A stretch of 29,865 nt of DNA from a virus. Its lineage: Duplodnaviria > Caudoviricetes. Below are positions 1 through 29,865 of this stretch, one piece after another. The position numbers were made by a program, and so were the translations under genes. Position 1 is the first letter of the stretch, and every line of letters begins with the position of its first letter. The DNA lies in the IMG/VR virus record IMGVR_UViG_3300030010_000013, positions 1 to 29,865 of that record; one strand, given 5' to 3'. The notes beneath the pieces are model-generated. The model was given only the letters and a program-made list of their open reading frames with translations. It had not been told where the DNA came from and ran no database searches.

Positions 1-1103
1 ACCGTGGCTGCGTGCGTGGCTTCGTCCGTGGCTTCGCGCGTGGCTTCGTCCGTGGCTTCGCGCGTGGCATCGTCCGTGGCTTCGAACGTGGCTTCGTCCG
101 TGGCGTCGGCCGTTGCGGCGTCCGTGGCGGCGCGCGTGGCGGCGAACGTGGCTGCGAACGTGGCTGCGTGCGTGGCTGCGTGCGTGGCTGCGCGCGTGGC
201 GTCGCTCGTGGCGGCGAACGTGGCTGCGAACGTGGCTTCGTCCGTGGCGGCGAACGTGGCTTCGTCCGTGGCGTCGCGCGTGGCTTCGTCCGTGGCGTCG
301 CGCGTGGCTTCGTGCGTGGCGGCGCGCGTGGCGGCGCGCGTGGCGGCGAACGTGGCTTCGTCCGTGGCGTCGGCCGTTGCGGCGAACGTGGCGGCGCGCG
401 TGGCGGCGAACGTGGCGGCGAACGTGGCTGCGTGCGTGGCTTCGTCCGTGGCGTCGGCCGTTGCGGCGAACGTGGCTTCGCGCGTGGCATCGTCCGTGGC
501 GTCGCGCGTGGCTTCGCGCGTGGCGGCGCGCGTGGCGGCGCGCGTGGCTTCGCTCGTGGCGGCGAACGTGGCGGCGAACGTGGCTGCGAACGTGGCTGCG
601 TGCGTGGCTTCGTCCGTGGCGTCGCGCGTGGCGTAGTCCGTGGCGTCGGCCGTTGCGGCGAACGTTGCGGCGAACGTCGCATCGAGCGTGGCGACGGCTG
701 TGGCGGCGGGCACGGCAGAGTTCGGGATCCCCAGATACGATCTGATGCACGCCTCAGTAACGATCCTGGCCGCGTGCGCCACCGAAGCCATTATGGTCGA
801 CTCCGACGGGACGCACCCAAACAACTGGCGCGCCCGGCCTGGATTGGCTCGGAGCCAGATGGCTCCGCTCGCGACCGAGCTAGCCACAGCTCCGACGAGC
901 GGACTCGAAACGAACGCAACGCGTAATGGTGGCGTGAGATTAGCGGCGCGGTACAGGTCCGCCGCCGCCGCCGCCGCCTCGACCTTGTCCTCGGCGCTCA
1001 TCGGATCACAATTGAGCGCGTTTGCGATCCACTGGTCACGGACCTCTCCGAGCCGCGTCTTGTGCTCGGGGTGATCGTCGAACGAATATAGCTTATGTGC
1101 CAT
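1..1103 (-). CDS. DUF6745-type phage protein with a long Ala-Thr-X-Z tetrapeptide repeat; runs off the left edge (3'-truncated, absent from the ORF track)
   Basis: ATG at 1103 with GGAGG 7 nt upstream; the frame stays open to base 1. My translation is MAHKLYSFDDHPEHKTRLGEVRDQWIANALNCDPMSAEDKVEAAAAAADLYRAANLTPPLRVAFVSSPLVG..., then ATLDATFAATFAATADATDYATRDATDEATHA... The N-terminus (W..., LY.AA.L.PP..V.V.SP) followed by a low-complexity repeat matches my recollection of DUF6745-containing proteins; the DUF6745 domain itself would lie outside the window. Confidence 0.8.
   Translation of the reverse strand, partial: MAHKLYSFDDHPEHKTRLGEVRDQWIANALNCDPMSAEDKVEAAAAAADLYRAANLTPPLRVAFVSSPLVGAVASSVASGAIWLRANPGRARQLFGCVPSESTIMASVAHAARIVTEACIRSYLGIPNSAVPAATAVATLDATFAATFAATADATDYATRDATDEATHAATFAATFAATFAATSEATRAATRAATREATRDATDDATREATFAATADATDEATHAATFAATFAATRAATFAATADATDEATFAATRAATRAATHEATRDATDEATRDATDEATFAATDEATFAATFAATSDATRAATHAATHAATFAATFAATRAATDAATADATDEATFEATDDATREATDEATREATDEATHAAT
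3..710 (-). repeat. 12-bp tandem repeat, 59 units in unbroken register (constant CGTGGC hexamer plus variable hexamer)
   Basis: CGTGGC (or CGTTGC/CGTCGC/TGTGGC) recurs every 12 nt from 3 to 699; on the minus strand this reads GCC ACG NNN GNN = Ala-Thr-X-(mostly Ala/Glu/Asp). Confidence 0.95.
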
Positions 1104-1116
1104 GAAATATCCTCCG

Positions 1117-1210
1117 CGCACCGAGCGGGAATCGAACCCGCATTACCCTTGTTCTTGTCACCCCCCACGGGGGGGTCGATTGTAGGAGCATTACCCTAAT
1201 GCTTCGGTGC
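1117..1210 (-). ncRNA. tRNA-like element (non-canonical, expanded anticodon arm, no encoded CCA)
   Basis: Minus strand: 7-bp acceptor stem GCACCGA/TCGGTGC, D-arm GCAT-TAGGGTA-ATGC, T-arm GCGGG-TTCGATT-CCCGC. The anticodon region is replaced by about 45 nt containing the hairpin ACCCCCC-CGT-GGGGGGT. Confidence 0.75.
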
Positions 1211-1212
1211 CT

Positions 1213-1241
1213 TGACACTGTTTTGGACGTGTCACTCCAAA
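1213..1241 (-). other. predicted H-type RNA pseudoknot
   Basis: Minus strand TTTGGA-G-TGACAC-G-TCCAAA-ACA-GTGTCA: two interleaved perfect 6-bp stems (TTTGGA/TCCAAA and TGACAC/GTGTCA). Confidence 0.55.
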
Positions 1242-1252
1242 CGACTAGACGA

Positions 1253-1723
1253 CTAGTCAGCGACCTGACGAGGCAGCTCACCAGGAGAGTACTCGGCGTG
1301 AATCGTGACCAGGTAGTTGCCGGCCGGGATCACGAGCTCTCCTGGCTCCCCCAGCTTGCGCGCCCGGGGAACTCGATGAGCGTCGCAGAAGTATGACAGC
1401 TCGTGGCCCTCCCCCTGAACGTGCGTCGCGACGACCCCTGGGATGCGCGGGCAGATCTCGCACATGGTCTTGTGCTCCTCGTGGCGCAGTGCCACGGGAG
1501 CCGTCCCCCGCATGTATCGCGCGTCCTCCTCGGTCCTCATGAGGGACGCTCGGCGCGACGGGATGCGGTGAGCATGGCCGGTGACCTCGCCCTCCTGCAG
1601 CACGAGTCCGCGCGCGCCGCGCGCCTTCACTGGCTTGGCGTCCGCGGGCACCGCGTCGACGAGGGTCAGGAAAACATCGCCCTGACGGTAGGAGATTGGT
1701 GGCGTGTAGTTCGTGTTCGACAT
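1253..1723 (-). CDS. conserved hypothetical His-motif protein (YRQGDV...EGEVTGHAH...HEEH...EYSP..RQVAD) with a Cys/His insert
   Basis: 156-aa ORF. The motif set is the one I associate with the small partner gene found beside DUF6745-type genes. Promoter-like elements lie directly upstream. Confidence 0.8.
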   Translation of the reverse strand: MSNTNYTPPISYRQGDVFLTLVDAVPADAKPVKARGARGLVLQEGEVTGHAHRIPSRRASLMRTEEDARYMRGTAPVALRHEEHKTMCEICPRIPGVVATHVQGEGHELSYFCDAHRVPRARKLGEPGELVIPAGNYLVTIHAEYSPGELPRQVAD

Positions 1724-1729
1724 GAGAGC

Positions 1730-1800
1730 ATCATGAGTCGAACGGGTAGGTTTGTCAATACACGAATCTGTATTGACACTAGTTCGACGACTGGTAGGAT
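1730..1800. promoter_or_regulatory. back-to-back sigma70-type promoters with a palindromic operator-like site
   Basis: Minus: TTGACA(1758-1753)-N17-CATGAT-N6-ATG(1723). Plus: TTGACA(1773-1778)-N16-TAGGAT (TGn-extended)-N6-ATG(1807). Perfect inverted repeat TGTCAATACA-N6-TGTATTGACA at 1753-1778. Confidence 0.75.
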
Positions 1801-1806
1801 GACGGC

Positions 1807-2049
1807 ATGAAGGAATTCAACGAGGACCTCCGTCGCGAGGTCGACATCGGGGTGTTGGACCTCGCGCAGATCGAGCACATCGCGGCCCGGGCAGCGGAGC
1901 TCGGGGACTCCGAGATGGAGTCGCTGTGCGATGACGCGATCTCCGGCTCGACCAGCGCCGAAATCGTGACGTGCGCGGCCCATGGGGATGAGCGCTACGT
2001 CGAGTGGATCTCCCGTGGGATGATGCTGGGATGGGAGGTCCGCGAGTGA
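1807..2049 (+). CDS. small acidic hypothetical protein
   Basis: 80 aa with 19 D/E versus 7 K/R; ATG lies 6 nt after a -10 box; the stop overlaps the next start (GTGA). Confidence 0.7.
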   Translation: MKEFNEDLRREVDIGVLDLAQIEHIAARAAELGDSEMESLCDDAISGSTSAEIVTCAAHGDERYVEWISRGMMLGWEVRE

Positions 2050-2327
2050 GCGAGTTGGCTGAGTCATCTCGCGTTGTTGCGCTACTCGACGCGGCGCGCG
2101 ATTGTCGCTGCGACCTGATTTTGTGGGAGCGCGACTGCCGGGCCGCGCCTGCGGCACTCCGTGCGTGGGCTGAGGTCCAGGAACCGGCGCTTCTCCTTGA
2201 GCAGGAGGAGCTCTGGCAGGCCGAGGTCAACCACGTCGCACAGAGCGTGCTGCGCTGCGAGGTCAGCGGGAGCCGTGTCTCCGTCTACTTGCTGCCGAAT
2301 ACCGCAAACAAGATCTCCGGCAAGTGA
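2046..2327 (+). CDS. hypothetical protein
   Basis: GTG at 2046 overlaps the upstream TGA and is preceded by GGGAGG; 93 aa (MSELAESSRVVALLDAARDCRCD...). The 3' end overlaps the amidase convergently. Confidence 0.6.
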   Translation: MSELAESSRVVALLDAARDCRCDLILWERDCRAAPAALRAWAEVQEPALLLEQEELWQAEVNHVAQSVLRCEVSGSRVSVYLLPNTANKISGK

Positions 2328-3046
2328 ATGCCCATCCAGACCGGTCCCGGGTCGGTCCGGTTCTGGGGGTCGATCTGCGCGTGAGAGAACGCGCAATTGT
2401 CCCAGATCAGGTCGTACTTGTTGACCAGCGCCGAGGTGACGCGCTGGGCCGCTTGATGCTGCGCCACGGTGAACAGATGGTGGCCCCGTCCGTTGCCTTC
2501 GATGTGGACTTCGTCCTCGGGGACGATGATTGGTTCGCCGACCGGAAGCCCCCGCCTGAACGGCCAGCCGAGCCACTCCTTGTCGACCCGTCGGAGCTCG
2601 CCGACGTTCTCGAGCTCGATGCCAGTGAACAACGAGTTGGCCCCCGGTTGCCCTCGGTTGGTTGGCGAGCTCATCGACCACATGCGATGCCCGCGTTCCA
2701 TGCCGGCGACCGCGAACCGGGCCGCCGTGGCGCCGCCGGCATGCCAGCTCCCACGCAACATGCTGACGCTCTGCACGGTCTGCCCAGCGCGGTCGATGCA
2801 GACGTGCCAGCTTGCGGCCCGGGCGACGCCGCTGTGGGCGATCCGCTGGGCCAGCCGCAGGGCTCCGACGCTGCGGGTATCGGTGTAGTGCCAGACGATG
2901 CCGAGGATGTGCGTCTCGCCTGGCCAGAGAGCTTGGCTCTGGTCGCTCAGCACCGTGCTCACATCCCGGCCGGTCATCCACCCCTGGTCATCGAGCTCGA
3001 TGCTGGAGTCATCGTGCGCTTGGAGATGCTGCTCTTTGGTTTCCAT
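2285..3046 (-). CDS. N-acetylmuramoyl-L-alanine amidase (Amidase_2), probable endolysin
   Basis: Motifs GIVWHYT, ASWHVCIDRAG, SWHAG, GIELEN and SHAQIDP..RTDPG supply the His/His/Asp zinc ligands and the catalytic Glu. Confidence 0.9.
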   Translation of the reverse strand: METKEQHLQAHDDSSIELDDQGWMTGRDVSTVLSDQSQALWPGETHILGIVWHYTDTRSVGALRLAQRIAHSGVARAASWHVCIDRAGQTVQSVSMLRGSWHAGGATAARFAVAGMERGHRMWSMSSPTNRGQPGANSLFTGIELENVGELRRVDKEWLGWPFRRGLPVGEPIIVPEDEVHIEGNGRGHHLFTVAQHQAAQRVTSALVNKYDLIWDNCAFSHAQIDPQNRTDPGPVWMGIHLPEILFAVFGSK

Positions 3047-3052
3047 TCGGGC

Positions 3053-3096
3053 ATGATGCGACGTGTATTGACACGCGTCAAGTCTGGTGGCACGAT
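3053..3096. promoter_or_regulatory. overlapping divergent sigma70-type promoters
   Basis: Plus: TTGACA(3068-3073)-N17-CACGAT (TGn-extended)-N6-ATG(3103). Minus: TTGACG(3081-3076)-N17-CATCAT-N6-ATG(3046). Confidence 0.7.
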
Positions 3097-3102
3097 GGCG
3101 AC

Positions 3103-3327
3103 ATGCAAGATAAACCGAAATCAGTCACGGTCGCGCACGCCATCGAGCATTCGATGTGCCTGCTCGCTAGCAAACTCGAAAATATGCAGCCCGGCGAGAG
3201 CGTCGCATCCATCATCACGGCACACGCCAACGACGCGGCCCAGGTTGTCGTGCTCGAGCTGGAGGCGTTCGGCGTGGAGTTCCAATCGCAGCCGTCGGCG
3301 CTGGACGCATCCAGGATCGTCGCGTGA
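3103..3327 (+). CDS. hypothetical protein (74 aa, MQDKPKSVTVAHAIEHS...)
   Basis: C-terminal part of track ORF 2812..3327; the start was chosen from promoter geometry; GTGA overlap with the next gene. Confidence 0.65.
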   Translation: MQDKPKSVTVAHAIEHSMCLLASKLENMQPGESVASIITAHANDAAQVVVLELEAFGVEFQSQPSALDASRIVA

Positions 3328-4337
3328 TCGCCGTCATCCAGGTAGACCAGGAGCGAGCGAAGCAGTTCCTCGGGGCTTCGGAGGCGGCCGGTGTGCTCGG
3401 GCTAGACAAGTACAACCCGCCGATCGCGATCTGGCGCCGTCACCGCGGCCTCGAGGTCGAGGATTCACTTCCGGAGCATGTGAGCGAAGCCGCCGAGTGG
3501 GGCCAGCTGCACGAGCCTATCGTGCGTGGCAAGTACGCGCTCATGACCAAGTCCGTGGTCGAGGTCCCGACCAAGTCGACCGTGAAAGACGGCTGGCTCC
3601 GCTGCACCCCCGACGGAATCGTGTTCGATCACGGTCGTTCTCGTGATCCCGGGGCGCATGACGACGAGACCTTGCAGGGACATCCGGAGGATCGTCAAGG
3701 CCTCTTGCAGTGCAAGACCGCGGATGCGCACCTCGATTGGGAATGGCAGTACGGCCCGCCTGCCCGCTACGAGGTGCAGGTCCGCGTTGAGATGGCGGTG
3801 ATGAGCCTGCCGTGGTGCGATGTGGTCGCCCTGGTTGGCGGCAACCGGCTCAGGGGCCCGTTCCGCGTCGAGAGAGACCTTGCGATCGAGGATCGAATCG
3901 TCACCGATCTACGCGCATTCTGGGACTTGGTCCGGAGCGGAACCGAGCCGACCATCGACCACACTGACGCATGGCGTCTGCACGTGAGCGAGAAAATGCG
4001 GGCGACGAAACTGACGATCCAGTCGGACCGGGAACTTGCCGAACTCCTGAACGACATGCGCACGGCTCGCATCGCGCGATCAGCGGCGATCAGACGCGTC
4101 GACGCGCTCAACAACGATTTGTTACTGCGGATGTCTGCGGCCGGGGCACAGGTCGTAGAGGACTCCGTACTCGGCCGATTCGGCGCGTACCGAGCTGGCG
4201 GAGGCATGGACTGGCGGGGGTATGCTGAGTCGCTCGAGTCGTTGGTCCCATCCGCCGCCGACCGGTCGAAGTTCAAGCGCGAATCTACAACTTGGGCAAT
4301 CCGCGTACCGCGCGGGTTCACAGGAGATGACGAATGA
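3324..4337 (+). CDS. YqaJ-like viral recombinase / lambda-exonuclease-family nuclease
   Basis: R..FLGASEAAGVLG...Y, WGQLHEP, LRCTPDG, LLQCKT, P.RYEVQV; upstream of RecT. Confidence 0.9.
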   Translation: MIAVIQVDQERAKQFLGASEAAGVLGLDKYNPPIAIWRRHRGLEVEDSLPEHVSEAAEWGQLHEPIVRGKYALMTKSVVEVPTKSTVKDGWLRCTPDGIVFDHGRSRDPGAHDDETLQGHPEDRQGLLQCKTADAHLDWEWQYGPPARYEVQVRVEMAVMSLPWCDVVALVGGNRLRGPFRVERDLAIEDRIVTDLRAFWDLVRSGTEPTIDHTDAWRLHVSEKMRATKLTIQSDRELAELLNDMRTARIARSAAIRRVDALNNDLLLRMSAAGAQVVEDSVLGRFGAYRAGGGMDWRGYAESLESLVPSAADRSKFKRESTTWAIRVPRGFTGDDE

Positions 4338-4663
4338 ACAAGGACAAGGACGATGTCCTCGAGAATGGATGGATGGCGATAGCAGATGCGGCCAAGGCCT
4401 GCGGATGTCACGAGACAACCGTGCGCGCATGGATCCGCGCGGGCCATATCAAGAGCGCCCGCATCGTGGGTCGGCACCGCGCGGTGAGGCTCGAGGAACT
4501 CCGCGCATACAACAACAGCGAAAGGGTCGCTCGAGAGCGCGAGCTGATGAAGCGACGGCTGAAGGGCGAGCGGGTTGCGCCTCCATCCCAATCGGATCTC
4601 ATCTCTCGACTTGAGCAACTTATTGCGAGACTGGAGAGTATCCTGGGGAAGGATGCGCCATGA
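4334..4663 (+). CDS. excisionase/MerR-like helix-turn-helix DNA-binding protein with a C-terminal coiled coil
   Basis: WMAIADAAKACGCHETTVRAWIRAGHIKSARI.G..R pattern; ATGA overlaps on both sides. Confidence 0.8.
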   Translation: MNKDKDDVLENGWMAIADAAKACGCHETTVRAWIRAGHIKSARIVGRHRAVRLEELRAYNNSERVARERELMKRRLKGERVAPPSQSDLISRLEQLIARLESILGKDAP

Positions 4664-5568
4664 GCAAAATCGACTACACCAAGTCCGACAAGCGTATGAT
4701 CGAACAGGCCGCCAACGACCCCCAGGCGGTGATGCGTCAGCAGCTGGGAGAGACCCAGCGGTATCTCGATGCGAAGACGCCACAACTCGAACGATGGATC
4801 ACTAGCGGCGTCGATCCGCGCGCGCTGATTCGGTTCGCCATGCTCGACATGAGCTCGCCGACCCGAGCCGGCGAAAAGCTCCGTGAGTGCTCACGCGAGA
4901 GCATCTACATGGCGCTCCTCGCGTGCGCGGTAACCGGATTAGAGCCTGGCGCCCTCAAGGGCGAGGCGTTCCTAGTCCCGTATGGGCGCAAGGCACAGTT
5001 CATGATCGGATGGAGGGGGATCGTCAAGCAGGCGCGTCGGTCGCGCGACGTGGTAGGCCTGACCGCCAACGTGGTGCTCGAGCACGACACGTTCGAGCTC
5101 GACCTTGCCAGCGGCGGACCGCCAGTGCACCGTCCGCTGCTGCGCGGGCAGCGGGGGGAAATTATCGGCGCGTACGCGGTGGCGACCTTCGCGTCAGGTC
5201 ACCGAGAGGTCGAGTGGATGGACCGCGAGGACCTCGAGTCCGTGAAAAAGGTCGCCACCCAGCGCGGAGAGAGCGATGCGTGGAGGGGATGGGAAGATCA
5301 GATGTTCCGCAAGGCCCCCATCCGCCGCATCGCAAAGCGCCTGCCGCTGGGGCACGACTACTACGTGGGGTTGGCTGTAGAGCGCGCCCACGAAGAGGGC
5401 AAGAGCGACCAGTCCGTGCTCGACATCGTGACAGATGGCGAGGCCAGCCGTTCGGAGGTCCAGGCCGGCGCCGCCGCTTCGATGCGCGCCCAGTCTGGCG
5501 GACTGGATGCCCCGACCTCGGAGGAGCTGGCGGAGATCACTCGAATTGAGCGGGAGGCGCAGGGATGA
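4660..5568 (+). CDS. recT: RecT-family single-strand annealing protein
   Basis: L.ECS.ESI..ALL.CA..GLEPG...GEAFLVPY...AQFMIGW.G...ARRS and W....DQM.RK..IRR.AK.LP motifs. Confidence 0.92.
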   Translation: MSKIDYTKSDKRMIEQAANDPQAVMRQQLGETQRYLDAKTPQLERWITSGVDPRALIRFAMLDMSSPTRAGEKLRECSRESIYMALLACAVTGLEPGALKGEAFLVPYGRKAQFMIGWRGIVKQARRSRDVVGLTANVVLEHDTFELDLASGGPPVHRPLLRGQRGEIIGAYAVATFASGHREVEWMDREDLESVKKVATQRGESDAWRGWEDQMFRKAPIRRIAKRLPLGHDYYVGLAVERAHEEGKSDQSVLDIVTDGEASRSEVQAGAAASMRAQSGGLDAPTSEELAEITRIEREAQG

Positions 5569-5927
5569 GGGGTTTCGCGCGCAAGCGAGATGCGAATGAG
5601 CGCGGCATCATCATCGCCCTGCGCGCGGTCGGCGCGACGGTCGCGCAACTGGACGGGGCAGGAACCCCAGACCTAATCGTCCAGTACCGCGGCGTGCTCA
5701 CGCTCCTGGAGGTCAAGGACTCCAGGAGCGTGAGCGTGGCTCCCCACCGGCGCAGTAAGGGGGACCACGGCGAGCTCACGCCGGCTCAACGGAAATGGTG
5801 GGCCGCATGGGGCGAGCCGAACCCAACCATCGTGATGACGGCGGAGCAAGCTCTCGATGCGATCGGCGCTACCCATGACACGGCCGGAGCCGTATCACGT
5901 TCGCCTAGGGATGGCAATCCTACCTGA
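5565..5927 (+). CDS. VRR-NUC / PD-(D/E)xK nuclease (Holliday junction resolvase-like)
   Basis: RDANE..I..ALR..G, G.PDL.V, LLEVK, GELTPAQ.KW. Confidence 0.85.
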   Translation: MRGFARKRDANERGIIIALRAVGATVAQLDGAGTPDLIVQYRGVLTLLEVKDSRSVSVAPHRRSKGDHGELTPAQRKWWAAWGEPNPTIVMTAEQALDAIGATHDTAGAVSRSPRDGNPT

Positions 5928-6489
5928 TTGTGCCGTCGGACAGCCGCCAGCGGACCCCGCCGGCATGCGTCCGCAGCTTGTCAAGTGAGGCCGGTGAGGT
6001 CCGTGCAACGACAGCCGGGGCCGGTCCGGTCGGCGGGGTCGGATGGAGCTTGTTCCAGACCTCGACGAACGCGCATTCTCCGACCGCGGTTCCTTCCGCT
6101 TCCGCTTGGGCCTCCAGACCGGTCCAATCCGAACTCGCGGCGACGAGCTGGGAGGCAAAGCTCAACGCCAGCTGGAGAAGCTTGGGCCCATCGGTCGTGG
6201 CGCAGTCGACGATGGCTTGTTCGGCGGCGCCGGGGAGCGCCTTGGCAGCCGCGCATCCCATCTGCGTGGTGCCGACCAGGCCGATGAGGAGCAGGATGCC
6301 GGCCGCCTTCACGATCGCGCGGCTCACGCTGTACCCGAGCGATGTTAGCACCGCCGACGCGACGCCCGCAATGCGCATGGCCACGGTCCCATCGCCGATC
6401 ACTCCGGTGGCGAGGAGGGTGCCGAGTAACTTGGCCGCGAGAGCGAGCCAGAATTCCGTAGTTTGCCAGCCTGGTTTCGTTTCATTCAT
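5920..6489 (-). CDS. holin-like membrane protein with an internal lipobox-like segment
   Basis: N-terminal KPGWQTTEFWL followed by two hydrophobic segments, then AAGILLLIGLVGTTQMG-C and a soluble tail; last gene of the late operon. Confidence 0.55.
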   Translation of the reverse strand: MNETKPGWQTTEFWLALAAKLLGTLLATGVIGDGTVAMRIAGVASAVLTSLGYSVSRAIVKAAGILLLIGLVGTTQMGCAAAKALPGAAEQAIVDCATTDGPKLLQLALSFASQLVAASSDWTGLEAQAEAEGTAVGECAFVEVWNKLHPTPPTGPAPAVVARTSPASLDKLRTHAGGVRWRLSDGTIR

Positions 6490-6814
6490 CGGTTGCTCCT
6501 GGTTTTGAAGATCTGTGCCCAGAGGGCACCGTGCGAAGTCTGCGCCGTTCCGAAATCGGATCCCTGCGTTGTGGGATGTGAAGGTCTTCTACCGGCGTTC
6601 GCTCGCGCCACTCGAGCGCGGCGTCTACCTTGGCGTCGAGGCGGATCACCGCTTCTTTTACTCCGTCGACCGAGGCGGCGATGCGATCGAGTGCGGCGAT
6701 CCATCGCTCGGCGATCCGCGAAATGACGCGCCATAGGATGAGCATGGTGACAGCGAGCCCGGTGCCCGTCCCCAGGGCGCTTCCCAGCGCAGACACGAGC
6801 TTGCCGTCGTCCAT
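6482..6814 (-). CDS. single-TM coiled-coil protein, possible lysis accessory (holin/spanin-like)
   Basis: TM segment GLAVTMLILW followed by a heptad-like stretch IAALDRIAASVDGVKEAVIRLDAKVD. Confidence 0.55.
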   Translation of the reverse strand: MDDGKLVSALGSALGTGTGLAVTMLILWRVISRIAERWIAALDRIAASVDGVKEAVIRLDAKVDAALEWRERTPVEDLHIPQRRDPISERRRLRTVPSGHRSSKPGATDE

Positions 6815-6816
6815 AT

Positions 6817-8196
6817 CTACACCGTCGTCCAGCGGTTTACCGGCAGATTGGTAAGGGTGGCGCCAGCGAACGGAAGGTTCTGCTCTTCGAGGCAGCCACC
6901 GAGCAGCGTGTTACCTCCGACTCGGAGATCTCGGGCGACCGGGAGCGACATCGCGATGAGCATCGTAGGCGTCGAGCTGTCGTCGTAGAACACGTTGTCG
7001 AGCACGCTGGCCATGCGCATGATCGCCGGACCATTTCCGGAGAGCGAGACGCCGAATGCTCCCCAGTTCCGGATCCGGTTGCGGTGAACGACCACCGACC
7101 CGAATGGCGCTCCGTCGACGGTCGTGCGCGCGTAGACGCCCGAGGCGTAGAGGTCCTCGACGGCCGCTCCGATGATCAAGTTGTCGACCACCATGATGGT
7201 GCCGACGCACGTTGCATGGACTCCATGCGCTGGGCCTACTCCCGACGTGATGCGGTTGCACTCCACGACGACCCAGTCAGGTTGCTGGCCGGCCCCGGTC
7301 CCGATGATCGCTACCACGGAATCAGCTGGCGTGGCTCCCCCTGGGATGGGAGAGAGCGCCAAATCGTTGTGGCGGATGTCAATCCTATTGCACGTCCGGT
7401 AGACCTGGATCGTCGGCTTGTTGGTGCTGTTGATGCTCTTGTTATGGTGGACCGAGATGTTGTCGCACCAGACCATCTCAAGTGACCCATCGAACTCGTT
7501 GTGGTGGATGTCCCAACCGGTTGAGCGCCAGCCGGATCCGCTACCGGCCACGGTCATCGCGTAGTCCCCCTGGCCAGTTCCGATGGTACACTCCGCGACT
7601 TCGACTCCATCGACGCGGAACCCCGGTCCGGGCTCGGTGTCGAGCTGCTGGACCGCATTCCCGAACAGGCGGCATGCGCTCACCCTACCGCCCGTGGTGC
7701 CGCCCCCGAAGGTCAGCCCGTTGCGGAGGTTGGCGGTGGCCGTGCAGCGCAAGATCTGGGCGTTGTGGGAGCCGATGCTGATGTACAGGCCGTCGCCGGT
7801 GAAGTTGCGCGCTACGACGTCGCGGATTTCGATGCCCACCGCTCCCAGCGCGAACACCCCGGCCCGGTGCTCGTCTGGCGTCTGATTCTGGGTGTTTCCG
7901 TCCAATGTGAGATTGGCGATGACGATCCCCGGCGCGGAAGCCTGCAGCGTGCGCACGTTGGCTCCGATCCCCGGAGCCTGCAGGAGAACGGACGCACCCA
8001 CGGCGCCGTGTCCGACCAGCTGCGTGTTGGCCGGGATGCTCAAGCAAAATGCCCCGGCGCCCTGGGCAAGGGCATAGGTTCCGGACGGAACCCATACGAT
8101 GCCACCGGCGCCCGCGGTGAGGGCGGACTGGAAGGCGAGACGATCATCGGTAACTCCGTCACCGACCGCTCCGAAATCGTGTACGTCAACTGACAT
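6817..8196 (-). CDS. right-handed parallel beta-helix protein (pectate-lyase superfamily), probable tailspike/depolymerase
   Basis: N-terminal VHDFGAVGDGVTDD..AFQ.AL...G..VWVP.GTY, NLTLDGN, and repeated I..N.I beta-helix rungs. Confidence 0.85.
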   Translation of the reverse strand: MSVDVHDFGAVGDGVTDDRLAFQSALTAGAGGIVWVPSGTYALAQGAGAFCLSIPANTQLVGHGAVGASVLLQAPGIGANVRTLQASAPGIVIANLTLDGNTQNQTPDEHRAGVFALGAVGIEIRDVVARNFTGDGLYISIGSHNAQILRCTATANLRNGLTFGGGTTGGRVSACRLFGNAVQQLDTEPGPGFRVDGVEVAECTIGTGQGDYAMTVAGSGSGWRSTGWDIHHNEFDGSLEMVWCDNISVHHNKSINSTNKPTIQVYRTCNRIDIRHNDLALSPIPGGATPADSVVAIIGTGAGQQPDWVVVECNRITSGVGPAHGVHATCVGTIMVVDNLIIGAAVEDLYASGVYARTTVDGAPFGSVVVHRNRIRNWGAFGVSLSGNGPAIMRMASVLDNVFYDDSSTPTMLIAMSLPVARDLRVGGNTLLGGCLEEQNLPFAGATLTNLPVNRWTTV

Positions 8197-8208
8197 GTGC
8201 GGATCCTA

Positions 8209-9012
8209 TCAGGTCCATGGGATAGTCCAGCCGAGAGTTTGCAGGAGGGTCTTGATTTGCGCGTCGGTCAGCTGGGCCGCCGCTCCATTGAACTGGGTAC
8301 GGTAGAGCAGCGACCCGACGAATCCGAAATTGAACCTCGACCTCTTCCCGGTCGTGGCCGCACGAGTTGGTACGAGTTTTTCCTGGTCTGTGTACGCCGC
8401 GCATCGTGCAGCAATCGGGTCGTCGATATACACGAACGGTCGGACCGCACCGGTGGGGTCCAAGGTTCCGGTCACCACCGATCCGCCGCTTACTGCCTGG
8501 AATCGCGGTGTTGTGCTGACGCGTGTGGTGCCTATGTTCGCGGTCCCCATGACGTCGATGTTGCGGATCGCAACTGGGGCGGTGACGATGATCGCGTAGC
8601 TGATGATCAACGTGGCTGCAGTCGCCGGGTCAGGTAGACTCGCAGATGAACTGTCAGCGATGGCTGTCCCGGCATCCGCGCCCGTGACCCCAAGCCTCGA
8701 CCATCCGGTGATGGGTTGCTGGTACAGGATGGGGGTTCCAGACACCGTTCCTGGCAGCGAGTCGATGGAGTCAGCCAGGTTTCCGCTGGCGTCCTGACAG
8801 AGCCAGAGCAGGCCGGGACCGCCACTCCCGATCCCGGCGACGGCCATGACCTGGTTCCACTCGCTGAGCGACGCCGGGACGTATTTCCCTGACGTGGCAT
8901 CGCGCGTTACGGCCGCCAGAGACCCGCCTGGCGCGGCGATCTGGTCGGACGACACGCCCACTGCGTTACCGGCGCGCATCCCGGCGACCGGGCCGACTCG
9001 GGGGCCAATCAT
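8209..9012 (-). CDS. virion protein with a LamG/concanavalin-like domain
   Basis: True start is probably ATG 9012 (MIGPRVGP..., ATGA overlap). LWLCQDASGNLADS...GT.SG...YQQP resembles the N-terminus of phage LamG-like domains. Confidence 0.55.
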   Translation of the reverse strand: MIGPRVGPVAGMRAGNAVGVSSDQIAAPGGSLAAVTRDATSGKYVPASLSEWNQVMAVAGIGSGGPGLLWLCQDASGNLADSIDSLPGTVSGTPILYQQPITGWSRLGVTGADAGTAIADSSSASLPDPATAATLIISYAIIVTAPVAIRNIDVMGTANIGTTRVSTTPRFQAVSGGSVVTGTLDPTGAVRPFVYIDDPIAARCAAYTDQEKLVPTRAATTGKRSRFNFGFVGSLLYRTQFNGAAAQLTDAQIKTLLQTLGWTIPWT

Positions 9013-9503
9013 GCCTTCCCGTGTGGCATGACTCGGATCACGCCTCCGGTGCCGCCGACGACCGCCTTGAGGCGACTCCTGCGACTGCCAAAGTTTCCCA
9101 GGTGGATCATCGCGCCGCCAGCGGTGGTTCCCGCGGTGGTCACGGTCAAGTTGGTCGCGGTCGCGCCGGCCGAGATTGCGACGTACGCCGTGGTCGGGTT
9201 CTCCTGGATCCAGTTCCCTGCGCCGCTGTCGAAGTTGCTCACATCGGCGACGCCGCCCGGACCGCCGAGCCCGCTTGGCATGTTGCTGTCCTCGATGGTG
9301 AGGACCACGACGATCGCAGCATCCCACACGATGTGGATGCTCTCGAGCGGAGCGGATTCACCGCCGAGCGCAAACACGTAGGTCGTGCCGGACGCCAATG
9401 TGACGCCCTTCTGTGCCGGGTCGCCGATGCGTGGCTCGACCTTGGTCCCGGAGGTCAGAATAAAGGCGGGGAGTTCCAGGCCGGTGGGGTGAGCGTAGTT
9501 CAT
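9009..9503 (-). CDS. hypothetical virion protein (beta-rich)
   Basis: 164 aa, G/T/A/V-rich, coupled by ATGA overlaps on both sides. Confidence 0.7.
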   Translation of the reverse strand: MNYAHPTGLELPAFILTSGTKVEPRIGDPAQKGVTLASGTTYVFALGGESAPLESIHIVWDAAIVVVLTIEDSNMPSGLGGPGGVADVSNFDSGAGNWIQENPTTAYVAISAGATATNLTVTTAGTTAGGAMIHLGNFGSRRSRLKAVVGGTGGVIRVMPHGKA

Positions 9504-12500
9504 GGGCGAGCTCCTTGAGTCATCTTGGCGATCGTGGTCGGTGCGCGCAGGGTCGCGCCTGAGGCGGATGGAGGAGGTTGCGGCGGAGCGTAGCCCTGCT
9601 GGGCCCAGGCTGCGTAGGATGGAGTCATCGTCGAATCGAGCGGGACGTCGAACAGCAAGCTGGCTTGCTCCCGGCGCCCATACGGGACCGGGTGATCGAC
9701 ATCGGAAGCCTGCTCAAGTAGGCGCTTCTGCGCCGCCGCGAACAGCGACGGGTAGACGACCTTCAGCGCCTCTGCGGCCTGAGGTGTGACCACGCCTCCG
9801 GAGGCGACCTGTTCGAGTACGGTTGCCGGATCCGTCGCGGCCTGCACGTAGCGGGCGAACTTCGTCATCTCGCCACGGTTTGGCGTGTACGCCGTGCTCC
9901 CAGGGAGGATGCCGGGGGCCTCGAGCGGCTTGGGCATCTTGTCGAGGAGGAACTGGACTTGGCGCTCGAACCCGTCGGCGATCGCGTTGACGATGGTCGG
10001 GTCAGCGGCGCGGATGCGCGCCTGCACGGCCTGGCGGATCGCGCCTGGCTGTGCGGCATCGGCGAGCTCGGCGCTGCGACGCTGATACAACTCGGCGATA
10101 TCTTTCGTGTCACGGTCGACCTTGCCGATGGAACCCGGGTGCGAGCCATCGAACAGCCGGTGCGCCAGGATCGCCGCTGCGCCGCCCGCCGCGGGGGATG
10201 CTGCGGTCGCAGCCTTGCTCGAACCGTGGAGGATGCCGTCCACGGCGGCGAACACCCGTTGCTTGGTCTCCGCCGCCTTTCTGGCGATGGTCGTCTCAGC
10301 GGTCTCGGCGATCCGGCCGCCGAACCGGCCGAAGGTCTTTCCGATGACTCGGGCTCGTAGGTAGACGCTCAACAAGGGGCCGATTACCGGGATGTCGTGA
10401 GGATCTGGGAGTGGGACGCCCATCATCCGCAGGGCCTCGTAGATGGTCCCTGCGTCCGCCAGGTGACCGGATCGCGATGTGGTACCGGTCGATGCGCCAG
10501 CCAGATTCGCCGCGTGCTTGGCGCCGATCTCGTCGCGAAGTCCAGGCTCGCGCACGGTCTTGTCTCCGCGGGCGAACTCCTCGCGAACCTGGCGCCCTAT
10601 GGTCGGATCCCTCACCGTCTTGTCGGCGGCGGCGCGCGCAACCGGGGTTTCCCCGCCGAGCATTGCGTGGCCGGATGCCTTGGTGAGCTGGTCGGCACCG
10701 AGCGCGGTGGCCTGCTGCGTGGCCTGCTCCGCATGGGACTGCGCCGCGCGGAACCCCTCCGCGCGCGCGGCGGCGCCGGATGGGACCTGGATCCCCAGCG
10801 CCTGCGCGAGCTCGGCCAGCCCGGCATGTGCGGACTCGTACCGGCCGATGACGCGCGATGCCTCGTCGATATCCGCGGCGACGTTATCAGGGCGCTGTTT
10901 GAGCGCGTCGGCGATCCGCTCATCAGGAGTCATCGCGCGACGGGACATCATCTCATCTACCGCCTGACCAGCCGCCACCCGCTCCTCTGGCTTCACCTTG
11001 TTGTTGATGCGGAACTCTGCGCTGTTGCGTTCGAGTTCGCTGCCGTGCCATTCGATCTGCCGGCCACGCGCTCCGAGCGCGTTACCCTCGCCGGCCGGTA
11101 CCGACTCGCGCCAGCCAGGGCCTTCGCGGCGGAGTCGGGCGGCGTACTCGCGCGGATCGGTCCTGTTCAGGAGCCCCTGGAGATCTGAGCGCGCCTCGCG
11201 CAGCTCCCCGACCGCAGCGCGCAGCTTGGCTACGGTTGGGTTGCGCGCAGCCAGTTCGGCCTCGACCGGGTCGGGACCGCGTGCCCGCGGTCGCATTCCG
11301 CCCATCGCGCCGAGCTCCTGACCTTGGTCCAGGGCAGACTTCGTCCCTTGTAGCTGCGATAGGAGGTCGCCTCCATGCCCGCCGTCGGGGCGTGACGTCG
11401 GAGCTTCGGGAGACGGTGGCTTCTCATCAACGTAGTCAGGTACGTCAGCAATCTTACCGTCTTCCATGTCGATGAGACGCTTCACAGCTCGGTCCCATCG
11501 CTTGGATGCCTGCTCATACTCAGGTGTCCCGGAAGTGAGCTCGTCGAATTTGGCGCTGAGCAGGTCTTGATGCTCCGACAGCTGGCGCCTGGAGAGCTTG
11601 TCAATAGGCGACTCCAGGGTAACCGACCCACGCTTGACTAACAGGTCGGGAGTGAACTCACCGGGCAGTAACGTGACATGCACCTCACGATATGGAGGAT
11701 ATGTATGAGACGTCCCGTTCTCGAACGTGATCGTAATTGACTTGTCACCGTGAACCACGTGAGACTTCGCGCCTCTCCAGCGAGTCGCCGTCGGGAGCTG
11801 CGGCTTCATTTCGTTGCTGTCGACGCGGAATCGCGACCCCCGTGGGAGAAGCGTCTCGACTTCCGAGCTGAACTTGCTCGGAATCGGAGCGCCGGCCGAA
11901 CCCGCAGGAGTAGCGATGTTTATCACCACGTCCTCGTTGCGAACTTTCGAGTTCGCGTCATGCGACGTCGAAGTGAACGCTGGGTCATCGTACACGTCAC
12001 CTGGCTTGAGCTCGGAGAATCGCTCCTTTGCCCATTTACCGGACAGCCCACGGTACAGCGTCGTGTCTCGCGGGATTCCCGCCTCAGGCATCCGCATCAT
12101 GCTGTCGAGCTGAGCCAAAGCACGGGCATCGGCCCCCTCGAGGTTCTTGCCGGCGCGAAGCGCTCCGTTGATGACCTCGTCACCCCCCTTCGAGTAGTAC
12201 ATGGCGCTGTCGAATTGCTGGCGGCTCATCGCGTGCCCAAACGCCTTTTTGAAGGCCTCGCCCTCGGTATCCGAAAGCGGCCCGGCTGATGTCGACGGCG
12301 TATTGGCGTTGTCGATCTTGCGCTTACCGACACGCGTGCTGTTGAGCTCTCGCGCGCGAGCATCAAGCGCATCGTTCATGGCGTTAGCCGGGTTGGCCGG
12401 TGATGGACCGCCGATTACCTTGGTGTCGATCGGCGGTCGCTTATCGATACGCCCGCCGATTTCCCCGACATCTGGGACATCGAGCCCATGCAGGAGCGTC

Positions 12501-13474
12501 TCGAGCTCCGGGTCGAAGCGGCCCAGGCTGGCCCCTTCGGGGCTGACTTGCGGCGCCTTCAGGTTGCCCAGGAGGCCTTCAAGCTCTACATCATGCGTCG
12601 GGGTCGCGGAGAGCTCGGCGGCGCGCTGCGCGAACGCCGGGTCAGTGGCCAACGCCAAGTTGCGCTGGTCGACGATGGTTTGCTGGGCGCGCTGCATGAG
12701 CGTGTCACCGTCATCCAGCGCCGCACCAAGCTCCTTGGACGCGGCTGCGTGAGCCTCCTCGACGGCCTGCGGGGTGACCTCCTGCGAGGGGAACAACTTG
12801 CGGGCCGGCAAATCGCGCGGGGCGCCGCCGAGCAGCCCGCGCGCCTTCGCCAGGGCCTCTCCGGACAGCGCCAACGCGCCCGACCCGGCTCCGCCCCACA
12901 GCGCCCCCTGTCCCATCGCGCCGACGAACGCATCGGCAGAGAGGTCCCGGTCGCCAAGTGCCACGTCCGCCACGTAGGCGCCGGCGTTTTGCAGCGCTCC
13001 CTCTGCGGCGCCGCTGGCGACGTGGGCGCCGATGCGCGCTACCGTGCTGGCCCCCTCCCCCAGGTCGGCAAGGCCGCTGCCGATTCGGCTCGCGATCCCG
13101 GCGGGGGAGCGCGCGAGCAACGAGCCAGGAGCGGCTCCCAGGAGCGACGGGGCTATCGCGCCTGCGATCTGCCCGGCGGTTCCCAGGGTGCCGTGTTGCG
13201 AGCGCGCCGAGCTGAGCCGCTCAAGCTGGCCCGGGTCAAGCAGCCCGGCGAGCGCCACGTCGGATGCGCCGAGCGTGAGCCCGGACAGCGCGCCGGTGGC
13301 GAGCGAGTTGATGCCGCCGACAATGCCGCTCTGGTCACTCGGCGCCGCCGCCGCGGTGGTCTGAGCAGCCTCCTGCAGGCTTACCGGCTGATAGCCTTGG
13401 ATGACGGCGTGGCCGACCTCGCCCTCGGGGACATTGATGACTTCTCCGGTTCCTGGGTGACGAAGAACGGGCAC
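9500..13474 (-). CDS. large internal virion/ejection protein with an embedded VIP2-like ADP-ribosyltransferase domain
   Basis: 1324 aa. The Ala/Gly-rich N-terminus (GALSGLTLGASD) is typical of podophage ejection proteins. Central motifs YYS.GG...INGALR, TLYRG, FTSTS and EVETLLPRGSRFRV lie at about 12200-11820. Confidence 0.8.
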   Translation of the reverse strand: MPVLRHPGTGEVINVPEGEVGHAVIQGYQPVSLQEAAQTTAAAAPSDQSGIVGGINSLATGALSGLTLGASDVALAGLLDPGQLERLSSARSQHGTLGTAGQIAGAIAPSLLGAAPGSLLARSPAGIASRIGSGLADLGEGASTVARIGAHVASGAAEGALQNAGAYVADVALGDRDLSADAFVGAMGQGALWGGAGSGALALSGEALAKARGLLGGAPRDLPARKLFPSQEVTPQAVEEAHAAASKELGAALDDGDTLMQRAQQTIVDQRNLALATDPAFAQRAAELSATPTHDVELEGLLGNLKAPQVSPEGASLGRFDPELETLLHGLDVPDVGEIGGRIDKRPPIDTKVIGGPSPANPANAMNDALDARARELNSTRVGKRKIDNANTPSTSAGPLSDTEGEAFKKAFGHAMSRQQFDSAMYYSKGGDEVINGALRAGKNLEGADARALAQLDSMMRMPEAGIPRDTTLYRGLSGKWAKERFSELKPGDVYDDPAFTSTSHDANSKVRNEDVVINIATPAGSAGAPIPSKFSSEVETLLPRGSRFRVDSNEMKPQLPTATRWRGAKSHVVHGDKSITITFENGTSHTYPPYREVHVTLLPGEFTPDLLVKRGSVTLESPIDKLSRRQLSEHQDLLSAKFDELTSGTPEYEQASKRWDRAVKRLIDMEDGKIADVPDYVDEKPPSPEAPTSRPDGGHGGDLLSQLQGTKSALDQGQELGAMGGMRPRARGPDPVEAELAARNPTVAKLRAAVGELREARSDLQGLLNRTDPREYAARLRREGPGWRESVPAGEGNALGARGRQIEWHGSELERNSAEFRINNKVKPEERVAAGQAVDEMMSRRAMTPDERIADALKQRPDNVAADIDEASRVIGRYESAHAGLAELAQALGIQVPSGAAARAEGFRAAQSHAEQATQQATALGADQLTKASGHAMLGGETPVARAAADKTVRDPTIGRQVREEFARGDKTVREPGLRDEIGAKHAANLAGASTGTTSRSGHLADAGTIYEALRMMGVPLPDPHDIPVIGPLLSVYLRARVIGKTFGRFGGRIAETAETTIARKAAETKQRVFAAVDGILHGSSKAATAASPAAGGAAAILAHRLFDGSHPGSIGKVDRDTKDIAELYQRRSAELADAAQPGAIRQAVQARIRAADPTIVNAIADGFERQVQFLLDKMPKPLEAPGILPGSTAYTPNRGEMTKFARYVQAATDPATVLEQVASGGVVTPQAAEALKVVYPSLFAAAQKRLLEQASDVDHPVPYGRREQASLLFDVPLDSTMTPSYAAWAQQGYAPPQPPPSASGATLRAPTTIAKMTQGARP

Positions 13475-15750
13475 TACTTCGCCTTCCTCACCTTGCCGGT
13501 CGCGTCGAAGATGTCATCGAACTGCGCGATCGCCTTGGCCTGGTATTGGGGGAGTTTGGCCAGCACCTCCTTGTAGAGCTTGGGGTCCTCGTCGCGGATG
13601 AGGTGGATGATTCCGGCTCCGAGCGACGGTCGCGCCCCGAAGGGCGAGGCGTCCGGGTCGTTGGGATCGAACGGCTTGCCCTTGAGCATGGGTTGCGCGA
13701 GCGTGTCGACGATGCGAGCGCGCTCCTCGTCGCTTGAGCCCTTGGCTCTGGTGATGAGCGCACGGGCGGCGTCATCGTCGGTCGGCGCCAGTCCGTAGTT
13801 GCTCGACTTGCCGGCCGCGTTGGTGCGCTGTTCGGCCGCGGTCCGAGCGAGCTCCTGCGGGGCCTGAATGAACGCTTCTCGGCCGGCGATCGGATGCGAG
13901 AGGTAGAGGTCCGTCTTCGCGAGTCCCAAAGGCGCTGCACTGGCGCCAACTTCCGTCGCGGTCTGCCCGCCGAACGACGTCTCCGGCATCTCGCTGGGCG
14001 CGCGCGGCACCCATCCGTCCTTGATGCCGTGGATCTTGAGCGTGGCATCGACGCCGCCCTTCACGATGGCATCGAGGGCATCGAGGGAACTCGCAGCAGG
14101 GGCCTTGCTGAAAAGCCGGCTCTTGATGCTGTCCGGATCAAAATTTAACACGTGCTCTGTGATGGCGTCGAATTCGCGAGAACTTGCGTTGGCGCCCAGC
14201 GACTTGATGTAGTCGGCGACTACCGCCCCATATCGAGTCTTCGCCGTTGCCCAAGCATCGCGGTCCCAACTTGAGGGGTCGGAGTTCAAGAACTGCTTGA
14301 GCTGCGCCCCCACGTCGACGACCTGCTGCGCATAGGCGAGCTGCTTCTGGACGTCGCGCCGCGCTTCCTTGTCGCCGATGACGGCGACCTCGGTACTCTT
14401 GGCGGTGTCGCGAAGCTCCTTCGCCTGCTGGGCAAGTTGCTGCGCCTGGGCCTGGTCTCCGGTCGTGCGCGCGGCGGCCTCGAGTTGGTCCGCTTGGGCG
14501 ACCATCTGCTTGCCCCTGGAGGTGTAGAGCCCGTCGCCCGTCGCCGGGTTGAATACGCCCTCGTCGCCGATCTGCTTCGCCTTGGCCGCCTTGTCTTTTT
14601 GGTCGAGGGCCGCGTACTTCTCTGCGAGCGCGTCCATCTCCTTCTTCTGATCGAACGCGAAGGTCTTGTCGAACTGGCGTGCCTGGATGTCCTGACCGCG
14701 CTTCTGCAGCGACAGACCGTAACCCTGGTTCGCGACCTCCTGCTTCTTGATGGCGGTGTCGCTCAACTTCTCGGCGACGCTCGACTTCAGCGCGCCGGCT
14801 TGCGCCTCGAGACCGAGTGCGGTCTGCTCGGCGTTGAGCTTTGCCTGAGGACTGGCGTATTTCGCTGCGGTCGCGCGAAGTTGGGAGGCTGCGGTGGTCA
14901 GATGCTGCGCCTGCATGAGGCTGGCGGCTTGGTTCGCATCGCCGGTCATGTCCATGTAATTCTTGAGTGCGCCCTGGCGGAGGCCGATCTGCTTTCCGAG
15001 GTGCTCCTGCTCGCGAATCTGGGCGTCGGTATCCTCTTTGGCGGCCTGCTGGATCATCTCGAGCGCGACGTTCGGGCCATGGTTTCCCATCATTGCCTGC
15101 CCCACGCTGGACAGGACGATGGCGATCGCGTTGCCGATCTTCTTCCCGGTCGAAATGTTGTGGTAGTACCTGTTCGGGTCTACCTTGTAGTCGGCCTCGG
15201 TCTTGACTGCCTGGTCGACGGCGGTCTGGTATTTGGCGCGAGTCGCGGCCTGCTCTGCCTGCCGCGCCGCCATGTCCTTTTCCCATGCCGCCTGGTCGTC
15301 CGCCTGCTTCTGCAGGATGGCGGCTTCCTCTCCGGACTTCGCCGCTTCAATCCCCCCTTGCGCACGCGCAACCTGCGCCTGTCCCCCGACCGCGGCCTGC
15401 TGGGCATTGCTGCCCTGCTGGATCTGCTGCAGCGGGTCCTGCACCTTGGTGGGCGGGGCAGGTGCTGGGGGGGGGGAGGCCGTGGGCTGTGGCTTGAACG
15501 CGCTGACCGGCACGTGGTAATCGTCTCGCGTCCCCGGTCCGGGCTGAGGCGCGACAATCGGAGACGGGGCGGCGGGGGGCGGATCCTGCCAGCCGAGCGC
15601 CTGGAGCACCTCGGGGGAGAGGAATGACTGCGGGCCATGGGGCTGAGCCGGCGGCGCCGCTCCGCTTCCGGCGAGCGACGAATCGACCGGCGGGGACCCG
15701 GCGAACCCGGGCCACGCCAGCACCTCCGGGGGGAGCTGCGGGTCAGGCAT
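13474..15750 (-). CDS. internal virion/ejection protein (Pro-rich N-terminus, Gln/Ala coiled coil)
   Basis: Start probably ATG 15750 (MPDPQLPP, TGATG overlap); 758 aa, helical Q/A/K-rich; lies between the nozzle and the large ejection protein. Confidence 0.65.
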   Translation of the reverse strand: MPDPQLPPEVLAWPGFAGSPPVDSSLAGSGAAPPAQPHGPQSFLSPEVLQALGWQDPPPAAPSPIVAPQPGPGTRDDYHVPVSAFKPQPTASPPPAPAPPTKVQDPLQQIQQGSNAQQAAVGGQAQVARAQGGIEAAKSGEEAAILQKQADDQAAWEKDMAARQAEQAATRAKYQTAVDQAVKTEADYKVDPNRYYHNISTGKKIGNAIAIVLSSVGQAMMGNHGPNVALEMIQQAAKEDTDAQIREQEHLGKQIGLRQGALKNYMDMTGDANQAASLMQAQHLTTAASQLRATAAKYASPQAKLNAEQTALGLEAQAGALKSSVAEKLSDTAIKKQEVANQGYGLSLQKRGQDIQARQFDKTFAFDQKKEMDALAEKYAALDQKDKAAKAKQIGDEGVFNPATGDGLYTSRGKQMVAQADQLEAAARTTGDQAQAQQLAQQAKELRDTAKSTEVAVIGDKEARRDVQKQLAYAQQVVDVGAQLKQFLNSDPSSWDRDAWATAKTRYGAVVADYIKSLGANASSREFDAITEHVLNFDPDSIKSRLFSKAPAASSLDALDAIVKGGVDATLKIHGIKDGWVPRAPSEMPETSFGGQTATEVGASAAPLGLAKTDLYLSHPIAGREAFIQAPQELARTAAEQRTNAAGKSSNYGLAPTDDDAARALITRAKGSSDEERARIVDTLAQPMLKGKPFDPNDPDASPFGARPSLGAGIIHLIRDEDPKLYKEVLAKLPQYQAKAIAQFDDIFDATGKVRKAK

Positions 15751-16799
15751 CAGCGCGTCTCGCCCTCGAGCTTGCGGACGCGCTTGTTGAGTCTCGCGGC
15801 GCTGGCAAGGAGCGTGCTGATAGTCTTGTCCTTGTCGAGCATTTTGGCTCCCCCGGGGCCCTCCCGGACGACGCGCCGGCCGGCGCGCGAGCGCTCCATG
15901 TCCTGAGCCATGACCCAGTTCCACTCACCTTCACCGTACTTGGCGTCCTTGTACTTCCCGCTCTTGGGCGCCAGCGCGTCGAGCATCTCGTCGATGTCTG
16001 CGTCAGCGTCGACCACGTCGGTCTTGAGCCTCTCGTCGCTGAAGATCGCGCCGATGCCGGCGAGCAACCCGCCGGCCTTCGCCGCATCTGCCTGGTTCTG
16101 CTGGGCTCCGATGCCCAGATCGGCGTTGTATTTGGCGATGTCGCGCGTGTTCAACATCCCCATCGTTTGCAGGTAGTTGCCGCTGTTGAGCTGGTTCGTC
16201 CCCATCTGGGCCTGCTGATTCGCCAGGTTCGCGCCCTGCGCAAGCCCGGCGTTCTGCTGGGCGACCCCGATATCACCCTGACGCCCGGCCCCGGCGACGC
16301 CTGCCAACTGGCCCTGCGCCAACTGCTGGTCGGACATCGCGGCCTGCTGGCCCATCCCTACCCCGGACAGCCCAAGCGCCGCCGATTGGTTGGCTGCGTT
16401 GCGCGCGGATAGGGCGGCGTTTCCGCCGCGCGCCATGCGCGCCTGGGCCTGCTGTGCGGCTACCGCGTTGGCGATCTGCCGCTGCGCAGCGAGCTCTCCG
16501 GCCCCCTGCTGTTGGCCGCTCGCGATTCCCTGAAGTTGCCCCATCTGCGCGAGCTGGCCCTGCCGGAATGGGTCGGCCCCGAGCTGAAGCTGAGCGCCCT
16601 GGACCTGTGGGGCCTGGTTATGTGTGATGTCTTGCGACCAGTAGGCGGCGTTCGGGTCACCTTGCCCGCCGCGCAGAAGCGCCTGAAACTGATCGTTATT
16701 ACCGAACTGATTCGGGGCATTGTTCTTCGCCGTATGAGCGAAGTTGCCGGGGTCGAAGAACCTCTCGACGTCGCCGGTATCGAATCCGAGAAAACTCAT
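15750..16799 (-). CDS. Gln/Ala/Gly-rich pilot/ejection-like protein with a C-terminal peptidase S74 (intramolecular chaperone) domain
   Basis: Start ATG 16799 (MSFLGFD, AAGGAG upstream); C-terminal FSDERLKTDV...Y......VMAQD.E...L..RV..LE. Confidence 0.8.
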   Translation of the reverse strand: MSFLGFDTGDVERFFDPGNFAHTAKNNAPNQFGNNDQFQALLRGGQGDPNAAYWSQDITHNQAPQVQGAQLQLGADPFRQGQLAQMGQLQGIASGQQQGAGELAAQRQIANAVAAQQAQARMARGGNAALSARNAANQSAALGLSGVGMGQQAAMSDQQLAQGQLAGVAGAGRQGDIGVAQQNAGLAQGANLANQQAQMGTNQLNSGNYLQTMGMLNTRDIAKYNADLGIGAQQNQADAAKAGGLLAGIGAIFSDERLKTDVVDADADIDEMLDALAPKSGKYKDAKYGEGEWNWVMAQDMERSRAGRRVVREGPGGAKMLDKDKTISTLLASAARLNKRVRKLEGETR

Positions 16800-16801
16800 C
16801 G

Positions 16802-19800
16802 TTATCCGCTCCTTGCTGCGCCGACCTTGAAGTCTGCGCCGATTCCACCGCCGATCAAGAGCAATTCGCTCAACTCGAAGCTCGGCCCGGCATCCCCGGT
16901 GGCCTCGAGGTCCTCGATCCGAAACGCGATGGCCTGACACCGGCGGTTGAGGTGGAACCGGCGCTGGTACCTGGCCCCGCCTCCTCCGGCGCCGCCGTAA
17001 GCCCCTACGCCGTAGGGCCCGGCGCCGTAGAGCGAGGGGGTCCAGTCGGCGTTCACGTTGGCGATGAGCGCCGGAGACCATGCGTCGTTGTAGTCGATCC
17101 GGTAGCGGAGGCTGAGCTGGTGCGGGCTCTTGAACGACCCCAGGAAGTAGGCGTAAAGCACCTTCTGCCAGCCCTGCAGGTACTGAGCGAAGTGAATGTG
17201 GGCGGTCTCGATGACGATCGGGATGCGACTGTTGTCGTCGCGATACAACCCAGGAGTCTCAACGAACACGCGCGAATCGGTACGCAGGTAGTAGTAGAGC
17301 CCACCAACCACCACCGCATCGATCCCGGTGTGGTTGGTGTAGGTCGACCACTGGTTCCGGTTGTAATCCCACAGCAGGGTGCGGCCCTCGGCTGTAAGGT
17401 ACAGGATTCGCTGGTTCGTCGGCATCAAAGTTGCCCGCGATACGACCTGGCCGTCGTAGGCTTCGGCCGGGTTGCCGATGTTGGCGATCTGCCGATCGCG
17501 CGTGAGCATCATGATCCCCTTGGCGCTTTGGAAGGTTATTCCCACGGGGGTCGCGCAGATGCTGGTCGGCGAAGTGCAACCGACGTCGCTCGTGACGAGC
17601 TCGGCCGGGGTGAACGCGTTGACCTCTGGCGACGCCGTCGGGTCGGCCAGGGGTCCAGGCCCCCCGAACACGTAAATCGACGTCCGCTTGAACACCAGCA
17701 CGGTGTCATCGAGCGCGGCCAGCGCGGTGACCCCGCCACCAAGCGGGTCGACCTGCAACGAGAGGTCGATGGGGGCTTCGATCGCGGTGTCATCGGCCCG
17801 TTGCTGCGAGTAATTGACGACCAGCGGGTCGCTTGAGTCATCCCAGAACAGACGTCCCTTACTCACCGCCAGCATGCCGCCGCCCCACGACGAGGGTGCG
17901 TTGCTCAAAATTCCGCCGTTCGTGTAGAGCGGCTCGCGCGCGACAAGCTGCGCATCGGTCAGGTTGTCGAGGAACGTCACCGTGTCGACGGTGGGGTCAT
18001 TGTTGACGTAGCGATTCGCGCCGGTGGTCACCGTGACGTCGTTGCTGGTCACCCTGTACAGCGGGAGCGTGGTGTCTGACCCGGTTGCCCCTTGCGCGGT
18101 CCGCGCGACGCAGATGCGCACGTTACCGAACCTGGTGAGCCTGCAGGTCGGGATTGCATGCGAGAGCTGCGAAGGTCCGCCGCTCGCGGTAACCAGCACC
18201 TTGACGCTCACGGGGCCGCGGTGCAGTTCTCCCTGCGCATCGACCGCCTCGTACCAGTAGGCGTAGGCGTAGGTCCCGTTCGGAATCGCGCCAGCGCCTC
18301 CGCTCGTGATGATACCAGTAAGCGCGACCGATGCCCCGGTCGCGTCGAATCCGTAGTCAGGTGCGCAATGGAAGTCAGCCTCATGCCAGTCGGCGCCGTC
18401 ATAATGCATCGGAGCCGAGCTGGCGAGGTAGAGCCCCCGCCCGAACTGGATGGTATGGTACGCCACGTCGAAATTGATGGTAGCGAGCTTGATTCCTTGC
18501 TCGGAAAATTGATCCCCGAGTTGCGAGCTCAGCTGCAGGCGATACCCGACCGGGACCGCATGTGTGCGAGAGAACAGGTCCGTCTCGGCGACGTCAACGG
18601 CCATGACCGAAGGAAGGTGCGCCGTCAACGCCCTCGTGCCGGACCCCGTAGCGCGCAGGATCGACCCGGAGCACGTGCCGGGGAGGAGCCGCGCCATGAT
18701 GCTGTTGCCTGGCGTCGCGATGCCGCTGTCGTCAGAGAGCCGCAGCGCGGCTAGGTAGGGAAAGAACCGCGAGGTGTGCGCGACGAGCACGTAGACATCA
18801 CCGTTCTGCGCCGTCGAGGGGGCCAGCGTCGAGCCGTCGTGCCAGGCTCGCGAGACCAGACCGTGTCCCTTGAGTCGCGTGAAGCTGACGTCCGACGTCG
18901 TCAGACTCTGAAGCGCGACCCCGCTGTCGATGTCGGCCAGGTCGGTTCGGGTCGCGGTCCGCTCGGCCGCCCAGTAGAGCAAGGGGAGACCATCGGAGCC
19001 GTTCGCCCCGAAGCACGCGGTGATGCGCAGGTAGGTCGCCGCTCCTGCATTTGCTCCGAGCGCGGCCACGAGACGCGAACTGACGACCAACGAGGCCGGC
19101 GTCAGGAACCGGGCTGAAGCCACGAGCCCATTGACCCACACCACCGCGATCGACAGCCCACTGCCATCATACGTTACGGCGATCGGACCGGTGATGGTAT
19201 CGGCAAAGGTCGCAACCGATGGAAGCCCGGTCGCAGGACCGAGGGCCCCGAACGGAGCAATGTAGCCGACCCGGAATCCGCCGCCGGCTCGCGCCCAGGC
19301 GATAACCGCTGGTCGCACATCGAATACGCCGAATGGCGCATTGGGCGCTGGCTCGACGTCATACTTAGGGTTGGTCCCATCCAGGTCGCTGGTCAGCACG
19401 CGGACAACCGGAGTCGATGCCGGAGTCGACGGGTTGATCACCGCAACGAAGATTTGCCCAAGGTCCTCTCGAGTCCACAGCACATGGAGAACATCTCCCA
19501 CGGCCACGCAGGACGTGTTGCGCGCCGACGTCGATCCATCGAGGATGGCCTGGCTCTGCAGCACGCGACCGGTGGACGTCTCGAGCACGGAGCACCGGAT
19601 ACCGCCGCGCGAGTCGTCCCAGGCGACCACGCTCACGCCATGACGCGTCGCCATGTCCGGCTGGCTCTGGTAGGACCCCGTCCTGGCGATCGGCGCGGTG
19701 GTCGCCGTGGTTGCCGCTACCTCTCCGGAATCGGCCCAGCGATCGAAGCTCGGCCGATAGCTATAACAGCGCTTGTCGGTGAAAAGTAGCACCTCACCAT

Positions 19801-20023
19801 CGCGTTCCGCGAGCCCGCGCGCGTTCGTGATGTCGCCACCGCCGCTCTGGACCTGCGTGCTGAGGGCGCGATATCCGGTCCGCTTGCTGAGCGTGGTCTG
19901 CTTGGTAAACACGCAGTTCTGCAGGTCGAGAAGTTGGGTGACTGGGACCTGCTTCGCGTCCGTCCGCGTATCGATGCCACCCTGGAATTGTATGGGTAGC
20001 GGGGCCTTGCCATCGAGGGGCAT
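16802..20023 (-). CDS. tail nozzle / DNA stabilisation protein (T7 gp12 / P22 gp10-like)
   Basis: About 1073 aa, beta-rich; N-terminal F.GG.D...D...V....L..L.N..F, LVFK..SIY, S.VGC and C-terminal R.....FRIE; GGAG upstream of ATG 20023. Confidence 0.7.
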   Translation of the reverse strand: MPLDGKAPLPIQFQGGIDTRTDAKQVPVTQLLDLQNCVFTKQTTLSKRTGYRALSTQVQSGGGDITNARGLAERDGEVLLFTDKRCYSYRPSFDRWADSGEVAATTATTAPIARTGSYQSQPDMATRHGVSVVAWDDSRGGIRCSVLETSTGRVLQSQAILDGSTSARNTSCVAVGDVLHVLWTREDLGQIFVAVINPSTPASTPVVRVLTSDLDGTNPKYDVEPAPNAPFGVFDVRPAVIAWARAGGGFRVGYIAPFGALGPATGLPSVATFADTITGPIAVTYDGSGLSIAVVWVNGLVASARFLTPASLVVSSRLVAALGANAGAATYLRITACFGANGSDGLPLLYWAAERTATRTDLADIDSGVALQSLTTSDVSFTRLKGHGLVSRAWHDGSTLAPSTAQNGDVYVLVAHTSRFFPYLAALRLSDDSGIATPGNSIMARLLPGTCSGSILRATGSGTRALTAHLPSVMAVDVAETDLFSRTHAVPVGYRLQLSSQLGDQFSEQGIKLATINFDVAYHTIQFGRGLYLASSAPMHYDGADWHEADFHCAPDYGFDATGASVALTGIITSGGAGAIPNGTYAYAYWYEAVDAQGELHRGPVSVKVLVTASGGPSQLSHAIPTCRLTRFGNVRICVARTAQGATGSDTTLPLYRVTSNDVTVTTGANRYVNNDPTVDTVTFLDNLTDAQLVAREPLYTNGGILSNAPSSWGGGMLAVSKGRLFWDDSSDPLVVNYSQQRADDTAIEAPIDLSLQVDPLGGGVTALAALDDTVLVFKRTSIYVFGGPGPLADPTASPEVNAFTPAELVTSDVGCTSPTSICATPVGITFQSAKGIMMLTRDRQIANIGNPAEAYDGQVVSRATLMPTNQRILYLTAEGRTLLWDYNRNQWSTYTNHTGIDAVVVGGLYYYLRTDSRVFVETPGLYRDDNSRIPIVIETAHIHFAQYLQGWQKVLYAYFLGSFKSPHQLSLRYRIDYNDAWSPALIANVNADWTPSLYGAGPYGVGAYGGAGGGGARYQRRFHLNRRCQAIAFRIEDLEATGDAGPSFELSELLLIGGGIGADFKVGAARSG

Positions 20024-20035
20024 CAAAATGCTCCA

Positions 20036-20070
20036 TTGACCGAGTCAATACGCGGGCGCATACATGCCGC
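20036..20070 (+). promoter_or_regulatory. putative promoter/operator of the antisense moron
   Basis: TTGACC lies exactly 35 nt before ATG 20071, the spacing of the left-end promoters; inverted repeat ATTGAC-CGA-GTCAAT; the -10 box is weak (CATACA/ATACAT). Confidence 0.45.
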
Positions 20071-20421
20071 ATGGCCAAACTCATCGTTCTCGTCGCCCTG
20101 GCGGCCGGATGCGCCAACATCCACGTCAACCGTGCGGCGTTGGTTGCGAGCACGCTCGCGCTCGCATGCGATGCCGGGCAGACGATGCGCGCAGCACGAG
20201 AGGGGTGGAAAGGCCAGTTCGAGCAGAACCCGGTGATGGGGTCGCACCCGGATCAGGCCACGGTGGCCGGGTACTTCGTTGGGGCGATCGCCATCAATTC
20301 TCTGGTGTGGCTCGTCACCCCCGATCGACACAAATCGATCGTCCCGGCTGGAGTGATCGGGGTGCAGGCCGCGGCGATCCACGGGAACCTGCAGCGCAGC
20401 CTCGGGATGTGCGGGCTCTAG
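20071..20421 (+). CDS. predicted membrane lipoprotein, moron-like (D..T...G..E.NP motif, DUF5658-like)
   Basis: MAKLIVLVALAAG-C lipobox plus three further hydrophobic segments; exactly fills the gap between two minus-strand tail genes. Confidence 0.7.
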   Translation: MAKLIVLVALAAGCANIHVNRAALVASTLALACDAGQTMRAAREGWKGQFEQNPVMGSHPDQATVAGYFVGAIAINSLVWLVTPDRHKSIVPAGVIGVQAAAIHGNLQRSLGMCGL

Positions 20422-20430
20422 ATTTTTGGG

Positions 20431-20456
20431 GTCGATCGCCATCATGGGTGATCGAC
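20431..20456. terminator. hairpin between convergent genes, possible terminator
   Basis: GTCGATCGCC-ATCATG-GGTGATCGAC 10-bp stem with one G:U on the plus strand; no U-tract follows on either strand. Confidence 0.3.
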
Positions 20457-21635
20457 GAACACGGTCGCCCCGATTACGAATAGGTTGATGGCAGTCGCCG
20501 ACGCCAGGACCTCCAGGTACAGGTTGTCATTTGTCGCGACGGTATATGCGCCCGACGCGGTAACGATGGCTTCGTTGGAGCCCGGGGAGGCGATGGTAGC
20601 GGATATCACGCTCAGCGTGCCCGTCCCGGTCTTGTCCCGGACGATGGTTATGCTGACTTGCGGAATCGTCGTGATTCCAGATCCGGTGCACACGTTGACG
20701 TTGACCTGCACAATACGGTCTCCGCTCCGCAAACCGGTGAGACTTGCGTGGATCGATGCCGAGTTCGCAATAGATCTGGCCACGTGGCCAAACCCGGCGT
20801 TGCTGGTCATCTGCTGATACGTGCCGACGGATCCTGGGTTGGCGCTCGCGGCGAACGCAGATGCCTGGATCTGCATCGGCCATACCTGGCCATGCGTAAA
20901 TGAGCTCGTCGAGTCCAGCGCTGCCCCGCCAGAAATTGTCACCCCACCGGTAAATGCGTTGCTCGCCGTGAGCACGCCCGTGCTCCCCATCTGCAACGCC
21001 ACGGTGGCGCCTGGCACACTGGCCGGGAAGGTCACCTGATAGCTCGCGGCCAACGAAGTCGGGCTCGCGAGTCGGACGCGATTGGTCGGGACACCAGCAG
21101 CTGGATTCGCCTTGTACTCGTAGAGGTCGACATCGGCGTTCCGCATGCGCGCGTACTGGCGCACCCCCGCGCCAATCTGCTGCTGAAACCAGTAGCTGTC
21201 GGTGGCGTCGTCGAATATCACGAGTGCTCCGACCCCCGCGTAATCGCCACCGATCCCTCCGGTGAACGCGGACACGTTGAGCGCCGCGCCATCCGTGAGC
21301 TGGACGTTGCTGCCGCCCGGGGTGCGCCAGTACAGGTTGCTGTCAGCCGAATTGAGCCAGAGCGCGCCGGCGAGTGCGGTGACCGCGGATGACGCCACTG
21401 CGGCGAAGTCGATCGCCACCAAGTCGGTGATGGCGTGCGAAGTTCCGCCGCTGGACCACGAGACGTCGGAAGTGACGTTGAGCGCGGCCACCGGGACCTT
21501 CACCCCCTTGCCCGTGGTGTGGTCGTGCGCGTCGATGAGCTGATAGCTCGTGTCGAAGATGGTATCCCAGGTGTCAACGCTGCCGTGGTCGGTAGGCAGC
21601 ACGAGCCCCATGTTCGCGGTAGGTGGCTGGCTCAT
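20442..21635 (-). CDS. tail fibre/appendage-like virion protein
   Basis: Start probably ATG 21635 (MSQPPTANMGLVLP, GGAGG upstream, TGATG overlap); IDAHDH..GKG motif; T/S/G/A-rich beta sequence. Confidence 0.6.
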   Translation of the reverse strand: MSQPPTANMGLVLPTDHGSVDTWDTIFDTSYQLIDAHDHTTGKGVKVPVAALNVTSDVSWSSGGTSHAITDLVAIDFAAVASSAVTALAGALWLNSADSNLYWRTPGGSNVQLTDGAALNVSAFTGGIGGDYAGVGALVIFDDATDSYWFQQQIGAGVRQYARMRNADVDLYEYKANPAAGVPTNRVRLASPTSLAASYQVTFPASVPGATVALQMGSTGVLTASNAFTGGVTISGGAALDSTSSFTHGQVWPMQIQASAFAASANPGSVGTYQQMTSNAGFGHVARSIANSASIHASLTGLRSGDRIVQVNVNVCTGSGITTIPQVSITIVRDKTGTGTLSVISATIASPGSNEAIVTASGAYTVATNDNLYLEVLASATAINLFVIGATVFVDHP

Positions 21636-21967
21636 CAGAATACCTCCAAAACGGCGCCAGGTTGCGCCACGCCGATGCAGGTGATGGTTACCTGGGTTGG
21701 GGTTGACGACTTCATCGCCCAGGCCCAACTTGCGCTGGCGACCGACGGGGTGATGGTAACGCCGGTCGGCGTGCGGCCGAGCCCGTGCGTGATTACGGTG
21801 TCGCCGACCGCTAGGTTGCTCGTAATGACGGCGCGGTCCTTCAGCTGGTCGGCCGCGCGCTGCGCGGACTGGACGACCTGGCGCATGGTGATTGCCGTGA
21901 CTTCTCCGCTCGTGGTGGCGATCTGCCGGGGGCGCGTCGCCGGGCGCTCGGGGCGCTGGGTCGGCAT
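21635..21967 (-). CDS. small virion protein
   Basis: Start probably ATG 21967 (TGATG overlap); ITHGLGRTP motif common in small phage tail proteins. Confidence 0.65.
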   Translation of the reverse strand: MPTQRPERPATRPRQIATTSGEVTAITMRQVVQSAQRAADQLKDRAVITSNLAVGDTVITHGLGRTPTGVTITPSVASASWAWAMKSSTPTQVTITCIGVAQPGAVLEVF

Positions 21968-22668
21968 CACCACCACCCATCCCATCCCAGACCGAGGTCC
22001 GTATCTCCGTCACGGCGCGGGTTGTCGATGAGCGAGAACGCCTCGCCCGCGTCGCGCGCGTCGGCCGCGGTCCTGAGCATCTGCCCGAGCCTCTCAATCA
22101 TCGGGTCCACCGACGAGGTCGACAGGTCGGAACGGATGAGCATGTCGCGCTGCGCAAGATGAACCACAAGCCGCTCCTCCGCTGGCACGTCGAAGGTAAC
22201 CAGCGAGACGTCATTGACGTCGCTGAACTGCACGGGCAGCGGGGTGTACCAGGCCTTCCCGGTGCCGCCGACATGGTTGGGCGCCAGGATGAGGTTGGGA
22301 CCTTGCAGCCGGTACCGCACCCGGTGCATAGAGTTCCCGGTCGAGGTGAACTGGTGTTGCGTGTCGATGTCGTATGGGTGCGCGCGGAAGTACCGCGTCC
22401 CATCGCTGCTCACGTCGAGGTGGCGCAGCTTGTAGAAACTGGGGGCGATCGTCGCCAGCGAGTAGACGTCCGTGCCGGCGACGATCGAGAACGTCGCGTC
22501 GAGCGTGTAGTAGTCGGCCCAGCGCTGAACCATCATGTCGTACCCCTCGAGCAACGCGTAGTTGATCCCCTGGAGGAGCACGGCCGGCGTGATGTCGTCC
22601 GAGGTCTCCCACTGGCCGAGCTGCTGAACGGCCAGCGACAACTGAGCGAAGCTTCGGGTGTACGTCAT
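21967..22668 (-). CDS. head-tail adaptor (tail tubular protein A-like)
   Basis: 233 aa; L...IN.A, G...Y.L...FYKL..LD, Y.L.G..L...P pattern; positioned after the capsid genes. Confidence 0.65.
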   Translation of the reverse strand: MTYTRSFAQLSLAVQQLGQWETSDDITPAVLLQGINYALLEGYDMMVQRWADYYTLDATFSIVAGTDVYSLATIAPSFYKLRHLDVSSDGTRYFRAHPYDIDTQHQFTSTGNSMHRVRYRLQGPNLILAPNHVGGTGKAWYTPLPVQFSDVNDVSLVTFDVPAEERLVVHLAQRDMLIRSDLSTSSVDPMIERLGQMLRTAADARDAGEAFSLIDNPRRDGDTDLGLGWDGWW

Positions 22669-22670
22669 AG

Positions 22671-23090
22671 CTACCGGTAGACGCTCGTGTCGAGACCGGA
22701 TATGGTCAGGACTGCCAGGTCAGCCGATGTCAGGTCGGTCGCGGCACCGGCCGCGGCGAAAGTTCGCAGCGTGATGACCCCGGTGATCGGGGAATGCGCT
22801 GACACCTGCGCCCACAGGCCGCCCGTGCCCATGACTTCGGTCTCGACCGATAGCCAGGCGAACATCCGCCATTGCGCCGCCACGGTAACGGTGTAGACCC
22901 CGACGCCAGAACGCGTCGGGATCTCCGCCGCCAACGTGCTCATGACGCTGGCCTTGACCGGCCATAGCGGGGGGATGATCCCGTTGGTCGGAGCCACCGG
23001 CGCAGAGGCGCCCGTGCCGACAACCGCCAGCCGGTAGTATTGGACCCCCATCGGGTAGTCCTTCGAATCCCATCCTCCTCGGTTGAGCAT
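22671..23090 (-). CDS. hypothetical virion (decoration-like) protein
   Basis: 139 aa directly after the major capsid gene; TRSGVGVYTVT beta-rich sequence. Confidence 0.65.
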   Translation of the reverse strand: MLNRGGWDSKDYPMGVQYYRLAVVGTGASAPVAPTNGIIPPLWPVKASVMSTLAAEIPTRSGVGVYTVTVAAQWRMFAWLSVETEVMGTGGLWAQVSAHSPITGVITLRTFAAAGAATDLTSADLAVLTISGLDTSVYR

Positions 23091-23099
23091 GGTGGCCCC

Positions 23100-24371
23100 T
23101 TACGCCAGCTGTCCGTTGACGTTCCAGCCGGGCGCCTTGCAGCTGAAATTCATGTACTCGCCGACCCTCGACTCGTAGGCATCCGCGAGCTCGGCGACCT
23201 TGATGATCGAGCCGGCCCTCTTCTGCAGGAAGTTCGGCGCGGCGCCGGCCGAGAACATGGTGATGGTGTCCATCGACAGCATCCACACGCGCTTGGTCTG
23301 GCAGCACCGGTCCGAGTAGATGGTGAGCTCGTGGCCCTCCATCGTGACTTGCCAGCCGCGGTAGCCGATGTCGGCCATCTTCTTGCCGCCGTAGCCGGCC
23401 GCCTGGTCGACGACCCACTTGCCCTCGAGCTGCTTCGTGAGCGAGCCGAGCGCGCGCGGGTTCGCGAACACGACGTCAGGCTCGCCGCCGATGTTGTCCA
23501 CCTCCTGCACCATGTCGACGAGGAGCTCGTGGATGGGCCGGGAGTCGGTCCCGTCGACTCGGATGCCGCCCAGGAGCTCGGGCTCGGGCGACCTGTCGAC
23601 GTTGTAAAACAGCGTGCTGGTCGGTGCGGTGTCGGGGAACCAATCGATGAGGCCGGCCGGAGCGAGGCCGTTGGTGGCCGCCGCGTTGGTGATGGCATCG
23701 CCGTTCAAAAATACGAAGTCGTTCGTCGCCGCGGTGGCGATGCCCGTCGAGATGTTTGCCGTGAACGTGATGGTTCCGGCGCTGCGCTGAACCGAGGCGA
23801 CGACGAGCGTCCCGGTCTTGATGGTCTGGATGGTATCACCGGCACCGGCGCTCAAAATCACCGTGTCGTTCTTGACCAGACCCCACGTGCCAGCCGCATC
23901 GTCGAGCGTCATGACCGTGGTCGCGAACGACGTGTTGGTCATGCGGCCGATGTGGCCCGAGCGCGAGCGGAAAAACCTGAAATTCAGGTAGTTTCCTTCG
24001 GCCTGCATCAACTTGTCGAACTCGTCGAAGGCCGGTTCGAACGCGTCCATGTCGCCGTCCGCCGTCGCTTCGATGGTCTCGTTGTCGACGCGGCCGATGC
24101 GGTAGTGGCGCGCGCGTTTGACCTGAAATGCGGCGTATTGCGATGCGTTGGTGCCGGTCAGCGCGTTGAGCGCCGTCGCGAACACCGAGGCGCCGCCGCC
24201 GGGCAGCGTGGTCTGGATGGGCTGCACCCATTCGCGACCGCCACCGGGCTTCCGGTTGGACTTGTTGACCATACCCAGCGCCTTGTTCTTCTGGTAGGCG
24301 AGGTTGGCCACGACTCCAGGAGCGTAGTGCTCCTTGAGCATTGGGTCGAAAGACGTGAGGTCGAGTGCCAT
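23100..24371 (-). CDS. major capsid protein
   Basis: 423 aa, strong codon bias, follows portal and scaffold; LKE.Y, P.GL..W and C-terminal ...C.APGWN pattern; GGAG SD. Confidence 0.85.
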   Translation of the reverse strand: MALDLTSFDPMLKEHYAPGVVANLAYQKNKALGMVNKSNRKPGGGREWVQPIQTTLPGGGASVFATALNALTGTNASQYAAFQVKRARHYRIGRVDNETIEATADGDMDAFEPAFDEFDKLMQAEGNYLNFRFFRSRSGHIGRMTNTSFATTVMTLDDAAGTWGLVKNDTVILSAGAGDTIQTIKTGTLVVASVQRSAGTITFTANISTGIATAATNDFVFLNGDAITNAAATNGLAPAGLIDWFPDTAPTSTLFYNVDRSPEPELLGGIRVDGTDSRPIHELLVDMVQEVDNIGGEPDVVFANPRALGSLTKQLEGKWVVDQAAGYGGKKMADIGYRGWQVTMEGHELTIYSDRCCQTKRVWMLSMDTITMFSAGAAPNFLQKRAGSIIKVAELADAYESRVGEYMNFSCKAPGWNVNGQLA

Positions 24372-24417
24372 TCTGAGGTCTCCATCACGAGGATGCCGAC
24401 CTGGTCACACGCGCCGA

Positions 24418-25635
24418 TTACTCGTCGGCTGGCCTCGTTGCGAACGCGGCGCGCATCTTGCGCCGGCTCGCAGCTCGGTGGGCCTCCATCGAGAACTTGC
24501 CGTCAACCAGAGCGGAATTGCTCGGAGGCGGAGTCGTCGTGGCTGACGCCTGGGCGTTCGTGACGGCGCGCGTGCTGCGAATGGCCTGGGCAGCTCCTGG
24601 TGCTCGCGTCGCGTTCGTCGCAGGTGCTGCCGGCTGAGCCGGGGCCGCGGTGAACAGGTGCTTCCGCTTGTCGTGCCAAGCGGTGCTTTGCTTCTGCAGG
24701 TGGTCGTTGGCCCGTCGCGCTGCCTCGACCCAGTGGATTTGCTTGCCCTCGGTCTTGAGGACGTGGGTGTAGACGTCGACGATGAGCGAGGCGCCGTCCT
24801 CTTCCGCGGCGAGCCATGGGAACGCCGACGTGTGCTCTGGGGTGGCGAGAGCCTGGCCGATCGCCCGCTCTGCCATCTGGCGCTGGCGTTGGGTCTCCTG
24901 CTCTTGCGCTCGAGCGTTCATCTGCTGTTCGCGGGTGCCGACCTTCGCGAGCTCGCGCTTGGCCTGCTTCAGGACGCGCTTGCCCTCGAGGGCCTGCCGA
25001 GTTGCATCCGTGAGCGGCACTCCGAGCATCTGCGAGAGGCTGGTGATGAGATCTCCCACCTCAGCCTTCACGTCGTCGTCGGTCGCGGCCCCGGTCCATT
25101 TCTTCAGGAGCTCCACGACCGCCGCATTGGGGTCGGTGAAGTACCTGTCGCCGAGCGCAGCGATGTCGCCGGTGCGCGCCTGCTCCTCGACCTGGGCGGC
25201 GCGCTTGTCGAGCTCATCGCGGACCGCGGCTAACTTGCGGCGCTCCTCGACCACGCCAGGGTCCAGGGAAGGTGCCGGGGCTGCAGCGGGGGCGGTCGGC
25301 GCCGCGGGTGCGTGCGAGGGGGCCGCCGGCTGACCTGCGGCGGATGCCGCTGCGGGCCCCGACGGGTCCGATTCTACCTCGAGCGCAGGCTCCATGTCAC
25401 CATCGCCGTAGTCGCCGAGCTGGGGTTTCAGCGCAGCGGCGGCCTTGGCGAACAGCTGGCGCGTCTTGTCGCTGACCGAACGCCCGCTGCGGCGCGATCC
25501 CTGCGCGTCCGAGAAGCTCTCGGAGCCGCCTTCGATGGCATCGCTCGGGTCTGAGTCATCGCCCGAGGTCTGGCCTTCGGGCAGGTCGTCGGCCACGTCG
25601 ATCGTGGCCACCAAGTCGTCGTTGTCGTCGCTCAC
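24418..25635 (-). CDS. capsid scaffolding protein
   Basis: Acidic disordered N-terminus, coiled-coil middle, basic C-terminal helix; directly upstream of the capsid gene. Confidence 0.7.
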   Translation of the reverse strand: MSDDNDDLVATIDVADDLPEGQTSGDDSDPSDAIEGGSESFSDAQGSRRSGRSVSDKTRQLFAKAAAALKPQLGDYGDGDMEPALEVESDPSGPAAASAAGQPAAPSHAPAAPTAPAAAPAPSLDPGVVEERRKLAAVRDELDKRAAQVEEQARTGDIAALGDRYFTDPNAAVVELLKKWTGAATDDDVKAEVGDLITSLSQMLGVPLTDATRQALEGKRVLKQAKRELAKVGTREQQMNARAQEQETQRQRQMAERAIGQALATPEHTSAFPWLAAEEDGASLIVDVYTHVLKTEGKQIHWVEAARRANDHLQKQSTAWHDKRKHLFTAAPAQPAAPATNATRAPGAAQAIRSTRAVTNAQASATTTPPPSNSALVDGKFSMEAHRAASRRKMRAAFATRPADE

Positions 25636-25919
25636 AACGGGCCTCTCACGCCATGGAACGTGGAGCTTCCGCCACGCGGAAGTACATTGAGATGGACGAT
25701 CACCGGCTCGGGGTCATCAAAATTTGCTACGAGACGCGTGTTCGGGCCAGTCGGCTGACCCTGACGGCGAGGCCAAGGTCTTGCCTCCATGGCCCCCGGG
25801 ATGTCGTCCTCGATCACCGGGTCGGCATACACGCCATGCTCACGTTGGGGCGGGAGAACGATGCAAGTCTCGTCATCGCTCCACTCATCGTAGTCAACCA
25901 CGCCATTTTCTCTACTCAT
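25632..25919 (-). CDS. hypothetical protein (95 aa, MSRENGVVDYDEW...)
   Basis: ATGA overlap with the portal stop and GTGA overlap with the scaffold start. Confidence 0.6.
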   Translation of the reverse strand: MSRENGVVDYDEWSDDETCIVLPPQREHGVYADPVIEDDIPGAMEARPWPRRQGQPTGPNTRLVANFDDPEPVIVHLNVLPRGGSSTFHGVRGPL

Positions 25920-27964
25920 GCCATTGCTCCTGGCATCCCTGGAGGCATCGGCATTGGACCTTGCGGCATCGGCCCGGGCGGTCCGCCCGGCGGGATGCCT
26001 GGTGCCGGTGGGCCGCCGGCGCCGAGGCCGGGCTGCAAGGTCATCGCGTTCGGCTGCGTCGTGGTCTGCACGCTTTGCGCGCCGGGCAAGCTTGGCGAAC
26101 TCGCGCCGGACGCCGCCATGTCCATCTCGCGCTTGAGCAGCTCCATCCAATCGCGGTAGCGCTGAAGCTCCGAATCATCGGCACCGCACGCCATCGCCTC
26201 GTTGTATTCTCCCTTCGCGAGTAGGAGGCCGAGGGAGAGATTCATGTGCTCGTCAGGCTGCAGGTCGTAGAGCGGGATGCGCGAGTCGGCGAGGCCCTCC
26301 ATGATCCGCTGCAGGTTGTGGAGCGGTCCGAGCACGGACCGGTTCATCCGCTGCAGATCTGGCTCGTCGAACCCGTCGGCGACGACGGACGGGTCAGGGA
26401 TGAGCCCGTTCTTGCTGAGGGACTCGATGTACTCGAGCCGGCCTCCGCGCGTTCCCGGGATGAAATTCTCAGGCTCCATGTACAGGTGGTAGTCGCCGCC
26501 GTCGATGTCGACCTTCCCCCAGTCGGTCTCGCGGATCCAGGTGGCGAGCTCCTTGGGGGCGAGGTCTCCGGTTCCGGAGTGGGCCTCGTTGTACATGGCG
26601 CGCGCCTCGTCGATCTGCGCCTGGGCGAGATCGCAGATGGCTGCCTTCCATCCAGCCTCGACGTGAGCGAACCGGTCGCTCTGGATGTCGTCCATCGAGT
26701 CGATCGCCTTGCCGCTGGCGTTGCTGCCGAGCACGTTTTTGCTCGCTGCCGCCATCTGCCCGATTCCGCTGATCTCGTACGCGCGGTTGATGTACCAGTC
26801 GAGTAGCTGTAACGCCTGAGCGACCTGCGGGTTGGGCTGGAGGAACTGAGGCATGGCTCCGTCGTACTCGACGGTGACCGGATGCCGCGCCTTCAGATGG
26901 TGCTTGTTGATGTTCGACGTGCGCGCGGTGAACAGCTTGAGTGCGGACGACCAGTAGTGGCCTTCTTGCGAATCCTGGGCTACGCGGTTGACGAGCGCCT
27001 GGATGCCGCAGAGGTCCTCGACCAGGCCCTGGCCCCACATCTCGTCGATAGGAGCCGACCAGTGGCAGAACACGAGCGGGAACCGGGGGCGCCTCCACTC
27101 CTCGCGGAGAAGCACCAGGCCGCGGATCGCGATGACGTGACATCCGTCGTCCGCGTCCGGACCGCTGGGTAGATGCCAGATGTCGGCGACCTCGACGTGG
27201 TCGTTGTAGCCCGGACCGTCGTAGGCGTAGGCCATCCACGCGTCGCTTGCCTCGTAGGTGGAAGCGCTCTCGATTTGCTCCTCGAATTGTTCGAATTGTT
27301 CGCAGAGCACGCTCTTGGGGATGGGCTTGACGTGCGCCAGGCAGCGCGGCATCCCGTATCGGGCCTCGCGCGGGTCGTGCACGATCTCGTAGCGCGGCAC
27401 GTGATCGACGTCGGTGTCTCCGCCATTACGAACGACCTTCCAGACCGCGGTGCCGCGGATGAGCATCGCCCTGATCACGTCCGGCTTGAGCCGCTCGATC
27501 TTCGCGGCTCCCATCTTCCGTCGGATGACCCGGCTGACGCGCTTGGCGAACAGCTTCTCGCTCCACGCTGCATCATCCGCGCTGATAACCGGCATGGTGC
27601 GGCTCTTGGTGAGCCGCGCGGTTGCCGTGTCCACCATGGACCGAGCGATGTTCAGGTTCGCCGGCGACTTCGAGCTCTGGCGTAGCCACGCCTGTTCGTC
27701 GTTGCCCAGCGCGCCGAGCGGCCGGCCCTTGTAGATGGCCTCGTGCAGCATGTCGCGTAGGCCCGAGATGCGTCGACGCTGGCGGAGCCGGTCGATCCAC
27801 GTCCAGACCGAGTTGGCGATGGTCGCCTGCTCGGCGTCCTGGCCCTCTGGCAGCATCCAGAACCTGGTTGCCACCTCGCGCTCGCCTGATTCCTCGGAGG
27901 GGCGCCGAGCCCGAATCGCCGGGGTCGCCTTGGCATTGCGCTTACCCTGGGTATGTCTGGCCAC
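25916..27964 (-). CDS. portal protein (podovirus/P22-like)
   Basis: 682 aa; N...S.VDT....L, FP.V...W......WG.GLVE.L..IQ..VN, SG.AI; Pro/Gly/Met-rich tail; follows the terminase. Confidence 0.85.
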   Translation of the reverse strand: MARHTQGKRNAKATPAIRARRPSEESGEREVATRFWMLPEGQDAEQATIANSVWTWIDRLRQRRRISGLRDMLHEAIYKGRPLGALGNDEQAWLRQSSKSPANLNIARSMVDTATARLTKSRTMPVISADDAAWSEKLFAKRVSRVIRRKMGAAKIERLKPDVIRAMLIRGTAVWKVVRNGGDTDVDHVPRYEIVHDPREARYGMPRCLAHVKPIPKSVLCEQFEQFEEQIESASTYEASDAWMAYAYDGPGYNDHVEVADIWHLPSGPDADDGCHVIAIRGLVLLREEWRRPRFPLVFCHWSAPIDEMWGQGLVEDLCGIQALVNRVAQDSQEGHYWSSALKLFTARTSNINKHHLKARHPVTVEYDGAMPQFLQPNPQVAQALQLLDWYINRAYEISGIGQMAAASKNVLGSNASGKAIDSMDDIQSDRFAHVEAGWKAAICDLAQAQIDEARAMYNEAHSGTGDLAPKELATWIRETDWGKVDIDGGDYHLYMEPENFIPGTRGGRLEYIESLSKNGLIPDPSVVADGFDEPDLQRMNRSVLGPLHNLQRIMEGLADSRIPLYDLQPDEHMNLSLGLLLAKGEYNEAMACGADDSELQRYRDWMELLKREMDMAASGASSPSLPGAQSVQTTTQPNAMTLQPGLGAGGPPAPGIPPGGPPGPMPQGPMPMPPGMPGAMA

Positions 27965-27972
27965 TCGGGTAG

Positions 27973-28001
27973 AGGATTCAACCCTGGGTCACAGAAGTCA
28001 A
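27973..28001 (-). promoter_or_regulatory. possible promoter for the portal-capsid genes
   Basis: TTGACT-N17-AATCCT-N8-GTG in the only sizeable gap here; flanked by two TGAATCC direct repeats. Confidence 0.35.
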
Positions 28002-28007
28002 GCGGAT

Positions 28008-28247
28008 TCAGTCCTCTTCGTCGTACACGTCCTCGGCCTTCGTCTCCTGCTCCACTGCCGCCAGGAGCTCGCCGCCGAACTGCTGGTAAAGGCCTTGCTT
28101 CGCCTCGGCCTCAGAAGGAAGCGGATCTGACGCTGGAATCATGGCGGTGATCTCGAGCTCCACCGCACCTACCCGCAGTCGAGCAAGCACTACCCCTTGC
28201 TTGCGCGCCCACAGCACGAGGTCCTTTGCGTCATCGATGTCAGCCAT
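28008..28247 (-). CDS. hypothetical protein
   Basis: 79 aa between terminase and portal; acidic C-terminus. Confidence 0.7.
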   Translation of the reverse strand: MADIDDAKDLVLWARKQGVVLARLRVGAVELEITAMIPASDPLPSEAEAKQGLYQQFGGELLAAVEQETKAEDVYDEED

Positions 28248-28261
28248 GGGCTACGGTACCA

Positions 28262-29865
28262 CTAGCTGTAGTCCTCGTCGGGGTCGAACGTCTGATCCTC
28301 GAGCGCCTGCTCCTCTCGCAGGTGCGCGGTGAGCGACCCGGGCTCCGCCGGCTTGAGCTCGGGTCGCCACCGGTACTGGTAGCTGTGCCGGTGCCCGTAG
28401 AGCGCGCCGTCGCAGGCGTGGTTCTGCATCGTGGGGTCCTCGAGCATCTTGCCGCATGCGTCGACGATTTTGGTCAGCCATTGGAGCTGGGCCATCTCTT
28501 CGTAGAGCACGCCGCCGTCGCGCAGCGCGATGCCGCCGGTGACGATGTCGCCGTTCAGGACCTCGATGGCCGTGTGCTTGTGCTGCTTCTCGGCCTCGAC
28601 GATGGGGAGTTGGTACCTCTCGACCCACTCCTTCGACCAGCCGACCCCCGTGCTCTTGGCCGGGCCGCCGGCATCCACCACGGTGATGGCCAGCGCGACG
28701 ACCGCGCGCACCGCGTGGAGCACCGCGGCCTGTTGGTTCGCGTCGAGGTGCGTCTTCTTCCAGCTCGCCACCTCGTAGAGCCGCTTGTCGTGGGTGTGCC
28801 AGCCCCACAGCACGAAGGCGAACGGATCGGGGTAGTAGCCCAGGTCAGCGCCGAGCGCGAACACCCCCTCGCGCCAGTCCCATGGTAGGTCGCCGAGCGC
28901 GCGCAGAATGTCGGGGAACCCGTCCTCGCGGTACCGCGGCGGCGCATAGAACAGCGATTCGGTGGGTACTTTGTGCACGTGGTAGACGAACGCTGCATCC
29001 TCGCGCACCCACTGGCCGAATCCCTCGCGCTGCATCATCGGCGAGTCCATCGGGGCGACCAGCGGACCGCCCAGGAGCGTCTGCAGTGCTTCCATCCCCA
29101 TCCGCCACCGCGCGCCGGCCACCGCCGCCGGCATCTCGCTGGGAGCGTGCGGACCGCTCACCATCTCGTCTCGCGCTCCCCACACGACGTAGCGCCCCTT
29201 GGTTCGCCCCCAGTAGGGGTTCTCGAGGAGGTTGCTGTGGTGCACCGACCAGCCGGGCGCGCGGCGCTCGAGATCCGGACGACTTGCCCCGTAGAACAGC
29301 CCGGCCATCTGCCTGACCGCGGTGCCGGTCATGGTGAACCTGCCCTTGAAATCAAGCAGGGCCGGCATGAACACCTCCTGGATGCTCGGAGCCAGCTTGC
29401 TCGGGATCTTCTGCGCCTCGTCCCACCACACGCGGTGGTAGGCGCCGCCGAGCGCGCGCCGCAGCTTGGGCTCGTCGTCGGCGCCGCGCAGGTAAATCCA
29501 GCTATCGAGCTCCGGGCAGCTGATGGTCAAGTCGCCGCGGTCCAGCTTGACGCGGCCCTTCTCGGCGAGGCCAAGCTGGTTGATGAGAGGCTCGAACCCG
29601 TCGGCCCGGTTCCCCCACCATGCGATTCGCTCCGCCTCCGCCGAGGTCGAGTTGATGTAGAGCTGTCGGCCGCCAGGGATGCGCAGGAGGTCGCGGATCA
29701 TCGCGCGCACGCCCGCGCGGGTCTTGCCGATGCGCCTGCCGCCCTGCCAGCATACGAGCTGCGCGGGATCGTCCCAGGCCGCGCGCTGGGTCGGGTACCA
29801 CTCGTCGCACAACGCATCGGCCGCACGACCAGCTGCAAGGCGCTCGCGGCGCGCTGCAAGTAGCT
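28262..29865 (-). CDS. terL: terminase large subunit (5'-truncated by the window edge)
   Basis: Walker A GGRRIGKT, Walker B VWWDEAQ, coupling motif MTGT, nuclease motifs GADLG / VVDAGG / NHACDGALY; the frame stays open to the right edge. Confidence 0.92.
   Translation of the reverse strand, partial: LLAARRERLAAGRAADALCDEWYPTQRAAWDDPAQLVCWQGGRRIGKTRAGVRAMIRDLLRIPGGRQLYINSTSAEAERIAWWGNRADGFEPLINQLGLAEKGRVKLDRGDLTISCPELDSWIYLRGADDEPKLRRALGGAYHRVWWDEAQKIPSKLAPSIQEVFMPALLDFKGRFTMTGTAVRQMAGLFYGASRPDLERRAPGWSVHHSNLLENPYWGRTKGRYVVWGARDEMVSGPHAPSEMPAAVAGARWRMGMEALQTLLGGPLVAPMDSPMMQREGFGQWVREDAAFVYHVHKVPTESLFYAPPRYREDGFPDILRALGDLPWDWREGVFALGADLGYYPDPFAFVLWGWHTHDKRLYEVASWKKTHLDANQQAAVLHAVRAVVALAITVVDAGGPAKSTGVGWSKEWVERYQLPIVEAEKQHKHTAIEVLNGDIVTGGIALRDGGVLYEEMAQLQWLTKIVDACGKMLEDPTMQNHACDGALYGHRHSYQYRWRPELKPAEPGSLTAHLREEQALEDQTFDPDEDYS

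Follow-up and report, generated by a model that had tools for sequence, protein, structure and literature searches.

A small histidine-motif protein and a repeat protein with a DUF6745 domain are encoded by a conserved gene pair, and at the locus described here a tRNA-derived RNA frame is inserted between the two genes. On balance, slightly, we favour reading these as two separable things, and the RNA is very probably not an obligate partner of the pair. At the 190 other loci where the partner lies downstream, no tRNA frame separates the genes, and like frames stand before unrelated genes; this speaks against the RNA as a conserved third component of the module put forward in the preliminary description. 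The outcome named there as one of those that would refute it, homologous pairs without a structured intergenic RNA, is largely what these 190 loci show. The decoy role suggested there as an example was unsupported by any test run.

The window, that is, the whole stretch of 29,865 nucleotides analysed, is an IMG/VR record representing about half of a genome by CheckV, and its source is a peat-soil phage. The features of the locus are the following.

1..704, minus strand: array of 12-bp repeats (Ala-Thr-X-Z), 58 full units and a partial one; the break point of the genome's assembly
1..1103, minus strand: 5' portion of gene 2, truncated where the contig stops; contig L081 has the complete gene, which encodes 619 aa with a C-terminal DUF6745 domain
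1101..1116, minus strand: C, GGAGG Shine-Dalgarno, 7 nt and ATG, abutting the discriminator (from sequence; the same in L383, L409, L412 and L377)
1117..1210, minus strand: tRNA-derived frame of 93 nt (1210-1118) plus discriminator G1117, no CCA
1210-1204/1124-1118, minus strand: acceptor stem of the frame, 7/7 Watson-Crick
1202-1188, minus strand: D arm of the frame, U8 missing, D-loop GG intact
1176-1160, minus strand: C6/G6 hairpin (3-nt loop) within a 46-nt replacement of the anticodon/variable region
1141-1125, minus strand: T arm of the frame, stem 5/5 Watson-Crick, loop TTCGATT
1197-1188 and 1149-1140, minus strand: 10-nt direct repeat AGGGTAATGC inside the frame
1213..1241, minus strand: two crossing 6-bp stems, which may form an H-type pseudoknot or no more than a hairpin in the leader that stops 2 nt short of the frame
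1253..1723, minus strand: gene 1, 156-aa His-motif protein with a Cys/His insert (residues 85-129); phrog_27831, PF31129 by Atlas
1758-1730, minus strand: sigma-70-type promoter TTGACA-17-CATGAT, from a sequence scan
1753..1778, no strand: perfect 9-bp inverted repeat with an 8-nt spacer, formed by two back-to-back -35 boxes (from sequence)

The minus-strand promoter reported earlier before the His-motif gene was recovered at 1758-1730; within positions 1-4000, three promoter-like sites were observed against 0.3 expected. Because the ATG of gene 1 (1723) lies only 6 nt past the -10 box and has no Shine-Dalgarno sequence, this promoter probably yields a leaderless gene-1 message; the relative L090 has a comparable promoter/start layout. 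A plus-strand promoter at 1773-1800 diverges from it, and the inverted repeat is a candidate operator of both. The gap between the genes is 149 nt long (1252-1104), and the single promoter together with the absence of a terminator-like site suggests that genes 1 and 2 are co-transcribed. The placement of a tRNA-like fold 2 nt before the GGAGG of gene 2 is borne out by the coordinates, as GGAGG (1115-1111) begins 2 nt past the acceptor stem and the ATG lies at 1103.

The YRQGD/GHxH/HEEH gene noticed at first is present as 1723-1253 (156 aa), with the motifs YRQGD, GHAH, HEEH and CxxC...CxxH. It matches phrog_27831 with an E of 1.3e-8, a family that is PF31129 in Pfam 38.1, and its membership is backed by the profile/structure match and by the motifs RQGD, GHxH, HxxH and RxVxD*. 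Over 253 relatives, D16, H50, H52, H81, E83, H84, E144 and the terminal D156 are near-invariant; G45-G49 were preset in every search pattern and H50 and H52 in some. These His, Asp and Glu residues may bind a metal. The Cys/His insert motif was found in 28 of the 120 homologues listed; it is a candidate zinc finger of the B-box/ZZ type, its best B-box match having Z 3.2, rmsd 2.3 and 39 aligned. Neither gene 1 nor the DUF6745 domain (model pLDDT 71) matched a PDB entry in structure searches, which does not prove a new fold, and NCBIfam and PADLOC searches gave no match for either protein of this phage. The fold searches of the pair returned one uncharacterised viral look-alike.

The DUF6745 domain of gene 2 lies past the end of the window and was read from L081, a second contig of the same phage, whose sequence agrees fully with the window across the non-repeat portion of 1300-704. 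On the L081 gene, the PF20530 model gives an E of 4e-25 and 88.7 bits against a cut-off of 27 (Atlas 0.96), which confirms the DUF6745-type assignment made before. Of the 59 Ala-Thr-X-Z repeats claimed, 58 are complete (704 to 9) and the 59th is truncated at the contig end. Variation is focused on unit positions 7, 8 and 11, where it changes amino acids, and on position 12; the first two residues are invariant. By assembly, the array has at least 58 units in the window, 58 in L081 and at least 66 in L350, figures in which polymorphism and assembly collapse are indistinguishable, with Logan contigs breaking at the array in 4 of 4 runs and summed contig depth not being a copy number.

It is clear from the comparison of loci that the two genes belong together. 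Of 255 non-redundant loci (clusters), 228 have a DUF6745 partner next to gene 1, counted with partner HMMs built from the same loci, and 16 of the 27 clusters without a partner have less than 400 nt downstream. In the main set of 201 clusters the partner is downstream in 165 and upstream in 14, with a median gap of 4 nt and one of at most 20 nt in 117 of the 165; the second set, 54 further clusters, has 26 downstream and 23 upstream. Most downstream-partner loci are translationally coupled. Furthermore, one protein (P0121) carries DUF6745 followed by the His domain, and a fused viral cluster is also found in Atlas. Co-folding of both proteins predicts a heterodimer with a score of 0.78, the best of three controls reaching 0.00; the co-folding mark is reached by 116 of 157 solved complexes vs 2 of 215 mismatched pairs. 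The runs share at least 73% of contacts, with a partner pLDDT of at least 82, and the search for a similar solved structure found none. The predicted interface unites conserved residues from both chains, namely R13-G15, G45-T48, H81, E83, H84, E144 and Y145 of gene 1 and N118-E120, N177, R193, P196, Y233 and P235 of the partner. Given this model, a heterodimer is highly probable, and the prediction has the small His-rich protein docking onto the repeat protein at its DUF6745 domain. The earlier view of the two genes as one unit thus holds, given the adjacency, the fused protein and the predicted heterodimer, and so does the claim that the pair is widespread, as it occurs across phages and many bacterial phyla.

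The heterodimer could be a metal-dependent enzyme that hydrolyses or modifies nucleotides or peptides and serves a general conflict or metabolite pathway, with the repeats as a neutral flexible spacer. The near-invariant residues of gene 1 fit such an enzyme, with the reservation about the preset G45-G49, H50 and H52 given above. In 11 bacterial loci the pair stands beside STM4011-STM4015 genes (radical SAM, STM4013 hydrolase, STM4014, STM4015), an association that likewise favours an enzyme and points away from a phage-only counter-defence role; none of these genes was found among the ORFs Pfam-scanned from the window and L081. A short-period repeat is absent from 64 of 108 partners, as expected for a mere spacer, but the repeat variation in this phage changes amino acids at set positions, and the fold searches matched no enzyme. 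We treat the enzyme as a tentative reading, somewhat on the doubtful side.

A role for the repeats is suggested by gp54 of mycobacteriophage Tweety. In the portions of PMC9262239 and PMC2884959 that deal with this protein, its unique N- and C-terminal regions flank about 40-60 or more tetrapeptides of 12-bp units, the first two residues of which are fixed and the last two of which vary through amino-acid changes; in the same portions, counter-defence is shown for gp54 alone. By analogy with Tweety gp54 only, the array would space the N-terminal domain of gene 2 from the heterodimer and be tuned by recombination, and the proposed mechanism would likely make the pair a repeat-tuned factor against host defences. 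Taken by itself, a counter-defence function of the pair appears rather unlikely. HMM comparison placed gp54 outside the family, with E >3 against the partner models and no match to the gene-1 model. Outside subscription journals and preprint supplements, literature searches found nothing on DUF6745, nothing relevant on STM4011-15 and nothing on such phage frames, decoy or tRNA-like.

The 93-nt tRNA frame is real; it retains acceptor, D and T arms and has other sequence in place of the anticodon arm. In a local search it scores 29.9 bits against the Rfam tRNA family (gathering 29, E 1.5e-4); the whole-window Rfam gathering scan and ARAGORN did not detect it. Its folding z is -2.97 and -2.03 for two trims, and a strict acceptor plus T-arm detector, run over 2.53 Mb of shuffled loci, scored no hit. 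The direct repeat, reached in 3 of 2,000 shuffles, could enable an alternative D-stem pairing. No variant of the RNA region occurred in the one run with a spanning contig. As for the leader, almost the whole gap had been described as structured, a pseudoknot followed by the tRNA-like fold; the fold stands, but the pseudoknot is unproven. Its crossing stems (1241-1236/1227-1222 and 1234-1229/1218-1213) are present, and shuffling the 42-nt leader reproduces them in 11 of 20,000 cases, yet the same criterion is passed at 9 sites of the 30-kb window. Loop 3 would span a 6-bp stem with 3 nt only, and no homologue is available for covariation. Hairpins also precede the frame in L377, L383 and L412.

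Known RNA classes were considered for the frame. A tmRNA was rejected, as ARAGORN and Rfam were negative, only 46 nt lie inside and CCA is lacking; a bacterial Y RNA (YrlA), as no TROVE was seen among the 27 window ORFs scanned and no Rfam match was obtained; and a C4-type antisense RNA, as neither an Rfam C4 match nor an antisense target was found. The antisense search (matches >8 nt; window and L081 extension, with about 4.6 kb of the genome outside it) found nothing longer than 10 nt for the window or 9 nt for the extension, and every such match fell within the tRNA core or the GC hairpin. Ordinary tRNAs made up most of the 46 viral sequences that matched the 3' pattern, and none was near the pair; among cultured phages, 74 records match the element, the 20 listed covering T arm and acceptor only. 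The exact frame has no homologue outside this phage, and the 46-nt arm no relative in viral contigs or cultured phages.

Like frames occur elsewhere, in sister phages. Those of G001, G004 and L409 precede unrelated genes with the 3' end discriminator-C-GGAGG-ATG, and one slot, after a PD-(D/E)XK gene (PF12684), holds a tRNA-Arg(UCU)-like sequence in L377, while L383 and L412 have anticodon-less frames there. In six anticodon-less frames all 72 acceptor and T-stem positions pair while the pair types vary, partly by construction since the detector selected paired stems. A MAFFT alignment of nine frames left the 5' acceptor strands out of register, so a script was used to list the acceptor pairs. 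The G001 and G002 frames escaped the search with the Rfam tRNA family. A C follows the discriminator in 7 of 7 frames tabulated, set by the search pattern for L383, L409, L412 and L377 and independent in the window, L002, L083 and L085 only. A survey covering 3 of the collection's 64 parts gave 110 unique hits, of which 10 were anticodon-less frames before phage genes and 21 more had the T arm only. The distance from tRNA to GGAGG had no peak at 1 nt across these phages (2 of 75 canonical tRNAs), so special selection for abutment to the Shine-Dalgarno sequence was rejected, and the abutment may be mere packing.

L002, L083 and L054 also have frames a short way upstream of gene 1, and L085 has a 3' half there, which is unexpected under a purely independent cassette. 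They bear on the possibility that the His/DUF6745 complex has the RNA as a functional third part, whether scaffold, decoy or regulator, which stays close to the genes without a fixed position. Anticodon-less frames lie 300 nt or less from gene 1 in 4 of 201 clusters, a zone of 117 kb in total, vs 5 in 1,082 kb farther off; the 7.4-fold rate has p 0.008 if the window is counted and 0.036 if it is not. A frame is found in 4 of the 19 rows of the window's gene-1 clade. The second set of clusters, however, has 0 of 54 (p 0.064 pooled), and counting L002 and L083 once, as they share upstream DNA, gives p 0.21; moreover, the near zone holds more intergenic DNA, the frames have no common sequence beyond the tRNA core, and about 98% of pair loci are without one. 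The gene-1 tree, which is poorly resolved, does not group the carriers: their 5 rows require 5 changes, a number no higher in any of 500 shuffles. Upstream T arms as a conserved module in shifted position were rejected with 0 of 54 in the second set, the L002 element had no antisense target (best match 11 nt, in GC-rich stems), and an Rfam scan of 19 loci (L054 and 18 clade members) returned only noise. The residual link between frame and gene 1, in three or four relatives, is weak (p 0.04-0.2) and no longer significant when kinship is considered and the window excluded. A three-part complex is improbable.

The 3' 33 nt of the frame are a 91% match to tRNA-Gly of Streptomyces phages and its 5' part is similar to a class I tRNA-Thr lacking U8 (the absence of U8 being judged against L273), as might be expected of a decaying tRNA pseudogene or integration scar that is functionless now. 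The passage from an ordinary-looking tRNA to anticodon-less frames in the PF12684 slot and the confinement of the exact element to this phage agree with decay. Against it, both stems, the D-loop GG and the T loop are intact despite the replaced 46-nt middle, relatives preserve the stems through changes on both sides, and integrase-linked tRNA halves sit elsewhere in relatives (G001 near 8831). Decay is very improbable.

RNAC and RNAD of T4 are tRNA-like. The frame could similarly be a free small RNA gene, cut at both ends and given CCA, with the 46-nt arm acting in trans and its position mere packing. This is consistent with the intact elbow and acceptor, the frequency of anticodon-less frames in the survey and the lack of a spacing peak, and precedents exist in T4 RNAC/RNAD, of unknown function in the relevant part of PMC9697503, and in C4, an RNase P substrate according to the section of PMC11143913 concerned. 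CCA is not encoded, however, 3' exonucleolytic trimming would remove the ribosome-binding site of gene 2, no antisense match exceeds the lengths given above, and the 46-nt arm has no relative in the viral contigs and cultured phages searched; a free RNA is unlikely.

We give about even chances to the reading in which the RNA is a processing/stability cassette within the message. Host RNase P would cut 5' of G1210, freeing gene 2 from the leaderless message of gene 1. Cytidines past the discriminator suppress RNase Z, as stated in the pertinent part of PMC7479834, and the C after the discriminator here would hinder that enzyme; the frame would therefore stay attached to the gene-2 mRNA, as a paired 5' end beside that gene's own ribosome-binding site. 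The frame is likely a signal for host RNase P cutting and mRNA stabilisation. Two of the functions offered in the preliminary description, processing of the message and setting of stoichiometry, coincide with this favoured reading of the RNA. A bolder version is doubtful: soil phages would have made tRNA genes into movable 'tRNA-cap' cassettes, in which an RNase P cut, a C-blocked RNase Z and a fold against the Shine-Dalgarno sequence set mRNA stability and translation, and which were repeatedly recruited here, retuning the ratio of a new-fold metal-binding heterodimer that counters defence via a length-variable repeat arm.

A pair found across phages and many bacterial phyla, and without a fold match, now has a concrete heterodimer model and a candidate metal site, and the RNA gives a rare view of tRNA genes dropping the anticodon with the frame retained in the same genomic slot. 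A three-part system would surprise more, but the comparative data do not carry that reading.

Among known systems, genes 37-38 of the cultured prophiGD102-1 are the same PF20530 pair, with QLxx repeats, whereas here a tRNA frame parts normally coupled genes and gene 1 has a Cys/His insert. Tweety gp54 shares with this array the 12-bp units, invariant first two residues and amino-acid-changing variation; it differs in having no known His-rich partner or RNA, and gp53, gp54 and gp55 have no sequence homology to either protein here. Like a canonical class I tRNA (RF00005), the frame has an acceptor, a D arm with GG and a T arm with a TTCRA loop, and its ends are near-identical to phage tRNA-Gly(UCC) and tRNA-Thr(UGU); unlike one, it has no anticodon stem-loop, U8 or CCA, is 93 nt long and is negative in ARAGORN. 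T4 RNAC/RNAD and P1/P7 C4 are likewise small non-decoding phage RNAs, C4 being matured by RNase P (relevant parts of PMC9697503 and PMC11143913), whereas for the frame no Rfam C4 match and, in the sequence searched, no antisense target was found, and it does not lie in a tRNA cluster. The t-elements of plant mitochondria are proposed cis signals for RNase P/RNase Z cleavage in the part of Forner et al. 2007 (PMC1920247) that treats them. They differ from the present case, which is a phage with a bacterial Shine-Dalgarno sequence against the discriminator, a 46-nt replacement arm, putative cleavage and a C past the discriminator that argues against an RNase Z cut; in both, a tRNA-like fold in the precursor adjoins a protein gene. 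If such frames punctuate or cap phage mRNAs, they would be a bacterial-virus counterpart of these organellar t-elements, missed by tRNA finders.

The minus strand at the left end of the window carries a promoter, gene 1, a tRNA-shaped fold and Ala-Thr-X-Z repeats as the preliminary description had claimed, with a gap of 149 nt between the genes, and the GGAGG 2 nt past the acceptor stem is likewise present in the window sequence. These features of the locus are real.

1253–1723 (minus): gene 1, 156-aa His-motif protein
1118–1210 (minus): tRNA-derived frame, followed by discriminator G1117
1–1103 (minus): gene 2, DUF6745 repeat protein, cut by the contig end
1753–1800: back-to-back promoters whose −35 boxes make a perfect 9-bp inverted repeat
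1807–2049: 80-aa acidic ORF behind the rightward promoter; a family match was looked for and none was found
9500–13474 (minus): 1,324-aa protein encoded among the virion genes; it has an ADP-ribosyltransferase domain (PF03496, E 8e-11) and may be ejected together with the DNA

The rest of gene 2 is supplied by L081, a second contig of this phage that is identical to the window over the non-repeat part of 1300–704, and in the whole gene the expected DUF6745 domain occupies residues 426–576 of 619 (E 4e-25). The array comprises 58 full units and a cut 59th in the window; across the 58 units of 12 bp, positions 1, 2, 4, 5 and 9 are invariant and positions 7, 8 and 11 vary with change of residue. 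It differs among three assemblies of the phage, differences for which collapse in assembly may account. Short-period repeats occur in 44 of 108 partner proteins (DUF6745-type products encoded beside gene 1), with period 4 in at least 28 of the 44. A single Logan contig (36,997 nt) connects the 3' flank of the gene-2 repeat with the 5' flank the long way round; the genome is therefore about 37–38 kb, and the repeat is the point where assemblies break. The window record itself is linear and encodes terminase, head, tail-spike, amidase, RecE/RecT-like and excisionase-like products. All runs containing 700–2300 among the matches listed (at least 24) are peat metagenomes of 2019, from which the phage may derive. 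A small gene of sister phages presumably resembles Myxococcota proteins.

The His-motif gene and the DUF6745 gene form a real unit. When 240 gene-1 loci were reduced to 201 clusters at 90% identity, 165 had the partner downstream and 14 had it upstream, none being found in 22, of which 16 were short; the gap to the downstream partner had a median of 4 nt and was at most 20 nt in 117 of the 165. A second set of 58 viral loci (54 new clusters) gave 26 downstream, 23 upstream and 5 without partner, and fused forms exist in P0121 (DUF6745, then His domain) and one Atlas cluster. In 11 bacterial loci the pair adjoins the uncharacterised STM4011–STM4015 genes; this neighbourhood was seen in L174, L178, L192, L194, L202, L203, L214, L217, L221, L222, L228 and others, from Planctomycetota, Verrucomicrobiota, Streptomyces and other groups, and in several partners there an LRR-like middle replaces the tetrapeptides. 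HNH-like or other endonuclease-like ORFs, recognised by eye, begin at or near the gene-1 stop in L047, L070, L112 and L135, which suggests that this junction attracts insertions.

Co-folding of gene 1 with the C-terminal 239 residues of the L081 gene 2 scored 0.78 (best control 0.00) against a mark met by 116 of 157 solved complexes versus 2 of 215 mismatched pairs; runs shared at least 73% of contacts, with partner pLDDT at least 82. The model thus supports binding of the gene-1 protein to the C-terminal part of gene 2, across a predicted interface including conserved residues from both chains. Similar solved structures were sought for gene 1 and the DUF6745 domain, and none was found. Residues D16, H50, H52, H81, E83, H84, E144 and the terminal D156 are 92–100% conserved among 253 relatives, G45–G49 being preset in all search patterns and H50 and H52 in some; this conservation suggests a metal site in gene 1. 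Its Cys/His insert, present in 28 of 120 homologues among the matches listed, has only weak likeness to B-box/ZZ fingers (Z 3.2). For the two proteins, a metal-binding heterodimer is the favoured reading. That this predicted heterodimer serves, by analogy, as a tunable counter-defence factor is a tentative proposal, and an enzyme was rated no less plausible.

The frame has an acceptor stem of 7/7 pairs, a T stem of 5/5 with loop TTCGATT and a D arm with GG, and lacks U8, an anticodon loop and CCA. Towards the 5' end it is similar to a phage tRNA-Thr, towards the 3' end to phage tRNA-Gly. Both stems of the pseudoknot proposed upstream are present and were equalled by 11 of 20,000 shuffles, but nine places in the window match equally, no homologue was found and loop 3 is short, so that it is unproven. 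The RNA is no fixed third part of the pair: a frame lies in the gap in 1 of 191 downstream-partner clusters, the window's phage only, and comparison of the loci does not support a three-part system. Full independence from the pair is disfavoured by frames that lie close upstream of gene 1 in three relatives (L002, L083, L054) and by a 3' half of one in L085; in this last locus the upstream DNA looks chimeric. Within 300 nt of gene 1, where there is more intergenic DNA, the frame rate is 7.4 times that farther off (p 0.008; 0.036 without the window; 0.064 with the second set; 0.21 with L002 and L083 as one). Within the clade to which the window belongs, 4 of the 19 rows have a frame, and these carriers are unclustered in a poorly resolved tree. 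Among rivals to the mechanism proposed below, a true third component is quite improbable, a frame that is a mere relic marginally more so, and a free small RNA unlikely.

Beyond the anatomy of the locus and the comparative pattern, which are directly observed, expression would proceed from the promoter through one leaderless message of gene 1, frame and gene 2; a terminator-like site was sought along this stretch and none was found. The predicted cut lies 5' of G1210 and would be made by RNase P, whose substrates extend beyond tRNA to C4 RNA and mRNAs, as sections of PMC11143913 report. RNase Z is suppressed by cytidines that follow the discriminator, according to part of PMC7479834, and a C stands at that position in the window, L002, L083 and L085, where the search pattern did not preset it. 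The frame would be retained as a base-paired 5' end of the gene-2 mRNA, its own Shine-Dalgarno site adjoining, and would substitute for the translational coupling found in relatives.

A scan of ten phage records (383 kb: the window, G009, which comes from this phage too, and those of eight relatives) revealed anticodon-less frames before other genes in G001 and G004, with the window's ending (discriminator, C, GGAGG, 6–7 nt, ATG). A viral scan for the discriminator-C-GGAGG-ATG ending gave 55 loci, 14 of which passed a stem filter, seven being ARAGORN tRNAs and seven not (L383, L409, L412 with its twin L422, L394, L424, L407). L407 is probably coding sequence; L394 and L424, 77–79-nt elements whose ends we take to be tmRNA-like, have a short arm alone between those ends and are followed directly by GGAGG and a Cys-rich ORF of 44 aa. 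Behind a PD-(D/E)XK gene, one and the same slot is occupied in L377 by a tRNA-Arg(UCU)-like gene (by eye; one acceptor mismatch) and in L383 and L412 by anticodon-less frames, each of which has in front of it a hairpin that ends 3 nt away.

G001 5544–5647: slot element of L383
G004 13181–13266: slot element of L412/L422

The replaced arm of L383 contains CACCTCC, the anti-Shine-Dalgarno core, and that of L083 is likewise pyrimidine-rich. In six anticodon-less frames every one of the 72 positions in the acceptor and T stems is paired, the pair types differing, and in a nine-row alignment seven T-stem cells have both sides changed, support that is partly circular because frames were chosen for pairing. 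Phage tRNAs precede a GGAGG by 1–23 nt, and a distance of 1 nt does not stand out, so abutment by itself is no proof of function; anticodon-less frames make up 10 of the 110 unique matches and are thus fairly common.

Other tRNA-shaped elements were seen. In L283 (without U8) and L280 the CCA overlaps the next ATG (CCATG), where processing could yield a leaderless message. L057, L060, L065 and L066 carry, some 850 nt ahead of gene 1, 121–124-nt tRNA-Leu(UAA)-like genes, missed by ARAGORN, with a TTAA-flanked insertion in the anticodon loop; L057 and L060 have a CUA-anticodon tRNA too. L054 (3852–3976) and L419 hold tRNA-Leu-like frames immediately ahead of a ribosome-binding site; the T stem of these has 6 bp and their middle is expanded. 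In G001 (7702–8915) an integrase gene precedes a 3' fragment of tRNA-Leu(UAG), and G008 has a partial tRNA-Phe near 40900; these are likely attP sites of temperate relatives.

Both protein families are already catalogued and uncharacterised; in the open literature searched, no mention of DUF6745 and no description of such phage frames was found. What the locus contributes is a frame inserted inside a normally coupled pair, and one slot that is filled by an ordinary-looking tRNA in one phage and by anticodon-less frames in others. The principle proposed for the frame is that of the t-element, as far as the relevant part of PMC1920247 describes it. Homology of Tweety gp54 to either protein was sought and none was found; its repeat design is the same as that of the gene-2 array, and its defence-escape mutants vary in repeat number, as portions of PMC2884959 and PMC9262239 report.

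Follow-up and report, generated by a model that had tools for sequence, protein, structure and literature searches.

The window, i.e., the whole 29,865-nt stretch of DNA analyzed here, is taken from the IMG/VR record IMGVR_UViG_3300030010_000013, which is 51% complete and was found in peat metagenomes. A scan of its 27 open reading frames (ORFs) revealed terminase, head protein, amidase, and YqaJ/RecT genes, which mark it as a phage record. The element described below was covered without differences in two DNA runs (X21 and X23), possibly the source sample, and was not covered by the parts of two others (X14 and X15) that were read; no RNA data set was among those listed as containing the phage sequence. 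No capsid relative was detected among annotated phages. Since the RecT relatives among annotated phages reached only about 30%, no host was assigned. The structural region of the window (9500-13474, minus strand) encodes a 1324-aa protein with an ADP-ribosyltransferase domain at residues 413 to 554.

Near one end of the window, a tRNA-like cassette is flanked on both sides by protein genes of the same (minus) strand, with one promoter-like site upstream. The features of the locus are as follows.

1 to 1103, minus strand: downstream gene, open at the window end; an N-terminal domain followed by short Ala/Thr-rich repeats
1111 to 1117, minus strand: discriminator G1117 (G73), C1116 (C74), and Shine-Dalgarno (SD) site GGAGG (1115-1111), with the ATG at 1103 and no CCA
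1117 to 1210, minus strand: tRNA-like cassette, 94 nt including discriminator G1117
1204 to 1210 (5' strand) and 1118 to 1124 (3' strand), minus strand: acceptor stem, 7/7 Watson-Crick pairs
1203, minus strand: linker, a single A between the acceptor and the D arm (U8 missing)
1188 to 1202, minus strand: D arm, loop TAGGGTA with GG; the first D-loop base is T, so there is no A14
1187, minus strand: single base T between the D arm and the 40-nt arm
1147 to 1186, minus strand: arm at the anticodon position, 40 nt, with 3 bp (CCT/AGG), a 7x10 internal loop, and a 7-bp hairpin (1176-1160)
1142 to 1146, minus strand: variable loop, 5 nt
1125 to 1141, minus strand: canonical T arm, 5 bp and loop TTCGATT
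Just before 1210, minus strand: predicted RNase P cut
After 1117, minus strand: predicted RNase Z cut
1213 to 1234, no strand assigned: inverted repeat 2 nt before the cassette, predicted to give the upstream fragment a 3'-terminal hairpin (matched by 2/100 shuffles)
1253 to 1723, minus strand: upstream gene, 156 aa, phrog_27831, of which the downstream gene is the usual partner
1730 to 1758, minus strand: sigma-70-like promoter site, separated from the upstream ATG by 7 nt, 10/12 consensus

An earlier note on this DNA had described a perfect acceptor stem, a D arm, and a TTCGATT T loop, and all three are present on the minus strand. The single nucleotide between the acceptor and D stems in place of U8-A9 (A1203 is the sole linker), the absence of CCA, and the direct contact with the SD site (G1117, C1116, and then GGAGG) were likewise borne out. 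The anticodon arm is indeed replaced by a hairpin enclosed by CCT and AGG; its length is 40 nt, however, and reaches the reported 45 nt only if the variable loop is counted. The window contains no other tRNA-like element. The 40-nt arm has no match of at least 11 nt elsewhere in the window, and a search for antisense targets there yielded no complement of at least 11 nt.

The promoter site at 1758-1730 is the likely source of a predicted transcript bearing the cassette; no further minus-strand promoter-like site and no terminator were found between positions 900 and 2400. TTGACA-type sites occur in the window at 1212-1234, 1730-1800, and 3068. The one at 1212 has no clear -10 element and resembles, in reversed orientation, a promoter region of the closest relative (G001, described below). 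The divergent promoter-like pair 1758-1730/1773-1800 ends 7 nt ahead of an ATG, a spacing suggesting leaderless messengers. Two repeats were also observed: an 8-nt tandem duplication at 1239-1254, right after the upstream stop codon, and a long run of 4-residue repeats encoded by the 3' part of the downstream gene (window 1-700, minus strand), the sequence of which varies among relatives.

Scored directly, the cassette reached 29.9 bits with the Rfam tRNA model (E = 5.5e-4; gathering score, 29), whereas the filtered Rfam scan at the gathering threshold returned 0 matches for it. ARAGORN, for which a pseudo or undetermined call had been expected, found 0 genes. A Plastid-ycf2 match on the plus strand was below the cut-off and was rejected; the same model also fires on the reverse of true tRNAs. 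The cassette folds better than most of its shuffled versions (z = -2.98; 4/200 shuffles equally good), and the acceptor, T, and D stems had pair probabilities of 0.79 to 1.0 in 4/4 sequence contexts (up to 400 nt), compared with only 0.47 to 0.59 for the CCT/AGG stem.

The cassette is built of parts that come from tRNA. Its D arm matches that of a canonical phage tRNA (L017) at all 15 nt, and because this D arm is preceded by TA in the L017 tRNA, we read U8 as missing from the cassette. A D-arm pattern matched 15 loci in IMG/VR, i.e., the L017 tRNA and 14 unrelated loci. The last 22 nt of the T arm and acceptor match exactly the tRNA-Gly of Streptomyces phages, which carry U73; a pattern of this 3' end matched 10 loci, and the three examined were tRNA-Gly. 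Annotated phages (50,697 records) yielded partial matches only, none of which covered 80% of the cassette query. The 7-bp acceptor, 5-bp T stem, and consensus T loop are those of a canonical tRNA. U8, the two linker bases, and A14 are missing, and 3 bp, a 7x10 loop, and a hairpin stand in place of a 5-bp anticodon stem with a 7-nt loop and U33. Since there is neither an anticodon loop nor a bulge-helix-bulge, neither decoding nor splicing is expected. The cassette is real and non-decoding, in agreement with the proposal that it is not a decoding tRNA (i.e., U8, A14, a 7-nt anticodon loop, and a splice motif are all lacking).

Further known classes were considered and rejected. An attP site that copies the 3' end of a host tRNA comprises the 3' part only and lies beside an integrase; here the 5' acceptor strand and the D arm are present, and there is no integrase among the 27 ORFs. 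For a YrlA Y RNA, there is no Rfam match and no Ro60 gene among the 27 ORFs of this partial record. The cassette resembles tRNA-Pyl in its single linker base, G1-C72, and G73. However, tRNA-Pyl has a 6-bp anticodon stem, a CUA anticodon, and a 3-nt variable loop (PMC7609411), and the cassette has a 5-nt variable loop, GG, and TTC without a CUA loop. Its 7/5 acceptor/T structure also differs from the 8/4 or 9/3 structure of allo-tRNAs and tRNA-Sec-like molecules (PMC5389517).

The upstream and downstream genes are usual partners, lying from a few to about 60 bases apart in relatives (6/6 loci in one set and more elsewhere). To survey the slot between them, we used 130 loci of the downstream gene family (the best 80 of 174 metagenome loci, 41 viral loci, and 9 genomic loci). 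A canonical T arm stands 35 to 38 nt ahead of the start codon in 5 of the 130 loci, i.e., this phage in three copies and its closest relative (G001) in two, so that the slot is filled in only two phages. Three more loci have loose hairpins further from the start, and three had less than 250 nt of upstream sequence. The earlier note had reasoned that an ordinary tRNA in this slot in relatives would point to simple decay; none was found in the 130 loci. The cassette pattern was missing in 46 of 47 related virus records, and the Rfam tRNA model detected nothing in four of five other relatives and one canonical tRNA in the fifth (G019). In relatives without the cassette, stop and start codons are a few bases apart, often without a clear SD site; in G010 (terminase, 64%), the insert is missing and the two genes are joined directly.

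G001 is syntenic with the window (64 to 79% nucleotide identity; terminase, 73%), and four-fold sites in the two flanking genes are nearly saturated (34/94 identical; 36%). Its version of the element in this slot is 44 nt long, with a middle of only 12 nt, and scored 21.3 bits with the Rfam tRNA model. The T arm is identical at 15/17 positions, with both changes compensated within one pair. Also retained are the SD spacing, a stretch of exactly 7 nt and a purine, and all 10 bases that follow the discriminator. The blastn match between the window and G001 ends at 1141, the first T-stem base. The acceptor of the 44-nt cassette has one mismatch and seals in 245/2000 shuffles, which is not significant alone. 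On either side of the G001 insert (L032:2422-2494) lies a copy of a 6-nt direct repeat containing the start codon, an arrangement that leaves a Met-Asn-stop remnant.

A second cassette in G001 (C1:34165-34286, minus strand, 122 nt; L322 and L316) stands directly ahead of the SD site of a Cpn10 (groES-like) gene. It has a 7/7 acceptor, a D arm, an expanded branched middle, a T arm, and A73 followed by the same six bases, and it came to light through the Rfam model rather than the search pattern. A promoter-like site about 100 nt upstream of it is at chance level. The IMG/VR pattern built from these elements matched 10 loci (four canonical tRNAs, two G001 cassettes, a cassette in G048, one expanded tRNA in a tRNA array, and two chance matches). 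The G048 cassette (C1:21676-21764, minus strand, 89 nt; L323) has the same plan, with a rod-like middle, a strong hairpin before it, and a 63-aa gene after it. This gene resembles clusters that are commonest in Myxococcota, a lead that serves as a host pointer only. G048 shares capsid (26%) and terminase (25%) families with the window phage, and it alone shares the capsid family among five records tested. Another G048 element (C1:18121-18165; L339) is a T arm resembling a tRNA-Leu 3' half, with no SD site after it; it is possibly an attachment site.

The four cassettes of the three phages keep the T arm with an invariant T loop, the 12-bp acceptor/T geometry, purine 73, C74, and the SD site; since the T loop, the last acceptor pairs, and the SD site were part of the search pattern, they are not independent evidence in G048. 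Acceptor sequences differ (3 to 6 of 7 on the 3' strand) and are still paired 7/7 in three of the four. In all three full-size cassettes U8 is missing and the D and T elbow bases are fully kept. The middles range from 12 to 90 nt and are unrelated; the 40-nt arm is not common to the relatives, and in the syntenic G001 copy the middle is nearly gone. Across the cassettes, it is the frame and spacing that persist, not the middle.

A looser pattern (T loop, SD site, and ATG) matched 114 loci from 29 of the 64 IMG/VR parts (about 270 estimated overall), and a control pattern matched 34. The 100 distinct hits comprised 54 canonical tRNAs, 17 non-canonical forms with a sealed acceptor, 19 in which only the T arm was present, and 10 lacking a T stem; the corresponding counts for the 25 distinct control hits were 13, 1, 4, and 7. 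Acceptors were sealed in 17 of the 36 non-canonical T arms, and because chance sealing is 4.9%, these sealed elements are real. The enrichment of non-canonical forms before SD sites over the control was not significant (17:54 versus 1:13; P = 0.28). Another tRNA was nearby in 0/14 sealed versus 20/52 canonical elements (P = 0.0065, post hoc), in a comparison that required at least 300 nt upstream and thus dropped 3 sealed and 2 canonical rows; when bare T motifs were also counted as neighbors, the values were 3/14 and 24/52 (P = 0.13). Since canonical CCA-less tRNAs abut SD sites in 54 of the 100 hits, this position needs no special function. A tRNA against an SD site is therefore nothing unusual; forms that do not decode turn up repeatedly and tend to be solitary. 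Unrelated tRNAs from the same pattern share 14 to 17 of the 17 T-arm bases, so repeated capture can mimic conservation.

Further forms were also observed. Elements of 102 to 141 nt with expanded middles stand before SD sites in unrelated phages (L100/L132, L112/L118, L119, L147, L074, L059, L148, and L318). Minimal elements of 41 to 61 nt consist of an acceptor and a T arm (L037/L057/L070, L061/L129, L102, L124, L091, L343, and L347), and those of L037 and L061 sit between a terminator-like hairpin and an SD site. ARAGORN called introns in a few other phage hits. A hammerhead type II-like match (L011:928-1009, minus strand) scored 26.4 bits, below the gathering score of 37.

Our best reading, in which we place even confidence, is that the cassette would serve in cis as a tRNA-derived, non-decoding mark in a phage operon, recognized by host RNase P and RNase Z. 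If the two genes are cotranscribed and the fold forms in vivo, a transcript from 1723 would carry both genes and the cassette. Host RNase P would cut before G1210, leaving the upstream messenger with a hairpin end (1213-1234), and RNase Z would cut after G1117, giving a downstream messenger with a 13-nt leader starting at the SD site. The downstream gene would thus gain its own messenger, which might affect its expression. With an RNase P cut alone, the cassette would remain on the downstream messenger; because C74 may slow RNase Z, it might stay there as a base-paired 5' cap. Simulating the cut did not increase predicted access to the SD site.

RNase P uses the elbow as the point from which it measures the stacked T stem and acceptor (PMC4919913). 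It also pairs with C74 and cleaves precursors lacking CCA in vivo, and RNase Z cuts such precursors after the discriminator (PMC1874595). The parts kept in the cassettes are those that these processing enzymes read. Of the readings in the earlier note, that of an mRNA-processing signal is the one best supported by the comparison with relatives, with cleavage as a prediction. The accompanying statement that T-box readers ignore the anticodon was wrong, since T-box stem I reads both the anticodon and the elbow (PMC4919913).

Decay of a captured tRNA gene with a tRNA-Gly-like 3' half, which host enzymes may still cut without selection, is an alternative that we consider unlikely but serious. It would account for the loss of U8, the broken anticodon arm, the G73 in place of U73, and the patchy distribution among the 130 loci and the 47 related virus records. 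It is also consistent with the frequent occurrence of canonical tRNAs before SD sites (including a tRNA-Val in G049 with the same downstream six bases), with the 6-nt repeat flanking the G001 insert at the old start codon, and with the 10-nt repeat in the cassette, which may be a duplication scar. However, the acceptor, T arm, and spacing have been spared in all four cassettes while four-fold sites have fallen to 36% identity, an intact tRNA occupies the slot in 0/130 loci, and three different gene junctions carry elements of the same plan. We regard as rather improbable that the cassette is a small, stable, trans-acting RNA released by tRNA-processing enzymes, like RNA C and RNA D of phage T4, with the frame as a scaffold and with the 40-nt arm or the frame binding a host or phage target (e.g., a tRNA-sensing defense protein). 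The complete elbow bases in the three full-size cassettes and the 94-nt RNA that cutting at both ends would free speak for such a product, but the middles are unrelated between cassettes and nearly gone in the syntenic copy, the window holds no complement of the required length, no promoter or terminator of its own was found, and there is no anticodon loop as bait. The last point, together with the lack of conservation of the middle, also argues against the proposed decoy for anticodon nucleases, which cut the anticodon loop.

An uncut structural insulator or ribosome-loading aid, in which the sealed fold would shield the SD site from upstream RNA and uncouple translation of the two genes, seems improbable. 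The fixed spacing would suit it, as would the close stop-start junctions of relatives, where the cassette brings its own SD site; yet any stable hairpin would serve, the T-loop consensus and 12-bp length are nevertheless kept, and predicted access to the SD site with the cassette present is only 0.05 to 0.83 per base. Splicing of an intron-containing tRNA to a working tRNA is very improbable, even though the extra sequence lies at the anticodon position and introns were called in a few other phage hits. A bulge-helix-bulge is a 4-bp helix between two 3-nt bulges; the cassette has none, and no 4-bp helix with even three pairs can be formed between the two loop strands. Joining at 37/38 would leave two mismatched stem pairs, with A at both 32 and 33, U8 is missing, and the 40-nt arm is far too short for a group I intron. 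The least credible alternative, to which we give almost no weight, is a conformational switch driven by a repeated decamer. The decamer does occur twice, as the earlier note had reported, in the D arm (1197-1188) and just before the T arm (1149-1140), and such a 10-mer repeat is above chance (26/20000 shuffles). The alternative pairing proposed for it, however, had a probability of 0.00 in four contexts and costs 7 kcal/mol (-34.6 versus -41.6), and the repeat is missing from the three related cassettes.

Beyond this locus, the reading as a cis cutting mark leads to a wider proposal, which we put forward tentatively as a possibility: a portable tRNA-derived cassette (acceptor, T arm, built-in SD site, and free middle) might act as phage mRNA punctuation, with host RNase P and RNase Z splitting long early operons into separately started and separately stabilized messengers. 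If so, bacterial viruses would have their own equivalent of mitochondrial tRNA punctuation, recurring across many unrelated phages and overlooked by tRNA finders, and some phage "pseudo-tRNAs" would be selected processing signals. A small phage could then tune neighboring genes via essential host enzymes with no protein of its own. Annotation discards a recurrent class of such elements (17 distinct sealed, non-canonical ones in less than half of IMG/VR), for which the proposal would supply a function open to testing. It would also offer a concrete example bearing on how RNase P cleavage is linked to ribosome binding, an open question raised in PMC11143913. If false, the cassette would be a tidy example of phage tRNA gene decay.

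No description of SD-abutting tRNA-like cassettes in phage operons was found in the literature searched, which included few subscription papers; virus tRNA-like candidates have been listed in bulk (PMC10690425), and such lists could hold related elements. The RNA C and RNA D of T4 reportedly have a tRNA-like shape and are located in tRNA clusters, whereas the cassette is solitary in the window and abuts an SD site. Both are phage non-coding RNAs described as of unknown function (PMC9697503). The tRNA-Gly(UCC) of Streptomyces phages shares the identical last 22 nt and the lack of an encoded CCA with the cassette; unlike it, this tRNA has U8, a 5-bp anticodon stem, a 7-nt loop, and U73. The bacterial Y RNA YrlA is also a tRNA-like module without decoding and, in M. 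smegmatis, is cut by RNase P and receives CCA, but its ends are closed by a Ro60-binding stem and it lies beside the Ro60 gene (PMC4201824). Non-tRNA substrates of bacterial RNase P include phage M3 RNA, the C4 antisense RNA of P1/P7, and operon mRNAs (PMC11143913). In contrast to these, the cassette is a near-complete tRNA frame between protein genes, and it differs from C4 in having no Rfam C4 match and no antisense target in the window. By analogy, the cassette would work most like the t-elements of plant mitochondria, which set mRNA 5' and 3' ends through RNase Z and RNase P (PMC1920247). Like them, it combines an intact T-arm motif with a non-canonical cloverleaf whose acceptor is sealed, in keeping with the definition given there. 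Unlike them, it occurs in phages of bacteria and directly on an SD site, and its ends are predicted; the likeness would thus be one of plan, with no shared descent claimed.
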